64,000 nt of DNA from Candidatus Bathyarchaeia archaeon (GCA_049515895.1 JBEKTQ010000001.1:64001-128000); one strand, 5' to 3'. Shown: positions 1 through 64,000, counted from the first letter of the stretch. Made by a program: numbers and translations. The notes: generated by a model from the letters alone, not told the origin.

Positions 1-5
1 TTGAA

Positions 6-374
6 GTGGCTCAAGAAGCAGTTAAGGTAAGGATCGCAGGGTTTGAAGAGCAAATTCAAAAAATGACAACTGCTTCCGAAATCCAATCTGAACCGCTTAT
101 GCCGGTTATGCCTATCAGGCGTGATAAGGCGATGGGTGCTCTGACAGAAACAGAGATAGCGGTGCTAGAAAAGTTGTCTTCTGAGGGACCTAAAACAGCG
201 CCCGAAATCAAAGAAGAGGTACACCTAAGCAGAGAGCATACAGCAAGACTGATGAAGAAACTCTATGAAGGTGGCTACGTCGAGAGGGAAACAGGAAAAA
301 TACCGTTCAGGTACACCATTAAAGCGGAAATGGAAAAGCTGTTGAAGAAAACTGAAAACGCCCAGCCAACCTAA
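6..374 (+). CDS. Winged helix-turn-helix DNA-binding protein (MarR/IclR-like C-terminal wHTH); probably 5'-truncated by the window edge
   Basis: LTETEIAVLEKL..GPKTAPEIKEEVHLSREHTARLMKKLYEGGYVER wHTH pattern; frame is open to the window start. Confidence 0.7.
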   Translation: MAQEAVKVRIAGFEEQIQKMTTASEIQSEPLMPVMPIRRDKAMGALTETEIAVLEKLSSEGPKTAPEIKEEVHLSREHTARLMKKLYEGGYVERETGKIPFRYTIKAEMEKLLKKTENAQPT

Positions 375-393
375 ATGTTTTTTCCATTTGCGT

Positions 394-825
394 TTACTTG
401 AGGAGTTGTTTTATGCTTGCTTGCGGAATGTTAGGGGCGGTTCTGTACTTGAGATTGTTCGGTCCTCCCGTCCTCAATAACATGCCCTTGCTCGACATTC
501 TTGAAAGGTAAGTGGACACGGTGCTTAGCCCTATCGGCTCTTTAAGTTCCTGCTCATAAACCGACTGGATATCCTTGGAAGAAAACCAAATCAACGGAAA
601 ACTTTTCTGAATCACAACTTGAACTTTGTCAAAACGTGAAAGAAGACCGTTTGTTAAAGCAGAATTTGAGTTTGAGGCTGGGTTTTCGCCTGGCGCGCCG
701 CCTAGCAGTTCTACTAGGTCCAACAGCCGTAGAGCTTTATCTCGGGTCACTTGACCCTCAAAAGCGATGGTGTATCGGTTGCCATCGTTGTCGAACAGCT
801 CCACGCGCATTTTCCGAGCTGGCAT
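394..825 (-). CDS. Hypothetical protein with C-terminal winged helix, divergent from oriC/cdc6
   Basis: FSSKDIQSVYEQELKEPIGLSTVSTYLSRMSSKGML wHTH-like segment; short N-terminal beta domain. Confidence 0.7.
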   Translation of the reverse strand: MPARKMRVELFDNDGNRYTIAFEGQVTRDKALRLLDLVELLGGAPGENPASNSNSALTNGLLSRFDKVQVVIQKSFPLIWFSSKDIQSVYEQELKEPIGLSTVSTYLSRMSSKGMLLRTGGPNNLKYRTAPNIPQASIKQLLK

Positions 826-1017
826 CAGGCGTGCACCTTAGGGTTCACACCTCTACACTTCACACCTTATAGCTGTTATGGTGAAAGCGGTAAAAAGAAA
901 AACCTAGTAGAAGGCTTGTTTTCGTAAAAGGTGTCGTGTTTTCATCTCATTCAGCATAACTGCCTTCACATGAAATTGGAATAGCTGGAAGATTGCTCTT
1001 ATTGCTCAGTCCTGCTT

Positions 1018-1038
1018 TTCCAGAGGAAGTATAGGGGT
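1018..1038 (+). promoter_or_regulatory. ORB (origin recognition box) with G-string
   Basis: TTCCAGAGGAAGTATAGGGGT resembles the ORB consensus TTCCAGTGGAAAC-AAAGGGG. Confidence 0.75.
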
Positions 1039-1073
1039 GGCTTGTTCACTGTAAAAAGACAGAAACAAGGTAA

Positions 1074-1091
1074 TTCCAGTTAAAATAGAGG
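1074..1091 (+). promoter_or_regulatory. Degenerate or mini ORB
   Basis: TTCCAGTTAAAATAGAGG. Confidence 0.45.
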
Positions 1092-1275
1092 CAAATAAGC
1101 GACAAATTCATGGCTACTTCACATGTATTCACTCTTTTGTGAACGGAAAACCAAATTTGTGAAACAAAGGCGTTCCCTAGGAAACTTTGTGAACGAAAAT
1201 TCTTAAAGTCACCCTAGCAAAAAGTCAAGTTTTGCTTTTGATGCACGGTTTTTCCATGGAAAATGCTCTACACAG

Positions 1276-1298
1276 ACACCCCTACGTTTCCTCTCGAA
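1276..1298 (-). promoter_or_regulatory. ORB, left flank of the DUE
   Basis: Reverse complement reads TTCGAGAGGAAACGTAGGGGTGT. Confidence 0.8.
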
Positions 1299-1299
1299 G

Positions 1300-1462
1300 C
1301 TTTAAGGAGGAAAAGAACCTTAGAATTCTTGCAAAAAAATTTTCAGATTTCTTATCTAAAATCATAGATCAATATTTTTAATATACTAATTTGTTACTAA
1401 CAACTCAGAGTATATATAATAAATAATGTTATTATTTGTTTTTCTTTTATTTCTTAAATTTT
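1300..1462. other. AT-rich DNA unwinding element (DUE)
   Basis: Extremely AT-rich (e.g. TATATATAATAAATAATGTTATTATTTG), bracketed by inverted ORBs. Confidence 0.75.
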
Positions 1463-1485
1463 TTCCAGTAGAACCTTTGGGGTGT
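1463..1485 (+). promoter_or_regulatory. ORB, right flank of the DUE
   Basis: TTCCAGTAGAACCTTTGGGGTGT, inverted relative to the 1276-1298 box. Confidence 0.75.
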
Positions 1486-1618
1486 GTGTACCTGTAGATT
1501 TGCTTGCTTATCATGCTAAGTATTCATCGATTTTTAGGAATATTGTGTTTCACAATTAGTTTTTTGTACTGCATCCTTTATCTGCTCCACTCGAAATATC
1601 GGTTGTACCTCTGAAATT

Positions 1619-2872
1619 TTGGGAGTGGGAAGAGTGGCGAATCCGAATGTATTAGATGAAGTGTTCGAAAGCTTCGTCAATGGGATTAAACTGTTTAAGG
1701 ATCGAGAAGTGCTTAGGCACGATTATGTTCCTGACAAGCTTCCCCATAGAGAAGAACAAATAAGGCTCCTTGGGCAAACTGTCGCTCCAGTTCTGAAGGA
1801 TGCACGGTGCTCCAACATTTTTATCTATGGAAAAACAGGAACTGGTAAAACAGCGGTAACAAAATATGTTTTAAGCCATCTTGAATTCAAGGCAAAGGAG
1901 TACGGTTCCAAAGTAAAATTCTGTTACATTAACTGCCGAATGACAGGTTCGGAATACAGAGTCTTCGCAAACCTAAGTCAAAGCGTCGGCATGACCGTCC
2001 CATTTACTGGCTTGTCAGTTGGAGAAGTATTTGACAGGTTTAGAGCTGGCCTTGATTCTTCCCGAACCATTTTCATTATTGTGCTTGATGAAATAGATGC
2101 ATTGATAAAAGATCGAGGAGACGCTTTCATGTACGAGCTGACCAGAATAAATGAAACGCTATCCAAGAGCAAAGTTTCGATAATCGGCATTTCAAATGAC
2201 TTAAGGTTAAAGGAGTTCTTGGATCCCAGAGTTTTCAGCTCCCTCAGCGAGGAAGAACTAGTTTTCAGACCCTACGACGCGGCGGAACTCAGGAACATAC
2301 TCTCTGAACGTTCCAAGCTTTCTTTCAAGGAAGGTGTTTTGTCTGAGCCAGCATTAAGTGTTTGCTCGGCTTTAGCTGCTGCAGAGCATGGCGATGCACG
2401 CCGCGCTTTGGACCTGTTGCGTGTTGCGGGAGAAGTTGCTGAACGTCAAGGCGCCAGCACCATTACGGAGGAGCATGTGCGTCTAGCTGAAAAGCACATT
2501 GAACATAACCGCGTCGTTGAGGCCATCCAAAACTTAACGCTACACTCAAAACTCGTGCTTCTAAGCGTTTTTCACCTGAACAAGCCAAGCGCTACCACGG
2601 GCGAAATATACGACGTCTATAATGAGTTGTGCGGGGAATTTGGCGCTGGCCTTCTGACTCAGCGTCGGCTAGGCACACTGATTAATGAACTTGATTCGAT
2701 GGGCCTTGTCAACGCCAAAGTTGTCAGTATGGGGAGGTACGGCAGAACCAAGAAGATCAGACTTGAAATTTCAAGAGGTCTTATTCGAGATGTGTTCACA
2801 GATGACGCTCGCTTTAGCCAATTAATCAATTATTCGCCACAAGCTTCCCGCAAGAACATACCTGAGTCGTAG
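1619..2872 (+). CDS. cdc6: Orc1/Cdc6 replication initiator
   Basis: Walker A GKTGTGKT, Walker B VLDEID, GDARRALDLL, C-terminal wH with GRYGRTK. Confidence 0.97.
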   Translation: MGVGRVANPNVLDEVFESFVNGIKLFKDREVLRHDYVPDKLPHREEQIRLLGQTVAPVLKDARCSNIFIYGKTGTGKTAVTKYVLSHLEFKAKEYGSKVKFCYINCRMTGSEYRVFANLSQSVGMTVPFTGLSVGEVFDRFRAGLDSSRTIFIIVLDEIDALIKDRGDAFMYELTRINETLSKSKVSIIGISNDLRLKEFLDPRVFSSLSEEELVFRPYDAAELRNILSERSKLSFKEGVLSEPALSVCSALAAAEHGDARRALDLLRVAGEVAERQGASTITEEHVRLAEKHIEHNRVVEAIQNLTLHSKLVLLSVFHLNKPSATTGEIYDVYNELCGEFGAGLLTQRRLGTLINELDSMGLVNAKVVSMGRYGRTKKIRLEISRGLIRDVFTDDARFSQLINYSPQASRKNIPES

Positions 2873-2885
2873 TGGAACGAACTAT

Positions 2886-4460
2886 TCAGAGAAAGGAGAG
2901 TATTGTAGTTTCAAGTGTTTGAAGGTTTACCACGGGAACCTTTCCCGGTGTGGGAACCAACCCTAATTTTTCCATGTAATCGGTTTGTTTTTGCCAACCC
3001 CCTGAATTCACCACAAGAACCCCCCGGTAATTGCAGTAACCCAACACGTGGATGTGACCTGCATGGAAGATGTCTGGTACTCGGTCAATCACGAGGTAAT
3101 CACGGTTTTCGGGAGAAAGCAAGGTTTTTCCTCCGTAGGAAGGTGCCAAATGACGGCTTTGCATGAGCAGCCTCATCGCCTTTTCGGGGTGATCGTGATC
3201 CATCCCGGGCACCACGCCAATGATGTCGTCTAAGCTTCGACCATGATACATCAAAACTTCCACGCCGTGCAGGCTCAACAGACATGGGCTTCCGACTGAG
3301 CGGATGTTGCTTTTCCCTTGCATTCCCCTTAAGTAGCCTTCAGGTATGGCTGGTTGAGGTAGGGCTTTGCGAGCAGCATCGTGATTACCTGGGGAAATAA
3401 CTACTTCAATGTAATTAGGAATCTTTGAAATATACTTGAACGCGAAGTCGTATTGTTTATGGACGTCCCTTATCGATAATTCTTTTTCTTGGCCAGGATA
3501 CACCCCTACGCCGTCAACTATGTCACCTGCAATCAAAAGGTACTTTACTTTACCCGCTATCTCCTTCATTTGCTCGTTCCCATATTTGCCTCTAAGCCAC
3601 ATTATGAATCGTTTGAAGGCTTCCTTTTCGAACTTGTTACTGCCGATATGCAAATCCGACGTTAACACAGCATAGATGGGTTCTTGCGCTCTTTGTTGGG
3701 TTTTTCTGCCGATTTCTGGAAAAATGATGTCTTCGACGAGAAAAAGATTTGTTCGCGTTTTGATTACTGCTAAGCAGACAACTTGGTCAGGCATAAGCAT
3801 GAGTGCTTTTTTGCGAACATCTTCGGGGGCTTTTTGGGGCACCAAAACGGTTGCGGTTCCTTGCAGGTCTTCAACTGAGAGAACGATGTGATTTTTTGAA
3901 TCTCTTTTCTCAGTTACCATGCAGATTATTTTGAGTTTAGTTTTGGCCTGTGATTTAAGAGCTTCAAGTATAGGGGTTGCAGCTTTAACGTCGATTCTTT
4001 GCCTAAGCAAACGTTCGATACGCCTAAACCTGTCTTGAAAATACAGGAAGTACTCTTCAATGGTGCCGTTGGAGCTGAGTTTGCCGGTTGCATCTTCCAG
4101 AATTGCAATTTCAGATTTCATGTCCTTGGCATAGGGATAAAAAACAGCGCTTTCTTCTGCGCCAGTTTGATCTGTTTCCGGCGGAGCTGGTTGTTTCATG
4201 GTAATTGACTGTAGCTCGGGCTCGCTGGCAGGGGCTGTTGGAACCGTTGGTTGTTGCAGCAGAGTCTCCAAGAAAGCTTTGTCTATGAAAAATGGTTTCT
4301 CTTGCAGGTTCGCAATCCTTTGAAGCGCTAAGTCCATAATATCAACTGGATTTGTTGTATCCGCGATCTGACTCAGAAACTCGAATGCCTCGCTGTTTAA
4401 CTGGTACCCGGCTGCGATCGTTGCCTGAATTGCTCTTTGAAGTTTTTCCTGGTCGCTCAT
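2886..4460 (-). CDS. polB: DNA polymerase D small (proofreading) subunit DP1
   Basis: Phosphoesterase motifs SDLHIGS, AGDIVDGVGVYPGQ, PGNHD, YHG, HLAP, GHIH; OB fold; adjacent to cdc6. Confidence 0.95.
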   Translation of the reverse strand: MSDQEKLQRAIQATIAAGYQLNSEAFEFLSQIADTTNPVDIMDLALQRIANLQEKPFFIDKAFLETLLQQPTVPTAPASEPELQSITMKQPAPPETDQTGAEESAVFYPYAKDMKSEIAILEDATGKLSSNGTIEEYFLYFQDRFRRIERLLRQRIDVKAATPILEALKSQAKTKLKIICMVTEKRDSKNHIVLSVEDLQGTATVLVPQKAPEDVRKKALMLMPDQVVCLAVIKTRTNLFLVEDIIFPEIGRKTQQRAQEPIYAVLTSDLHIGSNKFEKEAFKRFIMWLRGKYGNEQMKEIAGKVKYLLIAGDIVDGVGVYPGQEKELSIRDVHKQYDFAFKYISKIPNYIEVVISPGNHDAARKALPQPAIPEGYLRGMQGKSNIRSVGSPCLLSLHGVEVLMYHGRSLDDIIGVVPGMDHDHPEKAMRLLMQSRHLAPSYGGKTLLSPENRDYLVIDRVPDIFHAGHIHVLGYCNYRGVLVVNSGGWQKQTDYMEKLGLVPTPGKVPVVNLQTLETTILSFL

Positions 4461-4700
4461 TTTGTTTCACTTATCATCTTCTTGGGCAACTTTATGCTTA
4501 CCCTCTATGCCTATGACTTATTTACTGTTTTTCATTGGTTGCAGTTTCGTGGGCTTAGCTCCCCTTCTTTTTACTTGACGAAAACGTTGCGTGGCTAAAC
4601 GGGGCTTTTCAAATATTCAGCTGTTGATTAGTCGAAACCAATTTAATTTATATAAGTGACCCGTGGTTTAGATGTGTTATATCTAGATTGAGGTATCTCT

Positions 4701-5675
4701 ATGGCTGATCTACGCAAGATTCAGCAAACACCAACTGGCACGTTTTTTGTTTGCTTACCCAGAGAATGGGCTAAGAAGAAAGGACTCAAAAAGGGAACTT
4801 TGGTCTGTTTAGATGTAACCAGCGATGGCAAACTTGTTGTGGACCCCGAGTATAATGTAGAACCTCCTGCCCGGACTGTCTCTTTGACTGTCGGCCCCAA
4901 CCTTGGTCGCGAGATCGTGGGTCGTTACCTTCTGGGCTACGACACCATCAATATTGAAGCAAGAGACCGAATCGACTCTGCGGCAAGAAGTGTAGTTAAG
5001 TCGACTGCCAGCTCCTTGTCTGGTTTAGAGATTTTTGAGGAAACTAGCTCAAAGATTTCGCTTCACAGTTTAATGCAGCAACAACCTTCCACTTCGCCAG
5101 AAAAAATTCTTCAACGCAACTACGCCATCGTCGCAGGGATGATTCGTGATGCAGCAAACTCCTTCGTCTACGGAGACGTGGAGTTAGCGAATAACGTCAT
5201 TGCACGGGATGATGAAAGCAACAGGCTGTATTTTTTGCTTGTAAGGATTTTGCGGACGATAATTCAGAATCCGCGCTTAAACGAGAAGCTAGGTATAACC
5301 CCGATTGAATGTTTAGATTACCGTTTGGCCGCGAGCTTAATTGAAGGCATAGGCGACGCATGTGTTCAGGTCGCAGCAAAAACCATAGCTCTGAACGGGC
5401 TCAGGTTTTCAGGTGAACTGCAAAACTTGCTCGTTGAACTAGAGACTCTTTGTTATGATGCCCATGAACAAGCATTGAAATCTTTTGTGACCAAGGATAT
5501 CTCTTTGGCAGCGAGCGTACGTAGCTTACGAGAGAAAATCGATGCAACCTCGTCAAGCATCGAAAGAGTTGCGAAGAGCTCATCGGTGGATTTGATGCCT
5601 CAGATTTTGGCGGCGGCATCTTTTCTAAGGCAGATTTATGAACACAGCGTAGACATTGCTGATCTTGTTGCTTAA
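4701..5675 (+). CDS. Phosphate uptake regulator (AbrB-like N-terminus plus PhoU domains)
   Basis: RKIQQTPTGTFFVCLPREW AbrB-type start; two PhoU-like helical repeats (ARDDESNRLY, IYEHSVDIADL). Confidence 0.85.
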   Translation: MADLRKIQQTPTGTFFVCLPREWAKKKGLKKGTLVCLDVTSDGKLVVDPEYNVEPPARTVSLTVGPNLGREIVGRYLLGYDTINIEARDRIDSAARSVVKSTASSLSGLEIFEETSSKISLHSLMQQQPSTSPEKILQRNYAIVAGMIRDAANSFVYGDVELANNVIARDDESNRLYFLLVRILRTIIQNPRLNEKLGITPIECLDYRLAASLIEGIGDACVQVAAKTIALNGLRFSGELQNLLVELETLCYDAHEQALKSFVTKDISLAASVRSLREKIDATSSSIERVAKSSSVDLMPQILAAASFLRQIYEHSVDIADLVA

Positions 5676-5744
5676 CTTGTGTGCCTTTATTTGGTGGTAA
5701 AGGGTTAAATTTGCATTTTTACATTCACAACAGGGACAAAAGAT

Positions 5745-6374
5745 ATGTCAACTACTGAAAAATTGGCTAATGCTCTCTACCTTTCAGGATGCCTAAAATT
5801 TGGCAGCTTCAAAATTAAGTCTGGAGCAACAAGCCCATACTACATTGACCTTGCCCGTCTCTTATCTGCGCCCCAAAAACTGTGCATTGTAGCAGATGCG
5901 GTTGCTGAGCAGGCCACCAAGATAGTGGTTGCTGACGAAATAGACAAGTTGGCTTCCATTGAGCTAAAAGGAGCGTTGATGGCCCCGAGCATCGCCTGCA
6001 AACTCAATCTGCCTTGCATTATCGTGAGAAAAGAAGAAAAAGCTTACGGGGTAACGGGTAGAATCGCCGGCGCAGACGTTGAAAAAGGCGACAGGATCCT
6101 CTTTTTCGACGACGTCATAAGCGAAGGGATTTCTAAAATTGAAGGAATCAAACCTCTCCAGGAACTCGGCGGCGTCGTAAACCATTTGCTTGTCGTCGTT
6201 AACCGGGAGCAAGGGGGGAAGGAGAAATTGGAGACTTTGGGCTTTAAAGTGCATGCTTTAGCCAAAGTGTCTGACCTCGTGAAATCTCTCAGCGGCAAGC
6301 ACATTTCGAAAGAGCAGGCGGATGAAGTTCTAGATTATGTAAAAGGATTTCAAGCGGCTAAGAAAACCACTTGA
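5745..6374 (+). CDS. pyrE: Orotate phosphoribosyltransferase
   Basis: FGSFKIKSGATSPYYID, RKEEKAYG, PRPP-binding FFDDVISEG. Confidence 0.92.
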   Translation: MSTTEKLANALYLSGCLKFGSFKIKSGATSPYYIDLARLLSAPQKLCIVADAVAEQATKIVVADEIDKLASIELKGALMAPSIACKLNLPCIIVRKEEKAYGVTGRIAGADVEKGDRILFFDDVISEGISKIEGIKPLQELGGVVNHLLVVVNREQGGKEKLETLGFKVHALAKVSDLVKSLSGKHISKEQADEVLDYVKGFQAAKKTT

Positions 6375-6557
6375 GTATTTGCTCCACAGCCCCCGCGGAA
6401 TAACCCTGCACTAAGAGTACTTTTTTCAGGTCCTCGACCGAACTTTCCTTCTCCATTTACATCCACTTTTACTGTATTAAGCAAGCTACCATAAAAAAGC
6501 TGCTCTACATTTATTGGACAGCTGACTGAATATTAAGTCCAGAGGAAGAACCTTACA

Positions 6558-7565
6558 TTGCAAACCCAAAATCGAGTAGTCGACGCCTTACTTACCGCCG
6601 AAGCTTACCCGGAAGACACGGGCAAAATAGAGCTCATCCAAACTCACATTTCGTTCGTCTTCTTGACCAAAGAATTCGTTTACAAAGTGAAGAAAGCCGT
6701 AAACTTTGGGTTTCTGGACTTTTCGACGCTGCAAAAACGTCAATTTTTTTGCCAAAAAGAATTAGACCTGAACAGGCGCCTTTGCCCAGAAATTTACCTA
6801 AAAGTTGTGCCCATTAACAAATCAAACACAATTAAGATAGAAGGCGACGGCGAAACAATAGAATACGCCTTAAAAATGAAGCGTTTACCTCAAGAAGCAA
6901 TCATGACGAGGCTCCTAAGCAAGAACAAAGTGGGAAGCAAAGTAATTGATGAATTGGCAAAAATAATCGCCATGTTTCATCAAAACGCCCAATCCAGCGG
7001 TGCGATAAATGAGTTCGGTTCTCTCAAGATTATCAAGGTTAACTGGGACGAAAATTTCACTCAAACCGAGAAGTACAAAAACCAAACTATCCCAGGGGCA
7101 GAGTACGAGTTACTCGAGGAAAAAGTTAACAAATTTGTGAAATCGAATAAGGCACTCTTCGAAGACAGAGTAAAACGTGGCAAGATTAGGGATTGCCACG
7201 GTGATTTGCATTCGGGAAACATATTCATAACTGACAAAATCTGCATCTTTGATGCAATAGAATTCAACGATCGCTTCAGGTACTCAGACGTAGCTTCAGA
7301 CGTCGCCTTCTTAGCCATGGATCTTGACTTCCAACAGAGATCCGACTTGGCCGATTACCTTGTAGAAAGATACATTGCCTACTCAAAAGACCAGGAATTG
7401 ACAAAGGTGCTTCCGTTCTACAAATGTTACAGGGCGTATGTCCGCGGCAAAGTTATCAGCTTCAAGCTTGACGACCCAAGCGTCAGCAACAAAGAAAAGG
7501 CAGGTGCAGCCAAAGAAGCCCAAGCATACTTCAAGCTAGCAGCTGAGTACGCGAAAAAAATGTAG
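6558..7565 (+). CDS. Aminoglycoside-phosphotransferase-like kinase (COG2187-type, standalone)
   Basis: IQTHISFVFL, YKVKKAVNFGFLDFSTL, CHGDLHSGNI, FDAIEFNDRFRYSDVASDVAFLAMDL, YRAYVRGKV. Confidence 0.85.
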   Translation: MQTQNRVVDALLTAEAYPEDTGKIELIQTHISFVFLTKEFVYKVKKAVNFGFLDFSTLQKRQFFCQKELDLNRRLCPEIYLKVVPINKSNTIKIEGDGETIEYALKMKRLPQEAIMTRLLSKNKVGSKVIDELAKIIAMFHQNAQSSGAINEFGSLKIIKVNWDENFTQTEKYKNQTIPGAEYELLEEKVNKFVKSNKALFEDRVKRGKIRDCHGDLHSGNIFITDKICIFDAIEFNDRFRYSDVASDVAFLAMDLDFQQRSDLADYLVERYIAYSKDQELTKVLPFYKCYRAYVRGKVISFKLDDPSVSNKEKAGAAKEAQAYFKLAAEYAKKM

Positions 7566-7569
7566 CTCC

Positions 7570-8436
7570 TTAAGCGAACTGCCCAGCTACCCAAGTGGGA
7601 ATCTTAACTGTGCCCATGATGATTGGTTTCTGATGGCAGTCGCTTCCACCCGTCATCTTTAACCCATGTTGCTTTGCGAACGCAACGTAACAGCTTGTTG
7701 TTTCCTCAGAGTTTCTTGAGTGCCAGCATTCGACTCCGTCTATGCGCGGCAGCATTTTTTCCTGGATTATGCCCGTTTGCTCCACCACCGATTTCGTTAA
7801 TGCAACTAGCGAAGTTCCATGGGGATCGTTAGGGTGAGCCAAAACCAACATTCCGCCTGCGTCTCTAACAAGTTTTGAGGCTTCTTCCAAGTAAAGCGGG
7901 TACTTGGGCACATCACACTTGACAAGGTACCTGTCGAATGCTTCCTGCCGTGTTTTAACTATGTTTTTCTTAACCAAGTAATCTGCGATGTGGGGTCTGC
8001 CAAGCACGCCGTCAACGGAATCCTCGATCTTTCTTAGGTCGCTATTTGTTAACGCTTGGATGTTTTCCTTTTTGAATTCCTTGTTTAGGTTGTCAAGGAT
8101 TTTTGCGGCCCTTTCTTCCCTGTATTTTGCCATTGTTTCAAGCTTGCTTTCCAACGCTTTGTTGCTGGGATTAAACTGGTAGCCTAGGAAATCCAGTGAA
8201 ACCGGTTTGCCATCATGATATTTGGGGTGTGCGAAGGTTACGTTCAGTTCGACTCCAGTGACATAGCGGATTCCTTCTTTCTTGGCTGCAGCAATGGCTT
8301 GAGTTTGACAAACAATCGAGTCGTGATCGGTGATCGCCATTAGATTGATGTTTCGGTTTTTTGCTTCACTAAAAATTTTCTGAACGCCCAGCTTTCCGTC
8401 TGAAGCGCTGGAGTGGATGTGCAGATCGATGATCAT
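7570..8436 (-). CDS. PHP-domain phosphoesterase (TrpH/YciV-like)
   Basis: DLHIHSSASDG, ITDHD, GVE, GRPHIA, LAHP, TGGSDCH. Confidence 0.9.
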   Translation of the reverse strand: MIIDLHIHSSASDGKLGVQKIFSEAKNRNINLMAITDHDSIVCQTQAIAAAKKEGIRYVTGVELNVTFAHPKYHDGKPVSLDFLGYQFNPSNKALESKLETMAKYREERAAKILDNLNKEFKKENIQALTNSDLRKIEDSVDGVLGRPHIADYLVKKNIVKTRQEAFDRYLVKCDVPKYPLYLEEASKLVRDAGGMLVLAHPNDPHGTSLVALTKSVVEQTGIIQEKMLPRIDGVECWHSRNSEETTSCYVAFAKQHGLKMTGGSDCHQKPIIMGTVKIPTWVAGQFA

Positions 8437-8452
8437 CTGCTACGGGATCCTG

Positions 8453-9058
8453 TTAAGCTTTTTCCATTCCAATAACGTACCAGTCTTTAGGGTTATCGTG
8501 GCATGTGTCAACGGTTAAGTGTAGTATTTTGAGTTTCGGAAAAGTTTTCTTTAGGTCCACGACGTCTACGGGTTCAAACTTTTTCTTGTTAGCCAGATAG
8601 GCGTCTACCGTTAGCGCGTTTGATTCATAGTTTTCTTTGGTGCGCCGCTGAATTCTGGAAACCGAGACTTCTTCAGGGCAACTTGTCTGCAAAATCACGA
8701 AAGTCATGCCATGTTTTGCCGCGATTTCCGCTGCCCGCCGCCTTAAATCTTGGGTAACAAACGTGGCGTCCAAAATAATTCCTTGTGTACCCTCCTGAGC
8801 TAGGACATCCGCTCTGCGGAAGACTTCATCGTAGACGGAAAGGCGCTTATTCATGTTTCCTGCGACTTTTGCGTCGAAAACATCTTCGTTCTTCAGAACC
8901 TCCAAGCGTATTATGTCGCTTCGAAGTATGGTGTATCCTTTGATTTTCGAGGTTTCCTCCGAGGTTTCCGTTTTCCATGTTCCAGGCAATCCTGTCGTAA
9001 TCAGTAAAGTTCTTGGGCCTAATTTGGCTTCGATGAATCTGGAGAAAGGTTCCTTCAT
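8453..9058 (-). CDS. P-loop kinase (AAA_33/COG0645-like)
   Basis: TGLPGTWKT Walker A variant, LRSDIIR, ILDATF, RIQRR lid. Confidence 0.8.
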   Translation of the reverse strand: MKEPFSRFIEAKLGPRTLLITTGLPGTWKTETSEETSKIKGYTILRSDIIRLEVLKNEDVFDAKVAGNMNKRLSVYDEVFRRADVLAQEGTQGIILDATFVTQDLRRRAAEIAAKHGMTFVILQTSCPEEVSVSRIQRRTKENYESNALTVDAYLANKKKFEPVDVVDLKKTFPKLKILHLTVDTCHDNPKDWYVIGMEKA

Positions 9059-9184
9059 TATTCAACCTTCTTACTCTAAGCTTGGGCATGTTGCACTTAA
9101 AACTTTTTCCGGTAAAGATTTCGGATTTGGAAGAAAATTCTAAATAGGTTGAAGATTACATTGTTCTGAAAAGAAGGGATAATC

Positions 9185-10441
9185 ATGGAAGAATTCCTAG
9201 TTAAAGATAAAAGTCTAGCACCTCAAGGTCATTTGCAAATCGAATGGGCAACAAGCCACATGCCCGTGCTTAAACTGATAAAAAACCGGTTAGAAAAAGA
9301 AAAACCCTTTAAAGGTTTAACTTTAGGCGCTTGCCTCCACGTGACGAAGGAAACAGCTGTTCTGGTGAAGGCTTTGATCGCCGGCGGCGCCAACATTGCT
9401 TTGTGCGGTTCCAACCCTCTTTCAACCCAGGATGATGTCGCTGCTGCTTTGGCTGATAGTGGCGTTCATGTTTTTGCTTGGAGAGGACAGAATACGGAGG
9501 AATACTACAAGTGTATAGAAAACGCGTTGGATTACAAGCCGTCTATAACTCTTGATGACGGTGCAGATCTAGTCGGAACCCTACATAGCAAACGCCAAAA
9601 GCAGCTGAAGACAGTGAAAGGTGGAACGGAAGAAACCACGACCGGAGTAATTCGTCTAAGAGCTATGGAAAAGGATGGCAGCTTAAAATATCCCATCGTA
9701 GCGGTAAATGATGCTTACACAAAATACCTCTTCGACAACCGCTATGGAACGGGGCAAAGCAGCATGGATGGCATATTGCGTGCCACAAACACTTTGATTG
9801 CTGGAAAAACCTTTGTGGTTTGCGGTTACGGCTGGTGCTCAAGGGGCATAGCCATGCGGGCTCAAGGGTTAGGTGCCAACGTTATAGTGACTGAGGTGCA
9901 ACCTATCCGTGCGTTGGAAGCTGTCATGAACGGTTTACGTGTCATGCCAATAGCTGAAGCAGCAGCAGTTGGTGACATATTCATAACTGCAACAGGCGAC
10001 ATCAGCGTCATTCGAAAAGAGCACATGCAAAAAATGAAGGACGGCGCAATAATGGCTAACAGCGGCCACTTCAACGTTGAAGTCAACATTAAAGACTTAG
10101 AATCTCTCTCAACCTCTAAAAGAACAATGCGTCCTAACCTCGAAGAGTATGCGCTTAAGGACGGGAGAAAACTTTACCTTCTTGCAGAGGGCAGATTGGT
10201 GAACTTGGCAGCGGCAGAAGGGCATCCCTCCGAAGTCATGGATATGTCATTTGCTAATCAAGCGTTATGCTCGGAGTACATCGCTAAAGCTGAGAACTTA
10301 AAGCCGAAAGTCTACACGGTTCCGAAGGAAATCGATGAGAAAGTTGCTGAGTTAAAGCTGAAATCGATGAATGTTACAATTGATGAGCTTACAGATGAGC
10401 AGAAGAATTATCTGTCCACTTGGGAAATGGGAACAACATAG
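9185..10441 (+). CDS. ahcY: Adenosylhomocysteinase
   Basis: [45 protein letters not shown]. Confidence 0.97.
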
Positions 10442-10522
10442 ACTGAAGCAAGCACACTCTCAAAAGCATGACAAACTTTAAATTGTTTGAGAATATACAT
10501 GGCTATAAAGTGGTGACCTAAA

Positions 10523-10882
10523 ATGGTTAGCAAAGATCAAGGAATAGGTGGAGCAATACTTGCAGTGTGCGTTATCGTAGCATTAGCATTTATAGTACTG
10601 GTCAGCTTCCCAGCAGCTGTTTCTAAACTATTAGGAATGGCTGTTAATGATAATACTGGTAACTCTATAAGGCTAGATGCAGTCTTGATTCTCGTTTCGA
10701 TAGCGTTCATAGCCATTCTCGCGATCGGTGCATGGATAGGCTGGACAATGGCAACAACACCGCCTCCGAAACCAATCGAAGAAATCACAACAGAAATTGA
10801 AGAGAAGAAAGAAGAACCTAAAGCAGAAGAGACAGCCTCAACCGAAATGCCTGCCACCGAAGCCGCTAAGAAGAAGAAATAA
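10523..10882 (+). CDS. Small membrane protein (2 TM) with acidic tail
   Basis: Two hydrophobic segments, WIGWTMATTPPPKPIEE, GGTGA RBS. Confidence 0.75.
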   Translation: MVSKDQGIGGAILAVCVIVALAFIVLVSFPAAVSKLLGMAVNDNTGNSIRLDAVLILVSIAFIAILAIGAWIGWTMATTPPPKPIEEITTEIEEKKEEPKAEETASTEMPATEAAKKKK

Positions 10883-10950
10883 AACACTAACTTTTCTAAA
10901 AATCATTTCTTTGTTTTTTTTAATTTCCAAACTCTAGTTCATGCTGCAGC

Positions 10951-11286
10951 TTAAGCTTGGCTTGTTTTCATTTTTTGCAGCATACACTCTATGACCCCTT
11001 TGCAGACCATGCAGTCATCTGGAATTTGCTGATTTCCTTGCCTTTCGCTCAAGTAGCCAAGATGGTAATGACAGGCTTCTGGTTTCTCCTTATTTTTATT
11101 CTTCTTTTCTTTAGGAGAGCGGCTTTCACCTTGATTTTCAGATTTGCTACTTTCTGTTTGTGAGTCAACTATTCTTGTTAAGCAGAAAGGGCACGCTGGA
11201 TAGTGTCCTGACGAATCCTGCACATTCAAGGTCTTGAGTGGCATAGCGAAAACTCTTCCACATGAAGGATTCGGGCACGTGAACAT
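10951..11286 (-). CDS. Cys-rich putative double zinc-finger protein
   Basis: CPNPSC..CPFC and C-x(17)-CMVC..C clusters joined by a low-complexity linker. Confidence 0.7.
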   Translation of the reverse strand: MFTCPNPSCGRVFAMPLKTLNVQDSSGHYPACPFCLTRIVDSQTESSKSENQGESRSPKEKKNKNKEKPEACHYHLGYLSERQGNQQIPDDCMVCKGVIECMLQKMKTSQA

Positions 11287-11381
11287 TTCTTTTCCTTCTT
11301 CGTCTCAGCGAACGATAAGCCTGTGTTGTTTACAGATTGTTTTTGCTGCTTTATAGCGTTAATGAATCTGAAATACAGACG

Positions 11382-12581
11382 TCAACTATCGATGCTGCAT
11401 GTTTGGGTTGGGGAAGCAAGCTTCTTTAGATTGTCCGCGCCTTCAGCGTATCCTGAAGCAACCAGTACGTCACCTGCTTCGATCTTTGAATCTGCACGAG
11501 GACGCAGACATTTCTCGCCTCTCTTAATCACCAAAACCCACATCCCTGTTCCTTCATGCACCTGCGCTTCCTTCAGCGTCTTATTCACAAGTTGAGAATC
11601 ACCAGTAACGCAAGCTTGGGCCACTGTTTCCTCCGCCTCACTGATTGTCAGCTTCAAAATTGGGTGCGGTTCAATGCCTCGCAGCACAACCTCCGCTATG
11701 TCCGCGGCGGCATCAGCGATTTTTTCCGTTGCTACTCCTAACCTGATTAACCCAAGAAAACCTGAAGCTTCTTCTTTTTTGAAGTCACTTTTTAAAACAA
11801 GCAATTCAAATTCAGTGTGTAATTGATCTACTTGTTCTTCCAGACGTTCCACTTCTTCAGCCAACTCTTTGCTGTTTAACATAACCGCGGAATAGGCTAA
11901 ATCCAACATTAGCTCCGAGGTGTCTTTAAGCTCAGCAAATCTTAATCCGATTTCCTCAAATTTTGCGCGTTCTTCAACGTCAAGTTTAGCAAATTCCCCT
12001 TCCGCTAAGTCTTTGAACGCTTCAATACCGGTAGGAGCTCCACGCGTAATAAGGACGTCGCCTTGAAAGATTTTTTCTGTTCCCTTTGGGTTAAGTATCC
12101 AGTCCTTATTTCGGCGAATTGCAATTATGTCAATTCCCATTGTCGGGGCTAATTCAAGCTCATCTATGGTTTTCTTAACTATCGTTGAGTTTGGCTTAAC
12201 GGTTACTTTCATCAAATGTTCCTCTACTTTCTCAAAAAACTTCCCTACAACCTGGTGAACTCCAATGTTACGAGTTACAATTGCTGCAATGTCTGCAGCT
12301 GCATCCGAAATCTTATCAGTGGCGGAAGCTACCCTGGAAATCCCCACCATTGCCTCAGCTTCCTTTGGATTTCTTGAAGCAACCATTATTTCCATCTCCA
12401 AAAGATATGCCAAAGTGTCTACGCGTCTTTCAAGCGCCAAAACGTCTTCAGCGAGGTCTTTATCATTGAAAAGGGCTGAGGAGTAAGCTAAGTCGATCAT
12501 CAATTCGGACAGGTTTTTCATTTCAAGCAAAAGTTCTCTGACGGGGATGGGTTTGTACTCTATCTTTTCAAATCTTGGCAT
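11382..12581 (-). CDS. Tandem PhoU-like/TrkA-C (RCK_C) protein (COG3273-like)
   Basis: Internal duplication: SELMIDLAYS/SELMLDLAYS, each followed by a TrkA-C domain (IIAIRR..GDVLI; VLVIKRG..GDVLV). Confidence 0.85.
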   Translation of the reverse strand: MPRFEKIEYKPIPVRELLLEMKNLSELMIDLAYSSALFNDKDLAEDVLALERRVDTLAYLLEMEIMVASRNPKEAEAMVGISRVASATDKISDAAADIAAIVTRNIGVHQVVGKFFEKVEEHLMKVTVKPNSTIVKKTIDELELAPTMGIDIIAIRRNKDWILNPKGTEKIFQGDVLITRGAPTGIEAFKDLAEGEFAKLDVEERAKFEEIGLRFAELKDTSELMLDLAYSAVMLNSKELAEEVERLEEQVDQLHTEFELLVLKSDFKKEEASGFLGLIRLGVATEKIADAAADIAEVVLRGIEPHPILKLTISEAEETVAQACVTGDSQLVNKTLKEAQVHEGTGMWVLVIKRGEKCLRPRADSKIEAGDVLVASGYAEGADNLKKLASPTQTCSIDS

Positions 12582-12635
12582 AACCCGGAGGCCTCTCCAA
12601 ACAAGATACCCTTTTGAATTATTTTAATTATGCCC

Positions 12636-13814
12636 TCAATGCAAAGTGAACAGGACCAGGATTATCAGCAAGGAGGTTGACATTATGATGGTTGCAAAGG
12701 ATGTTTCAAGTGGAATGACAAAGTTCTCAGGGTTTAATCCTCTTCTGAAAGTCAGTATTGCTATGCTGTAGGAGACAAGGACTATGCAGAGGGCTGCTAT
12801 AACGTTGGACACCAAGATTATCCCTATTACATCTACAACGGTGACTAATGAGGAGACTCGGTTAATTGCTAAGGAGCCTAGGGCTAAGATGAAGAAAATG
12901 AAAAAAGATGCTAACCACGCGCTGGCTATGTTTTTAGCGTGGTATCGTATTGAACTTAAAGTTGGTCTAAGCAGACCTAAAGCGAGTTTAGTGTTAGCTG
13001 TTGAGCCCACAACTGAGCCGACGTTGCTAATGTTGTTGATTAAGGCTGGGTAAGCGGTGAGTAGGGCGGGGTAAATCATCACGATTTCTCTTTGAGCGAA
13101 CCTTGTGAGTCCTCCAAAAATTGTTCCAGTCAGAGTAATAATTAGAGCGACAAGCATCAGCACCAAGAATGATTCACGTATAGTTCTTAGAAATTCACGG
13201 TCATTCCTGTCCCTCGACACTAAGTACAAAACTAGGAAGACGTGAAAAAAACCAATAGTTGCGATTAGTAGCATGCCAGGCAAAAAGGTCGACAATTTCA
13301 GCACTCCAAAGTAGCAGATTGTGATGAAAATGCTGGCTGATGTCGCTATGACGGGGTATACAATGATGTCAGGGTCTAATCCTTTTTTGAATGAGACGAA
13401 GGCAACTTTGATGGTGACCAAGGAAAATAACAGACCTATCGCTAACGTTGAAACCGTTACTGAGAGAATAGATGGAAAATCAGTTAGTCTGATACCTAAA
13501 AATAAGTTGCCGAAAAACAACGATATGACACTGACGGTTAAGCTTGTTATTAAAGTTAAGACAATGATCCCATGGAGCAGTTTATAGAAGAATCTAGTGT
13601 TCCCAGAAAATTGGGGATTAATTGTTCCAAGATGCAGGCCAGTGCTCAATCGACCGCTAAGTAAACCGTTGATTATTCTTGTGCTTATCAACACAGGATA
13701 AAGCGCCAAAGCCCACAGGTAGTGCTCGAATACCTTAAGTTGATAAGCAATTAGAAAACCAGCAATTAGTCCTGCTATGTCAAACAAATAAGCGAGTGTT
13801 GTTTGCTTAAACAT
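12636..13814 (-). CDS. MgtE-like (SLC41/COG1824) divalent cation transporter, two membrane repeats
   Basis: ~10 TM; SGRLSTGLHLG, KKGLDPD..YP, RRGLNPENFVIP. Confidence 0.8.
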   Translation of the reverse strand: MFKQTTLAYLFDIAGLIAGFLIAYQLKVFEHYLWALALYPVLISTRIINGLLSGRLSTGLHLGTINPQFSGNTRFFYKLLHGIIVLTLITSLTVSVISLFFGNLFLGIRLTDFPSILSVTVSTLAIGLLFSLVTIKVAFVSFKKGLDPDIIVYPVIATSASIFITICYFGVLKLSTFLPGMLLIATIGFFHVFLVLYLVSRDRNDREFLRTIRESFLVLMLVALIITLTGTIFGGLTRFAQREIVMIYPALLTAYPALINNISNVGSVVGSTANTKLALGLLRPTLSSIRYHAKNIASAWLASFFIFFILALGSLAINRVSSLVTVVDVIGIILVSNVIAALCIVLVSYSIAILTFRRGLNPENFVIPLETSFATIIMSTSLLIILVLFTLH

Positions 13815-14165
13815 CCCAAAGAAAGAACTAGAGAGGCTTCCATTTGAGATCCTGATTGCCCCCTTAACGTTGACTACAGAAACGCGATCTTAACCCGAAC
13901 GTTTGAAGCTTAACTTTTAGATTTTGGTTGAAAATAATATGTTCCATTGGCGTATTCAGTGAAAAGGCTGTTTCGTGGGCAATTGGTGAATTTCTTGATT
14001 TGTGGACTCCTCGCATTTTTCCCGCCATCCATTTGATTTGGCTGTCCACAGGTCACAGAGTAGCGTGCGGGCTGCCAAAGCCGATTTAACTGCCAATTAA
14101 AGTTTCTGAAAGACATTTATGTCTTAAATAGCTTCCGACCCAACAGGTTTTTGCTTGGAGTTCCT

Positions 14166-16331
14166 TTAGTGGGTTGGTAGTTTAACGTTTTGCGTGATAT
14201 TTTTCGGTTGGTAAACACACCAGGGGTCTTCAGTCAGATAATCTCTTTTTAGTTCTGTGGGTTCATGAAGATCGCCGCAGTAATCAATGAAGTCGTTAGA
14301 TAAGCCGTAGGCGCGGGCTCGGCAACCGCCACATAAGGATCGATATTCACAAGCTCCGCATTTGCCTTTCAACATGTTTGGGTCTCTTAACGCTTTGAAG
14401 ACTTCTGAGTTAAACCATATTTCCTTGAAACTATTCTGACGTACGTTTCCAAGGTTGATCGGCAAGTAGGGGCAGGGAGTTACGTCCCCGTTCGGGTAAA
14501 TGCGGCAGTAGTACAATCCCGCGATGCAACCGCGAATCCACTGCCTCATGTCTAAACCCATATCTTTGGCGATTCTCATAAACTGCGGCGCGCATGATGG
14601 TCTCACATTGAGTGTGTGATTGGCTGTTTTCGCGAACGTTTTCGCTATCATTTCTTCATATTGCTTTGGGGAAATGTCTGCTATTTTGGTTCCTCTTCCA
14701 GTTGGAACAAGGAAGAATAAATGGAAGTTTTCAACGCCTATGTTTTCAGCCAGAGTCATTATGTCGTCTATTTGATTGTAGTTCTGCTGCGTTAAGGTCG
14801 TGTTCACTTGAACAAGCACGTTGTTTTCTCTCAAAGCCTTGCAGGCATCCACGGCTTTTGCCCAAGCCCCGGATACTCCGCGGAACTCGTCGTGCTGAGT
14901 TGGGACATTGGAATCTAAGCTGATTGAAACGGTAGCTATACCCGAATCCTTAAGTTTCGTAGCCGCTGTCTCGTCTATGAGGCTCCCGTTGCTCCCCAAC
15001 CCCATCTTCAAACCGATCTTCGAACCGTACCTGATCAGTTCATAAATGTCGCGGCGCAAAAGAGGTTCACCGCCGCTCAGTATTAGCAGCGGTCTACTAA
15101 CCTGATAGATTTGATCCATCAGGTTTTTTGCTTCTTGAGTGTTCAATTCGTTATCAAGCTTTCTATCCGTGGCATTAATGTAGCAATGGGAGCATTTCAT
15201 GTTGCATTCACGTGTAATGTTCCAGGACATAACAAGAGGAACATACTGCTCCGGTTTCTTGGCAAGAGGTGAGTAAGCTAGTTTGAGGTAATATTCGCAG
15301 TTACCGTGAGTTGCTAATCGTTTCGGTTGCCAAAGCGTAAATGGGAAAGGAAGAACCGTGTCCAGCATCGCTTTAGCATGAGCAAAACAGAAGTGAGTAC
15401 AAAAAAGAGAAGCCGCTTCAGAACTTACGGCGTACTTTTCCCTGGCGTATTTGTGGCTTCCATAGATCGGGCAATTCATGAACTCCATCTGACCATCCAG
15501 CGTTTCAGCGCTCATAGCGTAATTGATCACATGGTCGCTTAGCATGATTGACTGCAGCTTTTCCCTTCGCATGCCAACTTTAAGAGTCACGTCAAGTGCT
15601 ATTTCAACAGTTTCTTGACCGAACCTATCCTGAACCCGCGTCATCGCGCTTTCAAGCACTGCAAAGCCCAAATTCTCTGCCAGTTTAGATGAGACCAGCA
15701 GCGCCTTAATTGTCTCATACTCTTGGATCAGCCTCATTCTGATAATCTGGTCAGACCAAGCTTTGAACAATTTTTTCAAAGTTTCTGACGCCTTGGGATC
15801 CTTGTTAGTTAGCAGGTTTTCAACCGTTCTTGTTTCTTTCTTTAGTTTGTTGAAAAGGTTGATTTTGACGGTATTCTCAAGGTGCGGACTAGACCTAATT
15901 TTTCCGACGGTTAAAGTAAAAGGAGTGATTTCCCGAGTGAGTTCTCTAGCGTCAGCTTGAAAATCATTATAGATGCTGCTGAGTTTTAAGGATACGTCGG
16001 GTAAATTCACCTGTAACTCTTCCAGCAGAACGTGGGTTTCCGACTCCATCTTTGTAACCATGGCCATGTGGTAAAGCAGCGAACCGCCCATGCCGGGGTC
16101 AGCTTGCTTGCTATTTACGCCCGAGAAAATTTCGAAAGACAAGCGCTTCGCCAAATCAAAATCTTCTTGCTCAATCGCAGCTAATGCGAGATTAAGTTTT
16201 TGACGTCTCAAAAGTAGGAGCTGCGCCCATCTGTGGCTTTGTTTCAGGTCGAAATTTGTTAATGCATCCACGTCCTTGAGGTAGTATTGATTCATAGGTT
16301 GAGGGTAAAAAAGGTTAGCGGTATTGCTCAT
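14166..16331 (-). CDS. Radical SAM/SPASM protein (AhbD/NirJ2-like) with ~360 aa N-terminal extension
   Basis: SWNITRECNMKCSHC, SGGEPLLR, PSCAPQFMRIA, SPASM GCIAG..C..PC..GKCGACEYRSLCGGCRARAY..DPWC. Confidence 0.88.
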   Translation of the reverse strand: MSNTANLFYPQPMNQYYLKDVDALTNFDLKQSHRWAQLLLLRRQKLNLALAAIEQEDFDLAKRLSFEIFSGVNSKQADPGMGGSLLYHMAMVTKMESETHVLLEELQVNLPDVSLKLSSIYNDFQADARELTREITPFTLTVGKIRSSPHLENTVKINLFNKLKKETRTVENLLTNKDPKASETLKKLFKAWSDQIIRMRLIQEYETIKALLVSSKLAENLGFAVLESAMTRVQDRFGQETVEIALDVTLKVGMRREKLQSIMLSDHVINYAMSAETLDGQMEFMNCPIYGSHKYAREKYAVSSEAASLFCTHFCFAHAKAMLDTVLPFPFTLWQPKRLATHGNCEYYLKLAYSPLAKKPEQYVPLVMSWNITRECNMKCSHCYINATDRKLDNELNTQEAKNLMDQIYQVSRPLLILSGGEPLLRRDIYELIRYGSKIGLKMGLGSNGSLIDETAATKLKDSGIATVSISLDSNVPTQHDEFRGVSGAWAKAVDACKALRENNVLVQVNTTLTQQNYNQIDDIMTLAENIGVENFHLFFLVPTGRGTKIADISPKQYEEMIAKTFAKTANHTLNVRPSCAPQFMRIAKDMGLDMRQWIRGCIAGLYYCRIYPNGDVTPCPYLPINLGNVRQNSFKEIWFNSEVFKALRDPNMLKGKCGACEYRSLCGGCRARAYGLSNDFIDYCGDLHEPTELKRDYLTEDPWCVYQPKNITQNVKLPTH

Positions 16332-16398
16332 GTTATGTAACGACGGATCTTCTTCGATAACCTAATAAGTCGCTAAATCAACATAGCGAGACTAACAG

Positions 16399-16695
16399 GT
16401 GAAAATGTTGAATTTCGACTGGGTCTACACGATAATAGGCTTCTTAATCATGTTTGGCTTTCTCAGCGGAATAGGCATAAACAAGCCCAGAGGCATGAGC
16501 GTGAAAATGTGGTGCTTCGGCTACTTAGCAGTCGCCTTAGTTTTTGATGCACTTGTGGTTTTAGGGTTAGTTGGTAATTACGCGCCGCTTAACGATTTGC
16601 TACTGGGGCTTTCCGCAGGCGCCGCTACCGGATTAGCCATTCACGTTATGCATCACATAGGCGAAGAAAACATCAACCCAACCATAATGGGTTAA
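16399..16695 (+). CDS. Small membrane protein (3 TM)
   Basis: Three hydrophobic segments; AGGTGA upstream of ATG. Confidence 0.6.
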   Translation: MKMLNFDWVYTIIGFLIMFGFLSGIGINKPRGMSVKMWCFGYLAVALVFDALVVLGLVGNYAPLNDLLLGLSAGAATGLAIHVMHHIGEENINPTIMG

Positions 16696-16723
16696 GACAT
16701 TAACAAAAGAGGTAATGTTATTA

Positions 16724-18592
16724 TTAGCTCCGTAATCTTTTCAAGCTTTCATCCACATATTCAAGTTTCAGCTTAGTTAATGTTTCTGATGTGGGAATTC
16801 CGTTTTGATCCCACCCTGCTTGGCTATAGTACTGCTTCACTTTTTCCTGCACGCTTGCCCTATCCGCGGCTTGCCCTTTGCACGGTCCGGTCGGTAGTGG
16901 CTCATAGAACCTCTCCGGGTTGTCATCGTCAGCATTTGGGTTCCAAGTCAAGTCTGGTCCGCCTAGAAGCAGAAGCGCACGTTGTATTTCCAACGTCTTT
17001 ATCCCGCCCCCCTGAAGCCAACCCTTTCGAGTCAATGTTTGGCCGGTGAGGGCGTTGTAGAATTCGTATCGGAAGTTCGGCTTTAGGCTGAACGAGGTAA
17101 AGATACACATTACTGCTGAATCGTTGAATATTGTCCAAATCTCGCTGCCCCATCCGTCAATTGGCAAATCGGTCATGGAAGTATGGTCGCCACCTTGAAC
17201 GCTGCAGGCATAGCCTATTTCACGTGAAAAGTCTCTTCCGCTTCGAATTCCATGGGCGCCAATACTGATGCCCTTACCAGTTATAGCGTAGGGTAAAAGA
17301 TTTTTGCCCTTCATTTTTCCGAGCTTAATTGCCGCTCGGTGGGTTCCTTCGGCCAAAACGTCACCTATGCCTTCCCTATACGCAATTCTCTTTGCCAACA
17401 CGGCGAAAGCGTCCACGTCACCCCATTTTAACTCGAGGCCAGCTAGGTCCTTCTTAGTTAGGACGCCTCTTTGGAAGAGTTCGGCGGCGAAGCCTAAGAC
17501 ACTGCCACCTTGGATGCCGCACATTCCCAAGTCTTCGATAAGCGATGACAGGTACACGTTTTCTTCAGGAGTGAACAAACCTAAGTTGGGACCTAGAAAC
17601 GCTTGCAGTTCATAGTCGGGGTTGTCACTTATGGCGCCTTTGTATTTGCCTGCGCGTATGCAGCTGATTTTCAAACAGTTTGTTGGGCAGCCGAAGTCGC
17701 TCCAAGCCGGTTTTACCCAGACCTTATTCTCAAACTGGTCTACGCCGTAGCTTCTTTGGTTATGCCACTCTTCCTGCCAGTTGCGAACGGGCTCGGAACT
17801 TGTGTCAGCGCCAAAACTATATCCTCCTCCTCCCGTCCCGTACCTGCGCCACATAACGTTGCTGTAACAGCCTTTGCAGACGTCGTCAATCATCCGCCTA
17901 ACCTTCTCTAAATCGGCCACTTCTGGCAACGGACCCGTCCCTTTAACCGCGACCGCCTTGAGGTTCTTTGAACCCATAACTGCACCATAGCCGCCGTAGC
18001 CTGCCGCATGAGTCCACTTGGCGATAACAGCCGACGGCCTAACACTCCGTTCTCCAGCTGGCCCAATGTAGAGTTTCGCTGGCTGCTTCCAGACACCCAC
18101 ACGCGGATAACGTTCAGCAAGCAGCTTCCGACATTCACGGTTCAGCAACGCTTCGGTTTGCTTGCAGTCTTTGCCCCAAACGCTAATGGCGTCCCTAAGC
18201 TCGACATCTGAGTCTTTAATAAAAAGGTAAACTGGCTTCTCCGCTTTCCCTGACACGATTATGCCGTCGTAGCCTGCGCATCGAAGTTCCACAGCGAACT
18301 CGCCGCCGACAGTTGAGCCCACCATGCCGTTGCTTTGAGGCGACTTGCCAGTTACACAAGTTCTGCCACCTGGGAAGTAACCTTGGAAGGGCCCTGTCAT
18401 GAAAAAAAGCAGGTTTTCAGGGCCTAAAGGATCCACTTTTTCCCATTTATGTATCAGTCTCTCGCTTAAGATTTTAGCCGCAAGTGCTCTGCCACCCATG
18501 TAGTCCATTAGCCACTCTTTGGGGAACGTAGTGTTTTTGAAGCTTGAGTTTGAAAGGTCAACTTCCAAGAATTTTCCAGCGTAACCCAGCAT
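16724..18592 (-). CDS. Tungsten/molybdenum aldehyde:ferredoxin oxidoreductase family, large subunit
   Basis: GYAGKFLEVDL, KSPQSNG, GYDGIIVSGKAEKPVYL, IGPAGE, GAVMGSKNLKAVAV, PDYE, YYSQAGWDQNGIP. Confidence 0.92.
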   Translation of the reverse strand: MLGYAGKFLEVDLSNSSFKNTTFPKEWLMDYMGGRALAAKILSERLIHKWEKVDPLGPENLLFFMTGPFQGYFPGGRTCVTGKSPQSNGMVGSTVGGEFAVELRCAGYDGIIVSGKAEKPVYLFIKDSDVELRDAISVWGKDCKQTEALLNRECRKLLAERYPRVGVWKQPAKLYIGPAGERSVRPSAVIAKWTHAAGYGGYGAVMGSKNLKAVAVKGTGPLPEVADLEKVRRMIDDVCKGCYSNVMWRRYGTGGGGYSFGADTSSEPVRNWQEEWHNQRSYGVDQFENKVWVKPAWSDFGCPTNCLKISCIRAGKYKGAISDNPDYELQAFLGPNLGLFTPEENVYLSSLIEDLGMCGIQGGSVLGFAAELFQRGVLTKKDLAGLELKWGDVDAFAVLAKRIAYREGIGDVLAEGTHRAAIKLGKMKGKNLLPYAITGKGISIGAHGIRSGRDFSREIGYACSVQGGDHTSMTDLPIDGWGSEIWTIFNDSAVMCIFTSFSLKPNFRYEFYNALTGQTLTRKGWLQGGGIKTLEIQRALLLLGGPDLTWNPNADDDNPERFYEPLPTGPCKGQAADRASVQEKVKQYYSQAGWDQNGIPTSETLTKLKLEYVDESLKRLRS

Positions 18593-19131
18593 TACATAAA
18601 TTCCTCCGCTTTCTCACCATACATTTTTGTTGCGAGGTTTCTGGAAGTTTCCTCCGGCGTTCTGGAATACAGCTTAAATTCATGATCTCCCCGTTTGACC
18701 ACTTTTAAGCAGTTCCAGCCGCCTTCTTGGCAGACCTTGGCGCACTTTGGGTCGCCGCCACACAAGTCACAAATCAAAACCTTCTTGGTCTGGGGATGAA
18801 TATGAGGGACTTTTCCAGGGCAAGCATCAATGCATTTTCCGCAGCCCGTGCACTTTTCAGCATCAACCACGACGGCGCTCGTATCCTTGTTCACGCCAAG
18901 AGCATTAAAGGGGCAGGCTTCAACGCATGGATAATCTTCACATTGCGTGCATAAATGAGGGAACTCGGCGCCTGGAACCAGCATGAACACTCGAACCCTT
19001 GATGCTTCAGGCCAAATTTTGTTTTCTTTTTGAAGCGAGCAGGCGATTTCGCATTTGCGGCAACCGCTGCATTTTGAAAACTCTCTGCTTATCCAAATTG
19101 CATTGTTCTCTTGCTCTGAATTCCATCCCAA
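18592..19131 (-). CDS. 4Fe-4S multicluster ferredoxin-like subunit of the AOR-family enzyme (start probably TTG 19131; track start 19266)
   Basis: CSGCRKCEIAC, CTQCEDYPCVEACP, CTGCGKCIDACP, CDLCGGDPKCAKVC; stop overlaps the large-subunit start. Confidence 0.88.
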   Translation of the reverse strand: MGWNSEQENNAIWISREFSKCSGCRKCEIACSLQKENKIWPEASRVRVFMLVPGAEFPHLCTQCEDYPCVEACPFNALGVNKDTSAVVVDAEKCTGCGKCIDACPGKVPHIHPQTKKVLICDLCGGDPKCAKVCQEGGWNCLKVVKRGDHEFKLYSRTPEETSRNLATKMYGEKAEEFM

Positions 19132-19705
19132 TTTCCTTGCACCCTCTTTTTGGAAAGAAGTTTCTAAAACAGTCCCAATCAATCGAGACAGTTTGGAGAA
19201 ACATACTATATCCTGTAGCCCAGCAATATGCCAGAACATTGAAATTAAATTAGCAAAGGAACCCATGTAACTTATATAGGTTTAGTGATTCGAGAAAAAA
19301 GTTTCAGCCCACTTTTCACAGCAGCTTGCAAGGAAACCCCTTGAGTTTTCCATTGATTCAAAATATTTAGCCCAAGAGGGCAGGTTAGCTAATGTATTCC
19401 ATCTGCTTGTTTCGGGTTTCGATAGCATTAAGGGTCAAAGCTGCCTCAAATATGATTGAATCCACGTTATCGAAGGCTTGCTTAACTGCAATTTTAATCT
19501 GAGTCAAGGCTCCCGCCCCCACGCCAGCAAATCTGCGAATCAGAAACTCAAATAGAAACGTCGCTGGCTTTGGGACAGCATCAAGAAGACTCTCATAAGC
19601 GTTGATATTTCTTTGTGGGTTCCAAGCAGAAACAACAAATGCAGGTTTTTTGCGCAATCAGAAGGGCGGTCAAAGCAAATTAAGCTGATTTCCAGGATTC
19701 TTTTT

Positions 19706-20911
19706 TCAAATCGTGGCTCTGATGACACCTTCAAGCCTGTTCAATTCGTTTATCACATCTTGCCCGACTCTTTGATGCACAAGGTAAATTGCGATGGCGC
19801 AGCCTTCCCCGATCTGCCTGGATGGGTTCTCCCTAATGTTCACCCCATTGTCGGCAAGCACTTTATCGATCTTGGCAAACATGCCGGGCTTATCCACATG
19901 ATAAACGAACAGGGGATAGAATGGCCTTTCCTCTAACTCAATGCTTTCACCAACATTCACCGCGTTGGAAAAATCCCCATGCAACAAGTAATCAATGGTC
20001 ACCCTTGCCATTTCCATAGACGTTTTCATCTGAGCCTCCACAGTGGATGCTCCTAAATGAGGGGTAAAAACAATGTTGTCCAACCGACGCAGCGCGCTCT
20101 TAAACTTGGACTCCTCTTGGGAGGGTTCGTCCTCAAAAACATCCAGAGCTGCCCCAGCTATCCCTCCACTTTTCAGCGCCTTATACAGTGCCTTTGCATC
20201 GACGTTGCGTCCGCGGGCGGTGTTAATCAAATAGGCGGTGGGCTTCATTAGCCATAATTCTTTTTCGCCTATCACGTTTTCGTTTCCGTTCACGTGAATA
20301 CTCACGTAATCAGCCTGTGAAAGAACCTCTTCTTTTGACACAAGTTTTATTCTGGAACTGATCTTCACAATGGGATCATACCCTATCGTTTCCATGCTGA
20401 ACCCGACCGCAAGCTCGCTTAGTTTTTGCCCAATTCTACCACAACCGATAATACCTAACGTCTTGCCAGATAGCTCTGTGCCTTCAAAACACCTCTTTCT
20501 CCAAAACCCCCTCTTCAAAGAATAATGCCCTTGGGCCACTCTCCTTGAAACACTCATCATTAATGCAAGTGCCAATTCTGCCGTGGCGTTTGTGTTCCCA
20601 AACGGCGCAGACTTAACAATAATCCCGTTTTCAACCGCAGCTTTGATGTCAATGTTATCTATGCCGACTCCAGATCTGCCGATAACCTTCAAGTTGCCTC
20701 TGACTCCAGCCTCAATTATCTCTCTTGTAACAGCAGTAGCGCTCCGCACCACTAAAGCGTCAAATTCCCCTATCTGCTCAACAAGAGATTTTGGGTCACG
20801 TTTGCAATTGTCTGTTTCGATTCCTGCGTTTTTGAAGAGTTTTATTCCTTCTTCATCCATTCCGTCATTCAGCAGAACTTTCATCTTGGTCACCAAAGAT
20901 GTCTGTGACAT
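19706..20911 (-). CDS. serA: D-3-phosphoglycerate dehydrogenase with ACT domain
   Basis: GRSGVGIDNID, GIIGCGRIG, INTARG, ALDVFEDEP, TPHLGASTVEAQ, C-terminal HVDKPGM ACT. Confidence 0.88.
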   Translation of the reverse strand: MSQTSLVTKMKVLLNDGMDEEGIKLFKNAGIETDNCKRDPKSLVEQIGEFDALVVRSATAVTREIIEAGVRGNLKVIGRSGVGIDNIDIKAAVENGIIVKSAPFGNTNATAELALALMMSVSRRVAQGHYSLKRGFWRKRCFEGTELSGKTLGIIGCGRIGQKLSELAVGFSMETIGYDPIVKISSRIKLVSKEEVLSQADYVSIHVNGNENVIGEKELWLMKPTAYLINTARGRNVDAKALYKALKSGGIAGAALDVFEDEPSQEESKFKSALRRLDNIVFTPHLGASTVEAQMKTSMEMARVTIDYLLHGDFSNAVNVGESIELEERPFYPLFVYHVDKPGMFAKIDKVLADNGVNIRENPSRQIGEGCAIAIYLVHQRVGQDVINELNRLEGVIRATI

Positions 20912-21144
20912 AATTGCATCCTTAGAATTTTAGTTTTTGCTCCTCCGCCAACGGCTTAGTTCACGGGGCAGTAGCTGCAGAACTTCAAACAATTAAAGAA
21001 ATCGAGAGAGTGGCTTAATTCCTTTAAGTCGCAATTATTGCATTAAATTCGGCTTAAGTAAATACGGGAATGTTAGTCTCCCATAAATTGACAACCTTTA
21101 AATACACAAAAGAAAAACAAACCTTTCCAAAGGAGAAGGCATTT

Positions 21145-23082
21145 ATGGGGAAGTCCCTTACTAGAAAAATACTTGAAAAGCACCTTGCAGTGGGCGAATA
21201 TTCAGCAGGAAACGAGATAGGGATAAAAATTGATCAAACCCTAACTCAGGATGCCACTGGCACAATGGCGTACCTGCAGTTCGAAGCGATGGGCCTAAAA
21301 CAGGTGAAAACTGAGCTTTCAGTAAGCTACGTCGATCATAACACCATTCAAGTAGGTTTCGAGAACGCTGACGACCACAGGTACCTTCAGACTGTAGCGG
21401 CCAAATACGGCAGCGTTTACTCGAAGGCTGGAAACGGAATATGCCATCAAGTTCATCTGGAGCGGTTCGGCAAACCCGGGAAAACCCTTCTCGGTTCTGA
21501 CAGCCACACAACCACCGGCGGAGGCATCGGGATGATAGCGATTGGAGCTGGCGGATTAGACGTCGCTGTAGCAATGGGCGGAGGAGAATTCTATTTAACC
21601 TGCCCAAAGGTCTACAAGATAAACCTGAAAGGCAACCTCAAACCATGGGTCACTGCCAAAGACGTCGTCCTTAAGATGTTGGAAATATTCACGGTGAAAG
21701 GCAATGTCGGCCTCGTCATGGAATACGCTGGACCTGGTGTCAAGAACCTAACTGTGCCAGAGAGAGCTACAATCACGAACATGGGCGCGGAGATGGGAGT
21801 CACCACATCGATTTTTCCCTCGGATGAGGAAACAAGAAAGTTTCTCAAAGCCCAGGGCAGAGAAGCAGATTGGGTTGAACTAAAAGCTGATGAGGACGCG
21901 GAATATGACCGGATCATTGACCTCGACCTTGGCGAGTTGGAGCCTCTTGCGGCGGCACCACACAGCCCCGGAAATATAGTTCGCGTTAGCGACATGAAAG
22001 ATGTCAAAGTCGACCAAGTCATGCTTGGCTCATGCACGAACTCTTCCTACAAAGAAATAGCTACAGTCGCTAAGATTATGAAGGGCCGCAAGGTTCACCC
22101 AGATGTTTCCTTCGGGGTCGCGCCAGGTTCACGGCAGGTCCTGCAGATGGCGACAAGAGACGGCTATATCGGTGACCTGCTGGATTCCGGCGCCAGATTG
22201 CTTGAGGCAGCCTGCGGATTCTGCATTGGAAACAGCCAAAGCCCCCAAACAGGCGGCGTATCTCTTAGAACAAGCAACAGAAACTTTGAAGGCAGAAGTG
22301 GCACCGCCGACGCACAGGTCTACCTTGTAAGCCCCGAAGTTGCAGCCGTTGCAGCAATCACAGGGAACTTCACTGACCCAAGAAAGGCAGGCATCGAGTA
22401 TCCAAAAGTTAGAATGCCGACGAAATTTCTCGTTGACGATTCGATGTTTATCTTCCCCAAAGATGCTGATAGAAACGTAGAAATCGCCAGAGGACCAAAC
22501 ATTGGCGCGCCTCCAACTAACGACGAAATGCCCGAGCAAATAAAGGGTGTTGTCGGGATAAAGGTCGGGGACAAAATCACAACAGACCACATAATGCCCG
22601 CTGGAGCCAGACTCAAGTACAGATCCAACGTGCCTAAGTATTCAGAATATGTCTTCGAACCGATTGATCCGGCATTCCCGAAAAGGGCCATGGACGCCAA
22701 GAAGATGGGACTCCACACGGTCATAGTAGCGGGCGAATCGTACGGCCAAGGAAGCTCCAGAGAACACGCAGCGTTGTGCCCGATGTACCTTGGTGTCAAA
22801 GCAATCATAGCCAAATCCGTGGAGCGCATACACACCGCTAACCTTGTGAACTTCGGCATAATTTCGCTTTCTTTTAAGAACATGGCTGATTACGACAAGC
22901 TCAGTCAGGGCGACGAAATTGAAATTCCCGAAATCAAAACGAAGCTGCAAAACAACCAACCAGTCATTCTTGTAGATAAAACAAAAAAACTGGAAATCGA
23001 GCTTTCTTACAATCTTTCGCAGAGACAGAAGGAGATTCTTTTCGCTGGCGGCTTGCTCCCATACACAGTTAAACAAAATTGA
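21145..23082 (+). CDS. acn: Aconitate hydratase (single-chain, ~645 aa type)
   Basis: QDATGTMAYLQF, DHN, GICHQVHLE, GSDSHT, GSCTN, CGFCIG, TSNRNFEGR, TTDHI, YGQGSSREHAA; start at ATG 21145. Confidence 0.93.
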   Translation: MGKSLTRKILEKHLAVGEYSAGNEIGIKIDQTLTQDATGTMAYLQFEAMGLKQVKTELSVSYVDHNTIQVGFENADDHRYLQTVAAKYGSVYSKAGNGICHQVHLERFGKPGKTLLGSDSHTTTGGGIGMIAIGAGGLDVAVAMGGGEFYLTCPKVYKINLKGNLKPWVTAKDVVLKMLEIFTVKGNVGLVMEYAGPGVKNLTVPERATITNMGAEMGVTTSIFPSDEETRKFLKAQGREADWVELKADEDAEYDRIIDLDLGELEPLAAAPHSPGNIVRVSDMKDVKVDQVMLGSCTNSSYKEIATVAKIMKGRKVHPDVSFGVAPGSRQVLQMATRDGYIGDLLDSGARLLEAACGFCIGNSQSPQTGGVSLRTSNRNFEGRSGTADAQVYLVSPEVAAVAAITGNFTDPRKAGIEYPKVRMPTKFLVDDSMFIFPKDADRNVEIARGPNIGAPPTNDEMPEQIKGVVGIKVGDKITTDHIMPAGARLKYRSNVPKYSEYVFEPIDPAFPKRAMDAKKMGLHTVIVAGESYGQGSSREHAALCPMYLGVKAIIAKSVERIHTANLVNFGIISLSFKNMADYDKLSQGDEIEIPEIKTKLQNNQPVILVDKTKKLEIELSYNLSQRQKEILFAGGLLPYTVKQN

Positions 23083-23110
23083 AGGTGAGTAAGGAACGGA
23101 CAAAATAAGA

Positions 23111-24331
23111 GTGAAGACACCAATCGTCGAGATGAACGGGGACGAAATGACCCGGATAATGTGGCAAATGGTTAAGGAACAGCTTCTTCTGCCGTACTTA
23201 GATATGGACCTTGCATACTACGACCTGCAACTCCAAAAGCGGGACGAGACTGAAGACAAGATAACCGTTGAAGCTGCAGAAGCAATAAAGAAATACGGCG
23301 TCGGCGTCAAGTGTGCCACCATTACCCCGAACAAAGAACGCGTAAAAGAATATAATCTGAAGAAAGAATGGAGCAGCCCAAACGCCACAATCAGGGCCGC
23401 CCTAGATGGCACAGTGTTTCGGGCGCCAATCTTAGTCAACAACATTCCGCCAGCAGTCCGCTCATGGAAGAAACCTATTCACATCGGAAGACACGCCTAC
23501 GGTGACGTGTATAGAAACTGCGAGTTTCGGGTTCCAGAAGCCGGAAAAGCTGAACTGACATTTACAAACGTGGCGGGCAAGGAGCTGTTCCGCGGAACAA
23601 TCCAAGACTTCAAAGGTCCAGGCGTGATTCAAGGCATCCACAATACTGACAAGTCCATCGAGAGCTTCGCCAAGGCATGCTTTACCTATGCGTACGACCA
23701 GAAACTTCATTTGTGGTTTGGTGCTAAGGACACGATTTCCAAGACTTATGATGGGGAGTTCCGCAAGATATTCGAAAACGAGTACCAAAGCGGCTGGAAG
23801 AGCAAGTTCAAGGATGCGGGGCTACAGTACTTCTTCACGTTAATTGACGACGCGGTCGCTAGGATTATGAAGTCAGAGGGTGGGTTGCTCTGGGCTTGTA
23901 AGAACTATGACGGCGACGTCATGAGCGACATGTTAGGCTCAGCTTACGGCAGCCTGGCTATGATGACTTCAGTGCTCGTTAGCCCACAGGGATACTACGA
24001 GTTTGAAGCATCCCACGGAACCGTTCAGAAACACTATTACAAACACCTCAAAGGCGAAAAAACATCAAGCAATTCGATGGCACTAATCTTCGCTTGGAGC
24101 GGGTGCCTAAGAAAACGAGGCGAACTGGATAAGACGCCGGAAGTTATTGAATTCGCAGAGAAGCTTGAGAAAGCGGCTTTGCAGACGGTTGAAAGCGGCG
24201 TCTTAACTGGAGATTTGATGCAGGTCGTCATACCCGACCCAAAGAATCGTCAGGTTTACACAGAGGAGTTTATTGCTGAGGTTGCAAAAAGATTAAAGAC
24301 GCTTATTGAGGGAAAAGTGAATGGCTCATAA
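23111..24331 (+). CDS. icd: NADP-dependent isocitrate dehydrogenase (type II, eukaryote/Thermotoga-like)
   Basis: [50 protein letters not shown]. Confidence 0.96.
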
Positions 24332-25634
24332 AGCAATCAGAGAGGCTGACGGCAAATGCATGCTTGCGCGTCTGTTTAAAGACTACTCTGAAGGTAAATA
24401 CCCGATTTCAGACAAAATTGTCAGCGTTGGACCTGATACGGATTTGGCTAAGCTGCCGAGGCAATATGATTGGCTGAACACTGAAAAGTTGGTTGTCAAA
24501 CCCGACCAGCTGATAAAACGTCGAGGAAAAAATAAGCTTATCCTTGTCGATGCAGATTACGGGCAAGTCAAAGCATGGATAGAAGAGAAATCTAATAGGC
24601 CGATAACTGTTCACGGTAGTTTTGACTCGGAAGGCAAACCCGTGGGCAAAGGAACAGTTGGTCAACTGACGCACTTCATAATCGAGCCGATGACGCCTCA
24701 TAAGGATTCGGAGGAATGCTACTTAGCCATTACATCCAACAAAAACGGCGACACCATCCTTTTCTACCATGAAGGTGGCGTGAACGTTGGGGATGTGGAC
24801 AAGAAGGCAGCGCGCCTTGAGGTACCCATTGGCACATACCCCACTTCAGGGGAAATCCAGAAGAAGCTTTTAGAAAAAGTTCCCGCTAACTGCAAAAGCC
24901 GCCTTGCCGGTTTCATCGAAGCTCTCTTCAAATTCTACGCAGACCTAAACTTCACCTATTTGGAGATAAATCCTCTTTTAGTTACAAAGGATTCGATTGT
25001 CCCCTTAGACCTCGCAGCCAAGTTGGACAGCACTGCCGAATTTGAAAGCGGCTCCAAATGGGGCAACATCGAGTATCCAGCGCCTTTCGGTAGGATTTCG
25101 AGCAAGGAAGAAGTTTTCATCGAGGACTTAGACTCAAAAACAGGAGCTTCCCTCAAATTGACGGTTCTCAATTCGGAAGGAAGAGTCTGGACAATGGTTG
25201 CAGGAGGCGGTGCCTCAGTCATTTATGCCGACACCATTACGGACCTTGGCTTCATGAACGAATTAGCTAATTACGGAGAATATTCAGGGGATCCAAGCGA
25301 GGAATTCACGTATCTGTACGCTAAAACAATCCTTGACCTTATGACTAGAAAGGCACACCCGAAAGGCAAATTCCTGCTTATAGGCGGAGGAATAGCGAAT
25401 TTCACAGACGTTGCGGCAACATTCAAGGGCATAATCAAAGCCCTCAAGGAATATCAGAAGAATCTGCAAGAGAACAAGGTTAAGATATACGTGCGCAGAG
25501 GAGGACCCAACTATCAAGAGGGCTTATGCCAGATGAGGGAACTTGGGGAAAAGCTAGGGGTGCCCATTGAAGTGTATGGACCAGAAACCCACATGACCAA
25601 GATTGTTTCGATGGCTCTAAAAGGAGCGAATTGA
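24321..25634 (+). CDS. aclB: ATP citrate lyase beta subunit (ATP-grasp plus citrate-binding domain)
   Basis: [77 protein letters not shown]. Confidence 0.95.
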
Positions 25635-25635
25635 A

Positions 25636-27489
25636 ATGGCAAACCCGTGCCCAGCCGAGAAAACCAACCCTAACGAACTATTCGACAAGAATACCCAGTC
25701 ATTCATCTATAACAACCAAGCAGCTGCAACACAAAGGATGTTGGACTTTGACTACGCATCAGGACGCACCACGCCGTCAGTCGCGGCAATTATCAACCCC
25801 ACCGGCTCAGACAGCTACTCAAAGTTCTTTTTCGGCAAACGCGAAATCCTAATTCCCATGTACAAAACCATCGAGAAAGCAGCCCAGATGCACCCCAAAG
25901 TCGACGTGATGATAAACTTTGCCTCCTTCAGGTCAGCCGCGCCCTCAACTGAGGAAGCCCTAGCCATACCGCAGATCCGAACCATCGTCATAATCGCCGA
26001 GGGAGTGCCAGAACGGCGGATGAAACTGCTTACCGCTAAGGCTAAAGCCCTTGGAAAAGTCATAATTGGCCCCGCGACAGTTGGCGGAATAAAAGCCGGT
26101 TGCTTCAAAATCGGGAACGCCGGCGGCACAATAGAAAACATCGTCGAATCGAAACTTCACAGGCCAGGCTCCGTGGGATTTGTATCTAAATCAGGCGGCC
26201 TGAGCAACGAGGCGTACAACATCATTGCCAGAAACACGGATGGTCTGTATGAAGGCATAGCTATCGGTGGGGACACTTACCCAGGCTCTACGCTGCTGGA
26301 TCACCTGCTGAGGTTCGAGAGCATTCCTGAAGTCAAGATGCTTGTGGCTCTAGGTGAAGTAGGCGGCATCGGCGAATACGAGATTGCCGAAGCTCTCAAA
26401 ACCAAGAGGATAACAAAGCCGCTTGTGATTTGGGTTACCGGAACATGCTCCAAAGCATTCAAAACCGAGGTCCAATTCGGTCATGCAGGCGCCAAAGCTG
26501 GGTGTGAATCAGAAACTGCTGACGCAAAGAATGCGGCTCTCATGAAGGCGGGAGCAATTGTTCCCACCTCATACGACGACTACGACCAGAAGATAAGAGA
26601 AACATATGAGAACCTTGTTCGACAAGGCGTTATAACTCCAAAGTCTGAACAACCTGCTCCAAAGATCCCCATGGACTATGCCAAGGCTCTGAAGGAAGGA
26701 GTGATCAGGAAGCCTTCTAATTTTATCTGCACCATATCCGACGACCGAGGCGAGGAACTTCTTTACGGCAAGATGCCCATATCCGACGTCTTCAAAAAAG
26801 ACATAGGAATCGGCGGCGTCTTAAGCATCCTGTGGTTCAAGCGTCAGCTTCCCGCATACGCGACCAAGTTCATTGAGATGGCAATCATGGTTACGGCCGA
26901 CCATGGACCCGCGGTTTCAGGTGCCCATAACACTATCGTTGCGGCGAGGGCAGGCAAGGACCTAGTTTCTTCAGTTGCAAGCGGCCTCTTGACTATAGGC
27001 CCAAGGTTCGGAGGAGCCATCGACGGAGCAGCCCAAAGCTTCTCTGACGCGTACGACAGGGGATTAAGTCCCGCCGAGTTCGTTGAGGAGATGAAGAAGA
27101 AGGGCGAAAACATCCAAGGCATCGGCCACCTCATCAAGAGTAAAAACAATCCTGACATGCGCGTGACCATAATGAAAGAGTACGCCAAGAAAAATTTCAA
27201 GGCTACACCTCTTCTTGACTACGCGCTCGAAGTGGAGAAGATCACAACCAGCAAGAAAGACAACCTCATCCTAAATGTTGACGGATGCATCGGAATTTGC
27301 TTTGTCGACATGCTAAGAAACGAGATGCCTAAGCAGGAAGCCGACGAATACATAAAGATGGGCGCCCTCAACGGCTTGTTCGTGGTAGGCAGAACCATCG
27401 GCATGACAGCGCACTTTCTAGACCAGAAGCGATTAAGGCAAGGGCTCTACAGACACCCATGGGACGACATCGCTTACATGACAGAATAG
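25636..27489 (+). CDS. aclA: ATP citrate lyase alpha subunit (CoA-binding, phospho-His and citryl-CoA lyase domains)
   Basis: [68 protein letters not shown]. Confidence 0.96.
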
Positions 27490-27561
27490 CATCCACAAGC
27501 CGGACCAGGCTTCTTCCATCGCTCGGCTTCTTTCCGAGCTAATCTTTAATCTTTCACTTTT

Positions 27562-27774
27562 TCATGTTGCGGCGCATTTGCCCCAGCATCTGAGGCACTC
27601 CAAATATTCGTCGCCGGGCAGCCATTCAACATGTCCTTTTTCCGAGCTGTCCAAAGGCTCAAAACGTATAAAATGGCGGCCGTCGGACGTCTCGTACAGG
27701 ACGGCTTTAAAATCACCAAAATCACTGTCGCCCTCAGCAATCTTTTCCATTCTGTTAAGCGCGCTCAAGAGCAA
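27562..27774 (-). CDS. Small hypothetical protein
   Basis: Protein-like composition with a C-terminal CLRC; fills the intergenic gap. Confidence 0.35.
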   Translation of the reverse strand: MLLSALNRMEKIAEGDSDFGDFKAVLYETSDGRHFIRFEPLDSSEKGHVEWLPGDEYLECLRCWGKCAAT

Positions 27775-27881
27775 TATAACGAATTGTTCAGATATAAAAC
27801 TAACTTAAGTTCACGTTTCAACATTGATGGGATAAGGGTTTCAAGAAAAAAGGTTAAAATGGCAGTTTTTCTGCCAAGCAC

Positions 27882-29042
27882 TTACAGCACTTTATCTGCT
27901 TTAGGGACTTTTCTAACGAGATAGGCGAACAGGAAGCATAGCGAGACGCCGATTGGGCTGGCAATCGCGAACTTTAGTAGAAGCGGCAGCTGCACGTTTT
28001 GGAGGCTTAAGGCTAAGAGCACGAGTACCGGCACTTGAATGATGTAGGCGGTGAATGAACTGTCGGAGAAAGCTTTCATTACTCGGGTTTGGAAGTTTAA
28101 GTGCTCCCTGAACCAGACCGTTACGCTGATCATGACAGCGATGCCGAAGAGTTGCTCCCAAAACGCATACGCAACAGCTTGCCACCGAAGCCCACCGAAA
28201 ATTGTCGCTAATCCGCCACTCAGCATGGTTGGGACAAAAATTGCCATATAAGCAGCTCCTAGTGCTAAGGCTATTTTTGACCAGAGTTTACCTGTTTCCT
28301 TCGGTATAGTCATTAGCCAGTTGCTCCGGAAGGCAATCAACCCTACAATGAATAGAGCGATGTACTGGGCGAAGAAGCAGTACTGAAAGCTGAACATGAG
28401 ACTGTAGTAGCCTATGGGGAAGACAAGTCTGACTGCGAAGCTTGCGGCGCCCAAAAGCAAAGCGAATGCAAGTATTACCGCGTTCTTTGGAAAAGGGCGG
28501 GCCGCGGTGGGCTTTGGCTGAAAGTGTCGCCAACCACTGTATGCAAAGGCAAAGAGTAGCAATGCCAGAATAAACCACAGTATTCCATAGCCGAAGAATA
28601 TGTACTTTCCATAGTAACTTAGGAAAGAGCCGTGGAAAGAGCCATTCGTCAAAGCGACGACATAGTCGACAGCGGGTTCTATTAGGCCGACGAAGACTAG
28701 AATAGGTATGCCCAACCGGGTTAGCCTATCTTTCAAGAATTTCTTTGACCCTTTGCGGTCGTAAGCAGGCGGCGTGAAGTATCCTGCCAGCAGAAAGAGC
28801 AATCCCATAAAGAACGCTTGCACAAGTCCCAAGAATACAACATATACGGCGGCGTTCGGCATGCTTAGCACTCCTTCCTGATAATACCATAAGCCAACCG
28901 GTGAACCGTAAGTTATGGCCAAATGGACAAGAAACACTAATGCTATGAGCAAAACTCTCAGGTTGTCGACGAAAAAAAGGCGAGGGGCAGAGACTTTTAT
29001 GGATGAGATTTTGGAGCGAACCCCCAATGATGATTCACTCAT
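27882..29042 (-). CDS. Acyltransferase-3 family membrane protein (OpgC-like)
   Basis: RLFFVDNLR..LVHLAITYG, FFMGLLFLLAGYF, DRLTRLGIP, LWFILAL; ~10 TM. Confidence 0.88.
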   Translation of the reverse strand: MSESSLGVRSKISSIKVSAPRLFFVDNLRVLLIALVFLVHLAITYGSPVGLWYYQEGVLSMPNAAVYVVFLGLVQAFFMGLLFLLAGYFTPPAYDRKGSKKFLKDRLTRLGIPILVFVGLIEPAVDYVVALTNGSFHGSFLSYYGKYIFFGYGILWFILALLLFAFAYSGWRHFQPKPTAARPFPKNAVILAFALLLGAASFAVRLVFPIGYYSLMFSFQYCFFAQYIALFIVGLIAFRSNWLMTIPKETGKLWSKIALALGAAYMAIFVPTMLSGGLATIFGGLRWQAVAYAFWEQLFGIAVMISVTVWFREHLNFQTRVMKAFSDSSFTAYIIQVPVLVLLALSLQNVQLPLLLKFAIASPIGVSLCFLFAYLVRKVPKADKVL

Positions 29043-29293
29043 TCTATTGCACCTCCTCTTTCCCGTTTTTCTTTCGTTTTGATTTCGCTTTGGGTTAGGT
29101 TAATCCTGAGAACGCCCTTGTCGCCGACCACTTCCAAGATTACGTCCTCTGCAAACTCCGCTCGTTGCAACTGTCCGATGGTGCCTTCAACGAGTACGTT
29201 TTCGTGGTTGCCATTGCTTAAGGTGACGTTCTTGAGGTTAACCTTAGATTTCAGTTCCACCGAAAAGAACCGTTCTTTCATTTTTTCTTCCAT
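29039..29293 (-). CDS. Small hypothetical protein
   Basis: Beta-rich 84 aa ORF whose stop overlaps the acyltransferase start; GGAGG RBS. Confidence 0.7.
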   Translation of the reverse strand: MEEKMKERFFSVELKSKVNLKNVTLSNGNHENVLVEGTIGQLQRAEFAEDVILEVVGDKGVLRINLTQSEIKTKEKRERGGAIE

Positions 29294-29361
29294 ATTTCTT
29301 TTCCTCCGGTGAATGAGAGACGCTGACAGAACCCATTAGTTTTATTTGACAAGCTTGTGTA

Positions 29362-29385
29362 GTACTTTACAACGTTGTAAAGTAC
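29362..29385. promoter_or_regulatory. Perfect 24-bp palindrome, putative operator
   Basis: GTACTTTACAAC/GTTGTAAAGTAC between divergent genes, ~22 bp upstream of the regulator start. Confidence 0.7.
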
Positions 29386-29407
29386 AGCAAGTCGGGGTGG
29401 CTCTGAG

Positions 29408-30160
29408 TTGGAAAATTCAGAAGGAATAGACCGGGTGTTCTATGAGCTCGCAAGCGAAAGCAGGCTCAGCATACTACGAGAGTTGCAGGCGAAAAACTAC
29501 AAGATGCAGGAACTCGCCCGCAAGCTTGATTTAACCGACACCGAAGCCTTCAGGCAACTTCAACGTTTAAGCGAAGCCCTACTCATTCAGAAGCAGCCCG
29601 ACGGCACCTACTCGACTACGCAGTACGGCAAATTGCTGATGCAGTTTTCGCACTCTTTCGAATTCGCTTTCAAGTTCCGCCAGTGTCTGCTGACCCGCGA
29701 CGTTTGGCGCTTACCCATCCAATTCGTAAACCGCTTAGGAGAACTTTCCAAGGTAGCTTTGAACACAGACTCGCTTGAAATGGTCAACAACGTTGAACAG
29801 TTAATTTCAAATTCTGAGAAATATCTTTGGATCATCGGAGAAAGGCCTCTCGGTTTTTTGGGCGCAAAGATAAGTAGTCAGGTCCAAAAAGGGCTCACCA
29901 TACGTTTGATGTTTGAGGAAGACAGCCGCAAGCTCTTTGAAAACACTCCTGACGTAAAAGGCATCTTTGAAAAAAGAGTAATCCCAACGATTCCGGCAAC
30001 TTTGGTTCTCAATGAGAAATTTGCGGGAGTAAACCTGCTGGCTGTCGACGGCAGAGCCGACAATGCCGTGTTCTATGGAAGCGACTCTGCCTTTATGAAG
30101 TGGGCAACCGACTTGTTCCTCTTTTACTGGGAACAGGGAAAACGTTGCTACCCAACCTAA
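29408..30160 (+). CDS. ArsR-like HTH transcriptional regulator with DUF1724-type C-terminal domain
   Basis: ELASESRLSILREL..QELARKLDLTDTEAFRQLQRL..YSTTQYG; C-terminal WATDLFLFYWE. Confidence 0.8.
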   Translation: MENSEGIDRVFYELASESRLSILRELQAKNYKMQELARKLDLTDTEAFRQLQRLSEALLIQKQPDGTYSTTQYGKLLMQFSHSFEFAFKFRQCLLTRDVWRLPIQFVNRLGELSKVALNTDSLEMVNNVEQLISNSEKYLWIIGERPLGFLGAKISSQVQKGLTIRLMFEEDSRKLFENTPDVKGIFEKRVIPTIPATLVLNEKFAGVNLLAVDGRADNAVFYGSDSAFMKWATDLFLFYWEQGKRCYPT

Positions 30161-30185
30161 CTCGAGCGTCCTTCGCTGTTCTGTT

Positions 30186-30815
30186 TTAGCTGAATTCATA
30201 GAGGAACGCCAACGTGTAAGACCACGACGTGACCCCTATTATCCAGCTAAATATTGTCACTCCCGTTACAGCCGAAGTCAGTACCAGGAGGAAAATGATG
30301 GCAGCGGCGGCAAACCCGAAGGTTGGAATCCAATGAACATGGTCTTTCAGCCTTCTAATTCCAGCAGCTGAAGAGACGATAAATAATTCGAGACTAACCA
30401 AAAAAATCAAGGTGAACAGTGAGTTTAGCCCGCCGTCGGCGCCGCTTGGAAACAGAGCAGTTAACACGTAAAAGAAACTGAACAGCAGCATGAAGCTTAC
30501 AGTTAAGTAAAACAACACTAATCTTGGGTGGGCACCTCGTGAAGAAACCCACTGCTTTGGCAGAACCAACAGCATAATCGCTACAAAAATGGTCATACTG
30601 CAGACCACCAAAACCCCTGCGTTATAGAAGATGGCGCCTGAAGGGTTCAATTTTGGGTCTCCAAGCTGAGCAAGAGTGTTATTTAACGGAGAAAAACCCT
30701 TTGGATAAAAAGAAAAAGCTGTCAAGGCTAGAGCCGCGTAGATTAGCAACATGATTATGAGCCCGGTGAGTGAACGAACAGAACGCTCTTTTCTAGCTTC
30801 TATCATACCTGCCAC
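30186..30815 (-). CDS. Membrane protein (DUF998-like)
   Basis: YPKGFSPLNNTLAQLG..GAIFYN; ~6 TM. Confidence 0.65.
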   Translation of the reverse strand: MAGMIEARKERSVRSLTGLIIMLLIYAALALTAFSFYPKGFSPLNNTLAQLGDPKLNPSGAIFYNAGVLVVCSMTIFVAIMLLVLPKQWVSSRGAHPRLVLFYLTVSFMLLFSFFYVLTALFPSGADGGLNSLFTLIFLVSLELFIVSSAAGIRRLKDHVHWIPTFGFAAAAIIFLLVLTSAVTGVTIFSWIIGVTSWSYTLAFLYEFS

Positions 30816-30903
30816 TCAGCAATTCCTTATCAACGTTTATGCTTAATATCATTTTACACCTAAGCGGTAACACGAAAAAAATTATTTTGGCAAAAATCAT
30901 AAT

Positions 30904-31025
30904 TGGCGCCGGGGAAGGGACTCGAACCCCTGCGAGCGCGAAGCCCACCGGCTTTCTTGCCTTTCGGTCTTAGCCCTCTTTTATTTTTCTCGAGGCCGGC
31001 GCATTAACCACTCTGCCACCCCGGC
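30904..31025 (-). tRNA. tRNA-Ser(CGA) with 35-nt intron at 37/38 (30954-30988); CCA encoded
   Basis: GCCGGGGTGGCAGAGTGGTTAATGCGCCGGCCT-CGA-G[intron]AGCCGG, long variable arm, GGTTCGAGTCC, ends CCCCGGCGCCA. Confidence 0.9.
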
Positions 31026-31453
31026 GCGCATATAGGGATTGTGTCTGAGGTGTAAAAATGTTTCCAGCACGCAAACCATAAAATTCCCAACGCCCAACGC
31101 TTAACACTTGTCTATTTGGTTCCTCTAGATGCGCCTATTTGGCTCATCTAGTAGACCGGGAGGGTAGGCTGTACAAGCAAAGAGCACGACCCTCTAGAGT
31201 ACGACGTTACTTGTGACGAAATTCCAGCAAAAAAAACATTAACCATCAATTGCAGGCAATGCGGAGGAGCCTAGTATTTGTGGCAAAACCAACCACAAAA
31301 ATGAAATAACCAAACAAACATGAGTTTATCAAACGAAACGAAGCAATTTAGGCAAAGAGACCAAAAATCGACAAAGGCGATTACTTTGATGTTTTTAACG
31401 GTAATGTTTATAACCTCTCTTTCTATTTGCTAAAGGCGCGAAGCGGATAATCT

Positions 31454-32467
31454 ATGGGACATCGTAAAACTCACGCTCCTAAGCATGGTTCACTTGCTTA
31501 TTTACCTAGGAAACGCGCCAAGAACCCAGTTGCGCGAATCCGATATTGGCCAAAGATAAAGTCTGATTCTCCGAGGTTGCTTGGATTCTCAGCGTACAAG
31601 GCAGGTATGACATATGTTTTTGCCATCGAAGACCGCAAACGTTCACCGAACTTTGGCAAAGAAGTTATGCGGGCAGCAACCATACTGGAAACGCCGCCGA
31701 TTCTCGTCTGCGGCGTTCGAACCTATACTAAAACGCCGTACGGGCTGCAGAACATCAGTGAGGCATGGATGAAAGATCCGCCAGCAATCCTTGACCGACT
31801 CCTGGTTCTACCGGAAAGCTTTGACACTGAAGCAATGTTGGAAAAACTCCAGCAGAACCTTGAGGAAACAACGGTCATCAGATTGATTACAGCAACCCAG
31901 CCAGCACAGACAAGCCTCTCCAAGAAGAAGCCTGAGTCATGTGAAATCCAAATTGGCGGGGGCACAATTCCGCAGCAATTCGAATACGCCAAACAACTTA
32001 TAGGCAAAACAGTGACGCCTGAAGAAGTCTTCAAAGACGGGCAATACATCGATATTGCCGGAGTTACCGTCGGAAAAGGCTTCCAAGGACCAGTAAAACG
32101 TTGGGGGGTAACAATCCTGCAGCATAAAGGCCGCAAAACCAAACGCGGCATCGCCACCTTGGGACCGTGGAATCCCCACCACCTTATGTATTCGATTCCA
32201 AGAGCAGGACAAATGGGCTATCACCAACGCATAGAATTCAACAAACGCATACTAAAAATCGGCAAAGACGGCAAAGAAGTAACCGTCAAGGGCGGATACA
32301 TTCGCTACGGCGAAGTAAAAGGACCATACATCCTGCTCGAAGGCAGCATCCCCGGGACAGAAAAACGCCAAATTCGTCTACGAGTTCCAGCGCGTCCACC
32401 CCGAGAAATCTCCGAAGTACCACCACAAGTAACTTTCGTATCGCTCGAGTCACCACAAGGAAAGTAA
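31454..32467 (+). CDS. rpl3: 50S ribosomal protein L3
   Basis: HGSLAYLPRKRA, YKAGMT, GKGFQGPVKRWG, RAGQMGYHQR. Confidence 0.97.
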   Translation: MGHRKTHAPKHGSLAYLPRKRAKNPVARIRYWPKIKSDSPRLLGFSAYKAGMTYVFAIEDRKRSPNFGKEVMRAATILETPPILVCGVRTYTKTPYGLQNISEAWMKDPPAILDRLLVLPESFDTEAMLEKLQQNLEETTVIRLITATQPAQTSLSKKKPESCEIQIGGGTIPQQFEYAKQLIGKTVTPEEVFKDGQYIDIAGVTVGKGFQGPVKRWGVTILQHKGRKTKRGIATLGPWNPHHLMYSIPRAGQMGYHQRIEFNKRILKIGKDGKEVTVKGGYIRYGEVKGPYILLEGSIPGTEKRQIRLRVPARPPREISEVPPQVTFVSLESPQGK

Positions 32468-32479
32468 GGTTGAAAAGTT

Positions 32480-33274
32480 ATGCCAAGGCAAAAAACCGCA
32501 AAAATTTTTGATTTACAGGGCGAATCAACCGGTAGCATCACACTTCCAAACGTGTTCTCTACACCGCTTCGGCCTGATGTGATAAAACGTGCAGTTCTAG
32601 CCATACAGTCAAGCAGGTTGCAACCGCAAGGAAGAGATCCGATGGCTGGAAAAAGGACAAGTGCAGAATCCCGTGGAACAGGCAGCGCAACCGCAAGAGT
32701 TCCCCGCATAAAAGGCGGCAGTGGAAGAGCTGCGTTTGCTCCAAGTACAGTCAAAGGACGACAGCCGCATCCTCCGAGAGCTGAAAAGAAAATCCTCAAG
32801 AGCATCCCGAAGAAGGAGGCTAAGTTAGCATTGTTTTCAGCGATTGCCGCAACAGCGCAAAAAGACACTGTTGCCTCGCGTGGACACAGAATTGAAGCCG
32901 TTTCAGCTATACCGCTAATTGTTGACAACGCAATCGAGGGTTTAACGAAGGCTAAAGAAGTCGAGGAAGTCCTAACAAAGCTAGGCGTCCTAAGTGACAT
33001 TACCCGAGTTCGAGACAGCAGAAAAATCCGCGCAGGCAAAGGCAAGCACAGAGGCAGAAAAATGAAGCAAGCCGTGGGACCGCTAATTGTAGTGGTTGAT
33101 AACAAGGGATTAGTTAACGCAGCAAATAACGTTCCTGGTGTCCAGGTAACTACGGTTACTAATCTTAACACTGAAATGTTAGCGCCTGGAACCCATCCGG
33201 GTCGATTAACGCTTTGGACCAATGGCGCAATTGAAAGTTTAGATAAACTCTACAGTAAAGGAGAAACCGAATAA
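32480..33274 (+). CDS. rpl4: 50S ribosomal protein L4
   Basis: LRPDVIKRAV, TSAESRGTG, RAGKGKHRGR, LAPGTHPGRL. Confidence 0.97.
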   Translation: MPRQKTAKIFDLQGESTGSITLPNVFSTPLRPDVIKRAVLAIQSSRLQPQGRDPMAGKRTSAESRGTGSATARVPRIKGGSGRAAFAPSTVKGRQPHPPRAEKKILKSIPKKEAKLALFSAIAATAQKDTVASRGHRIEAVSAIPLIVDNAIEGLTKAKEVEEVLTKLGVLSDITRVRDSRKIRAGKGKHRGRKMKQAVGPLIVVVDNKGLVNAANNVPGVQVTTVTNLNTEMLAPGTHPGRLTLWTNGAIESLDKLYSKGETE

Positions 33275-33534
33275 TGGACATCAACGATGTTATAAGTTAC
33301 CCGTTAATGACGGAATCCGCAAGCGTAATGGTTGAGAGAGATAACAAACTAATCTTTGTCGTAAACCTTAAAGCTGGAAAAAGCGACATAAAAAAAGCCG
33401 TTGAAGAACTTTACGAAGTAAAAGTAAACAAAGTAAACTTACTTATCACCCCCCAAGGCGTGAAAAAAGCCTTCGTGAAGCTAAACCCTGAATTCAAGGC
33501 TTCAGACGTCGCAATCAAACTAGGAATATTGTAA
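33274..33534 (+). CDS. rpl23: 50S ribosomal protein L23
   Basis: PLMTESA, NKLIFVV, KKAFVKL. Confidence 0.96.
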   Translation: MDINDVISYPLMTESASVMVERDNKLIFVVNLKAGKSDIKKAVEELYEVKVNKVNLLITPQGVKKAFVKLNPEFKASDVAIKLGIL

Positions 33535-33554
33535 ACTAATAGGAAGCATGACTT

Positions 33555-34295
33555 ATGGGAAAACGAATTCGTGTTCAGAGACGTGGTCGCGGTGGTCGAA
33601 ACTTTAGAGCTTCTACTCACAAGCGAGTTGCTCCCGCAAAGTACCCTGCGATAACACCAAAAGAATCATTTGACGATTCATTATCTGCTACAATTCAAGC
33701 TCTTGTGCATGATCCTGGCCGTGGCGCACCACTCTCCCTCATTAAATTTGAGAATGGCTTATCCTTCTACACAATCACTCCTGAAGGCGTTTTCACGGGA
33801 CAACGAATCTTATACGGCGGAAAAGCTCCGGCCGAAATAGGCAACATTGTTTCTCTGGGAAAGATACCTGAAGGAACCATAGTTTGCGGTTTAGAACTCC
33901 GTCCAGGCGATGGAGGCAAAATGGCAAAGTCTTCAGGCGCTTACGCCACCGTTGTCGGTCACACTCCACAAGGCACAATGATACGACTACCCTCAGGAAG
34001 AACAAGATACGTTGACGATTACTGCTTAGCAACTGTAGGAGTAGTTTCTGCCTCTGGAAGAATAGAGAAACCGTTCCTAAAAGCAGGCGAAAAATTCCAT
34101 TGGATGAAAGCCAAAGGCCATAAGTACCCAAGAACTAGCGGACGCAAAATGGTTCCAGCTGTTCACCCCTATGGAAGCAGCAAACGAAGCGCTCGAAGAT
34201 GCACAACAACTTCACATGGCGCTCCCCCTGGACAAAAAGTCGGCTTGATAGCTGCAAGAGGGCCAGGACAAAAGAAGAAGCGCGCAATCCGCTAA
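33555..34295 (+). CDS. rpl2: 50S ribosomal protein L2
   Basis: GKRIRVQRRGRG, HDPGRGAP, PGDGGKMA, PPGQKVGLIAAR. Confidence 0.97.
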   Translation: MGKRIRVQRRGRGGRNFRASTHKRVAPAKYPAITPKESFDDSLSATIQALVHDPGRGAPLSLIKFENGLSFYTITPEGVFTGQRILYGGKAPAEIGNIVSLGKIPEGTIVCGLELRPGDGGKMAKSSGAYATVVGHTPQGTMIRLPSGRTRYVDDYCLATVGVVSASGRIEKPFLKAGEKFHWMKAKGHKYPRTSGRKMVPAVHPYGSSKRSARRCTTTSHGAPPGQKVGLIAARGPGQKKKRAIR

Positions 34296-34348
34296 AAACG
34301 GGGAGAAGGTTTATAGCGTTTAGAAAACGTTTAAGGTGAAGATGAAAA

Positions 34349-34753
34349 ATGCCGAAGGAATTTAGTTACCGCGGACATAACTTGGCGAGTTTGACAGGGA
34401 TGTCTATGGATGAATTCATCAACCTACTTCCCTCAAGACAAAGAAGAAGCCTTCAGCGCGGTTTAACCCCCGAACAACGTGTATTGCTGGAAAAGTTGCG
34501 CGAAGCTAAAGAAGCGCAAAAACAAGGCAAAGAAGTCAACCTTAAAACTCATGTTCGAGACCTTATTATTCTTCCGGAAATGGTTGGGGTTAAAATCCAG
34601 ATCCACAACGGCAAAGAATTCGTTGCGGTCGAAATGAAGCCTGAAATGATTGGGCACTACTTAGGCGAATTCGCAATAACAAACAAGCCTGTAAGGCATG
34701 GAACCCCAGGCATTGGCGCATCCCGGTCATCAATGTACGTTCCGCTCAAATAA
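34349..34753 (+). CDS. rps19: 30S ribosomal protein S19
   Basis: [38 protein letters not shown]. Confidence 0.97.
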
Positions 34754-34935
34754 GCCGCTCCTCTTCCCAATTTCTAATTCGCTCTTCTGATTCCACACAA
34801 GAAACTTGGCAAAATCACAGTATCTGCTGAGTGGACATTTCAATGATTTCGAAATATTTTTTGTCTCTTCCTTTCTAAAAGATTAGTAAGGGTTAAAAGG
34901 TAATTCTGACTAGTCTTATCTGAGGATTTTTAGGT

Positions 34936-36435
34936 TTGTTTCGTCAGCAGACAGGGCCGTCACATATTTTCAACAAAAGTCTTGGCAAAAACCAACAAGA
35001 TGTAGTGCTTGTTTTTCCGGGAAAATTTAAAGCGCCTGACCCTCAGGTTCCGCTTGCTCTTTTGCACATTGCCGCCTCACTGCAGCAGGAAGACTTCAAT
35101 GTGCGAATTCTTGACATGCGCCTTGAAGATTATCGTCATTTCAAAATCGGAAGGCCAGTTTTTGTCGGCATAAGCTGCATGACTGGCTTACAAATTAAGT
35201 ATGCCCTAGAATTTGCACGGTACGTAAGGACGCAAAACCCTGCTTGCCCAATTGTTTGGGGCGGAGTGCACCCGACCTTGTTGCCCGAGCAAACAGCAAG
35301 CAACAGCTACGTGGATATTGTTGTCCGCGGTGAAGGGGAACTGATAATCAGAGACTTAGCAAACGCGCTTGCGTTGAACCAGCCTCTCGATGAGGTTTTA
35401 GGTGTAACTTATCGTTCTAACGGGTTAATCAAAAGCAATCCTGACGGCAAAGTGATTGATTTAGATGCAATACCAGTCGATTTGCCCTATGACCTTTTGG
35501 AAATTGAGAAGTACCCGTCTATAAAATCAGGCAGGTTCCACGTACAAACGAGCAGGGGCTGCCCACATAGATGCGGCTTCTGCTACAACAGCTTATTTAA
35601 CAAAAACAGGTGGAGAGCGAAAAGCGCCGGGCGAGTTCTCGACGAAATAGAATACATACTGAACAAGTTTCCTCACGTCAAAATTATTGACCCTATAGAC
35701 GACAACTTTTTTGTGGATCAAGAGCGGGTTAAAGAAATTTGCCATGGCATTTTAGATCGAAAGCTTGATGTTCAATGGCGAGCTAACTGCCGATTTGACT
35801 ACCTGTCCACTTACGACAAGGATTTCCTTGGGCTTTTAGAGCAGGCAGGCTGCGTTGAGCTTGATTTTGGAGGTGAGTCTGGTTCGGAACATCTGCAAGA
35901 GCTGATCTGCAAAGATGTAACCGCAAACCAAATGCTGCAGTCAGTAGAAAACCTAAAGCTTTGGGCGCCGACTATTGAGCCTTACGTTTCGTGGATGAGC
36001 GGCTTACCCGGCGAAACGAACGAGGACTTGAACCACACCTTTGATCTAATGGACAAAATGTCTGAAGTGAACCCGAAAACTCAACATTACGGCATATTTG
36101 TCTTCACTCCTTTCCCAAGCCCGCTCACCCATACCTTACCTGCACAGTTTTCACCCCCACAATCGCTTGAAAACTGGGGCAGCGTTCAAGTTTTCCATTT
36201 TGACCCACCGTGGCACAGCAATGCACAAGTCGCAAAACTGCACACGATTTCAGCTGTAACACGCCTCGCTTTTCTCCCACAAGCAAGAATAAAAGAACGC
36301 GCCTCGGCATACAAGCTCGCTTATGCTATAATGAACAAAATTGAGAAGTACCGATGGAAACACAGGTACTTTGCATTTCCCGTGGAACTAAGAATTGTTG
36401 ACATCGTTGCAAAGAAATTTAAAGGGTTCCTGTAG
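34936..36435 (+). CDS. Cobalamin-binding (class B) radical SAM protein
   Basis: PLALLHIAASL, VWGGVHPT, VVRGEGE B12 domain; TSRGCPHRCGFC; DDNF; GGESG; GLPGET. Confidence 0.9.
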   Translation: MFRQQTGPSHIFNKSLGKNQQDVVLVFPGKFKAPDPQVPLALLHIAASLQQEDFNVRILDMRLEDYRHFKIGRPVFVGISCMTGLQIKYALEFARYVRTQNPACPIVWGGVHPTLLPEQTASNSYVDIVVRGEGELIIRDLANALALNQPLDEVLGVTYRSNGLIKSNPDGKVIDLDAIPVDLPYDLLEIEKYPSIKSGRFHVQTSRGCPHRCGFCYNSLFNKNRWRAKSAGRVLDEIEYILNKFPHVKIIDPIDDNFFVDQERVKEICHGILDRKLDVQWRANCRFDYLSTYDKDFLGLLEQAGCVELDFGGESGSEHLQELICKDVTANQMLQSVENLKLWAPTIEPYVSWMSGLPGETNEDLNHTFDLMDKMSEVNPKTQHYGIFVFTPFPSPLTHTLPAQFSPPQSLENWGSVQVFHFDPPWHSNAQVAKLHTISAVTRLAFLPQARIKERASAYKLAYAIMNKIEKYRWKHRYFAFPVELRIVDIVAKKFKGFL

Positions 36436-36442
36436 GGCAGAA

Positions 36443-36871
36443 TTAAGCGCTGTAGTCTCTTCCTTCTGGCTTGGAGCTTGGCGGTTTTCCGGACTCAGCA
36501 ATCTGAGGCAGAGGAATCGGCGGCGGAATATTCAATATTCTCGATATCAGCACTGACTCGATGAAGACAACATTTGATATTGATTGGATTATTATCTGTG
36601 CTGGAGGCTTCTTCTGCTCGTAATCCTTTAGCACTTTGTCAACTTCAGCGTTCTCGCCCGCAACGTATGCATTTCCTTTTAGGCTCATCTGAGCTATGGA
36701 CGGATTGAACGCGATTGAAAGAACAAACGGAACTTCCAAAGATTCATCTTGCTTCTTTTCCATGCCAACAACATTTATGTTGGTGTTGATCTGAATGGGC
36801 GGAATAGGCTTCCTCATATCCCAAAAACGTTCAGCAGAAATGCTGGTTATCACAACGTTCACTCTAAGCAT
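36443..36871 (-). CDS. Conserved archaeal hypothetical protein
   Basis: Last gene of the rpoE-rps27ae run; four beta strands then helices, C-terminal PPPIPLP. Confidence 0.75.
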   Translation of the reverse strand: MLRVNVVITSISAERFWDMRKPIPPIQINTNINVVGMEKKQDESLEVPFVLSIAFNPSIAQMSLKGNAYVAGENAEVDKVLKDYEQKKPPAQIIIQSISNVVFIESVLISRILNIPPPIPLPQIAESGKPPSSKPEGRDYSA

Positions 36872-36917
36872 TACGGGTCATCAGAACCTAATCCGTTCAA
36901 GCAGGATTTAAAACTGT

Positions 36918-37205
36918 TTATTTCTGCTTATAACGGGTAAATCCACAGTGACCACAAGTGTACCTGTCATGGTGGTCCGCCATGAAATATCCAGGTCCAC
37001 ACCGCTCGCAGGTTGGGCGTGCCCTGGAGACTTTATCGCCTTCGACCTTGTACATCGCTCGAACTCCTTTTTCCACTTTGTGCTTCTTTTCTCTTTTTCC
37101 CTTCTCAGCCTTTTTTGCTGGCGCTGGGGCTGCTGCTTCTGTCGCTGCTGTTGGTGCCGGCGCGGGAGGTTCCTCTTTCTTGGTCACTGGCGGTTTCTTG
37201 GACAT
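36918..37205 (-). CDS. rps27ae: 30S ribosomal protein S27ae
   Basis: CERCGPGYFMADHHDRYTCGHCGFT; Pro/Ala-rich N-terminal extension. Confidence 0.93.
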   Translation of the reverse strand: MSKKPPVTKKEEPPAPAPTAATEAAAPAPAKKAEKGKREKKHKVEKGVRAMYKVEGDKVSRARPTCERCGPGYFMADHHDRYTCGHCGFTRYKQK

Positions 37206-37516
37206 TATGCTGTCGCCTCTTCTTTGGGTTTCTCGGGTGGACTGTTACGTTTCCTGATGTATTCAGGCTCAACCAGGTTAGCTTGCTTAACTGATTGGTA
37301 GACGTTAGCGTCTCCTTGAGTAATGTTTGTTCCAGTTTTTGTGTGCATTCTCTTGATAAAAACTACATCGTCCCCGATTTTCAGCTCAATGGCCAAGGCT
37401 TTCTTGACATCCAACCTCTGCGGTGTTTTCTCTTTTGGACCTTGAATAATGGTGAAGCCTACTTCTTTTCGCTTTAGAAGCGGGTTTTCCTTTGTTGATT
37501 CTACTTTTATCTGCAT
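37205..37516 (-). CDS. rps24e: 30S ribosomal protein S24e
   Basis: ENPLLKRKEV, TPQR, EPEYIRKRN. Confidence 0.93.
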   Translation of the reverse strand: MQIKVESTKENPLLKRKEVGFTIIQGPKEKTPQRLDVKKALAIELKIGDDVVFIKRMHTKTGTNITQGDANVYQSVKQANLVEPEYIRKRNSPPEKPKEEATA

Positions 37517-37540
37517 GAATATTCACTTAAGGCGGTTAGT

Positions 37541-38110
37541 TCAAACAGTTTTCTTCCTATTTAGCTTTTCGAAGGGTTCCATAGCTTTTAGGAATTCTTC
37601 GACCTGAGCCTTTTTCTGGGGTGTAACCTTGACGACGACAATGCCTTCGTTCGGTTGCCCGTAGACCACAACAGAGTTTTCCGGCGCATACAAGACGGCG
37701 ATTAGTGCAAGTAGGTCTTCTTCACCGTCAACGACGATGTGAGTATGCTCGTTCTTCTCAATAGCTTCCTTGATTGCTACAACTGCTTCCTTAGTTATCG
37801 TTCCCTGAGGATTAGCGACATAGACAGTTTTACTAACCTTCCGCGTCTCGGGGATTGTTTGACTCCTGAGCGATTTGTTATCGAGAATTGTTAGTTGCGG
37901 GTGAATGTTGTGCTTATGAAGGTTGAGGGAAACTATGTCTCCAACCGAAATCAGTTTCGGCGGTTTCTTTTCATCGATAAACTCTTTCATTTTGTCCATG
38001 GTTTCGTTGAATGTGCCTTGAATCAAGGTGCCGAATGGTTCTTTAAGTTTAATTCTAAGCTCGGGTGTTATCACGTACTCTACAGTCATCATTTCATCCT
38101 CGTGACGCAA
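37541..38110 (-). CDS. GTP-dependent dephospho-CoA kinase (DUF359)
   Basis: LKEPFG, SVGDIVS, NPQGTIT, VDGEEDLLAL, YGQPNEG. Confidence 0.9.
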   Translation of the reverse strand: MRHEDEMMTVEYVITPELRIKLKEPFGTLIQGTFNETMDKMKEFIDEKKPPKLISVGDIVSLNLHKHNIHPQLTILDNKSLRSQTIPETRKVSKTVYVANPQGTITKEAVVAIKEAIEKNEHTHIVVDGEEDLLALIAVLYAPENSVVVYGQPNEGIVVVKVTPQKKAQVEEFLKAMEPFEKLNRKKTV

Positions 38111-38156
38111 AGAATTCAGTTTTTTTGGGATGTTGCTTTGCTACCGTAAAATTTGC

Positions 38157-38348
38157 TTAGCGTACTTTTAGCGCGTATCTTCCTTTCTCTTTGATGTTCA
38201 TGGCTTTCGCAATAGCTGAGTTTTCGGGATCAAACATGACGACTAAGCCGCTATAGTCCTCGCTGAAACTTGTCGACCGACATTTTGGACAAACATTTTC
38301 TTTCGTTATAAAATGACAGTTAGTGCATGCTTTCTCACTCAATTCCAT
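38157..38348 (-). CDS. spt4: Transcription elongation factor Spt4 (RpoE'')
   Basis: ACTNC..CPKC, SAIAKAMNI..GRYALKVR. Confidence 0.94.
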   Translation of the reverse strand: MELSEKACTNCHFITKENVCPKCRSTSFSEDYSGLVVMFDPENSAIAKAMNIKEKGRYALKVR

Positions 38349-38358
38349 TCGCTCCCAT

Positions 38359-38946
38359 TTACTCTGCTTTTTCTCTGCCTTCCGCCTGTTTCTTTTCCGA
38401 CGGAGCCGCGAGCGGTTCCTTTAACCAATCAAGTTTACCTAGAAATGGCTGTCTGGCTGTCACACCGATCTTTCCTGAACTTCCCGCACGGCCAAGAGAA
38501 ACCGCAGTTATTCTTACCCGCACTTGATCGCCTGCTGATAGTTTTCTTTTGCTTTCTTTCCCAAGCAGAACTCCTTGTTTTTCGTCATAGGAAATGTAGT
38601 CATCCATAAGTTGTGAAACGTGCAGTAACGCATCTACTGGTCCTATCCGCAGGAAAGCTCCGAAATCTGCGATTTCAACTACGTCGCCTTCTACAACTTC
38701 TTGAATGACGGGGTAGAATGTTAAGAGGGAGAAGGATACTTTATGGTAGGTTGCTCCGTCGCCTGGGATTATTTTTCCTATAGGGCTCACTTGAATGCTA
38801 GTGACTGCAATTACATATCCCAATTCCTCGTCAACGACGCCTTCGTACTTCTGCTTTACCTGTTCACGGCCCACTTTTTCCAGGGGGTTGCCGAAGGTTT
38901 CTGGAGGAATGCGGATAGTATCCTGAAGAGTTATGAGTTTAAACAT
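38359..38946 (-). CDS. rpoE: RNA polymerase subunit Rpo7 (E')
   Basis: IRIPPETFG, IIPGDGATY, FGAFLRIGPVDALLHVSQ, RQPFLGK. Confidence 0.96.
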   Translation of the reverse strand: MFKLITLQDTIRIPPETFGNPLEKVGREQVKQKYEGVVDEELGYVIAVTSIQVSPIGKIIPGDGATYHKVSFSLLTFYPVIQEVVEGDVVEIADFGAFLRIGPVDALLHVSQLMDDYISYDEKQGVLLGKESKRKLSAGDQVRVRITAVSLGRAGSSGKIGVTARQPFLGKLDWLKEPLAAPSEKKQAEGREKAE

Positions 38947-38948
38947 AG

Positions 38949-39371
38949 TTATGTCAATCCGTCAATACCTAGGCGCGATTTTTGTCTCACATAAATCACT
39001 GGCACACTTATATCTTTTAGCCTCTTCCTTAGTTTTCTATCGTTGGTAAACACGGGTGAATTCCAAGCCTTAGAAACTTTAACTATGACGTCGTCAGTCG
39101 ATAATTTTTCTGAATTTTCGACAACAACATACTTACATTTCTCGGCAAGCCTCAACGCGTACATTGCTTCTCTACGCGTTTTAGGAGAATTCTTAGCCGC
39201 GAGCAATTCAAGCTCATTTTTAACGGGGGAAAGAAGGATAAAGTCAAGATTTCTGTTCAGAAGACGCTTAGTTTCTTCAAAAATGTCCATTTTCAATTCT
39301 AGCGGAACAAAAAGCGCGTTTGAATCCAAAATAATTTTTAGCGGTTCTTTTGAGTTAAGCGAATTCGACAT
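38949..39371 (-). CDS. PIN-domain nuclease (Fcf1/Utp24-like); start probably ATG 39371
   Basis: IILDSNAL, VKNEL, TDDVI, VFTNDRKLRKRL; conserved position before rpoE. Confidence 0.85.
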   Translation of the reverse strand: MSNSLNSKEPLKIILDSNALFVPLELKMDIFEETKRLLNRNLDFILLSPVKNELELLAAKNSPKTRREAMYALRLAEKCKYVVVENSEKLSTDDVIVKVSKAWNSPVFTNDRKLRKRLKDISVPVIYVRQKSRLGIDGLT

Positions 39372-39526
39372 TTGGCGCGGCTCCTGGTTTCTGAAAAGAT
39401 TGTTTGTTGTGCGCTTAAATATTTTGTTCGCCTCTTTCTTTCCGACTGATGCGTTTAGCAAAGCCTAAATTAACCATTAATTTAAATACATTGAACAAAT
39501 GAATTGAGCAACAGCTAGGTGAATGT

Positions 39527-39964
39527 ATGCTTCGTGAGAAATCCTGTGGCGCTGTAGTATTCAATAGAAAAGATGATGCCACAAAATATCTCCTTTTGAA
39601 TTATGCAGCTGGGCATTGGGATTTCGTTAAAGGCAATGTTGAGATTAACGAAAGCGAGAAACAGACGGTTGTACGCGAGTTACAAGAAGAAACAAGCATA
39701 ACTGGGGCGCAGTTCATAGATGGATTCAGGGAAGCTATCGCTTACTTTTACAGGCGGCAGGGTTTGACAATACATAAGGAGGTTGTTTTCTTCGTGATGG
39801 AAGCTTTCACTGACAAGGTAGAGTTGTCTTTTGAACATGTAGGTTACGTTTGGCTGGATTACGCCCGTGCGCTAGAGAAATTAACTTTCAAAAACTCCAA
39901 AGACGTGCTGCAAAAGGCGCATGATTTTCTGAAGAAAAAAGGAATAATACAACCCGTAGAATGA
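39527..39964 (+). CDS. Nudix hydrolase (Ap4A hydrolase-like)
   Basis: EKSCGAVV, GHWDFVKGNVE..VVRELQEET Nudix box, LSFEH. Confidence 0.88.
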   Translation: MLREKSCGAVVFNRKDDATKYLLLNYAAGHWDFVKGNVEINESEKQTVVRELQEETSITGAQFIDGFREAIAYFYRRQGLTIHKEVVFFVMEAFTDKVELSFEHVGYVWLDYARALEKLTFKNSKDVLQKAHDFLKKKGIIQPVE

Positions 39965-39970
39965 TACACC

Positions 39971-41221
39971 CTATTTTACTATGAGACCGTGTCCAATGAG
40001 TCTCCAACGAGCCGTGATTTTTCTGCTTATGGCAACTCTTGAACCAGGCAGCGCACAGATTGGTCTAGTCAGCTTTACTTTTATGACGTTTTGTTTTATG
40101 CCGATGATTTTGCCAACGTTCACTGCAGCACCAATGTGAAGCAAAAGTGCCTCGTCAGGATTAAATTTCTCAACCTTTAGAAGCTCTTTTGTTCCCACAG
40201 CCCGCTCTAAAACGTAAGTCTCTAAAGTAAGCTCGGTTAACGTCGGCGGAAGAATTCCAACTTTTCCCGCGATGCTTCCAGTTAAGCCATCTGCTTTCGA
40301 GTATGATGGATCAAGCAATGTTCCAACGCCGACTAGTCCTCCACATGTAGCTTCCTTGACGCTTTGTTCGCCCGCGTGCAAACTGACTATTTCGCTGATA
40401 AGCGGTTCATAGATGGTTTTGCCTTCTCTTTCAACGCTGATTCCTGGGCGAATTTCTATTTCTTCTCCAACAACAAATTTTCCCTGAGCTATTGTTCCTC
40501 CAACAATGCCGCCTTCTAAAGCGTCGATGGTTGTTCCGGGCTTGTTAACGTCAAAGGAGCGAATAATGTACATGAGGGGCGGTTTGGTTTCGTCTCTTTT
40601 GGGCGTGGGAATGATTGTTTCAATAGCGTTGAGCAAGACGTCAATGTTTATGCTTCTTTGCGCGGAGATTGGGATAATCGGTGCCTTTTCAGCCACTGTG
40701 CCTTTGATAAAGTTTTTAATTTCTTTATAGCTTTCCAGCGCTCTTTTCTCGTCTACAATGTCAATTTTGTTCTGCACGACAATTAAGTTTTTAATCCCGC
40801 TAACTTCCGCAGCTGCAAGATGCTCGCGAGTTTGCGGTTGAGGACACGGTTCGTCGGCTGCGATAACGAGAATCGCGCCGTCCATTATTGCTGCGCCGCT
40901 AAGCATGGTGGCCATCAACGCTTCGTGGCCGGGGGCATCTACGAAGCTTATCGCTCGAACAAATTCTGCAGGAGAATTACATTTCTCGCAATAAGGTTTG
41001 TTGGTGTAGTTGTTCGGCGGCTCGCATTTTGGGCATTTGTAAATCGGCATGTCTGCGTAGCCCAGTTTGATAGTGATGCCTCTTTTCAGTTCTTCGCTGT
41101 GTCTAGATGCCCATGTGCCCGTTAACGCTTGCACCAAAGTTGTTTTTCCGTGATCTACGTGACCTATTGTGCCAACGTTGACTTCTGGCTGCTTAAGCAG
41201 GGCTTTTCTCGCGTCACTCAT
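39971..41221 (-). CDS. eif2g: Translation initiation factor 2 gamma subunit
   Basis: GHVDHGKTT, RGITIKLGYA, DAPGHE, QNKID, RSFDVNKPG. Confidence 0.97.
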   Translation of the reverse strand: MSDARKALLKQPEVNVGTIGHVDHGKTTLVQALTGTWASRHSEELKRGITIKLGYADMPIYKCPKCEPPNNYTNKPYCEKCNSPAEFVRAISFVDAPGHEALMATMLSGAAIMDGAILVIAADEPCPQPQTREHLAAAEVSGIKNLIVVQNKIDIVDEKRALESYKEIKNFIKGTVAEKAPIIPISAQRSINIDVLLNAIETIIPTPKRDETKPPLMYIIRSFDVNKPGTTIDALEGGIVGGTIAQGKFVVGEEIEIRPGISVEREGKTIYEPLISEIVSLHAGEQSVKEATCGGLVGVGTLLDPSYSKADGLTGSIAGKVGILPPTLTELTLETYVLERAVGTKELLKVEKFNPDEALLLHIGAAVNVGKIIGIKQNVIKVKLTRPICALPGSRVAISRKITARWRLIGHGLIVK

Positions 41222-41312
41222 ATTTTTCTCTTCTCAATAAATGTAATGAAATATGAAAGAACTATGGAAGTTTATAAGGTTTGAGCATGCATGCAGTCTG
41301 CAAAAATGTTGC

Positions 41313-41705
41313 TTATTTTGGGGGTTGCTTAGGCTTAGCTTCAGCGGCTTTTGCGACTGGTTTTTCAACGATTTTCATGTTGATTTGGACAATTTCGTCT
41401 GTTATTGTGCTGCCTCGGACTGTTTTCCGTTTTCTTTCTCCCTTTTTCTTCGGGGTGAAGCCTGCTCCGCCGCTTAGCACGACTCTTCTTCGGACGCCGC
41501 CATGAACGTTTCCTCTGATGGGAACGCCATCTTTGTCTGAGCCCCCTGTTATTTGCACTTTGTGAGCTGGCAGGTCTACTATTAAGCCGTCCAGGGTTTC
41601 TCCGACCCTTCTACCTATGAAGGGTGCTGCTCGTGCTTCTTCCAGCTCTACAACTTTTGATGTTCCTGCCTCGGGATCTGATACGATTATCTTGAATTTT
41701 GCCAT
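41313..41705 (-). CDS. rps6e: 30S ribosomal protein S6e
   Basis: ITGGSDKDGVP, GERKRKTVRG, IVQINMKI. Confidence 0.96.
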   Translation of the reverse strand: MAKFKIIVSDPEAGTSKVVELEEARAAPFIGRRVGETLDGLIVDLPAHKVQITGGSDKDGVPIRGNVHGGVRRRVVLSGGAGFTPKKKGERKRKTVRGSTITDEIVQINMKIVEKPVAKAAEAKPKQPPK

Positions 41706-41847
41706 TTGCTGATTTTACTCTCCAGCGGAGTATGAATTTGGGCTATCTCTCTATTAAGGATTTACGAGAAAAACATCTTTGAAGTAGCTTTTCTAACCAA
41801 CTTATCATTGTGTAGGCAAAAGCTTTAATGCAACTAGAAGTGCTTTC

Positions 41848-43077
41848 TTGGCTATGTGGCGGTTGGGGTTCTTCTTCCATGACATTGCCTTCGGATTGCT
41901 AACCGTCTTTATACCACTGTATGTGGTAGCGTTCAAGAACACCAGTATCTTAGGCGGGCCACTGCTTGCTCTTGGCGTCATGACTTCAATAGCGATTTTC
42001 TGCTCGATTCCCGCCTCGTTTCTCTGGGGGTACCTCTGCGACGCTACCCGTCACTACAAAATCTTCATTCTCCTCGCTTTTGCTTCGATAGCCACGATTC
42101 TTTTCCTCATGACGCTTCCCTTCGCTCAGAACCTAATCGTCTTTGTCGTCTTGTACGTGGTCATGCAGATGCTTCATGTGGCGCATGAATCGCCTAAAAA
42201 CGTGCTCGTCACCGAGCATTACAGCCGCAATGATTGGGAAAGAACATTCGGGATTTATGAGGGCATCACGGAAATGGGAACCATTGTCGGTTTAGCAATC
42301 GGGATATTTTTGTTTGCGTCTGCTCTTAGCTCTTCGTTGTTGTCGACCTACACGCTTTATCTTTGCAGTGGCTTAAGCGTGGTGGCTTTGATTCTGGCGG
42401 TGCTGTTGGTCGCTGACCCGTTGCTCATTTTTGAGCGGCGGCTGGTTGGTATTGAGAGAAAAATGGATTATGCTAATCGTGGTTTGGAGGGTTCATCGAA
42501 GCTTATGGATGGACTTCCCTGGAAGGGGTCGCTTAAAGAGGAAAGTTTCGCTGGGTTCGCCACAGCAATAGTTTTGTTTGCTCTTGCAACCAGTCTCTTT
42601 TTCACGCCTCTGCCCATCTTTCTTAGGCAGGGTTTACATTTGTCTACAAGTTGGGTTTATGTTGCGTATATTTTAAACTCTGTTGGCGGGACAACAGGTT
42701 ACTTCCTCATCGGTCGCCGGGCGCAGTCAATGGACATAAGAAAGCAAATGCCGCGTTTTGTGCTTCTACGCAGCATACTTATTTTTGCGCTTGTCGGCGT
42801 TATAGTGCTTGCTTTCGAGCCTACAATCATGACGGGTATCCTGCTGATTTTCATCGGTTTCGCTTACGCCATTTTCTACATAATGATGCTTTCCCTCTCC
42901 ATGGAGGTTATACCTCAGGGAAAAGCTGGGCTTTTCGACGGTATGGTCGGTTTAGGATCAGCATTTGGTGCTTTCCTTGGGCCATTTCTTGCATACAATC
43001 TGCATTATACGGCAACGTTCGTCACTGCAGCTCTCGTTTTCTTAGTCGCCTTCCTTGCCTTGAAACTGTTACGATAA
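41848..43077 (+). CDS. MFS transporter
   Basis: ~12 TM in two halves; WGYLCDATRHYK motif A-like loop. Confidence 0.85.
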   Translation: MAMWRLGFFFHDIAFGLLTVFIPLYVVAFKNTSILGGPLLALGVMTSIAIFCSIPASFLWGYLCDATRHYKIFILLAFASIATILFLMTLPFAQNLIVFVVLYVVMQMLHVAHESPKNVLVTEHYSRNDWERTFGIYEGITEMGTIVGLAIGIFLFASALSSSLLSTYTLYLCSGLSVVALILAVLLVADPLLIFERRLVGIERKMDYANRGLEGSSKLMDGLPWKGSLKEESFAGFATAIVLFALATSLFFTPLPIFLRQGLHLSTSWVYVAYILNSVGGTTGYFLIGRRAQSMDIRKQMPRFVLLRSILIFALVGVIVLAFEPTIMTGILLIFIGFAYAIFYIMMLSLSMEVIPQGKAGLFDGMVGLGSAFGAFLGPFLAYNLHYTATFVTAALVFLVAFLALKLLR

Positions 43078-43340
43078 CATATCAAGTTACTCGCCATTTT
43101 TATGATGGGCTTTATCTAAAAAGGTAGGGACCTCTGTAAATCGTTCTTCACAGCCTGCTTCCCTCGGGCTGCCAGACAATTAAAAAAGGTGCTTCAATAG
43201 AATAAAATTAGATTTCCTGTTTTCGACAAATCTGTTCGGTTCGGTTTTTTGCTTGTTGTAGATAATTTGGGAAAACGTGGTTGCGAGGCTGATTAGGTGA
43301 AAACACGAGAAAGAAAGAAAAAAAGATTTTAGGTTTTGGT

Positions 43341-44783
43341 TTATTCTGTGTGGACTCTGTAAAGGTCGATGTCTTCACGCATTGCTGGTGTTAGTTCAAG
43401 GAAATCTCTTACTGCCCGCACGATGTCTCTGCTCTGAGTGACGTATCTGCCGACGATTAGGATGTCTGCGTCCTGTTCTAAGGCTTCCTTAGCTGTTTCC
43501 GGCACGATTCCGCCTGCAACTGCAATGAGGAGTTTCTTGTTAGGGAAAGCTTGGCGTATCATTTTTATGCGTTCGAGTCCGCAGGTTCTGCCGCTTTCTT
43601 GGTCGATGCCTCTGTGAAGGATGACAATATCCGGTAAGTCCTTAAGCGATTTCAGCTTTCCGAGAACGTCTTCCACGTTTAGCATGTCGATGACCGCGTA
43701 GATTCCCATGCGTCTGGCTTCTGAAACGGTTGCGTCAAGGGTCTCTGGGGGTGCTAAGCCCGCTGCGACAACTGCGTCTGCCGTGTCTTCGTATGCGATG
43801 TCCACTTCAACCTTGCCTACATCAAGCGTTTTGAGGTCTGCAATTATAAATTTGTCTTTGGCTGCTTGCCGTAGCTCGCTGATCACTTTTGTGCCGTAGC
43901 GTTTGATCAGTGGGGTTCCGGCTTCAATGATGATTCTGTCGCTTCCCGGAAGTTGTTCAAGAACCTTCTTTGCCGCTTCAAGTGAGGGCGCGTCAAGTGC
44001 AATTTGTAGGTATGGTGGTCTCCACAGGCGTGGCACTTTGAAGCCCATTATCGGGTGCTTTGAACGGTCTTTTTCGTAGATGATCTTTTCGTACGACGGA
44101 TACTTCTTCAGTGCCCTCTGAAGCGCCATTTTCGTTGCGCCGTAATTGTACTGATAAATCCTTCTATAGTCGGCTGCTTGGGGATGAATAAAGACGCTGC
44201 AGATTATGACCCAATCGTCAAGATGCTCGCGGGGGATGATTCCCTCTTCAGTTGAATCCGCGATGGCTTTGGCAACCGCCGCTTGCGCGGGACCAAAAAT
44301 TTTTCCCGTGTCCTCCATGTTCTTCACGGTTACTTTGGGCACTATTAGCGTGTGGGGTTTAGGCGGCAAATTTGGCCTAATAACTGCCAGGAGTGGCGTG
44401 TGACCTGCGGAAAGGTTTGTCATCCCATTAGCGAATGCTTGGCCTACCGGGCCGTCCTTGTCGCCGATCATCAAGTCAATGTGCGCAACTTCGTTTCCTT
44501 CCCCGACCAGAGATTCGCCGATTAAGTAAGTACTTTCAGAATCTTCACCCGAGGCATCTGCAATGCCTGTCGGTATGCGGTCAACAATTTCCTTAAAATC
44601 GACATTAAACTCCTTTAACCAACTATAAAGTGTGTCTCTATGAATGTCCATCTCCTTAGCCGTTCCGACTATTGTCGGTTTTGTCGGCTTATTCTTTAGA
44701 TCAACCTCATTCTTTGCTGCTTCCGTCAACACTTTAACAAATTCTTCCCTAGTTTCTGGCTTTTTAGCATCTGTTCCCGACAT
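43341..44783 (-). CDS. fae-hps: Bifunctional formaldehyde-activating enzyme / 3-hexulose-6-phosphate synthase with extra N-terminal HTH domain
   Basis: Fae: [46 protein letters not shown]; Hps: [32 protein letters not shown]. Confidence 0.93.
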
Positions 44784-45001
44784 TTAATTTACCCTCAGGG
44801 CTCTCCTGTGTGCTATCTCGTATATAAAAATGTCGGATGCTTAGAAAAGTATTCGAGGTCGTCGGGGTAGTTTTGGCGTTTTGTTGTCGCTTAGAATTTT
44901 GCTCTATCAGGGGGAGACGCACGTTTTTCTTCAGTGAAAAGATATAGCGCTAAATCTATATACCTTGGAGTTTTAGTTGTTGCATCCTATGAGGCAATCT
45001 G

Positions 45002-45205
45002 ATGTCTTGGACTGACTATGCGTGTTTAGGCGTATTCATATTTGGCTTTCTGCTGTTCATACTTGGAGCCAATATCTATAACGCTGTCATCGGTTACGCT
45101 GGTCTTTATCTTTCGATCGGCGCAATCATAGCTTACCTTGTCATATACATATACAAGGAATTCACTAAACAGCCTCCTACCCCTCCGACATCCCCGACCT
45201 CTTAA
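45002..45205 (+). CDS. Small membrane protein (2 TM)
   Basis: Two hydrophobic helices, Pro-rich tail. Confidence 0.6.
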   Translation: MSWTDYACLGVFIFGFLLFILGANIYNAVIGYAGLYLSIGAIIAYLVIYIYKEFTKQPPTPPTSPTS

Positions 45206-46728
45206 AAACCATAAATTGCGCCGTATTTCTCGTTCAAATACTTTGTAAAAGCCTCAGGATTTAAGCTTCTTCCGGTCGCTTTCTCAATTAGTTCTTCGGG
45301 CTCGTAGAGATTGCTTTGGCTGTGTATGTGTTTTTTCAGCCAGTCGTTAGGCTGGTTTAGCTTCCCAGTAACGAGTTGTTTTCGCCAATCAGGTATGTCT
45401 TTGGTGATTGCGGCTAATATTTGTCCGCTGTAAATGTTGCCAAGGGCGTAGCTTGGGAAATAACCGTACAGACCGCTTGCCCAATGGGTATCCTGCATTA
45501 CTCCCTCAGAATCATCCTGAACTTTAACCCCTAGATAATCAGCATATTTCTGGTTCCAAACTTCTGGAAGCTCGTTGACCGTGATTTTGCCGGCAAAAAG
45601 ATCTCTTTCAATTTCGAAGCGGACAATAATATGTAGGTTGTACGTTACCTCGTCGGCTTCAATGCGTATTTTCGACAACTGCACCCTGTTAATAGCCTTT
45701 ACAAACTTGTCTAATTCAAGGGTTGCAAGGCTGGGAGCTGTTTTTTTGAGGTTAGGCATTAAGCCTGTCCAGAATTCTTTTGAGCGGCCAACTACATTTT
45801 CGTAGAAGCGTGATTGTGATTCGTGTATGCCAAAGGAGCAGGGGGCGCCAATTGGCTGGTACTTCCATTTCGGGTTAAGGTTCTGCTCGTACCGCGCATG
45901 CCCACTTTCGTGAAGAACAGAAAAGATTGAGCTTGCAAAATTGTTCAGGTAGTAATGCGTAGTTATGCGAACGTCATCGTAGTAGCCTTCGGTAAAGGGA
46001 TGTTCTGTTTCATCAATTCTTCCGCGAGCCTCAGGCGAAAAGGTATCGTATCCTAAGGTTTGAGTTAAAAGCTGCGCGATTTTTCGTTGATTTTCGATTG
46101 GAACGGACTGGCAAAGTATCGTTGCGTCAGGCTTGCTTTTGCTGGACTGAATCTTACCCAAAAGCTGTTTTAAGCCGCCTTGAAGCTGGTTAAATGTTGA
46201 AGTAATCGCGTTCGCAGTCATTTTAGGTTCAAAATTGTCGATTAAAGCTTCGTACGGCGTTTTAGTTTCTTTCACTTTCATGAGGATTTCTGCCGCTTCC
46301 GTGCTCAAGTCCAGGAGCTTTTGCAAATTAGGCTTGAAAATGCTGAAGTCTTTTCGGGCTTTAGCTTTTTTCCAGACGTTCACCGTTATTGCTTCTTGCT
46401 TGGCAATTTCAGCCACCAATTTTTCTGGCAGGCTTGTTTGTTCTCTGTAGCTTTTGTTGATGAGGTAGATGTTTCGTTTTTCAGCTTGGCTCATCGATCC
46501 AAATTCGGGGCTTGCTTGTATGGAGGCTAATAGGTTCCCGATTTTCGGGTCGGTGCTCATCTGATGATGAATACGGGTTAACAGGGACAACTGATTGCTT
46601 CTTTGCTCAACTGCACCGGGCGGCATCATGGTTTCCATGTCCCAGTGGATTATACCCTCAGCGGTTACAAGGACTGTAATGTCCTCAATTTTTGATAACA
46701 ATTCTTTATAGTCACCAGAGATGTCCAT
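45202..46728 (-). CDS. Carboxypeptidase M32 (Taq-type)
   Basis: HESGHARYEQ, GIHESQS, IRIEADEVTY, QDTHW, YFPSYALG. Confidence 0.95.
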   Translation of the reverse strand: MDISGDYKELLSKIEDITVLVTAEGIIHWDMETMMPPGAVEQRSNQLSLLTRIHHQMSTDPKIGNLLASIQASPEFGSMSQAEKRNIYLINKSYREQTSLPEKLVAEIAKQEAITVNVWKKAKARKDFSIFKPNLQKLLDLSTEAAEILMKVKETKTPYEALIDNFEPKMTANAITSTFNQLQGGLKQLLGKIQSSKSKPDATILCQSVPIENQRKIAQLLTQTLGYDTFSPEARGRIDETEHPFTEGYYDDVRITTHYYLNNFASSIFSVLHESGHARYEQNLNPKWKYQPIGAPCSFGIHESQSRFYENVVGRSKEFWTGLMPNLKKTAPSLATLELDKFVKAINRVQLSKIRIEADEVTYNLHIIVRFEIERDLFAGKITVNELPEVWNQKYADYLGVKVQDDSEGVMQDTHWASGLYGYFPSYALGNIYSGQILAAITKDIPDWRKQLVTGKLNQPNDWLKKHIHSQSNLYEPEELIEKATGRSLNPEAFTKYLNEKYGAIYGF

Positions 46729-46852
46729 TTCAAGTCACTTCTGATTTCATAGTGGAATTCGGTGTATTTATTTTTCCCTCAGTCAGGCTAACGCTTATTT
46801 GGTTGAAATGGTTCTAAGGTATTCTTAATCAATTTATTGAAGGAAAATTCAA

Positions 46853-47530
46853 ATGAGTAGTACAGAATCGAGTAAGACATTAGCTGGTCTTGGTTCCCTA
46901 TTGCTGATACTCAGCCCTATTCCATACGCAGGCGCAGTGTTAGGCATAATCGGTGCAATTCTGCTGTTAATCGGCATAAAGGGGCTCTCAAGTTACTACC
47001 AAGACAACGCAATCTACGAAAACGCGTTGATGGGCATTATCTTCCTAATAATCGCCGTGATCGCAGTCGCAGTAGCCGCTGCAGCATTGGCAATCGGTTT
47101 TACATCTATAATTGGCTTAGGCATAGGCATTTTGGCATTTATAGCGGGCTTAGTTATCGCTTTCGTATTCTATTTAGTAGCAGCTTTGCGCTTGAGAAAA
47201 ACTTTTGATGCACTTGCGCAGAAATCAGGAGAACAGTCGTTTACCACCGCTGGTACTTTACTTTGGTGGGGCGCCATACTGACAATAGTTGTTGTAGGCT
47301 TACTGCTGATATTTCTCGCGTGGATATTTGCCACAGTAGGTTTCTTTTCTATGAGGCTTCAACCGCAGCAGCAACCTTATGGTTCTCAACCATATAGTTC
47401 ACCTCCGCCCTCAATGCCGCCAGTAACACAGCCAACACAAGCGGCGCGTTATTGCTCTAACTGTGGAGCACCTGTAGCGATTGATGCGACTTTTTGTTCT
47501 CACTGTGGAAAACAGTTGACGCCAGCTTGA
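46853..47530 (+). CDS. DUF996-like membrane protein with C-terminal zinc ribbon
   Basis: Multiple TM helices; CSNCG..FCSHCG. Confidence 0.8.
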   Translation: MSSTESSKTLAGLGSLLLILSPIPYAGAVLGIIGAILLLIGIKGLSSYYQDNAIYENALMGIIFLIIAVIAVAVAAAALAIGFTSIIGLGIGILAFIAGLVIAFVFYLVAALRLRKTFDALAQKSGEQSFTTAGTLLWWGAILTIVVVGLLLIFLAWIFATVGFFSMRLQPQQQPYGSQPYSSPPPSMPPVTQPTQAARYCSNCGAPVAIDATFCSHCGKQLTPA

Positions 47531-47534
47531 ATCT

Positions 47535-47560
47535 CACTTTTTTGTTTTTTCTTTTGTTTA
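47535..47560 (+). terminator. Oligo-T archaeal terminator
   Basis: TTTTTTGTTTTTTCTTTTGTTT directly after the stop codon. Confidence 0.5.
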
Positions 47561-47760
47561 ACAAGCCACTTTTGAGCTCATTATTCAACGAGATGCCCAG
47601 TGTGGAGACCTGTGTGGGTTTTTTCGGGGGCAGTGGCGCTCATTGTACTGGTGCCGCATGAGAAAGTTTGAAGCTGAGGGTTTGAACTACTAAATGAAAA
47701 TTTTGTGAATTAATTATGCATACTTTTTGAAGAGCCAAAAGGGCAAAGAAAAGACTCAGA

Positions 47761-47835
47761 TGCTCCGGCCGGGATTTGGACCCGGGTCGCCGACTCGAAA
47801 GGCCGGCATACTTGACCGGACTATACTACCGGAGC
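47761..47835 (-). tRNA. tRNA-Glu(UUC)
   Basis: GCTCCGG acceptor stem, CCGGC-CTTTCGA-GTCGG anticodon arm, CCGGG-TCCAAAT-CCCGG T arm; no encoded CCA. Confidence 0.9.
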
Positions 47836-47904
47836 GCTTTTGCAAGAAGCATCAAGCAGAATGCTTTTTCCCTCGAATAAACCTTACCCTTCCATAACTT
47901 GCCT

Positions 47905-48417
47905 TCAGGCGGCTGGGGCTTTTTTGTTTCCAGTCTTTGGCTTAAATAAAAATCCAATTATTTGATCGACAAGTTTAGCCTGAACTTTAACTGTTTTTTC
48001 GAGTTCTTGGATTCTTTTTTCCAGGTCGTTTGAGATGATTTTCCCTTCGATCCTGTTTGCTGAGCGGAACATCAGCAGCATCTTGAAAACTTCAGCTATG
48101 GCTTTTTCCTGCTCTTCAGCGGATGCTGGTTTTATCCCGGCGATGATGGATAGCTGTTCGACGTAGTGTTCTTTGATTTTGAGTTCTGCGTTCACCGAAG
48201 GATCGGTTGGAAACGCGATGCTCAGCGGGGTCTGCTTGGATAGCTCCGCTGCTGTCGGGAAACGGATTATTATGTCTCCTCTTATCCATGAAGAAACGAA
48301 TTCGGTGACGTAACGTCTAATGTCGTCTTGGCTAAAAAGCAGCGGAGATTCAATTTTCGGTTCAGGTTTCCTTTTAATCCTCACGCTGATGACTTTCTTG
48401 TCTGGGCTACTTGACAA
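47905..48417 (-). CDS. Hypothetical protein with C-terminal coiled coil
   Basis: 170 aa ORF in the same orientation as the HD gene. Confidence 0.6.
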   Translation of the reverse strand: MSSSPDKKVISVRIKRKPEPKIESPLLFSQDDIRRYVTEFVSSWIRGDIIIRFPTAAELSKQTPLSIAFPTDPSVNAELKIKEHYVEQLSIIAGIKPASAEEQEKAIAEVFKMLLMFRSANRIEGKIISNDLEKRIQELEKTVKVQAKLVDQIIGFLFKPKTGNKKAPAA

Positions 48418-48490
48418 CGCTCAATCCTTCCTCAAACGCCGAGTTTCTCTGCTTTCCTTCTTAGCATCAACTAGTATTTAAGAAAAGATG

Positions 48491-49777
48491 CTAAAACGAT
48501 ATCTTCGCAGACGATGGAATTTTGCCTAAGATTTTAGCTGTTGCCTTCTCCACCTTATCGCGGTCATCTGCGTTAGTGTAGACCCGAAGAATGTTCATGA
48601 ATCCCTTAAGTGTTTCAAAAATCTTCGACATTTCGCTTAGCCGCTGCAGGGTTTTTTCGCCAGTTTGGTTTTTGGTGAAAACTGGAATTTCCATAGATTC
48701 CATTAGCACTGCGTGGTGGTAAGGGACAGATGGAACCGTGGGGACGTCTATTATGACTGATTCGATGTTGACTCCTGCTTCTTTGGCGATTTCGCTTTGC
48801 ATTTGTCTGCGGTAGGATTCTCTGCCGAAAATGTTGGATATCATTGTGTCTTTCTCATAGAATGTTCGTTCGTATGCGCATTTTAGCATTTTTCGCCTTT
48901 CAAGGTTGCCGATTATTTCTTTAGATGCCGCACATTTCTTGAGTGATGCCCAAACCGTGTAGTCATCCAGTGCCATATAGTCTTCGGGCGTCTTAAACGC
49001 GGTCAACCCCAATTCGCTGTTGGCTTTCTCCATGGCGGTCGCCAGCATAATCTGAGCTGCTCTGCCGACACGGTGGAAATAGATGCTCTTGAACGATTCA
49101 ATGCGGGCTATCATGAAGGCTTCCAGCGCTGAGAGGGCGCCAAGTTCCACAGCTAAGTTTTCGCCTAAAACGTCAAGAGCATGGATGAGGCGGTAAACGT
49201 CGATGAAGCCGTACTCTGCGCCCGTGTGGTAAGTGTCTCTAACGATAAAGTCTTCTTTGTCAACATCTACGGCGCTGCTTATTATTTGGTCCAAGAACGC
49301 TTTGCCCTGTTTGTGAAGTTTCCCGACGGCGAGCTTAGCTGCCTCTTTTGGCTTGTAACCCATCTTTGACAGTTTGTCGCCGATCTCGCTTTTTTCAACA
49401 ATCCACGAAGTGATGTCCTCATGCGTTTTCTCCAAATCTTTAATCAACAGTTGCTCAAACACATGCGAAAAGGGGCCATGTCCTGCGTCATGAAGCAGTG
49501 CAGAAATCCTGCACATATCAATTTCTTCGTCGCTCAGAAGGTTTGAAATGTTGGGGTTCTCCAAAACCTTGCCTGCCAAAAACATGACGCCAACACAGTG
49601 TTCAAAGCGTGTGTGGTTTGCACCCGGATAAACGAATTCTGACCCAGCCAGTTGACGCAGACGTCTTAAGCGCTGCATCGGGTAAGAATCGATAACGGTT
49701 TTTTCCTCTTCAGAAATGTACACATACCCATGCACGGGATCCTTTATTTCTCCCCAGTAAGCTTTAAGCACAAGCAA
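48491..49777 (-). CDS. HD-domain phosphohydrolase (dNTP triphosphohydrolase/SAMHD1-like, COG1078)
   Basis: IKDPVHG, QRLRRLRQL, YPGANHTRFEH, LLHDAGHGPFSH, DVDKEDF..RD, IYFHR. Confidence 0.9.
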   Translation of the reverse strand: MLVLKAYWGEIKDPVHGYVYISEEEKTVIDSYPMQRLRRLRQLAGSEFVYPGANHTRFEHCVGVMFLAGKVLENPNISNLLSDEEIDMCRISALLHDAGHGPFSHVFEQLLIKDLEKTHEDITSWIVEKSEIGDKLSKMGYKPKEAAKLAVGKLHKQGKAFLDQIISSAVDVDKEDFIVRDTYHTGAEYGFIDVYRLIHALDVLGENLAVELGALSALEAFMIARIESFKSIYFHRVGRAAQIMLATAMEKANSELGLTAFKTPEDYMALDDYTVWASLKKCAASKEIIGNLERRKMLKCAYERTFYEKDTMISNIFGRESYRRQMQSEIAKEAGVNIESVIIDVPTVPSVPYHHAVLMESMEIPVFTKNQTGEKTLQRLSEMSKIFETLKGFMNILRVYTNADDRDKVEKATAKILGKIPSSAKISF

Positions 49778-49846
49778 TCCTCCAACTGCAAGTTATATTT
49801 ATTTGTCTCCCTATAATGTTAACGCTGACTAGCTGGAAGCAAAAAA

Positions 49847-50443
49847 ATGAGTGGGAAAGGCGTGTTCATCTGTGTTGAGGGCTTGGACGGAAGCGGGAAA
49901 ACTACACAAGCGCAAATACTAACTGACAGGCTGAACAAAAGCTGCCGCGCATTCTACACGGCTGAGCCAAGTTGCGGCAGAACGGGAGCTTTTATACGTG
50001 AAGGTTGCCTCTACGGAGAAAAGCGTTTGCCAGTGGCAGCTGAAGCTTTGTTGTTTGCCGCCGACCGAATAGATCACGTTGAAAACGAGATTAAACCGGC
50101 GTTAGAGGAGGGCAAAGTGGTAATTTGCGATCGATATCTTTACTCGTCTTACGCATACCAGGGCGGTGCTGGACTGAATTTGGGTTGGATTAAAAGAATT
50201 AATTCTTATGCGCTAAAGCCTGATTACGCTATTTTTGTCGATGTGCCGCCTGAAAGGGTGCTGGAACGTTTGCGAAGAAAAAAGTCTGTGATGGAAACGT
50301 TGGAGATTCAGCGGGGCGTTCGAGAAGTTTACTTGAGTTTTGTGAAGAAGGGCGAGCTTATTTCGATTGACGGCGACAGGACAAAAGATGAAGTGGCAAA
50401 TGATTTGTTTTCTAAAGTTCAAAGTTTCCTAGCAACCCGATAA
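49847..50443 (+). CDS. tmk: Thymidylate kinase
   Basis: EGLDGSGKTTQ, LLFAADR, CDRYLYSSYAYQG. Confidence 0.95.
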   Translation: MSGKGVFICVEGLDGSGKTTQAQILTDRLNKSCRAFYTAEPSCGRTGAFIREGCLYGEKRLPVAAEALLFAADRIDHVENEIKPALEEGKVVICDRYLYSSYAYQGGAGLNLGWIKRINSYALKPDYAIFVDVPPERVLERLRRKKSVMETLEIQRGVREVYLSFVKKGELISIDGDRTKDEVANDLFSKVQSFLATR

Positions 50444-50567
50444 AGCCCATTTTTTGAATTATACTACTTGAAAGATCTGCGAGCTCGAGATAAGAAAAAG
50501 AAACCTCTTCGGTGTAAAATGAAAGGTATTTCAAGAAACCGTTAGAAAATGCGAAGAAACTTTGGAT

Positions 50568-51668
50568 TTAGTCTTCTCGCCATTTGAAGAGTCTAACCGC
50601 AGCCAAGAATATGACAACCGTTATGGCTGCAACAACTACCAGGTCGATTACTGCACCGAAGTAGTTTGAGTAAACCATGACGTTGTTTAAGCCTTCAATT
50701 ATGTAGAACAGTGGCAATACGTGGGCGATGGTTTGCAGGTAGGTCGGCATGATGCTGATTGGGAAGAAGGTGCCTGAGAGGAACATCATTGGAAACGTCA
50801 CTATGTTGCCTATAACGCCCGCAGTCTCGGGGTTCTTAGTTACCGTACCAACAAGCATGCCCAGCGAAGCGAAGAGTGTTGGACCGATAAGCAGGAAGGG
50901 TATGAGCCAAGGGGTCAATGCGATGTTTGCGCCGTACACCAATATCCCCACAACCACCATTAGCATGAAGCTTATGACGGTTAAAACAATGTACCAAAGT
51001 ATCTTTGAGGCCAGCCACTCGAACTTTGTCAACGGCGTCAGGGACAGCTGCTTGAACAGTTTGGTCTTCTTGTAATCCGAGGAAATGTTAACCAGGCTGA
51101 ACATGGGGCTTACAAGTATAGCGAAGCCAATCAAGCCTGGAACAAGAAAATCGATGTATTTTGTCTGATGAAGGTTGACAGTGGTCGGGGTGATGCCGAC
51201 AATGGGCACTGCATTCTGTTTGTAATAGTTGAGGTTGAAGTAGTTAATGACTCCGCTCACGGTTCCCCTTACTATGCCGCTTGTGCTTGACGTAGGGTTC
51301 CCGTAAACAGTCACGTTCACTGGGTAACCCGCCACGTAGTCAGCGGAGAAGTTTTCAGGTATAACGATGCCGTCAGACGCTGAATGCGAGGCGAGGTACT
51401 TTGAAAAGTCTTCCGAAGGATTCACCATTATTATCTTGATTGTGCTTGAGCTGTTGAGCGCAGATAAAAACTGACTAGAAACTGCGCCATTGTCTTTGTT
51501 TTGGGCATAAACGTTGATTGTACCTGAGCTGTTGCCTGAGAAAATGGCGCCGAAAATCAAAATTAGAATAACTGGGAATATCAGTCCAAAGAAAAGTCCA
51601 AATCTGTTCCTTAGGTATCCGCGACTGAAAACCTTGAAATCTGCAAATATTCTTTTTCCACTAGACAT
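50568..51668 (-). CDS. ABC-2 type exporter permease
   Basis: YIDFLVPGLIG, PMMFLSGTFFPI, extracytoplasmic domain. Confidence 0.9.
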   Translation of the reverse strand: MSSGKRIFADFKVFSRGYLRNRFGLFFGLIFPVILILIFGAIFSGNSSGTINVYAQNKDNGAVSSQFLSALNSSSTIKIIMVNPSEDFSKYLASHSASDGIVIPENFSADYVAGYPVNVTVYGNPTSSTSGIVRGTVSGVINYFNLNYYKQNAVPIVGITPTTVNLHQTKYIDFLVPGLIGFAILVSPMFSLVNISSDYKKTKLFKQLSLTPLTKFEWLASKILWYIVLTVISFMLMVVVGILVYGANIALTPWLIPFLLIGPTLFASLGMLVGTVTKNPETAGVIGNIVTFPMMFLSGTFFPISIMPTYLQTIAHVLPLFYIIEGLNNVMVYSNYFGAVIDLVVVAAITVVIFLAAVRLFKWRED

Positions 51669-52626
51669 CTTTCAGCCCCTCCACATGTTGTTGATGCTCA
51701 TCCAAAATTTCGCCATGCTCACTTAACTTTCTGCTGACAAGTTTGACGAAAACGTCGTCTAAGCTGTCTCGGCGCGTTTGGATGTCGCTCCAATCCATTT
51801 TTGACTGTTCAGCAGCTGCCAAAGCCGCAAGAGCATCAATTTTCTGTTTGATCGGTACGCTTACTACTCCTCTGGCGGCATCGTAGTCGACGTGCAACTC
51901 CGTGTTTGCTTTGATATATTGGGCTAACTGTTCAGACCCGCGAATTTCAAGTCTTTCTCCTGAGCCGTGCTCCGCAATGATTTCGTCGCTTGTTCCCATG
52001 GCAACAATTTTCCCATGATCCATTATGGCGACTCTATCGGATAATTGCTGTGCCTCATCGAGGTAATGGGTCGTCAAAATGATTGTATTACCCTTAGCTT
52101 TCAATCCGCGGATGACTTCCCAGATCGCTCTCCTAGCGTTCGGGTCAAGTCCAGTAGTTGGTTCATCAAGAAACAGCAGTTCAGGGGTATTCACGAGCGA
52201 AAGAGCCAGCCCCATCTTTTGTTTTTGTCCGCCTGAAAGGCTGTCGAAATTGGTTTTAGCTGATTCTTCAAGCAAAACCTCCTTCAAAATATCATCGGGG
52301 TTCACTTTTATGTCGAAAAGGTCAGCATAGTAGATGATGGCTTCCCTCGGGGTTGTCTTCTCAATAAAATTAAATTCTTGAGGAATAACACCGATTTTCT
52401 TGTGAAGTTCATAACCGTTTTTCCACGGGTCAAAGCCGAGAACTTTTGCGTCGCCGCCGTCTCTTTCACGCAAGCCCTCTAAAATTTCTATGGTTGTGGT
52501 TTTGCCTGCGCCGTTTGGACCTAAAAGAGCGAAAACTTCACCCGTGTTAACGCTGAAAGAGATGTCATCTACGGCTTTTAGGCTTCCATAATTTTTTTTG
52601 AGGGAATGGACTTCAATGGAAATCAA
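51661..52626 (-). CDS. ABC transporter ATP-binding protein
   Basis: GPNGAGKTT, LSGGQKQ, FLDEPTTGLD, TTH. Confidence 0.95.
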   Translation of the reverse strand: MISIEVHSLKKNYGSLKAVDDISFSVNTGEVFALLGPNGAGKTTTIEILEGLRERDGGDAKVLGFDPWKNGYELHKKIGVIPQEFNFIEKTTPREAIIYYADLFDIKVNPDDILKEVLLEESAKTNFDSLSGGQKQKMGLALSLVNTPELLFLDEPTTGLDPNARRAIWEVIRGLKAKGNTIILTTHYLDEAQQLSDRVAIMDHGKIVAMGTSDEIIAEHGSGERLEIRGSEQLAQYIKANTELHVDYDAARGVVSVPIKQKIDALAALAAAEQSKMDWSDIQTRRDSLDDVFVKLVSRKLSEHGEILDEHQQHVEGLKDV

Positions 52627-52733
52627 TAGGCATTGCCCCTTTTTCTTGACTTGTTAAAGTGATCCTCCCTTTTTTGCGTTAATCTTTGTTTATATAACTT
52701 TCGGCTGTAGAATTAGGCGTTTCTAAATAGATT

Positions 52734-53252
52734 CTAAGTCGGTTTGCTCGGTTGTTTTTTAAGAACTTTTCGGTTTGATGCTTCGTTTAGTCTGTCGAAG
52801 ATAAACAACATTAAATCTTCTGGCGACACGTACCTGAGCCCCTTTTTAAGGTAAACTTGAATTTCAAAAATGCTTCGATCATATATTGTTCTGATGAGGT
52901 AATAATCAAATTTTAACGCCCTCTTTTTCTCCCTTTCGCCCTTATAATAGCGAATAACGCAAAAGAAATCCATATTTCTCAAAGTCTGGTTCGCAAGAAG
53001 ATTCGTCGCTTTCTTGACTTCTTCCTCGTCAATGTAGTTGAAGCTGCAGGCGTCAGCTAGACCGAACTCAAAAATTATCCTGCACCCTGGAATCGTGGGG
53101 TGAGCCACTTCTTCAAAAGTGAATTCTCCCCTGTTTATGTCGTAAAGCATTTGGATCAGCCTCTGTTGAAGCTGTCGGCTTGGGATAGTTGAAGTGAAGC
53201 TCTGCACAAATTGGATGTTTGGGGGAAAGTTGTCGAATACGCCCAGCGTCAA
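52734..53252 (-). CDS. Hypothetical protein
   Basis: 172 aa ORF 6 bp downstream of the UPF0148-like gene; LKFDYYLIR. Confidence 0.7.
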   Translation of the reverse strand: MTLGVFDNFPPNIQFVQSFTSTIPSRQLQQRLIQMLYDINRGEFTFEEVAHPTIPGCRIIFEFGLADACSFNYIDEEEVKKATNLLANQTLRNMDFFCVIRYYKGEREKKRALKFDYYLIRTIYDRSIFEIQVYLKKGLRYVSPEDLMLFIFDRLNEASNRKVLKKQPSKPT

Positions 53253-53258
53253 ATATTC

Positions 53259-53642
53259 CTACTGTGTTTTTTTAATTTTCTGTATTTTGTCGAGGCTGTC
53301 CAGTAGCTGGGATAATGCGGCACTTAACTTTTGCAGTTCTTCCGTGTCTTGGGTTTCTTCGATTTTACGCTGCAAGTCCTCAATTTTGCTGAGCAAAGTA
53401 GATTCAAGCTTGTCATATGGCGTGCCAATGCTGGGCGCGGCTGGTGGTTCTTCGCCTTCTTTTACGACGACGACTTTTTTCTCGTCTTTTGCGCACCACA
53501 AAGTGCCATCTTGCAGCCTGAAGAGGGGAGACGAGCAATTGGGACATGACAAGTCGGTTAAAGTGGCGCCTTGACTCAGCAGGTCAGCCATGCGTTTAAT
53601 TGGCGTATTCTTGTCTTTTTTTTCTTGCAAGAGCAACCCCAA
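53259..53642 (-). CDS. UPF0148 / Sjogren autoantigen-like zinc-ribbon protein
   Basis: MADLLSQGATLTDLSCPNCSSPLF..GTLWC. Confidence 0.85.
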   Translation of the reverse strand: MGLLLQEKKDKNTPIKRMADLLSQGATLTDLSCPNCSSPLFRLQDGTLWCAKDEKKVVVVKEGEEPPAAPSIGTPYDKLESTLLSKIEDLQRKIEETQDTEELQKLSAALSQLLDSLDKIQKIKKTQ

Positions 53643-53698
53643 AGTAAATACGTATCAATACTTATATAACTTGGTTACTTGGAGAAATCAGTGGGGCA

Positions 53699-53986
53699 GT
53701 GTTCATCATGGTTCGCAAAAAGAAAGCTGAGGAGTATGAAGGCAAAATTCAACAGGCATTAACTGTGCTTGCAGAGGTTTCCGAGGACAGCACCACACCG
53801 AGAAACATTAGACGCTCAGCAAAAGACGCCATGAACGCCCTTCACAGTGGTGAATACACGCCAGCCGTGCGCGCTTCAAACGCGGTTTCGCTTCTAGACG
53901 AGATTCTCCAGGACCCCAACATGCCACCCTACACTCGGGTAAAACTTTGGAATGTAATGAGCTTCATCGAAGCAATAAAAGACTAG
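53699..53986 (+). CDS. UPF0147 family protein
   Basis: DSTTPRNIRRSA, LDEILQDPNMPPYTR. Confidence 0.9.
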   Translation: MFIMVRKKKAEEYEGKIQQALTVLAEVSEDSTTPRNIRRSAKDAMNALHSGEYTPAVRASNAVSLLDEILQDPNMPPYTRVKLWNVMSFIEAIKD

Positions 53987-54060
53987 TCAGCTTTCAAACA
54001 AACTTTTCGTTAATTTATCTTAGAAATGAATCGTTCAGTTGTTTCTGTCTAGTCCCCACA

Positions 54061-54531
54061 TTAGCTTTTCTGTTTCGCTTTCTTCATTTGCTTGTATGAC
54101 ATAGCGCAGTGGATGCAGCAGAACGCTGTTTCTCTGCCGTCTATCACTTCTCGGTAACCGCCTTCATAGACTTTGCATCCGCAGTGAGCGCAGACGTAAA
54201 GGCTTGGTTCAATAGCGATTGACACTAGTTCGGCGAAACGTTTGAAAAGTTCAGTACATAATTCCCTTCCCGCCTCAGTTAACTCGAAAATCTTTCTTTC
54301 CTTTTGGCCTACCGGTCTTAACGTGTGTTTAACTAAGCCTTTCTCTTCCAACTGCTGAAGGAAAGGGTAAACCAGGCTTGGGCTAACATCCTTTTTAACT
54401 CTTTTTTTGAATCGGCTAATGATGCTGTAACCATGCGCTGGCCCCTCGTACAGTATGGTGAGTATATAGAAGCGCGAGAAGTCACTGATTAATTCATCAA
54501 AACTATTTCCAGACTGGTTATCGTCAGGCAT
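54061..54531 (-). CDS. PadR-family regulator with C-terminal Cys-rich (TRASH/YHS-like) domain
   Basis: GPAHGYSII, SLVYPFLQQLEEKGLV, RKIFELTEAG; CAHCGC..FCCIHC. Confidence 0.88.
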   Translation of the reverse strand: MPDDNQSGNSFDELISDFSRFYILTILYEGPAHGYSIISRFKKRVKKDVSPSLVYPFLQQLEEKGLVKHTLRPVGQKERKIFELTEAGRELCTELFKRFAELVSIAIEPSLYVCAHCGCKVYEGGYREVIDGRETAFCCIHCAMSYKQMKKAKQKS

Positions 54532-54704
54532 TTTTTTCGCAAATTCATAAGAGATGTTTAGCCATAATAAATGTTTTTTAGATATATCCTGAAAAGAGCC
54601 TGTCTATCAAAGAAAAGCCGTCAATTTTTGCGTTCTACGGATTTGTGCTAATAGATATATGCTACTTGTTACATTTCACTTTGGGTTCAGAGAGGAGTGC
54701 GCCA

Positions 54705-56096
54705 GTGAAACATGACGTAATAATTGTTGGTGCAGGACCAGCAGGCATATTTTCAGCGCTAGAACTAACCGAGAAAACAAACTTGAACGTCCTCATGATT
54801 GACATGGGACCCGACATTGACCAACGCAAATGTCCATCCAGCCGCGGTTTCGAATGCGTGCATTGTGAACCCTGCTCGGTTCTTTCAGGCTGGGGCGGAG
54901 CAGGCGCTTACAGTGACGGAAAACTCACTTTGTCAACAGAGGTTGGCGGCTGGTTGAACCAGTACGTTTCAAACAAAGAACTCCAAGCCCTCGTTAAACA
55001 CGTCGATAGCATCTACCTGAAATTTGGAGCAAGCGACCGAGTTTACGGCGGCGACAGCGAGAGAGTAGATGAAATCGAACGTAAAGCGTCCCTTGCAGGA
55101 TTAAAGCTAATCAGGCAAGAGGTCCGTCACATGGGCACGGACAAATGCAAAGAAACCCTTCAACGAATGCGCAAAGAACTCAACGGGAAAATCAATTTCC
55201 GCCCAAAATCAGAGGTTAAAGCGCTTATCACCGAGAACCATCTGATCCAAGGCGTCGAAACGGTTGAGGGAGAAAAAATCTTCGGCAAATATGTGATAAT
55301 TGCCCCGGGTAGGAGCGGCGCAGAATGGCTTCAAACGGAAGCTCAGGTTCGCGGATTGAAAACTGTGAACAACCCCGTCGACATCGGTGTACGCGTTGAA
55401 GTTTTGGCTTCGGTCATGGAGAACTTGACTAAGACGCTTTACGAGCCAAAACTTGTTTATTACTCACGGCAATTTGATGACCAAGTCCGCACCTTCTGTG
55501 TCTCACCGTACGGCGAAGTCACCACGGAATCATACGACGGCGTATTAACCGTTAATGGCGGAAGCTACGCAGAGAGAAAAACCGATAACACCAACTTCGC
55601 TATCCTTGTCAGCACCTCGTTCACGGAGCCCTTCAAAGAGCCTATTGCTTACGGCAAATATGTTGCTAGGCTTTCAAATCTTTTAAGCGGAGGCGTGATG
55701 GTTCAGCGCCTAGGAGATTTAGTTGTTGGGCGCCGCTCGACACCTGAACGTTTAGCGCGAAGCATAGTTACCCCAACTTTGAAAAATGCTACTCCAGGCG
55801 ACTTAAGCTTCGTTTTACCCTACCGATACCTTGTAGACATACGCGAGATGCTTCAAGCCTTAGACGTTATAGCGCCTGGGATCCAATCGCGTGACACCTT
55901 GCTTTACGGTATAGAAGTCAAGTTTTACTCTTCCCATTTGCAACTTAGCAATGCTTTGGAAAGCAAGATTCAGAACATGTTTACCATCGGTGACGGTGCA
56001 GGAGTTACACGCGGATTAATTCAAGCTTCAGCTTCAGGGGTAATCGTGGCTCGAGAAATCTTGAAACGTGAACACTTAAAGGCAGAACAAACCTAA
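54705..56096 (+). CDS. FAD-dependent oxidoreductase (COG2509-like)
   Basis: IVGAGPAG, GWGGAGAYSDGKL, APGRSG, VRTFC, GDGAGVTRG; GTG start after GAGGAG. Confidence 0.88.
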   Translation: MKHDVIIVGAGPAGIFSALELTEKTNLNVLMIDMGPDIDQRKCPSSRGFECVHCEPCSVLSGWGGAGAYSDGKLTLSTEVGGWLNQYVSNKELQALVKHVDSIYLKFGASDRVYGGDSERVDEIERKASLAGLKLIRQEVRHMGTDKCKETLQRMRKELNGKINFRPKSEVKALITENHLIQGVETVEGEKIFGKYVIIAPGRSGAEWLQTEAQVRGLKTVNNPVDIGVRVEVLASVMENLTKTLYEPKLVYYSRQFDDQVRTFCVSPYGEVTTESYDGVLTVNGGSYAERKTDNTNFAILVSTSFTEPFKEPIAYGKYVARLSNLLSGGVMVQRLGDLVVGRRSTPERLARSIVTPTLKNATPGDLSFVLPYRYLVDIREMLQALDVIAPGIQSRDTLLYGIEVKFYSSHLQLSNALESKIQNMFTIGDGAGVTRGLIQASASGVIVAREILKREHLKAEQT

Positions 56097-56193
56097 GAGG
56101 CCCGCTTTCCAGAATTAATACTTCCAACTTCGTTTCTGACAAACTTTAAAAGCGACCCTATATTATCAACCAATACCAAAAACAGGCAGAGAT

Positions 56194-56736
56194 GTGAAAA
56201 TGAGCGATAATAGCGATGTATTATCTAAAGTTAAAGGTCAAATGAACCTTCCCGAGCGCATAGCCGCTTTTGTTCCAGGTTTCCGCGGCTATAAGGAAAA
56301 AGAGATACGTCGAGAAAGCGACAGGCTCATCAGGAATCACCTGTACATGAAACTGTCTAATGAAAAGACCGATCTAAGAGACATTGAGCAGAAACTGGCT
56401 GACCGCCGCTACTTCGATGTCTTAACAGACATGGATCGTTTAATAGCCAAAATGGACCGCGTTGTCGAGAAAGTCAATCATGCTTCCTACGGGTACAGCG
56501 GCTTCTTTGACGCTGTAAAAGTAAGAGAAGACAACCTTGACAACATGATATCCTTCGACAATAAGCTTCTGGACGGCATAAACGCCTTAACGGTGGAAGT
56601 TGACGCTTTTAAAGCAGACATATCCAGCGGCGCGACTTCGAACCTGAAATCTCGGGTTCAAACCGTAACTGATAAGCTTGAAAGTTTTGAGAACACGTTT
56701 GATCAACGTAATGAAGTGATCATGGGAGTGAGCTAA
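56194..56736 (+). CDS. Helical hypothetical protein, first gene of a 3-gene operon
   Basis: VPGFRGYKEKEIRRESDRLIR, HASYGYSGFFD; stop 1 bp before the SPFH start. Confidence 0.8.
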   Translation: MKMSDNSDVLSKVKGQMNLPERIAAFVPGFRGYKEKEIRRESDRLIRNHLYMKLSNEKTDLRDIEQKLADRRYFDVLTDMDRLIAKMDRVVEKVNHASYGYSGFFDAVKVREDNLDNMISFDNKLLDGINALTVEVDAFKADISSGATSNLKSRVQTVTDKLESFENTFDQRNEVIMGVS

Positions 56737-56737
56737 A

Positions 56738-57724
56738 ATGCCACAAGTAATAGAATGGACAAATGCATCCCCAGACGCAATAATTTACAAGTATCCAGTC
56801 GAAGACATAACTTGGGGAGCGCAACTAATCGTTCATGAATATGAAATGGCTGTGTTCTTCAGGGACGGCAAAGCCTATGACGTTTTTGGCGCTGGCAGGC
56901 ACACACTGACAACGCTTAATTTGCCTTTGGTTACTGGTTTGCTGACGCGTCTTGCAGGATTCGGCGCTAACAAACCGTTTAAAGCGATGGTCATTTACGT
57001 CGCCACTAAAGTTTTCAACGGCAAGTGGGGCACAAGCGCACAAACCACAGAGTTGGCTCCGCTCAAAGTTTTCGGACAGTTCCTGTTCAAGATAGAAGAT
57101 GCTATGCTATTCGTGAATGAGGTTGTGGGCGGACAGAATCTTTTCGACACAAACGGTGTCAACGATTTCCTGCGAGGCTTCTTAAACGAAAAGATAATCG
57201 CGGAACTTTCCCATTATGACTTAGTTACTGTCTTCACCAGACTGCAAGAAACTTCGATAATTGTCAAAAACGCGGTCTTAGACTACTTCAAACGCTTAGG
57301 CATCGAGCTGACGGACCTTCGGTTCGAAGGCATCGACACTACGCCTGAATACCGTGAACGGCTGTTCTGGCTTAAAACCGGCAGCACACCAGCGGACACA
57401 GTCTTACGAATGGAAACTGTGAAGAGCGCAGCTGCGTCTCTCGGTCAAGGGGGCGGTGGTGGCGGAGCAGGCTTAGGCACAGGCATGGTGCTCATACCCC
57501 AAATCATGAATTCAGCAGGTCAAGTTCAGGCGCAAGCACCTACAGCAGCCCTTGTGATATGCCCCAAATGCGGCGCGCATGTTCCGGCAACATCAAAGTT
57601 CTGTCCCGAATGCGGAACCTCACTTACTCCTCCATCGCAAGCCACAATCAACTGCCCCAAATGCGGTCACTCAATTCCAGCGAGCTCAAAGTTCTGTCCC
57701 GAATGCGGCGCAACAATTTCGTAG
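56738..57724 (+). CDS. SPFH/Band-7 domain protein (YdjI-like) with double zinc ribbon
   Basis: GAQLIVHEYEMAVFFRDG..GRHTLTTLNLP, KWGT, Gly-rich linker, two CPKCG..KFCPECG units. Confidence 0.88.
   Translation: MPQVIEWTNASPDAIIYKYPVEDITWGAQLIVHEYEMAVFFRDGKAYDVFGAGRHTLTTLNLPLVTGLLTRLAGFGANKPFKAMVIYVATKVFNGKWGTSAQTTELAPLKVFGQFLFKIEDAMLFVNEVVGGQNLFDTNGVNDFLRGFLNEKIIAELSHYDLVTVFTRLQETSIIVKNAVLDYFKRLGIELTDLRFEGIDTTPEYRERLFWLKTGSTPADTVLRMETVKSAAASLGQGGGGGGAGLGTGMVLIPQIMNSAGQVQAQAPTAALVICPKCGAHVPATSKFCPECGTSLTPPSQATINCPKCGHSIPASSKFCPECGATIS
57559..57708 (+). repeat. Internal duplication of the zinc-ribbon unit (93-bp period)
   Basis: TCAAAGTTCTGTCCCGAATGCGG identical at 57593 and 57686; TGCCCCAAATGCGG occurs twice. 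Confidence 0.8.
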
Positions 57725-57736
57725 GGAAGCCAAACC

Positions 57737-58084
57737 ATGTCTGAAAGTAGGCGGCAGCTGCTAACTATCGGCGTTTTCTTCATAATAGTAGTAGTCGCCA
57801 TACTCCTCTATCCTACAAACGTAACTCATAACTGGGCGAACATTTTCCAACTAATCTTAGTTCTGTTCGGAGTTTGGATCCTGGTTCTCGCAGCAATGAG
57901 AGCTCTAAGCCCTCAAAAGTACGAACGCTCAGCATATAGCACGATTCAAATGGGCGTTCTCCTAATGGCTTTGGGCGGCGCTTGGTTCCTGTGGAGCATA
58001 AGCTGGATTTATTCGATAGCCCTGTTGCTACTTGCACTCGGCGCAATAGCAATCGCTTCAGCCATGCGAAAAAAGACTCCATGA
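57737..58084 (+). CDS. Small membrane protein (4 TM)
   Basis: Four hydrophobic segments; 12 bp after the SPFH gene. Confidence 0.75.
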   Translation: MSESRRQLLTIGVFFIIVVVAILLYPTNVTHNWANIFQLILVLFGVWILVLAAMRALSPQKYERSAYSTIQMGVLLMALGGAWFLWSISWIYSIALLLLALGAIAIASAMRKKTP

Positions 58085-58150
58085 GCCGTTTTCCGGCTCT
58101 AAACATTTTTCTATGTCTTTGTGCAGTCACATTTGCAGAAGGCCTTAGTT

Positions 58151-59752
58151 ATGACTGAAGAAGTTATCGGACGCGGCACATGGTACGACATGATGGCCAA
58201 AAAAGTAATTGACCGTGAGCGTGGCCTGGGCAGAGACATGAGTAAACTTCGCACTGAGATGGGTCTTGGCGCCTCAGGGTTCCCACACATCGGCAGCCTA
58301 GGCGACGCAGCCCGTTCCTACACTGTCACGCTTGCCCTGAAGGGTTTAGGCTTCGATTCTGAGTTGATCGCTTACTGTGACGACAAAGATGGCTTGCGCA
58401 AGGTTCCAGTAGGATTATCGAAGGATTTGGAGAAGTATCTTGGTTACCCAGTGTCCAGCATTCCTGACCCCTTCGGCTGCCATGAAAGCTACGGCAAACA
58501 CATGAGTTCTCTTCTTTTGGAGTCTCTGGACAAATGTGGAATACGTTACCGTTACTTCTCAGCCAAAGAGGTCTACCAGAAAGGGCTGCTGCTTAACGAA
58601 ATCAGAACCATTCTGCTAAATGCAAAGAAAGTCGGCGAAATCGTAAAAGAAGAGGTGGGTCAAGAACGCTACACTGAAGTCCTGCCTTTCTTCCCTGTCT
58701 GCAGCAACTGTGGACGGATCTACACTACAAAAGCTTACAAGTTCGAACCCGAAACTGATAAAGTCCTCTACAAGTGTGAAGGATTAGAAATCCGCGGCAA
58801 ACTCATCGAAGGTTGCGGGCACAACGGCGAAGCAAACGTTGCAAAAGGCGAAGGGAAATTAACTTGGAAAGGTGAGTTCGCAGCACGCTGGAAAGCATTG
58901 GATATACGTTTTGAAGCTTTTGGGAAAGACATCGCTGACTCAGTGAAAATCAACGATAGAATATGCAGAGAAGTCCTTTGCTTTGAACCGCCGTCGCATG
59001 CAAGGTACGAGATGTTCCTTGATAAGGGCGGAAAGAAAATCTCAAAATCAGCGGGCAACGTTTTCACTCCTCAAGTTTGGTTCCGCTATGGTTCTCCTCA
59101 ATCGCTACTTCTGTTAATGTTGAAAAGGTTTGTTGGCACACGAACCTTAGATGTGTCGGATATTCCAGTGTACATGAATGAGCTTGACCACCTTGAAGAT
59201 ACTTACTTCGGTAAGAAGAAGGCTGGCGAAAAAGAAGCAATTAGACTTAGAGGTTTGTTTGAGTACTGCTATGTGACGGAGCCGCCGTCAAAGGCACGCA
59301 TTCATGTGCCCTATAATTTAATGGCCTTCCTCGTTAAAATGGCGCCAAAAGACTTTCCGGAAGATTACGTCGTTGAGAAACTTCGAAGTTATGGTTACAT
59401 GCAGAAAAGCCAGGCCTTAGACGCTAACTTGAAGCAGCGGATCGAATATGCGCTGAACTGGATTGGTGACTTCGAAGAAATCAAAGAAACAGACGTGACT
59501 TTGAAGTCCGAAGAAAAAGCTGCGGTCGCAGAACTGATCGCTAAACTTGAAACTGAAGATGAACCGGACAAAATCCAAAATGCCATCTTTAACGCTGCAA
59601 AAAACAACGGTGTCCAACCTGGCAGTTTCTTCAAGACACTATATCAAATTTTGATGGGTGCACCGCAAGGACCGCGCTTAGGTCCGTACGTGCTTGCCAT
59701 GGGAAAACAAAATGTCATTGCGGCTCTAAAGAGAGCAATCAGCAAAAATTAA
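58151..59752 (+). CDS. lysS: Lysyl-tRNA synthetase, class I
   Basis: ASGFPHIGS, IPDPFGCHESY, GKLTWK, FEAFGKD, KISKSAGN, QGPRLG. Confidence 0.96.
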   Translation: MTEEVIGRGTWYDMMAKKVIDRERGLGRDMSKLRTEMGLGASGFPHIGSLGDAARSYTVTLALKGLGFDSELIAYCDDKDGLRKVPVGLSKDLEKYLGYPVSSIPDPFGCHESYGKHMSSLLLESLDKCGIRYRYFSAKEVYQKGLLLNEIRTILLNAKKVGEIVKEEVGQERYTEVLPFFPVCSNCGRIYTTKAYKFEPETDKVLYKCEGLEIRGKLIEGCGHNGEANVAKGEGKLTWKGEFAARWKALDIRFEAFGKDIADSVKINDRICREVLCFEPPSHARYEMFLDKGGKKISKSAGNVFTPQVWFRYGSPQSLLLLMLKRFVGTRTLDVSDIPVYMNELDHLEDTYFGKKKAGEKEAIRLRGLFEYCYVTEPPSKARIHVPYNLMAFLVKMAPKDFPEDYVVEKLRSYGYMQKSQALDANLKQRIEYALNWIGDFEEIKETDVTLKSEEKAAVAELIAKLETEDEPDKIQNAIFNAAKNNGVQPGSFFKTLYQILMGAPQGPRLGPYVLAMGKQNVIAALKRAISKN

Positions 59753-59976
59753 CATCCTTCCCCTAAGTGCTCAAGCAACAACTGAAGAGAAAAAAGTAAA
59801 CGACTCTGATTTTGCAGTTTCTTGAAAACTAGCATTTCTTTTGACTTCTTATCTTTCTTTTTTAATTACCGCTAAGCAGACAGATAGGAAGCCAAAAGAC
59901 TTAACTGGTATGTTAGCCACAATGTTTGATACCTGTTGTTTAGGTTTCCTGTGAGGCTGAACAGGACCTATGTATT

Positions 59977-61575
59977 ATGAGATCAAAACAACATAAAAGG
60001 CAAGACCGTGTTGGAAAAGAAGAAATTTTAAGCTCTATCTCTTCATCCTGCATTTTGCCTTTTGCATTAGAGCGGTTACGCGATATTTTGGAAAATATTC
60101 CGTCAGCTGTAATGGTCTTAGAAAAGCCCGACGGAACAGTGACTCTCGCGAATAAAAGAGCAATTGAATTGTTTGGTTTGAACCCTTGCGGTTTTAAGTT
60201 AGACGAGTATGCCGCGGCTCTAAAAACATACATGTTAGACGGTAAGGTTTGCCCAATTGAACAACTTTATACTTACAGGGCATTATTTAATGAAGAGACG
60301 ATTCTTAACGCGCCTGAAATTATCGAACGGCCTGATGGGAAACGTTTCATTCTTAATGTAAGTGCAAGACCGCTTTACGATAATGAAGGCAAACCTATGG
60401 CTGTAGTTACTATTTTCGATGATGCAACTGAAAGCGTCAAGACGCAAGAGGCGCTTCGAGAAAGCGAAGACAGGTTAAAAATGGCACAGAGGATCGCTCA
60501 TGTGGGCAGCTGGGAATATTACACTAAAGAAGATAGGGCGATTTGGTCCGACGAGCTATTTAGCATGTTTGGCATGAAGCCCCAAAAGTTTGGCCCCAAC
60601 ACGACTGAGTACGTCCAACACATCTATCCTGAAGATCGAGAAAGAATCAACCAAAAGATGGAACAACTATTGTTCAAGGCAAAGTTGTTTTCTAAAACAA
60701 GTTTTGATTACCGCATCGTCAGGCGCGACGGCTCAATAAGAACTATTCATTCCGAGCGAATAGTCAGGGAAATGAGCGAAGACGGCAAACCAGCAAGAAT
60801 AGTTGGCATTGAACAGGATATAACTGAACGTAAGCAAATTGAACAGAAACTTGAGGACTACGCGAAAAATCTTGAGCAAATCGTTGACGAGCGAACAAAG
60901 CAGCTCCAGAACGCCGAACGCTTGGCCGCTATTGGACAAACCGCAGGTATGATTGGTCATGACATTCGCAACCCGTTGCAAACGATCACTGGAGAGCTGT
61001 TTTTGATGAAACAGGAAATGGATACTTTGCCTGATGGCCCGCGCAAAATGGAGGTCGAAGAAAGCCTGCGTACCATACAAGAACAAACAGACTATATCAG
61101 CAAGATTATCTCTGACTTGCAAGATTTTGCAAGGCCCCTCAAACCTGAGATGGGTCAGGTAGACTTGTGCGTTGCCATTCCACAATTGCTCTCAACAGTC
61201 GTGGTTCCAAGCAACATCGAAATAGTCCAAGAATGCGAAAGGAAACTGCGGGTAAAAGCTGATTTTACGTTTCTGAAACGTATTCTTGTAAACCTCGTCA
61301 CAAACGCTATCCAAGCGATGCCAAACGGCGGCAACCTGTCAATTAAAGCATTCCACGATGACAGCGGCATCAACGTTACCGTTTCGGATACAGGTGTCGG
61401 CATCCCAGACGAGATAAAGCCGAAGCTTTTCCAGCCGCTGATGACAACCAAAGCCAAGGGTCAAGGCTTCGGGTTAGCGGTTGTAAAACGATTAATGGAA
61501 GCACAGGGCGGAACAGTGAGCTTTGAAAGCAAGGTTGGCGAAGGAACACAGTTCAAAATAGTTTTCCCGAAATAA
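59977..61575 (+). CDS. Cytoplasmic PAS-PAS sensor histidine kinase
   Basis: Two PAS/PAC domains (AQRIAHVGSWE, QDITERK), H-box GHDIRNPL, NLVTNA, DTGVGI, GQGFGL. Confidence 0.92.
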   Translation: MRSKQHKRQDRVGKEEILSSISSSCILPFALERLRDILENIPSAVMVLEKPDGTVTLANKRAIELFGLNPCGFKLDEYAAALKTYMLDGKVCPIEQLYTYRALFNEETILNAPEIIERPDGKRFILNVSARPLYDNEGKPMAVVTIFDDATESVKTQEALRESEDRLKMAQRIAHVGSWEYYTKEDRAIWSDELFSMFGMKPQKFGPNTTEYVQHIYPEDRERINQKMEQLLFKAKLFSKTSFDYRIVRRDGSIRTIHSERIVREMSEDGKPARIVGIEQDITERKQIEQKLEDYAKNLEQIVDERTKQLQNAERLAAIGQTAGMIGHDIRNPLQTITGELFLMKQEMDTLPDGPRKMEVEESLRTIQEQTDYISKIISDLQDFARPLKPEMGQVDLCVAIPQLLSTVVVPSNIEIVQECERKLRVKADFTFLKRILVNLVTNAIQAMPNGGNLSIKAFHDDSGINVTVSDTGVGIPDEIKPKLFQPLMTTKAKGQGFGLAVVKRLMEAQGGTVSFESKVGEGTQFKIVFPK

Positions 61576-61666
61576 ACAAAATAACCGGGCTGCGCGTTAC
61601 CACTATTTTTAAGTTTAAGCAAAGTGTTTACTATTCTGCCCCTATTTTCTGGGCACGAAAAAGTTT

Positions 61667-61742
61667 GGGCTCGTCGTCTAGTACGGATTATGACACCGGC
61701 CTGCGGAGCCGGAGGTCCTGGGTTCAAATCCCAGCGGGCCCG
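61667..61742 (+). tRNA. tRNA-Arg(GCG)
   Basis: GGGCTCG acceptor, CCGGC-CTGCGGA-GCCGG anticodon arm, CTGGG-TTCAAAT-CCCAG T arm. Confidence 0.92.
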
Positions 61743-61793
61743 TTTTTAATTTACCCCATGGAAAAAATTGGATTCGCTTAATAGTTTAAGCGC

Positions 61794-61811
61794 ATCCCAG
61801 CGGGCCCGCCA
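61794..61811 (+). repeat. Direct repeat of the tRNA-Arg 3' end (att-like)
   Basis: ATCCCAGCGGGCCCG identical to 61728-61742, here followed by CCA. Confidence 0.8.
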
Positions 61812-61950
61812 TTTTACTTTAGGATTTCGTCTTCTTTGTTATCTGAATTATATTTGGGGACGAGTGTTGAAGTTTTAAGGCTCAGGAAAATCTAACTCTA
61901 ACTCGGTTTTTTTGAATTAATTTAGATCTTTTAAGATGTTTTATGGTCTT

Positions 61951-62010
61951 TTTTAACCAGTTCTAACCAATTTTAACCAATTCTAACCGTTTCTAACCAT
62001 TTTCAACCGT
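61951..62010 (+). repeat. Tandem 10-bp repeat, 6 copies
   Basis: ttttaaccag ttctaaccaa ttttaaccaa ttctaaccgt ttctaaccat tttcaaccgt. Confidence 0.85.
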
Positions 62011-62141
62011 GACCTGCAAGCAATCCAAGCCCTAAACTAAAAAACAAACCCATTTCACAAAGAACAAAATTGCACGTGGGGAAAAAGAAAAAAACAAAAC
62101 ACCTTACGAAACCAAGAAATCATGAAGAATTTGGATTGTTA

Positions 62142-62819
62142 TTACTCTCTGCTTGAGAGAACCAGGATGTAGTCTGCGGTGTCTGCACACATGTCCGCGG
62201 CTTGCTCAATGAATTCTATCAGGTCATCAAATATCACCATGGCTCCGCAGTTTATGTTCGCACCGTACTTCACAAACAGGCTTTTGCATTTAAGGTATTC
62301 AACGTCGATGGCGTGTTCGATCTCGCCGACCTTCTTGGCCTCGTTAATCGCTTCTGTTGGGTTTGACGAAATTTTTTCTATGCTGTTTCTCAAAGTTTGA
62401 GCTGTGTCCACAAGCTTCCCAGTCATAACCACCGTTTTGTCGCTGAGTTCCTGCGGAATGTCTGCACTCGAAAGCATTTCAAGACACCGCGCGGCATCTT
62501 TAGTGTGGTCAGCCAAAGTATCCAGCCGCTTAACCAAATGTAACAGGTCTTCGCGGTAGTCTGCGACGAGGGCAGCTCCCTTGGATAACTCCATGAAAAC
62601 GTCTGTTCGAAGTGCGTCAACGCCTTCTTCGGTTTTGTAGAGGTTGTCAATGTATTTTTGTGCCTCTTTAAAATTCTTCTCAGAAAAGCTTTTAGTTGCC
62701 TTGTGCAGCCACGTTACTGTATCGAAAGCTTTTGTAATCTGATCATGCGCAAGCTCTAATCCTCTGGTCTTACGGCGCTGTTCAAACCAATCGTAGCTTT
62801 TTCTTTCCACAATCAACAC
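62142..62819 (-). CDS. DUF47 family (PhoU-like phosphate transport regulator)
   Basis: EEGVDALR, REDLLHLVKRLDTLAD, EHAID, IEQAADMCADTAD. Confidence 0.88.
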   Translation of the reverse strand: MLIVERKSYDWFEQRRKTRGLELAHDQITKAFDTVTWLHKATKSFSEKNFKEAQKYIDNLYKTEEGVDALRTDVFMELSKGAALVADYREDLLHLVKRLDTLADHTKDAARCLEMLSSADIPQELSDKTVVMTGKLVDTAQTLRNSIEKISSNPTEAINEAKKVGEIEHAIDVEYLKCKSLFVKYGANINCGAMVIFDDLIEFIEQAADMCADTADYILVLSSRE

Positions 62820-63212
62820 CGATTAAATATTGAAACAGCTGTAGATATAACCCTTATTATAAGTCTCGCCTTCAGGTTAGAGGCAACGCTTTAACGCGCA
62901 TGTCTTTGCTCCTTCAACCTATTGCTTTTTTTGTCATTTTCATGGAACGCACGCGTCAATTGCCAAAAGCCAATCCATAAGATCGGCATTTTTAGCCTTC
63001 GCTTGTTTTTTGCCATTCATTTTACCTTTCAAGTTTTCCCCCTCAAATTCACGATTATCTAGACATGGTTGAAGTACCACGGCATTTCGTGATCTCCACG
63101 CTGCTTTTTTGTCTTTTTCTTTTGCATGGGACTTCCACCTTAATCTTCCCTTTTTGCCTTATTTGGACTGTGCTAATAGTATATAGAGAGCAACCTATTC
63201 TATATAGAAAAA

Positions 63213-64000
63213 CTAGCTTTCCAGAACAGCCCTCGCCAATCTAACCTTGTCTTCTAGACACTTCATTACGGTATCCGTCACTTTCACATCGATTCCGATC
63301 TGCTCAATCCGACCCTTTTCGTCGCCGTCTTTAACGTCAATCACAAATGTGTCAAGAAAATCCGCGTAAAGCTTCGCAACCGAAAAAGCTGAAACCTCAA
63401 AGCCGAAGCTACGCAGAAGTTTGTCGGCGGGACCTTTGATGGGGGCGCCGTCAACTATAGGGCTAACTCCGACAATCTTTGCGCTTGTCTTTCTCAATGC
63501 ATCTCTGATGCCGTCAACAGACAGTATGGTGCCTATGCTAACTATTGGATTGCTGGGGCAAATCACAATCATTTCCGCGTTCAAGATTGAATCGACGGTT
63601 TCAGGCACGGGTTTCGCTTTTGCTGAGCCGACAAACTCAACGCCTAAAACCTTGTCTTTCGCTTGTCTCTTCACGAAATACTCTTCAAAATGAATTAGGC
63701 CCTCCTCGGTTCTTATCCAAGTCTCAAACTTATCATCTGTCATAGGCATGATGTTTGCTTTGATTCCCAAGCATCGGCAAGTTTCTTCGGTAACCTTCGA
63801 AAGAGTAAACCCCTTGTGTAACAAATCCGTTCTAAAAATGTGCGTGGCAAAATCTCTGTCGCCTATACTGAACCATGTTTCTAAACCCATTTTCTTGAGC
63901 GTTTCGAGGCATTGGAAAGTGTCGCCTTTTATCCCCCAACCTTTCTCCTCGTCAACAACGCCCGCTAAGGTGTATGACACGATGTCGATGTCTGGCGAAA
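63213..64000 (-). CDS. cofD: 2-phospho-L-lactate transferase (F420 biosynthesis), 5'-truncated by the window end
   Basis: PDIDIVSYTLAG, WGIKGDTF, WFSIGDRDFATH, PMTDD, HFEEYFV, PSNPIVSIG, KGPADK. Confidence 0.93.
   Translation of the reverse strand, partial: SPDIDIVSYTLAGVVDEEKGWGIKGDTFQCLETLKKMGLETWFSIGDRDFATHIFRTDLLHKGFTLSKVTEETCRCLGIKANIMPMTDDKFETWIRTEEGLIHFEEYFVKRQAKDKVLGVEFVGSAKAKPVPETVDSILNAEMIVICPSNPIVSIGTILSVDGIRDALRKTSAKIVGVSPIVDGAPIKGPADKLLRSFGFEVSAFSVAKLYADFLDTFVIDVKDGDEKGRIEQIGIDVKVTDTVMKCLEDKVRLARAVLES

Follow-up and report, generated by a model that had tools for sequence, protein, structure and literature searches.

The window analysed here, a 64,000-nucleotide stretch from a Candidatus Bathyarchaeia archaeon (GCA_049515895.1, JBEKTQ010000001.1:64001-128000), encodes on its minus strand a 480-residue protein in which a predicted helix-turn-helix (HTH) domain precedes a formaldehyde-activating enzyme (Fae) domain and a 3-hexulose-6-phosphate synthase (Hps) domain (Table 1). 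The neighbours of this gene, which have housekeeping or unrelated roles, code for aIF2-gamma, S6e, a convergent MFS transporter, an M32 carboxypeptidase and a DUF996 protein. Given that the downstream MFS transporter gene (41848-43077) is convergent, fae-hps is monocistronic. The genome to which the window belongs (G000) amounts to 3.18 Mb in 53 contigs and contains a single Fae gene.

The NCBIfam equivalog PRK13307 (NF009833; 392 positions) aligns from model position 2 to 390 with residues 86-479 and scores 585.7 bits, the cut-off being 274. The curated cut-off is thus passed over the full model, with Fae followed by an Hps of the OMPdecase fold, which places the protein in the bifunctional Fae-Hps family. 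This equivalog-level match predicts for the 480-residue protein both the condensation of formaldehyde with H4MPT and a hexulose-6-phosphate synthase/lyase activity. As the model is matched end to end, the protein consists of a complete canonical Fae-Hps with about 85 residues in front of it; the canonical methanogen form (about 392 residues) has the same two domains in the same order and lacks these residues. A first-pass annotation, made from the sequence alone, had noticed some 80 extra residues before Fae, including a peptide with an HTH pattern and an acidic linker, and had noted that methanogen Fae-Hps begins directly with Fae. The Pfam and NCBIfam alignments bear this out with an extension of 85 residues, the canonical model aligns from residue 86 onward, and both peptides occur in the translation as they had been written.

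Table 1. Features of the fae-hps locus; positions are counted from the first nucleotide of the window
Feature	Position	Strand	Basis
Whole gene, predicted HTH-Fae-Hps, 480 aa + stop codon	43341..44783	-	ORF list, Pfam, NCBIfam, neighbours
Hps domain (3-hexulose-6-phosphate synthase, OMPdecase fold), residues 257-460	43404..44015	-	PF00215 E 7.1e-35; PDB Hps 9lj9, 3f4w, 3ajx
Fae domain (formaldehyde-activating enzyme), residues 88-246	44046..44522	-	PF08714 E 1.1e-71; TIGR03126 261.6 bits; PDB 1y5y E 8.1e-44
Linker, residues 73-85, variable, acidic, low-confidence	44529..44567	-	pLDDT <50 at 73-84; lowest conservation and many gaps in the alignment
N-terminal domain, residues 1-72: basic arm 7-12, long helix 12-29, predicted HTH 38-44 + 49-58, short helix 63-69	44568..44783	-	AlphaFold2, alignment, Pfam
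Predicted helix-turn-helix proper, residues 38-58, with the near-invariant IHRDTLY-x-W putative recognition helix	44610..44672	-	Alignment, AlphaFold2, Pfam
Shine-Dalgarno-like GAGGG, 8 nt 5' of the ATG	44792..44796	-	Sequence; GAGG column conserved among relatives
TATA-like box TTTTTATATA	44821..44830	-	Read from sequence; kept in alignments of relatives
Proximal box TCCGACA at the BRE position, directly 5' of the TATA box; candidate operator	44831..44837	-	Sequence, genome scan, alignments
Second box CCCGACG at -83, one mismatch to NCCGACA	44860..44866	-	Sequence; exact CCGACA here in the closest relatives (L003-L005)
Third box AGCGACA at -108, CGACA core kept	44885..44891	-	Sequence; conserved CGACAA block in the genus

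Translation of the N-terminal extension

A stop codon lies in frame immediately 5' of the ATG (TAA ATG). In-frame ATG, GTG or TTG codons ahead of Fae are limited to residues 1, 18, 19 and 45, with none between residue 45 and Fae; use of residue 45 as the start would cut the HTH. The TATA-like box and the GAGGG motif lie about as far from the ATG of the long form as such elements usually do, and both are conserved in relatives, in which the start codon is always found 41-54 codons upstream of the putative recognition helix. Comparison of the first 70 codons with those of 28 relatives revealed 294, 180 and 813 differences at codon positions 1, 2 and 3, respectively, with 585 synonymous as against 385 non-synonymous codon differences. 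Together with the 731 homologues described below, the upstream stop, the spacing of the TATA-like and Shine-Dalgarno-like elements, the positions of the start codons and the third-position bias confirm, at the level of sequence, that the extension is translated and that the long start is real. Against these observations it is scarcely credible that the protein truly starts near Fae (around 44530, the outcome that the first-pass annotation had named as fatal to its reading), with the upstream frame open by chance or representing a mis-joined separate small gene, a reading that has in its favour the existence of canonical Fae-Hps without the extension and nothing else.

Distribution of the N-terminal domain

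Residues 1-90 were matched by 731 of 770 candidates from a collection of 5.8 billion proteins. Among the best 120 of these 731, identity over this region is 72-87%, and nearly all are proteins of 478-482 residues that combine Fae with OMPdecase; the shorter matches to residues 1-90 are truncated or frameshifted. The records of these relatives are nearly all labelled as Candidatus Bathyarchaeota or Bathyarchaeia MAGs, in agreement with the Bathyarchaeia origin that the first-pass annotation had assumed. The HTH-Fae-Hps architecture singled out in the first-pass annotation recurs within the class. The domain is present in 127 of the 401 genomes sampled, nearly always within a frame of about 480 residues (a few are truncated or at contig ends), and Fae itself in 249. 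By family, the HTH-type domain is seen in 94 of 103 genomes of f1, 10 of 11 of f4, all 18 of f5, the single genome of f6, both of f8 and one of the two of f17; none was found in f2 (25 genomes), f22 (71) or f24 (16). Most genomes have one copy of the domain, one genome (G102) has two, and a search of G000 returned one match and no second copy.

An exhaustive phmmer search with the head alone against 1.8 billion representative sequences yielded 43 matches: fragments of the fusion, tandem-repeat HTH proteins, and one 153-residue protein whose C-terminus differs (P0129). The short phmmer matches considered as potential stand-alone copies of the domain were mostly fusion fragments or frameshifted reads, with P0129 and P0139 as possible exceptions. 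In the searches made, the domain is thus found almost solely on Fae-Hps, and the invariant motif around IHRDTLY-x-W marks it as a sequence family of its own.

Affinities of the N-terminal domain

An alignment of 44 heads (A1) contains seven invariant residues, namely P9, T37, A42, D50, T51, W55 and F63. With A1 as input, AlphaFold2 returned a medium-confidence model (mean pLDDT 68.4, with means of 10-residue blocks of 69-85 over residues 11-70 and values below 50 in the linker at 73-84), which predicts the four helices listed in Table 1. When the head (residues 1-72) was docked on the enzyme core (residues 86-480), the score was 0.00 against a mark of 0.32, which speaks neither for nor against a contact between them.

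Single-sequence comparisons with Pfam gave E-values of 1.3e-4 for GP3_package, a family of phage terminase small subunits, 8.9e-4 for HTH_29, 1.1e-3 for HTH_28 and 9.2e-3 for HTH_23, the stretch matching the last three models being residues 41-61. The 480-residue protein remains below every HTH gathering score (22.5 against 29.4 bits for GP3_package, 19.7 against 28.1 for HTH_29 and 19.4 against 25 for HTH_28). Among the 44 homologues, E-values of 0.01 or better were obtained by 38 for HTH_28 (the best being 2.7e-5), 37 for GP3_package, 35 for HTH_29, 25 for HTH_23 and 8 for the Fis-type HTH_8, matches that are read as sub-threshold in line with the bit scores of the 480-residue protein. Residues 33-67 also match tandem-repeat proteins among the 1.8 billion representatives, such as P0143 (phmmer E 2.9e-10); given that P0143 itself matches HTH_28 at an E-value of 5.6e-20, this provides a transitive link of the head to HTH domains. 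A PDB profile search with the head recovered nothing significant, the best matches being the phage protein 2ao9 (E 0.024) and, further down, the HTH of NtrC (E 0.42). Likewise, Foldseek with the head model gave no match at E<=0.001 (best E 1.6); its top list, non-significant throughout, consists nearly entirely of HTH DNA-binding proteins, including Fis, TetR, AraC-type, NtrC4 and homeodomain proteins. The Fis/NtrC-type and transposase-type HTHs (HTH_8, HTH_23, HTH_28 and HTH_29, and phage gp3/2ao9) share with the head a long helix followed by the HTH and are its best though weak matches; for HTH_8, HTH_23, HTH_28 and HTH_29 none of these reaches the curated threshold.

The first-pass annotation had called the pattern Fis/homeodomain-like. 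The predicted helices and the prevalence of HTH proteins in the match lists agree with an HTH, and AlphaFold2 does model HTH-like helices, but the confidence of the model is medium, all family matches are sub-threshold and the Foldseek matches are non-significant. Together these observations make an HTH fold likely for the N-terminal domain, though short of proof.

Conserved boxes in the promoters of HTH-type genes

In 46 of 51 HTH-type loci the heptamer TCCGACA is found at -51 to -54 from the start codon, directly 5' of the TATA box. Of 112 unique HTH-type loci, 105 have CCGACA at a distance of 0-4 nt from the TATA box, and in six of the remaining seven a single base is changed. Additional direct copies of the box are seen at -83 and -108 in the genus, and additional inverted copies (TGTCGGA) at -81 to -85 and -123 to -126 in f4, f5 and f8. 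The inverted distal box was also considered as a BRE of a divergent promoter, but this does not hold in the general case, since the T-rich stretch that follows the box in some f5 loci is absent in f4. Three loci have arginine at position 54, within the putative recognition helix, and all three have variant boxes; this is a hint only.

Within the 64-kb window taken by itself the box is non-significant, with 17 of 100 shuffles giving at least one match when one mismatch was allowed; as a single occurrence in 64 kb is thus unremarkable, the weight of TCCGACA rests on its conservation. Across the 3.18 Mb of G000, the combination of CCGACA with a TATA-like box within 0-4 nt occurs once, in the fae-hps promoter. 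In five further genomes from four families it occurs at 1, 1, 1, 2 and 3 sites, one of which is always the fae-hps promoter, and a reversed-pattern control gave 0-3 sites per genome. TCCGACA alone is found at 329 sites in G000, of which 61 are outside crude ORFs and only the fae-hps site adjoins a TATA box; about 329 sites are expected from base composition, so there is no genome-wide enrichment.

A search of G000 for further target genes found none: the six other copies of TCCGACA within 150 nt 5' of a gene have no adjacent TATA box, and precede genes for AlaRS, a NusA-like KH protein, subunit E of the A-ATPase, a PQQ-repeat protein and two unknowns. A wider regulon in this genome was accordingly rejected, and these sites before unrelated genes were read as chance occurrences. 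The idea that TCCGACA is simply the general BRE of the lineage was also discarded, as it accompanies a TATA box once in 3.18 Mb and the hexamers ahead of TATA-like boxes show no preference for it.

A second type of extension on the same enzyme

A different N-terminal extension was detected on the same enzyme in 42 of the 401 genomes, in other Bathyarchaeia families: 31 of 71 genomes in f22, 5 of 6 in f19 and several small families, with none among the families that have the HTH type. A profile of 25 of these sequences matched the ParD antitoxin (3kxe, E 1e-4; 8c24, E 1.5e-3) and a CopG/Arc/MetJ protein (5ceg, E 6.3e-3), and single-sequence matches to Pfam RHH_1 have E-values of 1.4e-3 to 8.4e-3, below the cut-off. 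The structural model of this extension has an extended N-terminus followed by helices at 16-27 and 34-49, and Foldseek placed ParD and NikR at the top of its list with rmsd values of 1.1-1.6 A, though with non-significant E-values of at least 2.4. The ParD/CopG profile matches and the strand-helix-helix model indicate that the extension of these relatives is a ribbon-helix-helix (RHH) domain, the profile match to ParD being significant.

The promoters of the RHH-type genes contain GTGACAC/GTGTCAC in all 28 loci scored, a count that leaves out two unscorable loci and one with too little upstream DNA. Typically, a distal copy is combined with a palindrome, GTGACAC-N6-GTCACA, located 12-15 nt upstream of the TATA box. 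The CCGACA hexamer is present in 5 of the 28, which is judged to be about the chance level. Conversely, 47 of 50 HTH-type promoters have CCGACA and none has GTGACAC. Plain Fae-Hps is also found within Bathyarchaeia, as open frames of 394-411 residues, and among such extension-less genes (25 rows, representing 23 distinct places) there is no GTGACAC and a single chance TGTCGG hexamer. The type of domain thus covaries with the type of box across the HTH-type, RHH-type and extension-less genes.

Phylogeny of the enzyme core and exceptions

In a maximum-likelihood tree obtained with a quick IQ-TREE search from 47 enzyme cores, all 8 RHH forms constitute one clade (SH-aLRT 99), and 31 of 32 HTH forms belong to another group, the form from f17 being placed outside. 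Since each type of domain, and likewise each type of box, is essentially restricted to a single clade, the covariation rests on a small number of independent events, and separate regulators specific to each lineage might account for it. Two exceptions nest inside the HTH clade and group together. The gene of one genome (G127) has lost residues ~13-80, and with them the HTH, and its mutated box reads TCCGGCA. In the second copy of G102 the motif is degenerate, with QLD replacing HRD, and there is no box. Both of these within-clade exceptions fit a coupling of domain and box.

These data bear on whether the head contacts DNA at all. It might instead have an HTH-like shape and serve in protein-protein contacts, for instance during assembly, for localisation or when docking onto a partner from the H4MPT or pentose pathway, with the box being read by a separate factor or representing a special BRE for one TFB paralogue. 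The sub-threshold HTH family matches and non-significant fold matches would be compatible with this, as would the best Pfam match being to a phage terminase family, and the link between domain and box is correlative and confounded with phylogeny. We nevertheless regard such a role as unlikely, given that an unrelated classic DNA-binding domain, the RHH, occupies the same place on the enzyme in genes that uniformly have palindromic boxes, that loss or decay of the HTH is accompanied by loss or decay of the box (loci L048 and L051), and that the arrangement of the box is unique genome-wide to the fae-hps promoter in G000.

A potential self-regulating enzyme

The trigger-enzyme idea, which the first-pass annotation had raised, gains comparative support because the box is specific to this gene and sits on its own BRE/TATA, and because an RHH domain is fused elsewhere to the same enzyme with a box of its own. 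An enzyme and a DNA-binding domain are combined in one polypeptide, as in trigger enzymes, at the strength of the predicted HTH assignment. In light of these contextual connections, we propose that the enzyme probably controls its own gene, and we consider it reasonably probable that it is a bifunctional enzyme/transcription factor acting as a self-regulating repressor of the PutA, BirA or RbkR kind.

In such a system the Fae-Hps core would carry out its usual chemistry, namely the conversion of formaldehyde and H4MPT to methylene-H4MPT, and the reversible conversion of hexulose-6-phosphate to ribulose-5-phosphate and formaldehyde. The 72-residue head, tethered by the flexible acidic linker, would bind the TCCGACA boxes of its own promoter, and its presence at the proximal box would keep TFB/TBP away and thereby repress the gene. 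Repression is the expected outcome given that the proximal box overlaps the BRE and adjoins the TATA box, a factor bound on the BRE of an archaeal promoter usually being a repressor. Fae is a homopentamer, and its PDB entries 1y5y and 1y60 have five chains each (10 chains in 2 entries). A Fae oligomer with several tethered heads could reach boxes 25-42 bp apart; the enzyme, which is probably oligomeric, may thus plausibly engage two or three boxes at once. It is also conceivable, though speculative and on balance doubtful, that the occupancy of Fae or Hps by substrates or products alters DNA binding.

The effect of the bound head on transcription could also be the opposite. By recruiting TFB/TBP beside the TATA box the head might activate, or it might mainly control other genes, with autoregulation being secondary. 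Binding immediately 5' of the BRE is known for archaeal activators, and the distal boxes, which extend up to ~125 nt upstream, would suit such a role. However, the proximal box is on the BRE itself and 1-4 nt from the TATA box, where repression is the usual outcome, and no other promoter in G000 has the box-TATA arrangement; we therefore consider activation or a primary role at other genes quite improbable.

If the repressor reading is extended to both types of extension, Bathyarchaeia might have twice independently made Fae-Hps its own metabolite-sensing repressor, once with the HTH and TCCGACA and once with the RHH and GTGACAC. In each case an oligomer spanning two or three sites across the BRE/TATA would let go of them once its active sites were filled by formaldehyde, H4MPT or pentose/hexulose phosphates. 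We offer this extension tentatively, as a possibility that we hold to be less likely than repression as such. Were it true, it would represent the first archaeal sensor of formaldehyde/pentose-phosphate supply and a case of convergent trigger-enzyme evolution.

Relationship to other regulatory systems

PutA, BirA and NadR are bacterial trigger enzymes with an N-terminal DNA-binding domain, which repress their own operon according to metabolic state. PutA combines a ribbon-helix-helix with proline dehydrogenase/P5C dehydrogenase, and BirA an HTH with biotin ligase; PutA thereby parallels the RHH-type Fae-Hps of the other Bathyarchaeia families. These proteins share with Fae-Hps no homology in the enzyme, nor, as far as tested, in the DNA-binding domain, and they act at bacterial sigma-70 promoters, whereas the boxes of Fae-Hps are at an archaeal BRE/TATA. 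HxlR and FrmR are stand-alone formaldehyde-responsive regulators of bacteria, small DNA-binding proteins that control genes of the formaldehyde/RuMP pathway; unlike HTH-Fae-Hps, they are not fused to an enzyme, and they belong to other folds and families.

The closest archaeal precedent for a trigger enzyme is the riboflavin kinase/regulator RbkR, which likewise is an enzyme with an N-terminal HTH-type domain and a box at its own gene (PMC5397151). RbkR is a CTP-dependent riboflavin kinase with a winged HTH and a multi-gene regulon. Comparative genomics served to predict its operators, including that of its own gene, and experiments have demonstrated that it binds DNA and responds to the effectors CTP and FMN (PMC5397151). 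It differs from Fae-Hps in that the enzymes are unrelated, and that for Fae-Hps the promoter of its own gene alone is implicated, as a prediction from sequence.

Full-text literature searches gave us no account of a DNA-binding domain attached to Fae-Hps. New here are the TCCGACA box at the HTH-type promoters, the RHH fusion with its GTGACAC palindromes, and the presence of neither box at the extension-less genes.

Implications

Among the archaea of peat, soil and sediment that have yet to be cultured, Bathyarchaeia rank with the most abundant, and to our knowledge almost nothing is known of their gene regulation. Residues 1-72 and the TCCGACA box at 44831-44837 constitute a concrete candidate regulator-operator pair, which can be tested with no need for a culture. 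The natural exchange of an HTH for an RHH head on one enzyme, each paired with a box of its own, provides a rare built-in control and bears on how enzymes gain regulatory roles. If the coupling to metabolites is true, it would be the first archaeal link of formaldehyde/pentose-phosphate status to transcription, and might furnish a formaldehyde-responsive part for archaeal synthetic biology. With respect to annotation, hundreds of database entries named just 'bifunctional enzyme Fae/Hps' carry an unannotated domain that is predicted to be of a DNA-binding type.

Relatives of the head domain and alternative N-terminal fusions

The nearest relatives of the N-terminal HTH-like head outside Fae-Hps are proteins composed of several tandem HTH_28-like repeats of ~45-60 aa each (P0143, P0144, P0146, P0149 and P0155), every one of which is matched by phmmer at 4-6 stretches. 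A further match, the 153-aa metagenome protein P0129, shares the same N-terminal domain and continues into a different C-terminal sequence, which has zero Pfam matches. P0129 may be truncated; if it is real, the head would be a mobile module.

In other Bathyarchaeia families (loci L032-L038, L040, L152-L171 and L189) the HTH on Fae-Hps is replaced by an N-terminal ribbon-helix-helix (RHH), and the promoters of these genes themselves carry a GTGACAC-N6-GTCACA palindrome together with a distal GTGACAC box. The RHH-type Fae-Hps is probably a second, independent enzyme-regulator fusion.

Two loci within the HTH clade are exceptions that group together in a quick tree. Locus L048 (G127:C5), from the same genus as the window, is a natural HTH deletion in which approximately residue 12 joins the linker directly, and its box is altered to TCCGGCA. 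Locus L051 (G102:C94), a divergent paralogue that is the second copy in its genome, has QLD where the HRD of the predicted recognition helix is expected, and the box is absent.

Promoter blocks and further copies of the box

Two additional blocks conserved in the promoter sit between the distal and proximal boxes. Elsewhere in the source genome (G000), two families of repeated stretches contain TCCGACA by chance; these resemble mobile sequence or gene starts present in several copies, rather than operators.

Conserved promoter blocks and repeated stretches containing the box motif
Feature	Position	Strand	Basis
CGCTAAAA-like conserved promoter block	window 44871-44878	minus	genus-level promoter alignment
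TTAATA-like conserved promoter block	window ~44851-44857	minus	genus-level promoter alignment
Repeated ~80-nt stretches with TCCGACA	G000:C21:43123, 43694, 49638; C8:109082, C19:58414, C21:45072, C44:22 and 7212		

Partner enzyme and database records

Hps normally partners with 6-phospho-3-hexuloisomerase, but the 100%-complete source genome has no match to this enzyme above the TIGR03127 cut-off; the best one (G000:C5:106781-107512, minus strand) scores 69.7 bits versus a cut-off of 160, and its 394-aa frame contains two SIS-like matches. The isomerase may be divergent or missing.

Contigs with the Bathyarchaeia-type protein are also filed in MAGs labelled Limnocylindrales, Acidoferrum and Methanocella (L080, L107 and L111), labels that are probably binning errors. 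Among PDB chains, a Fae domain (residues 127-286; E 2.7e-43) occurs in a 290-aa chain named 'Avd', present in five copies in each of 8ub7 and 8 further entries, which looks like a pentameric fusion with no bearing on the HTH-Fae-Hps finding.
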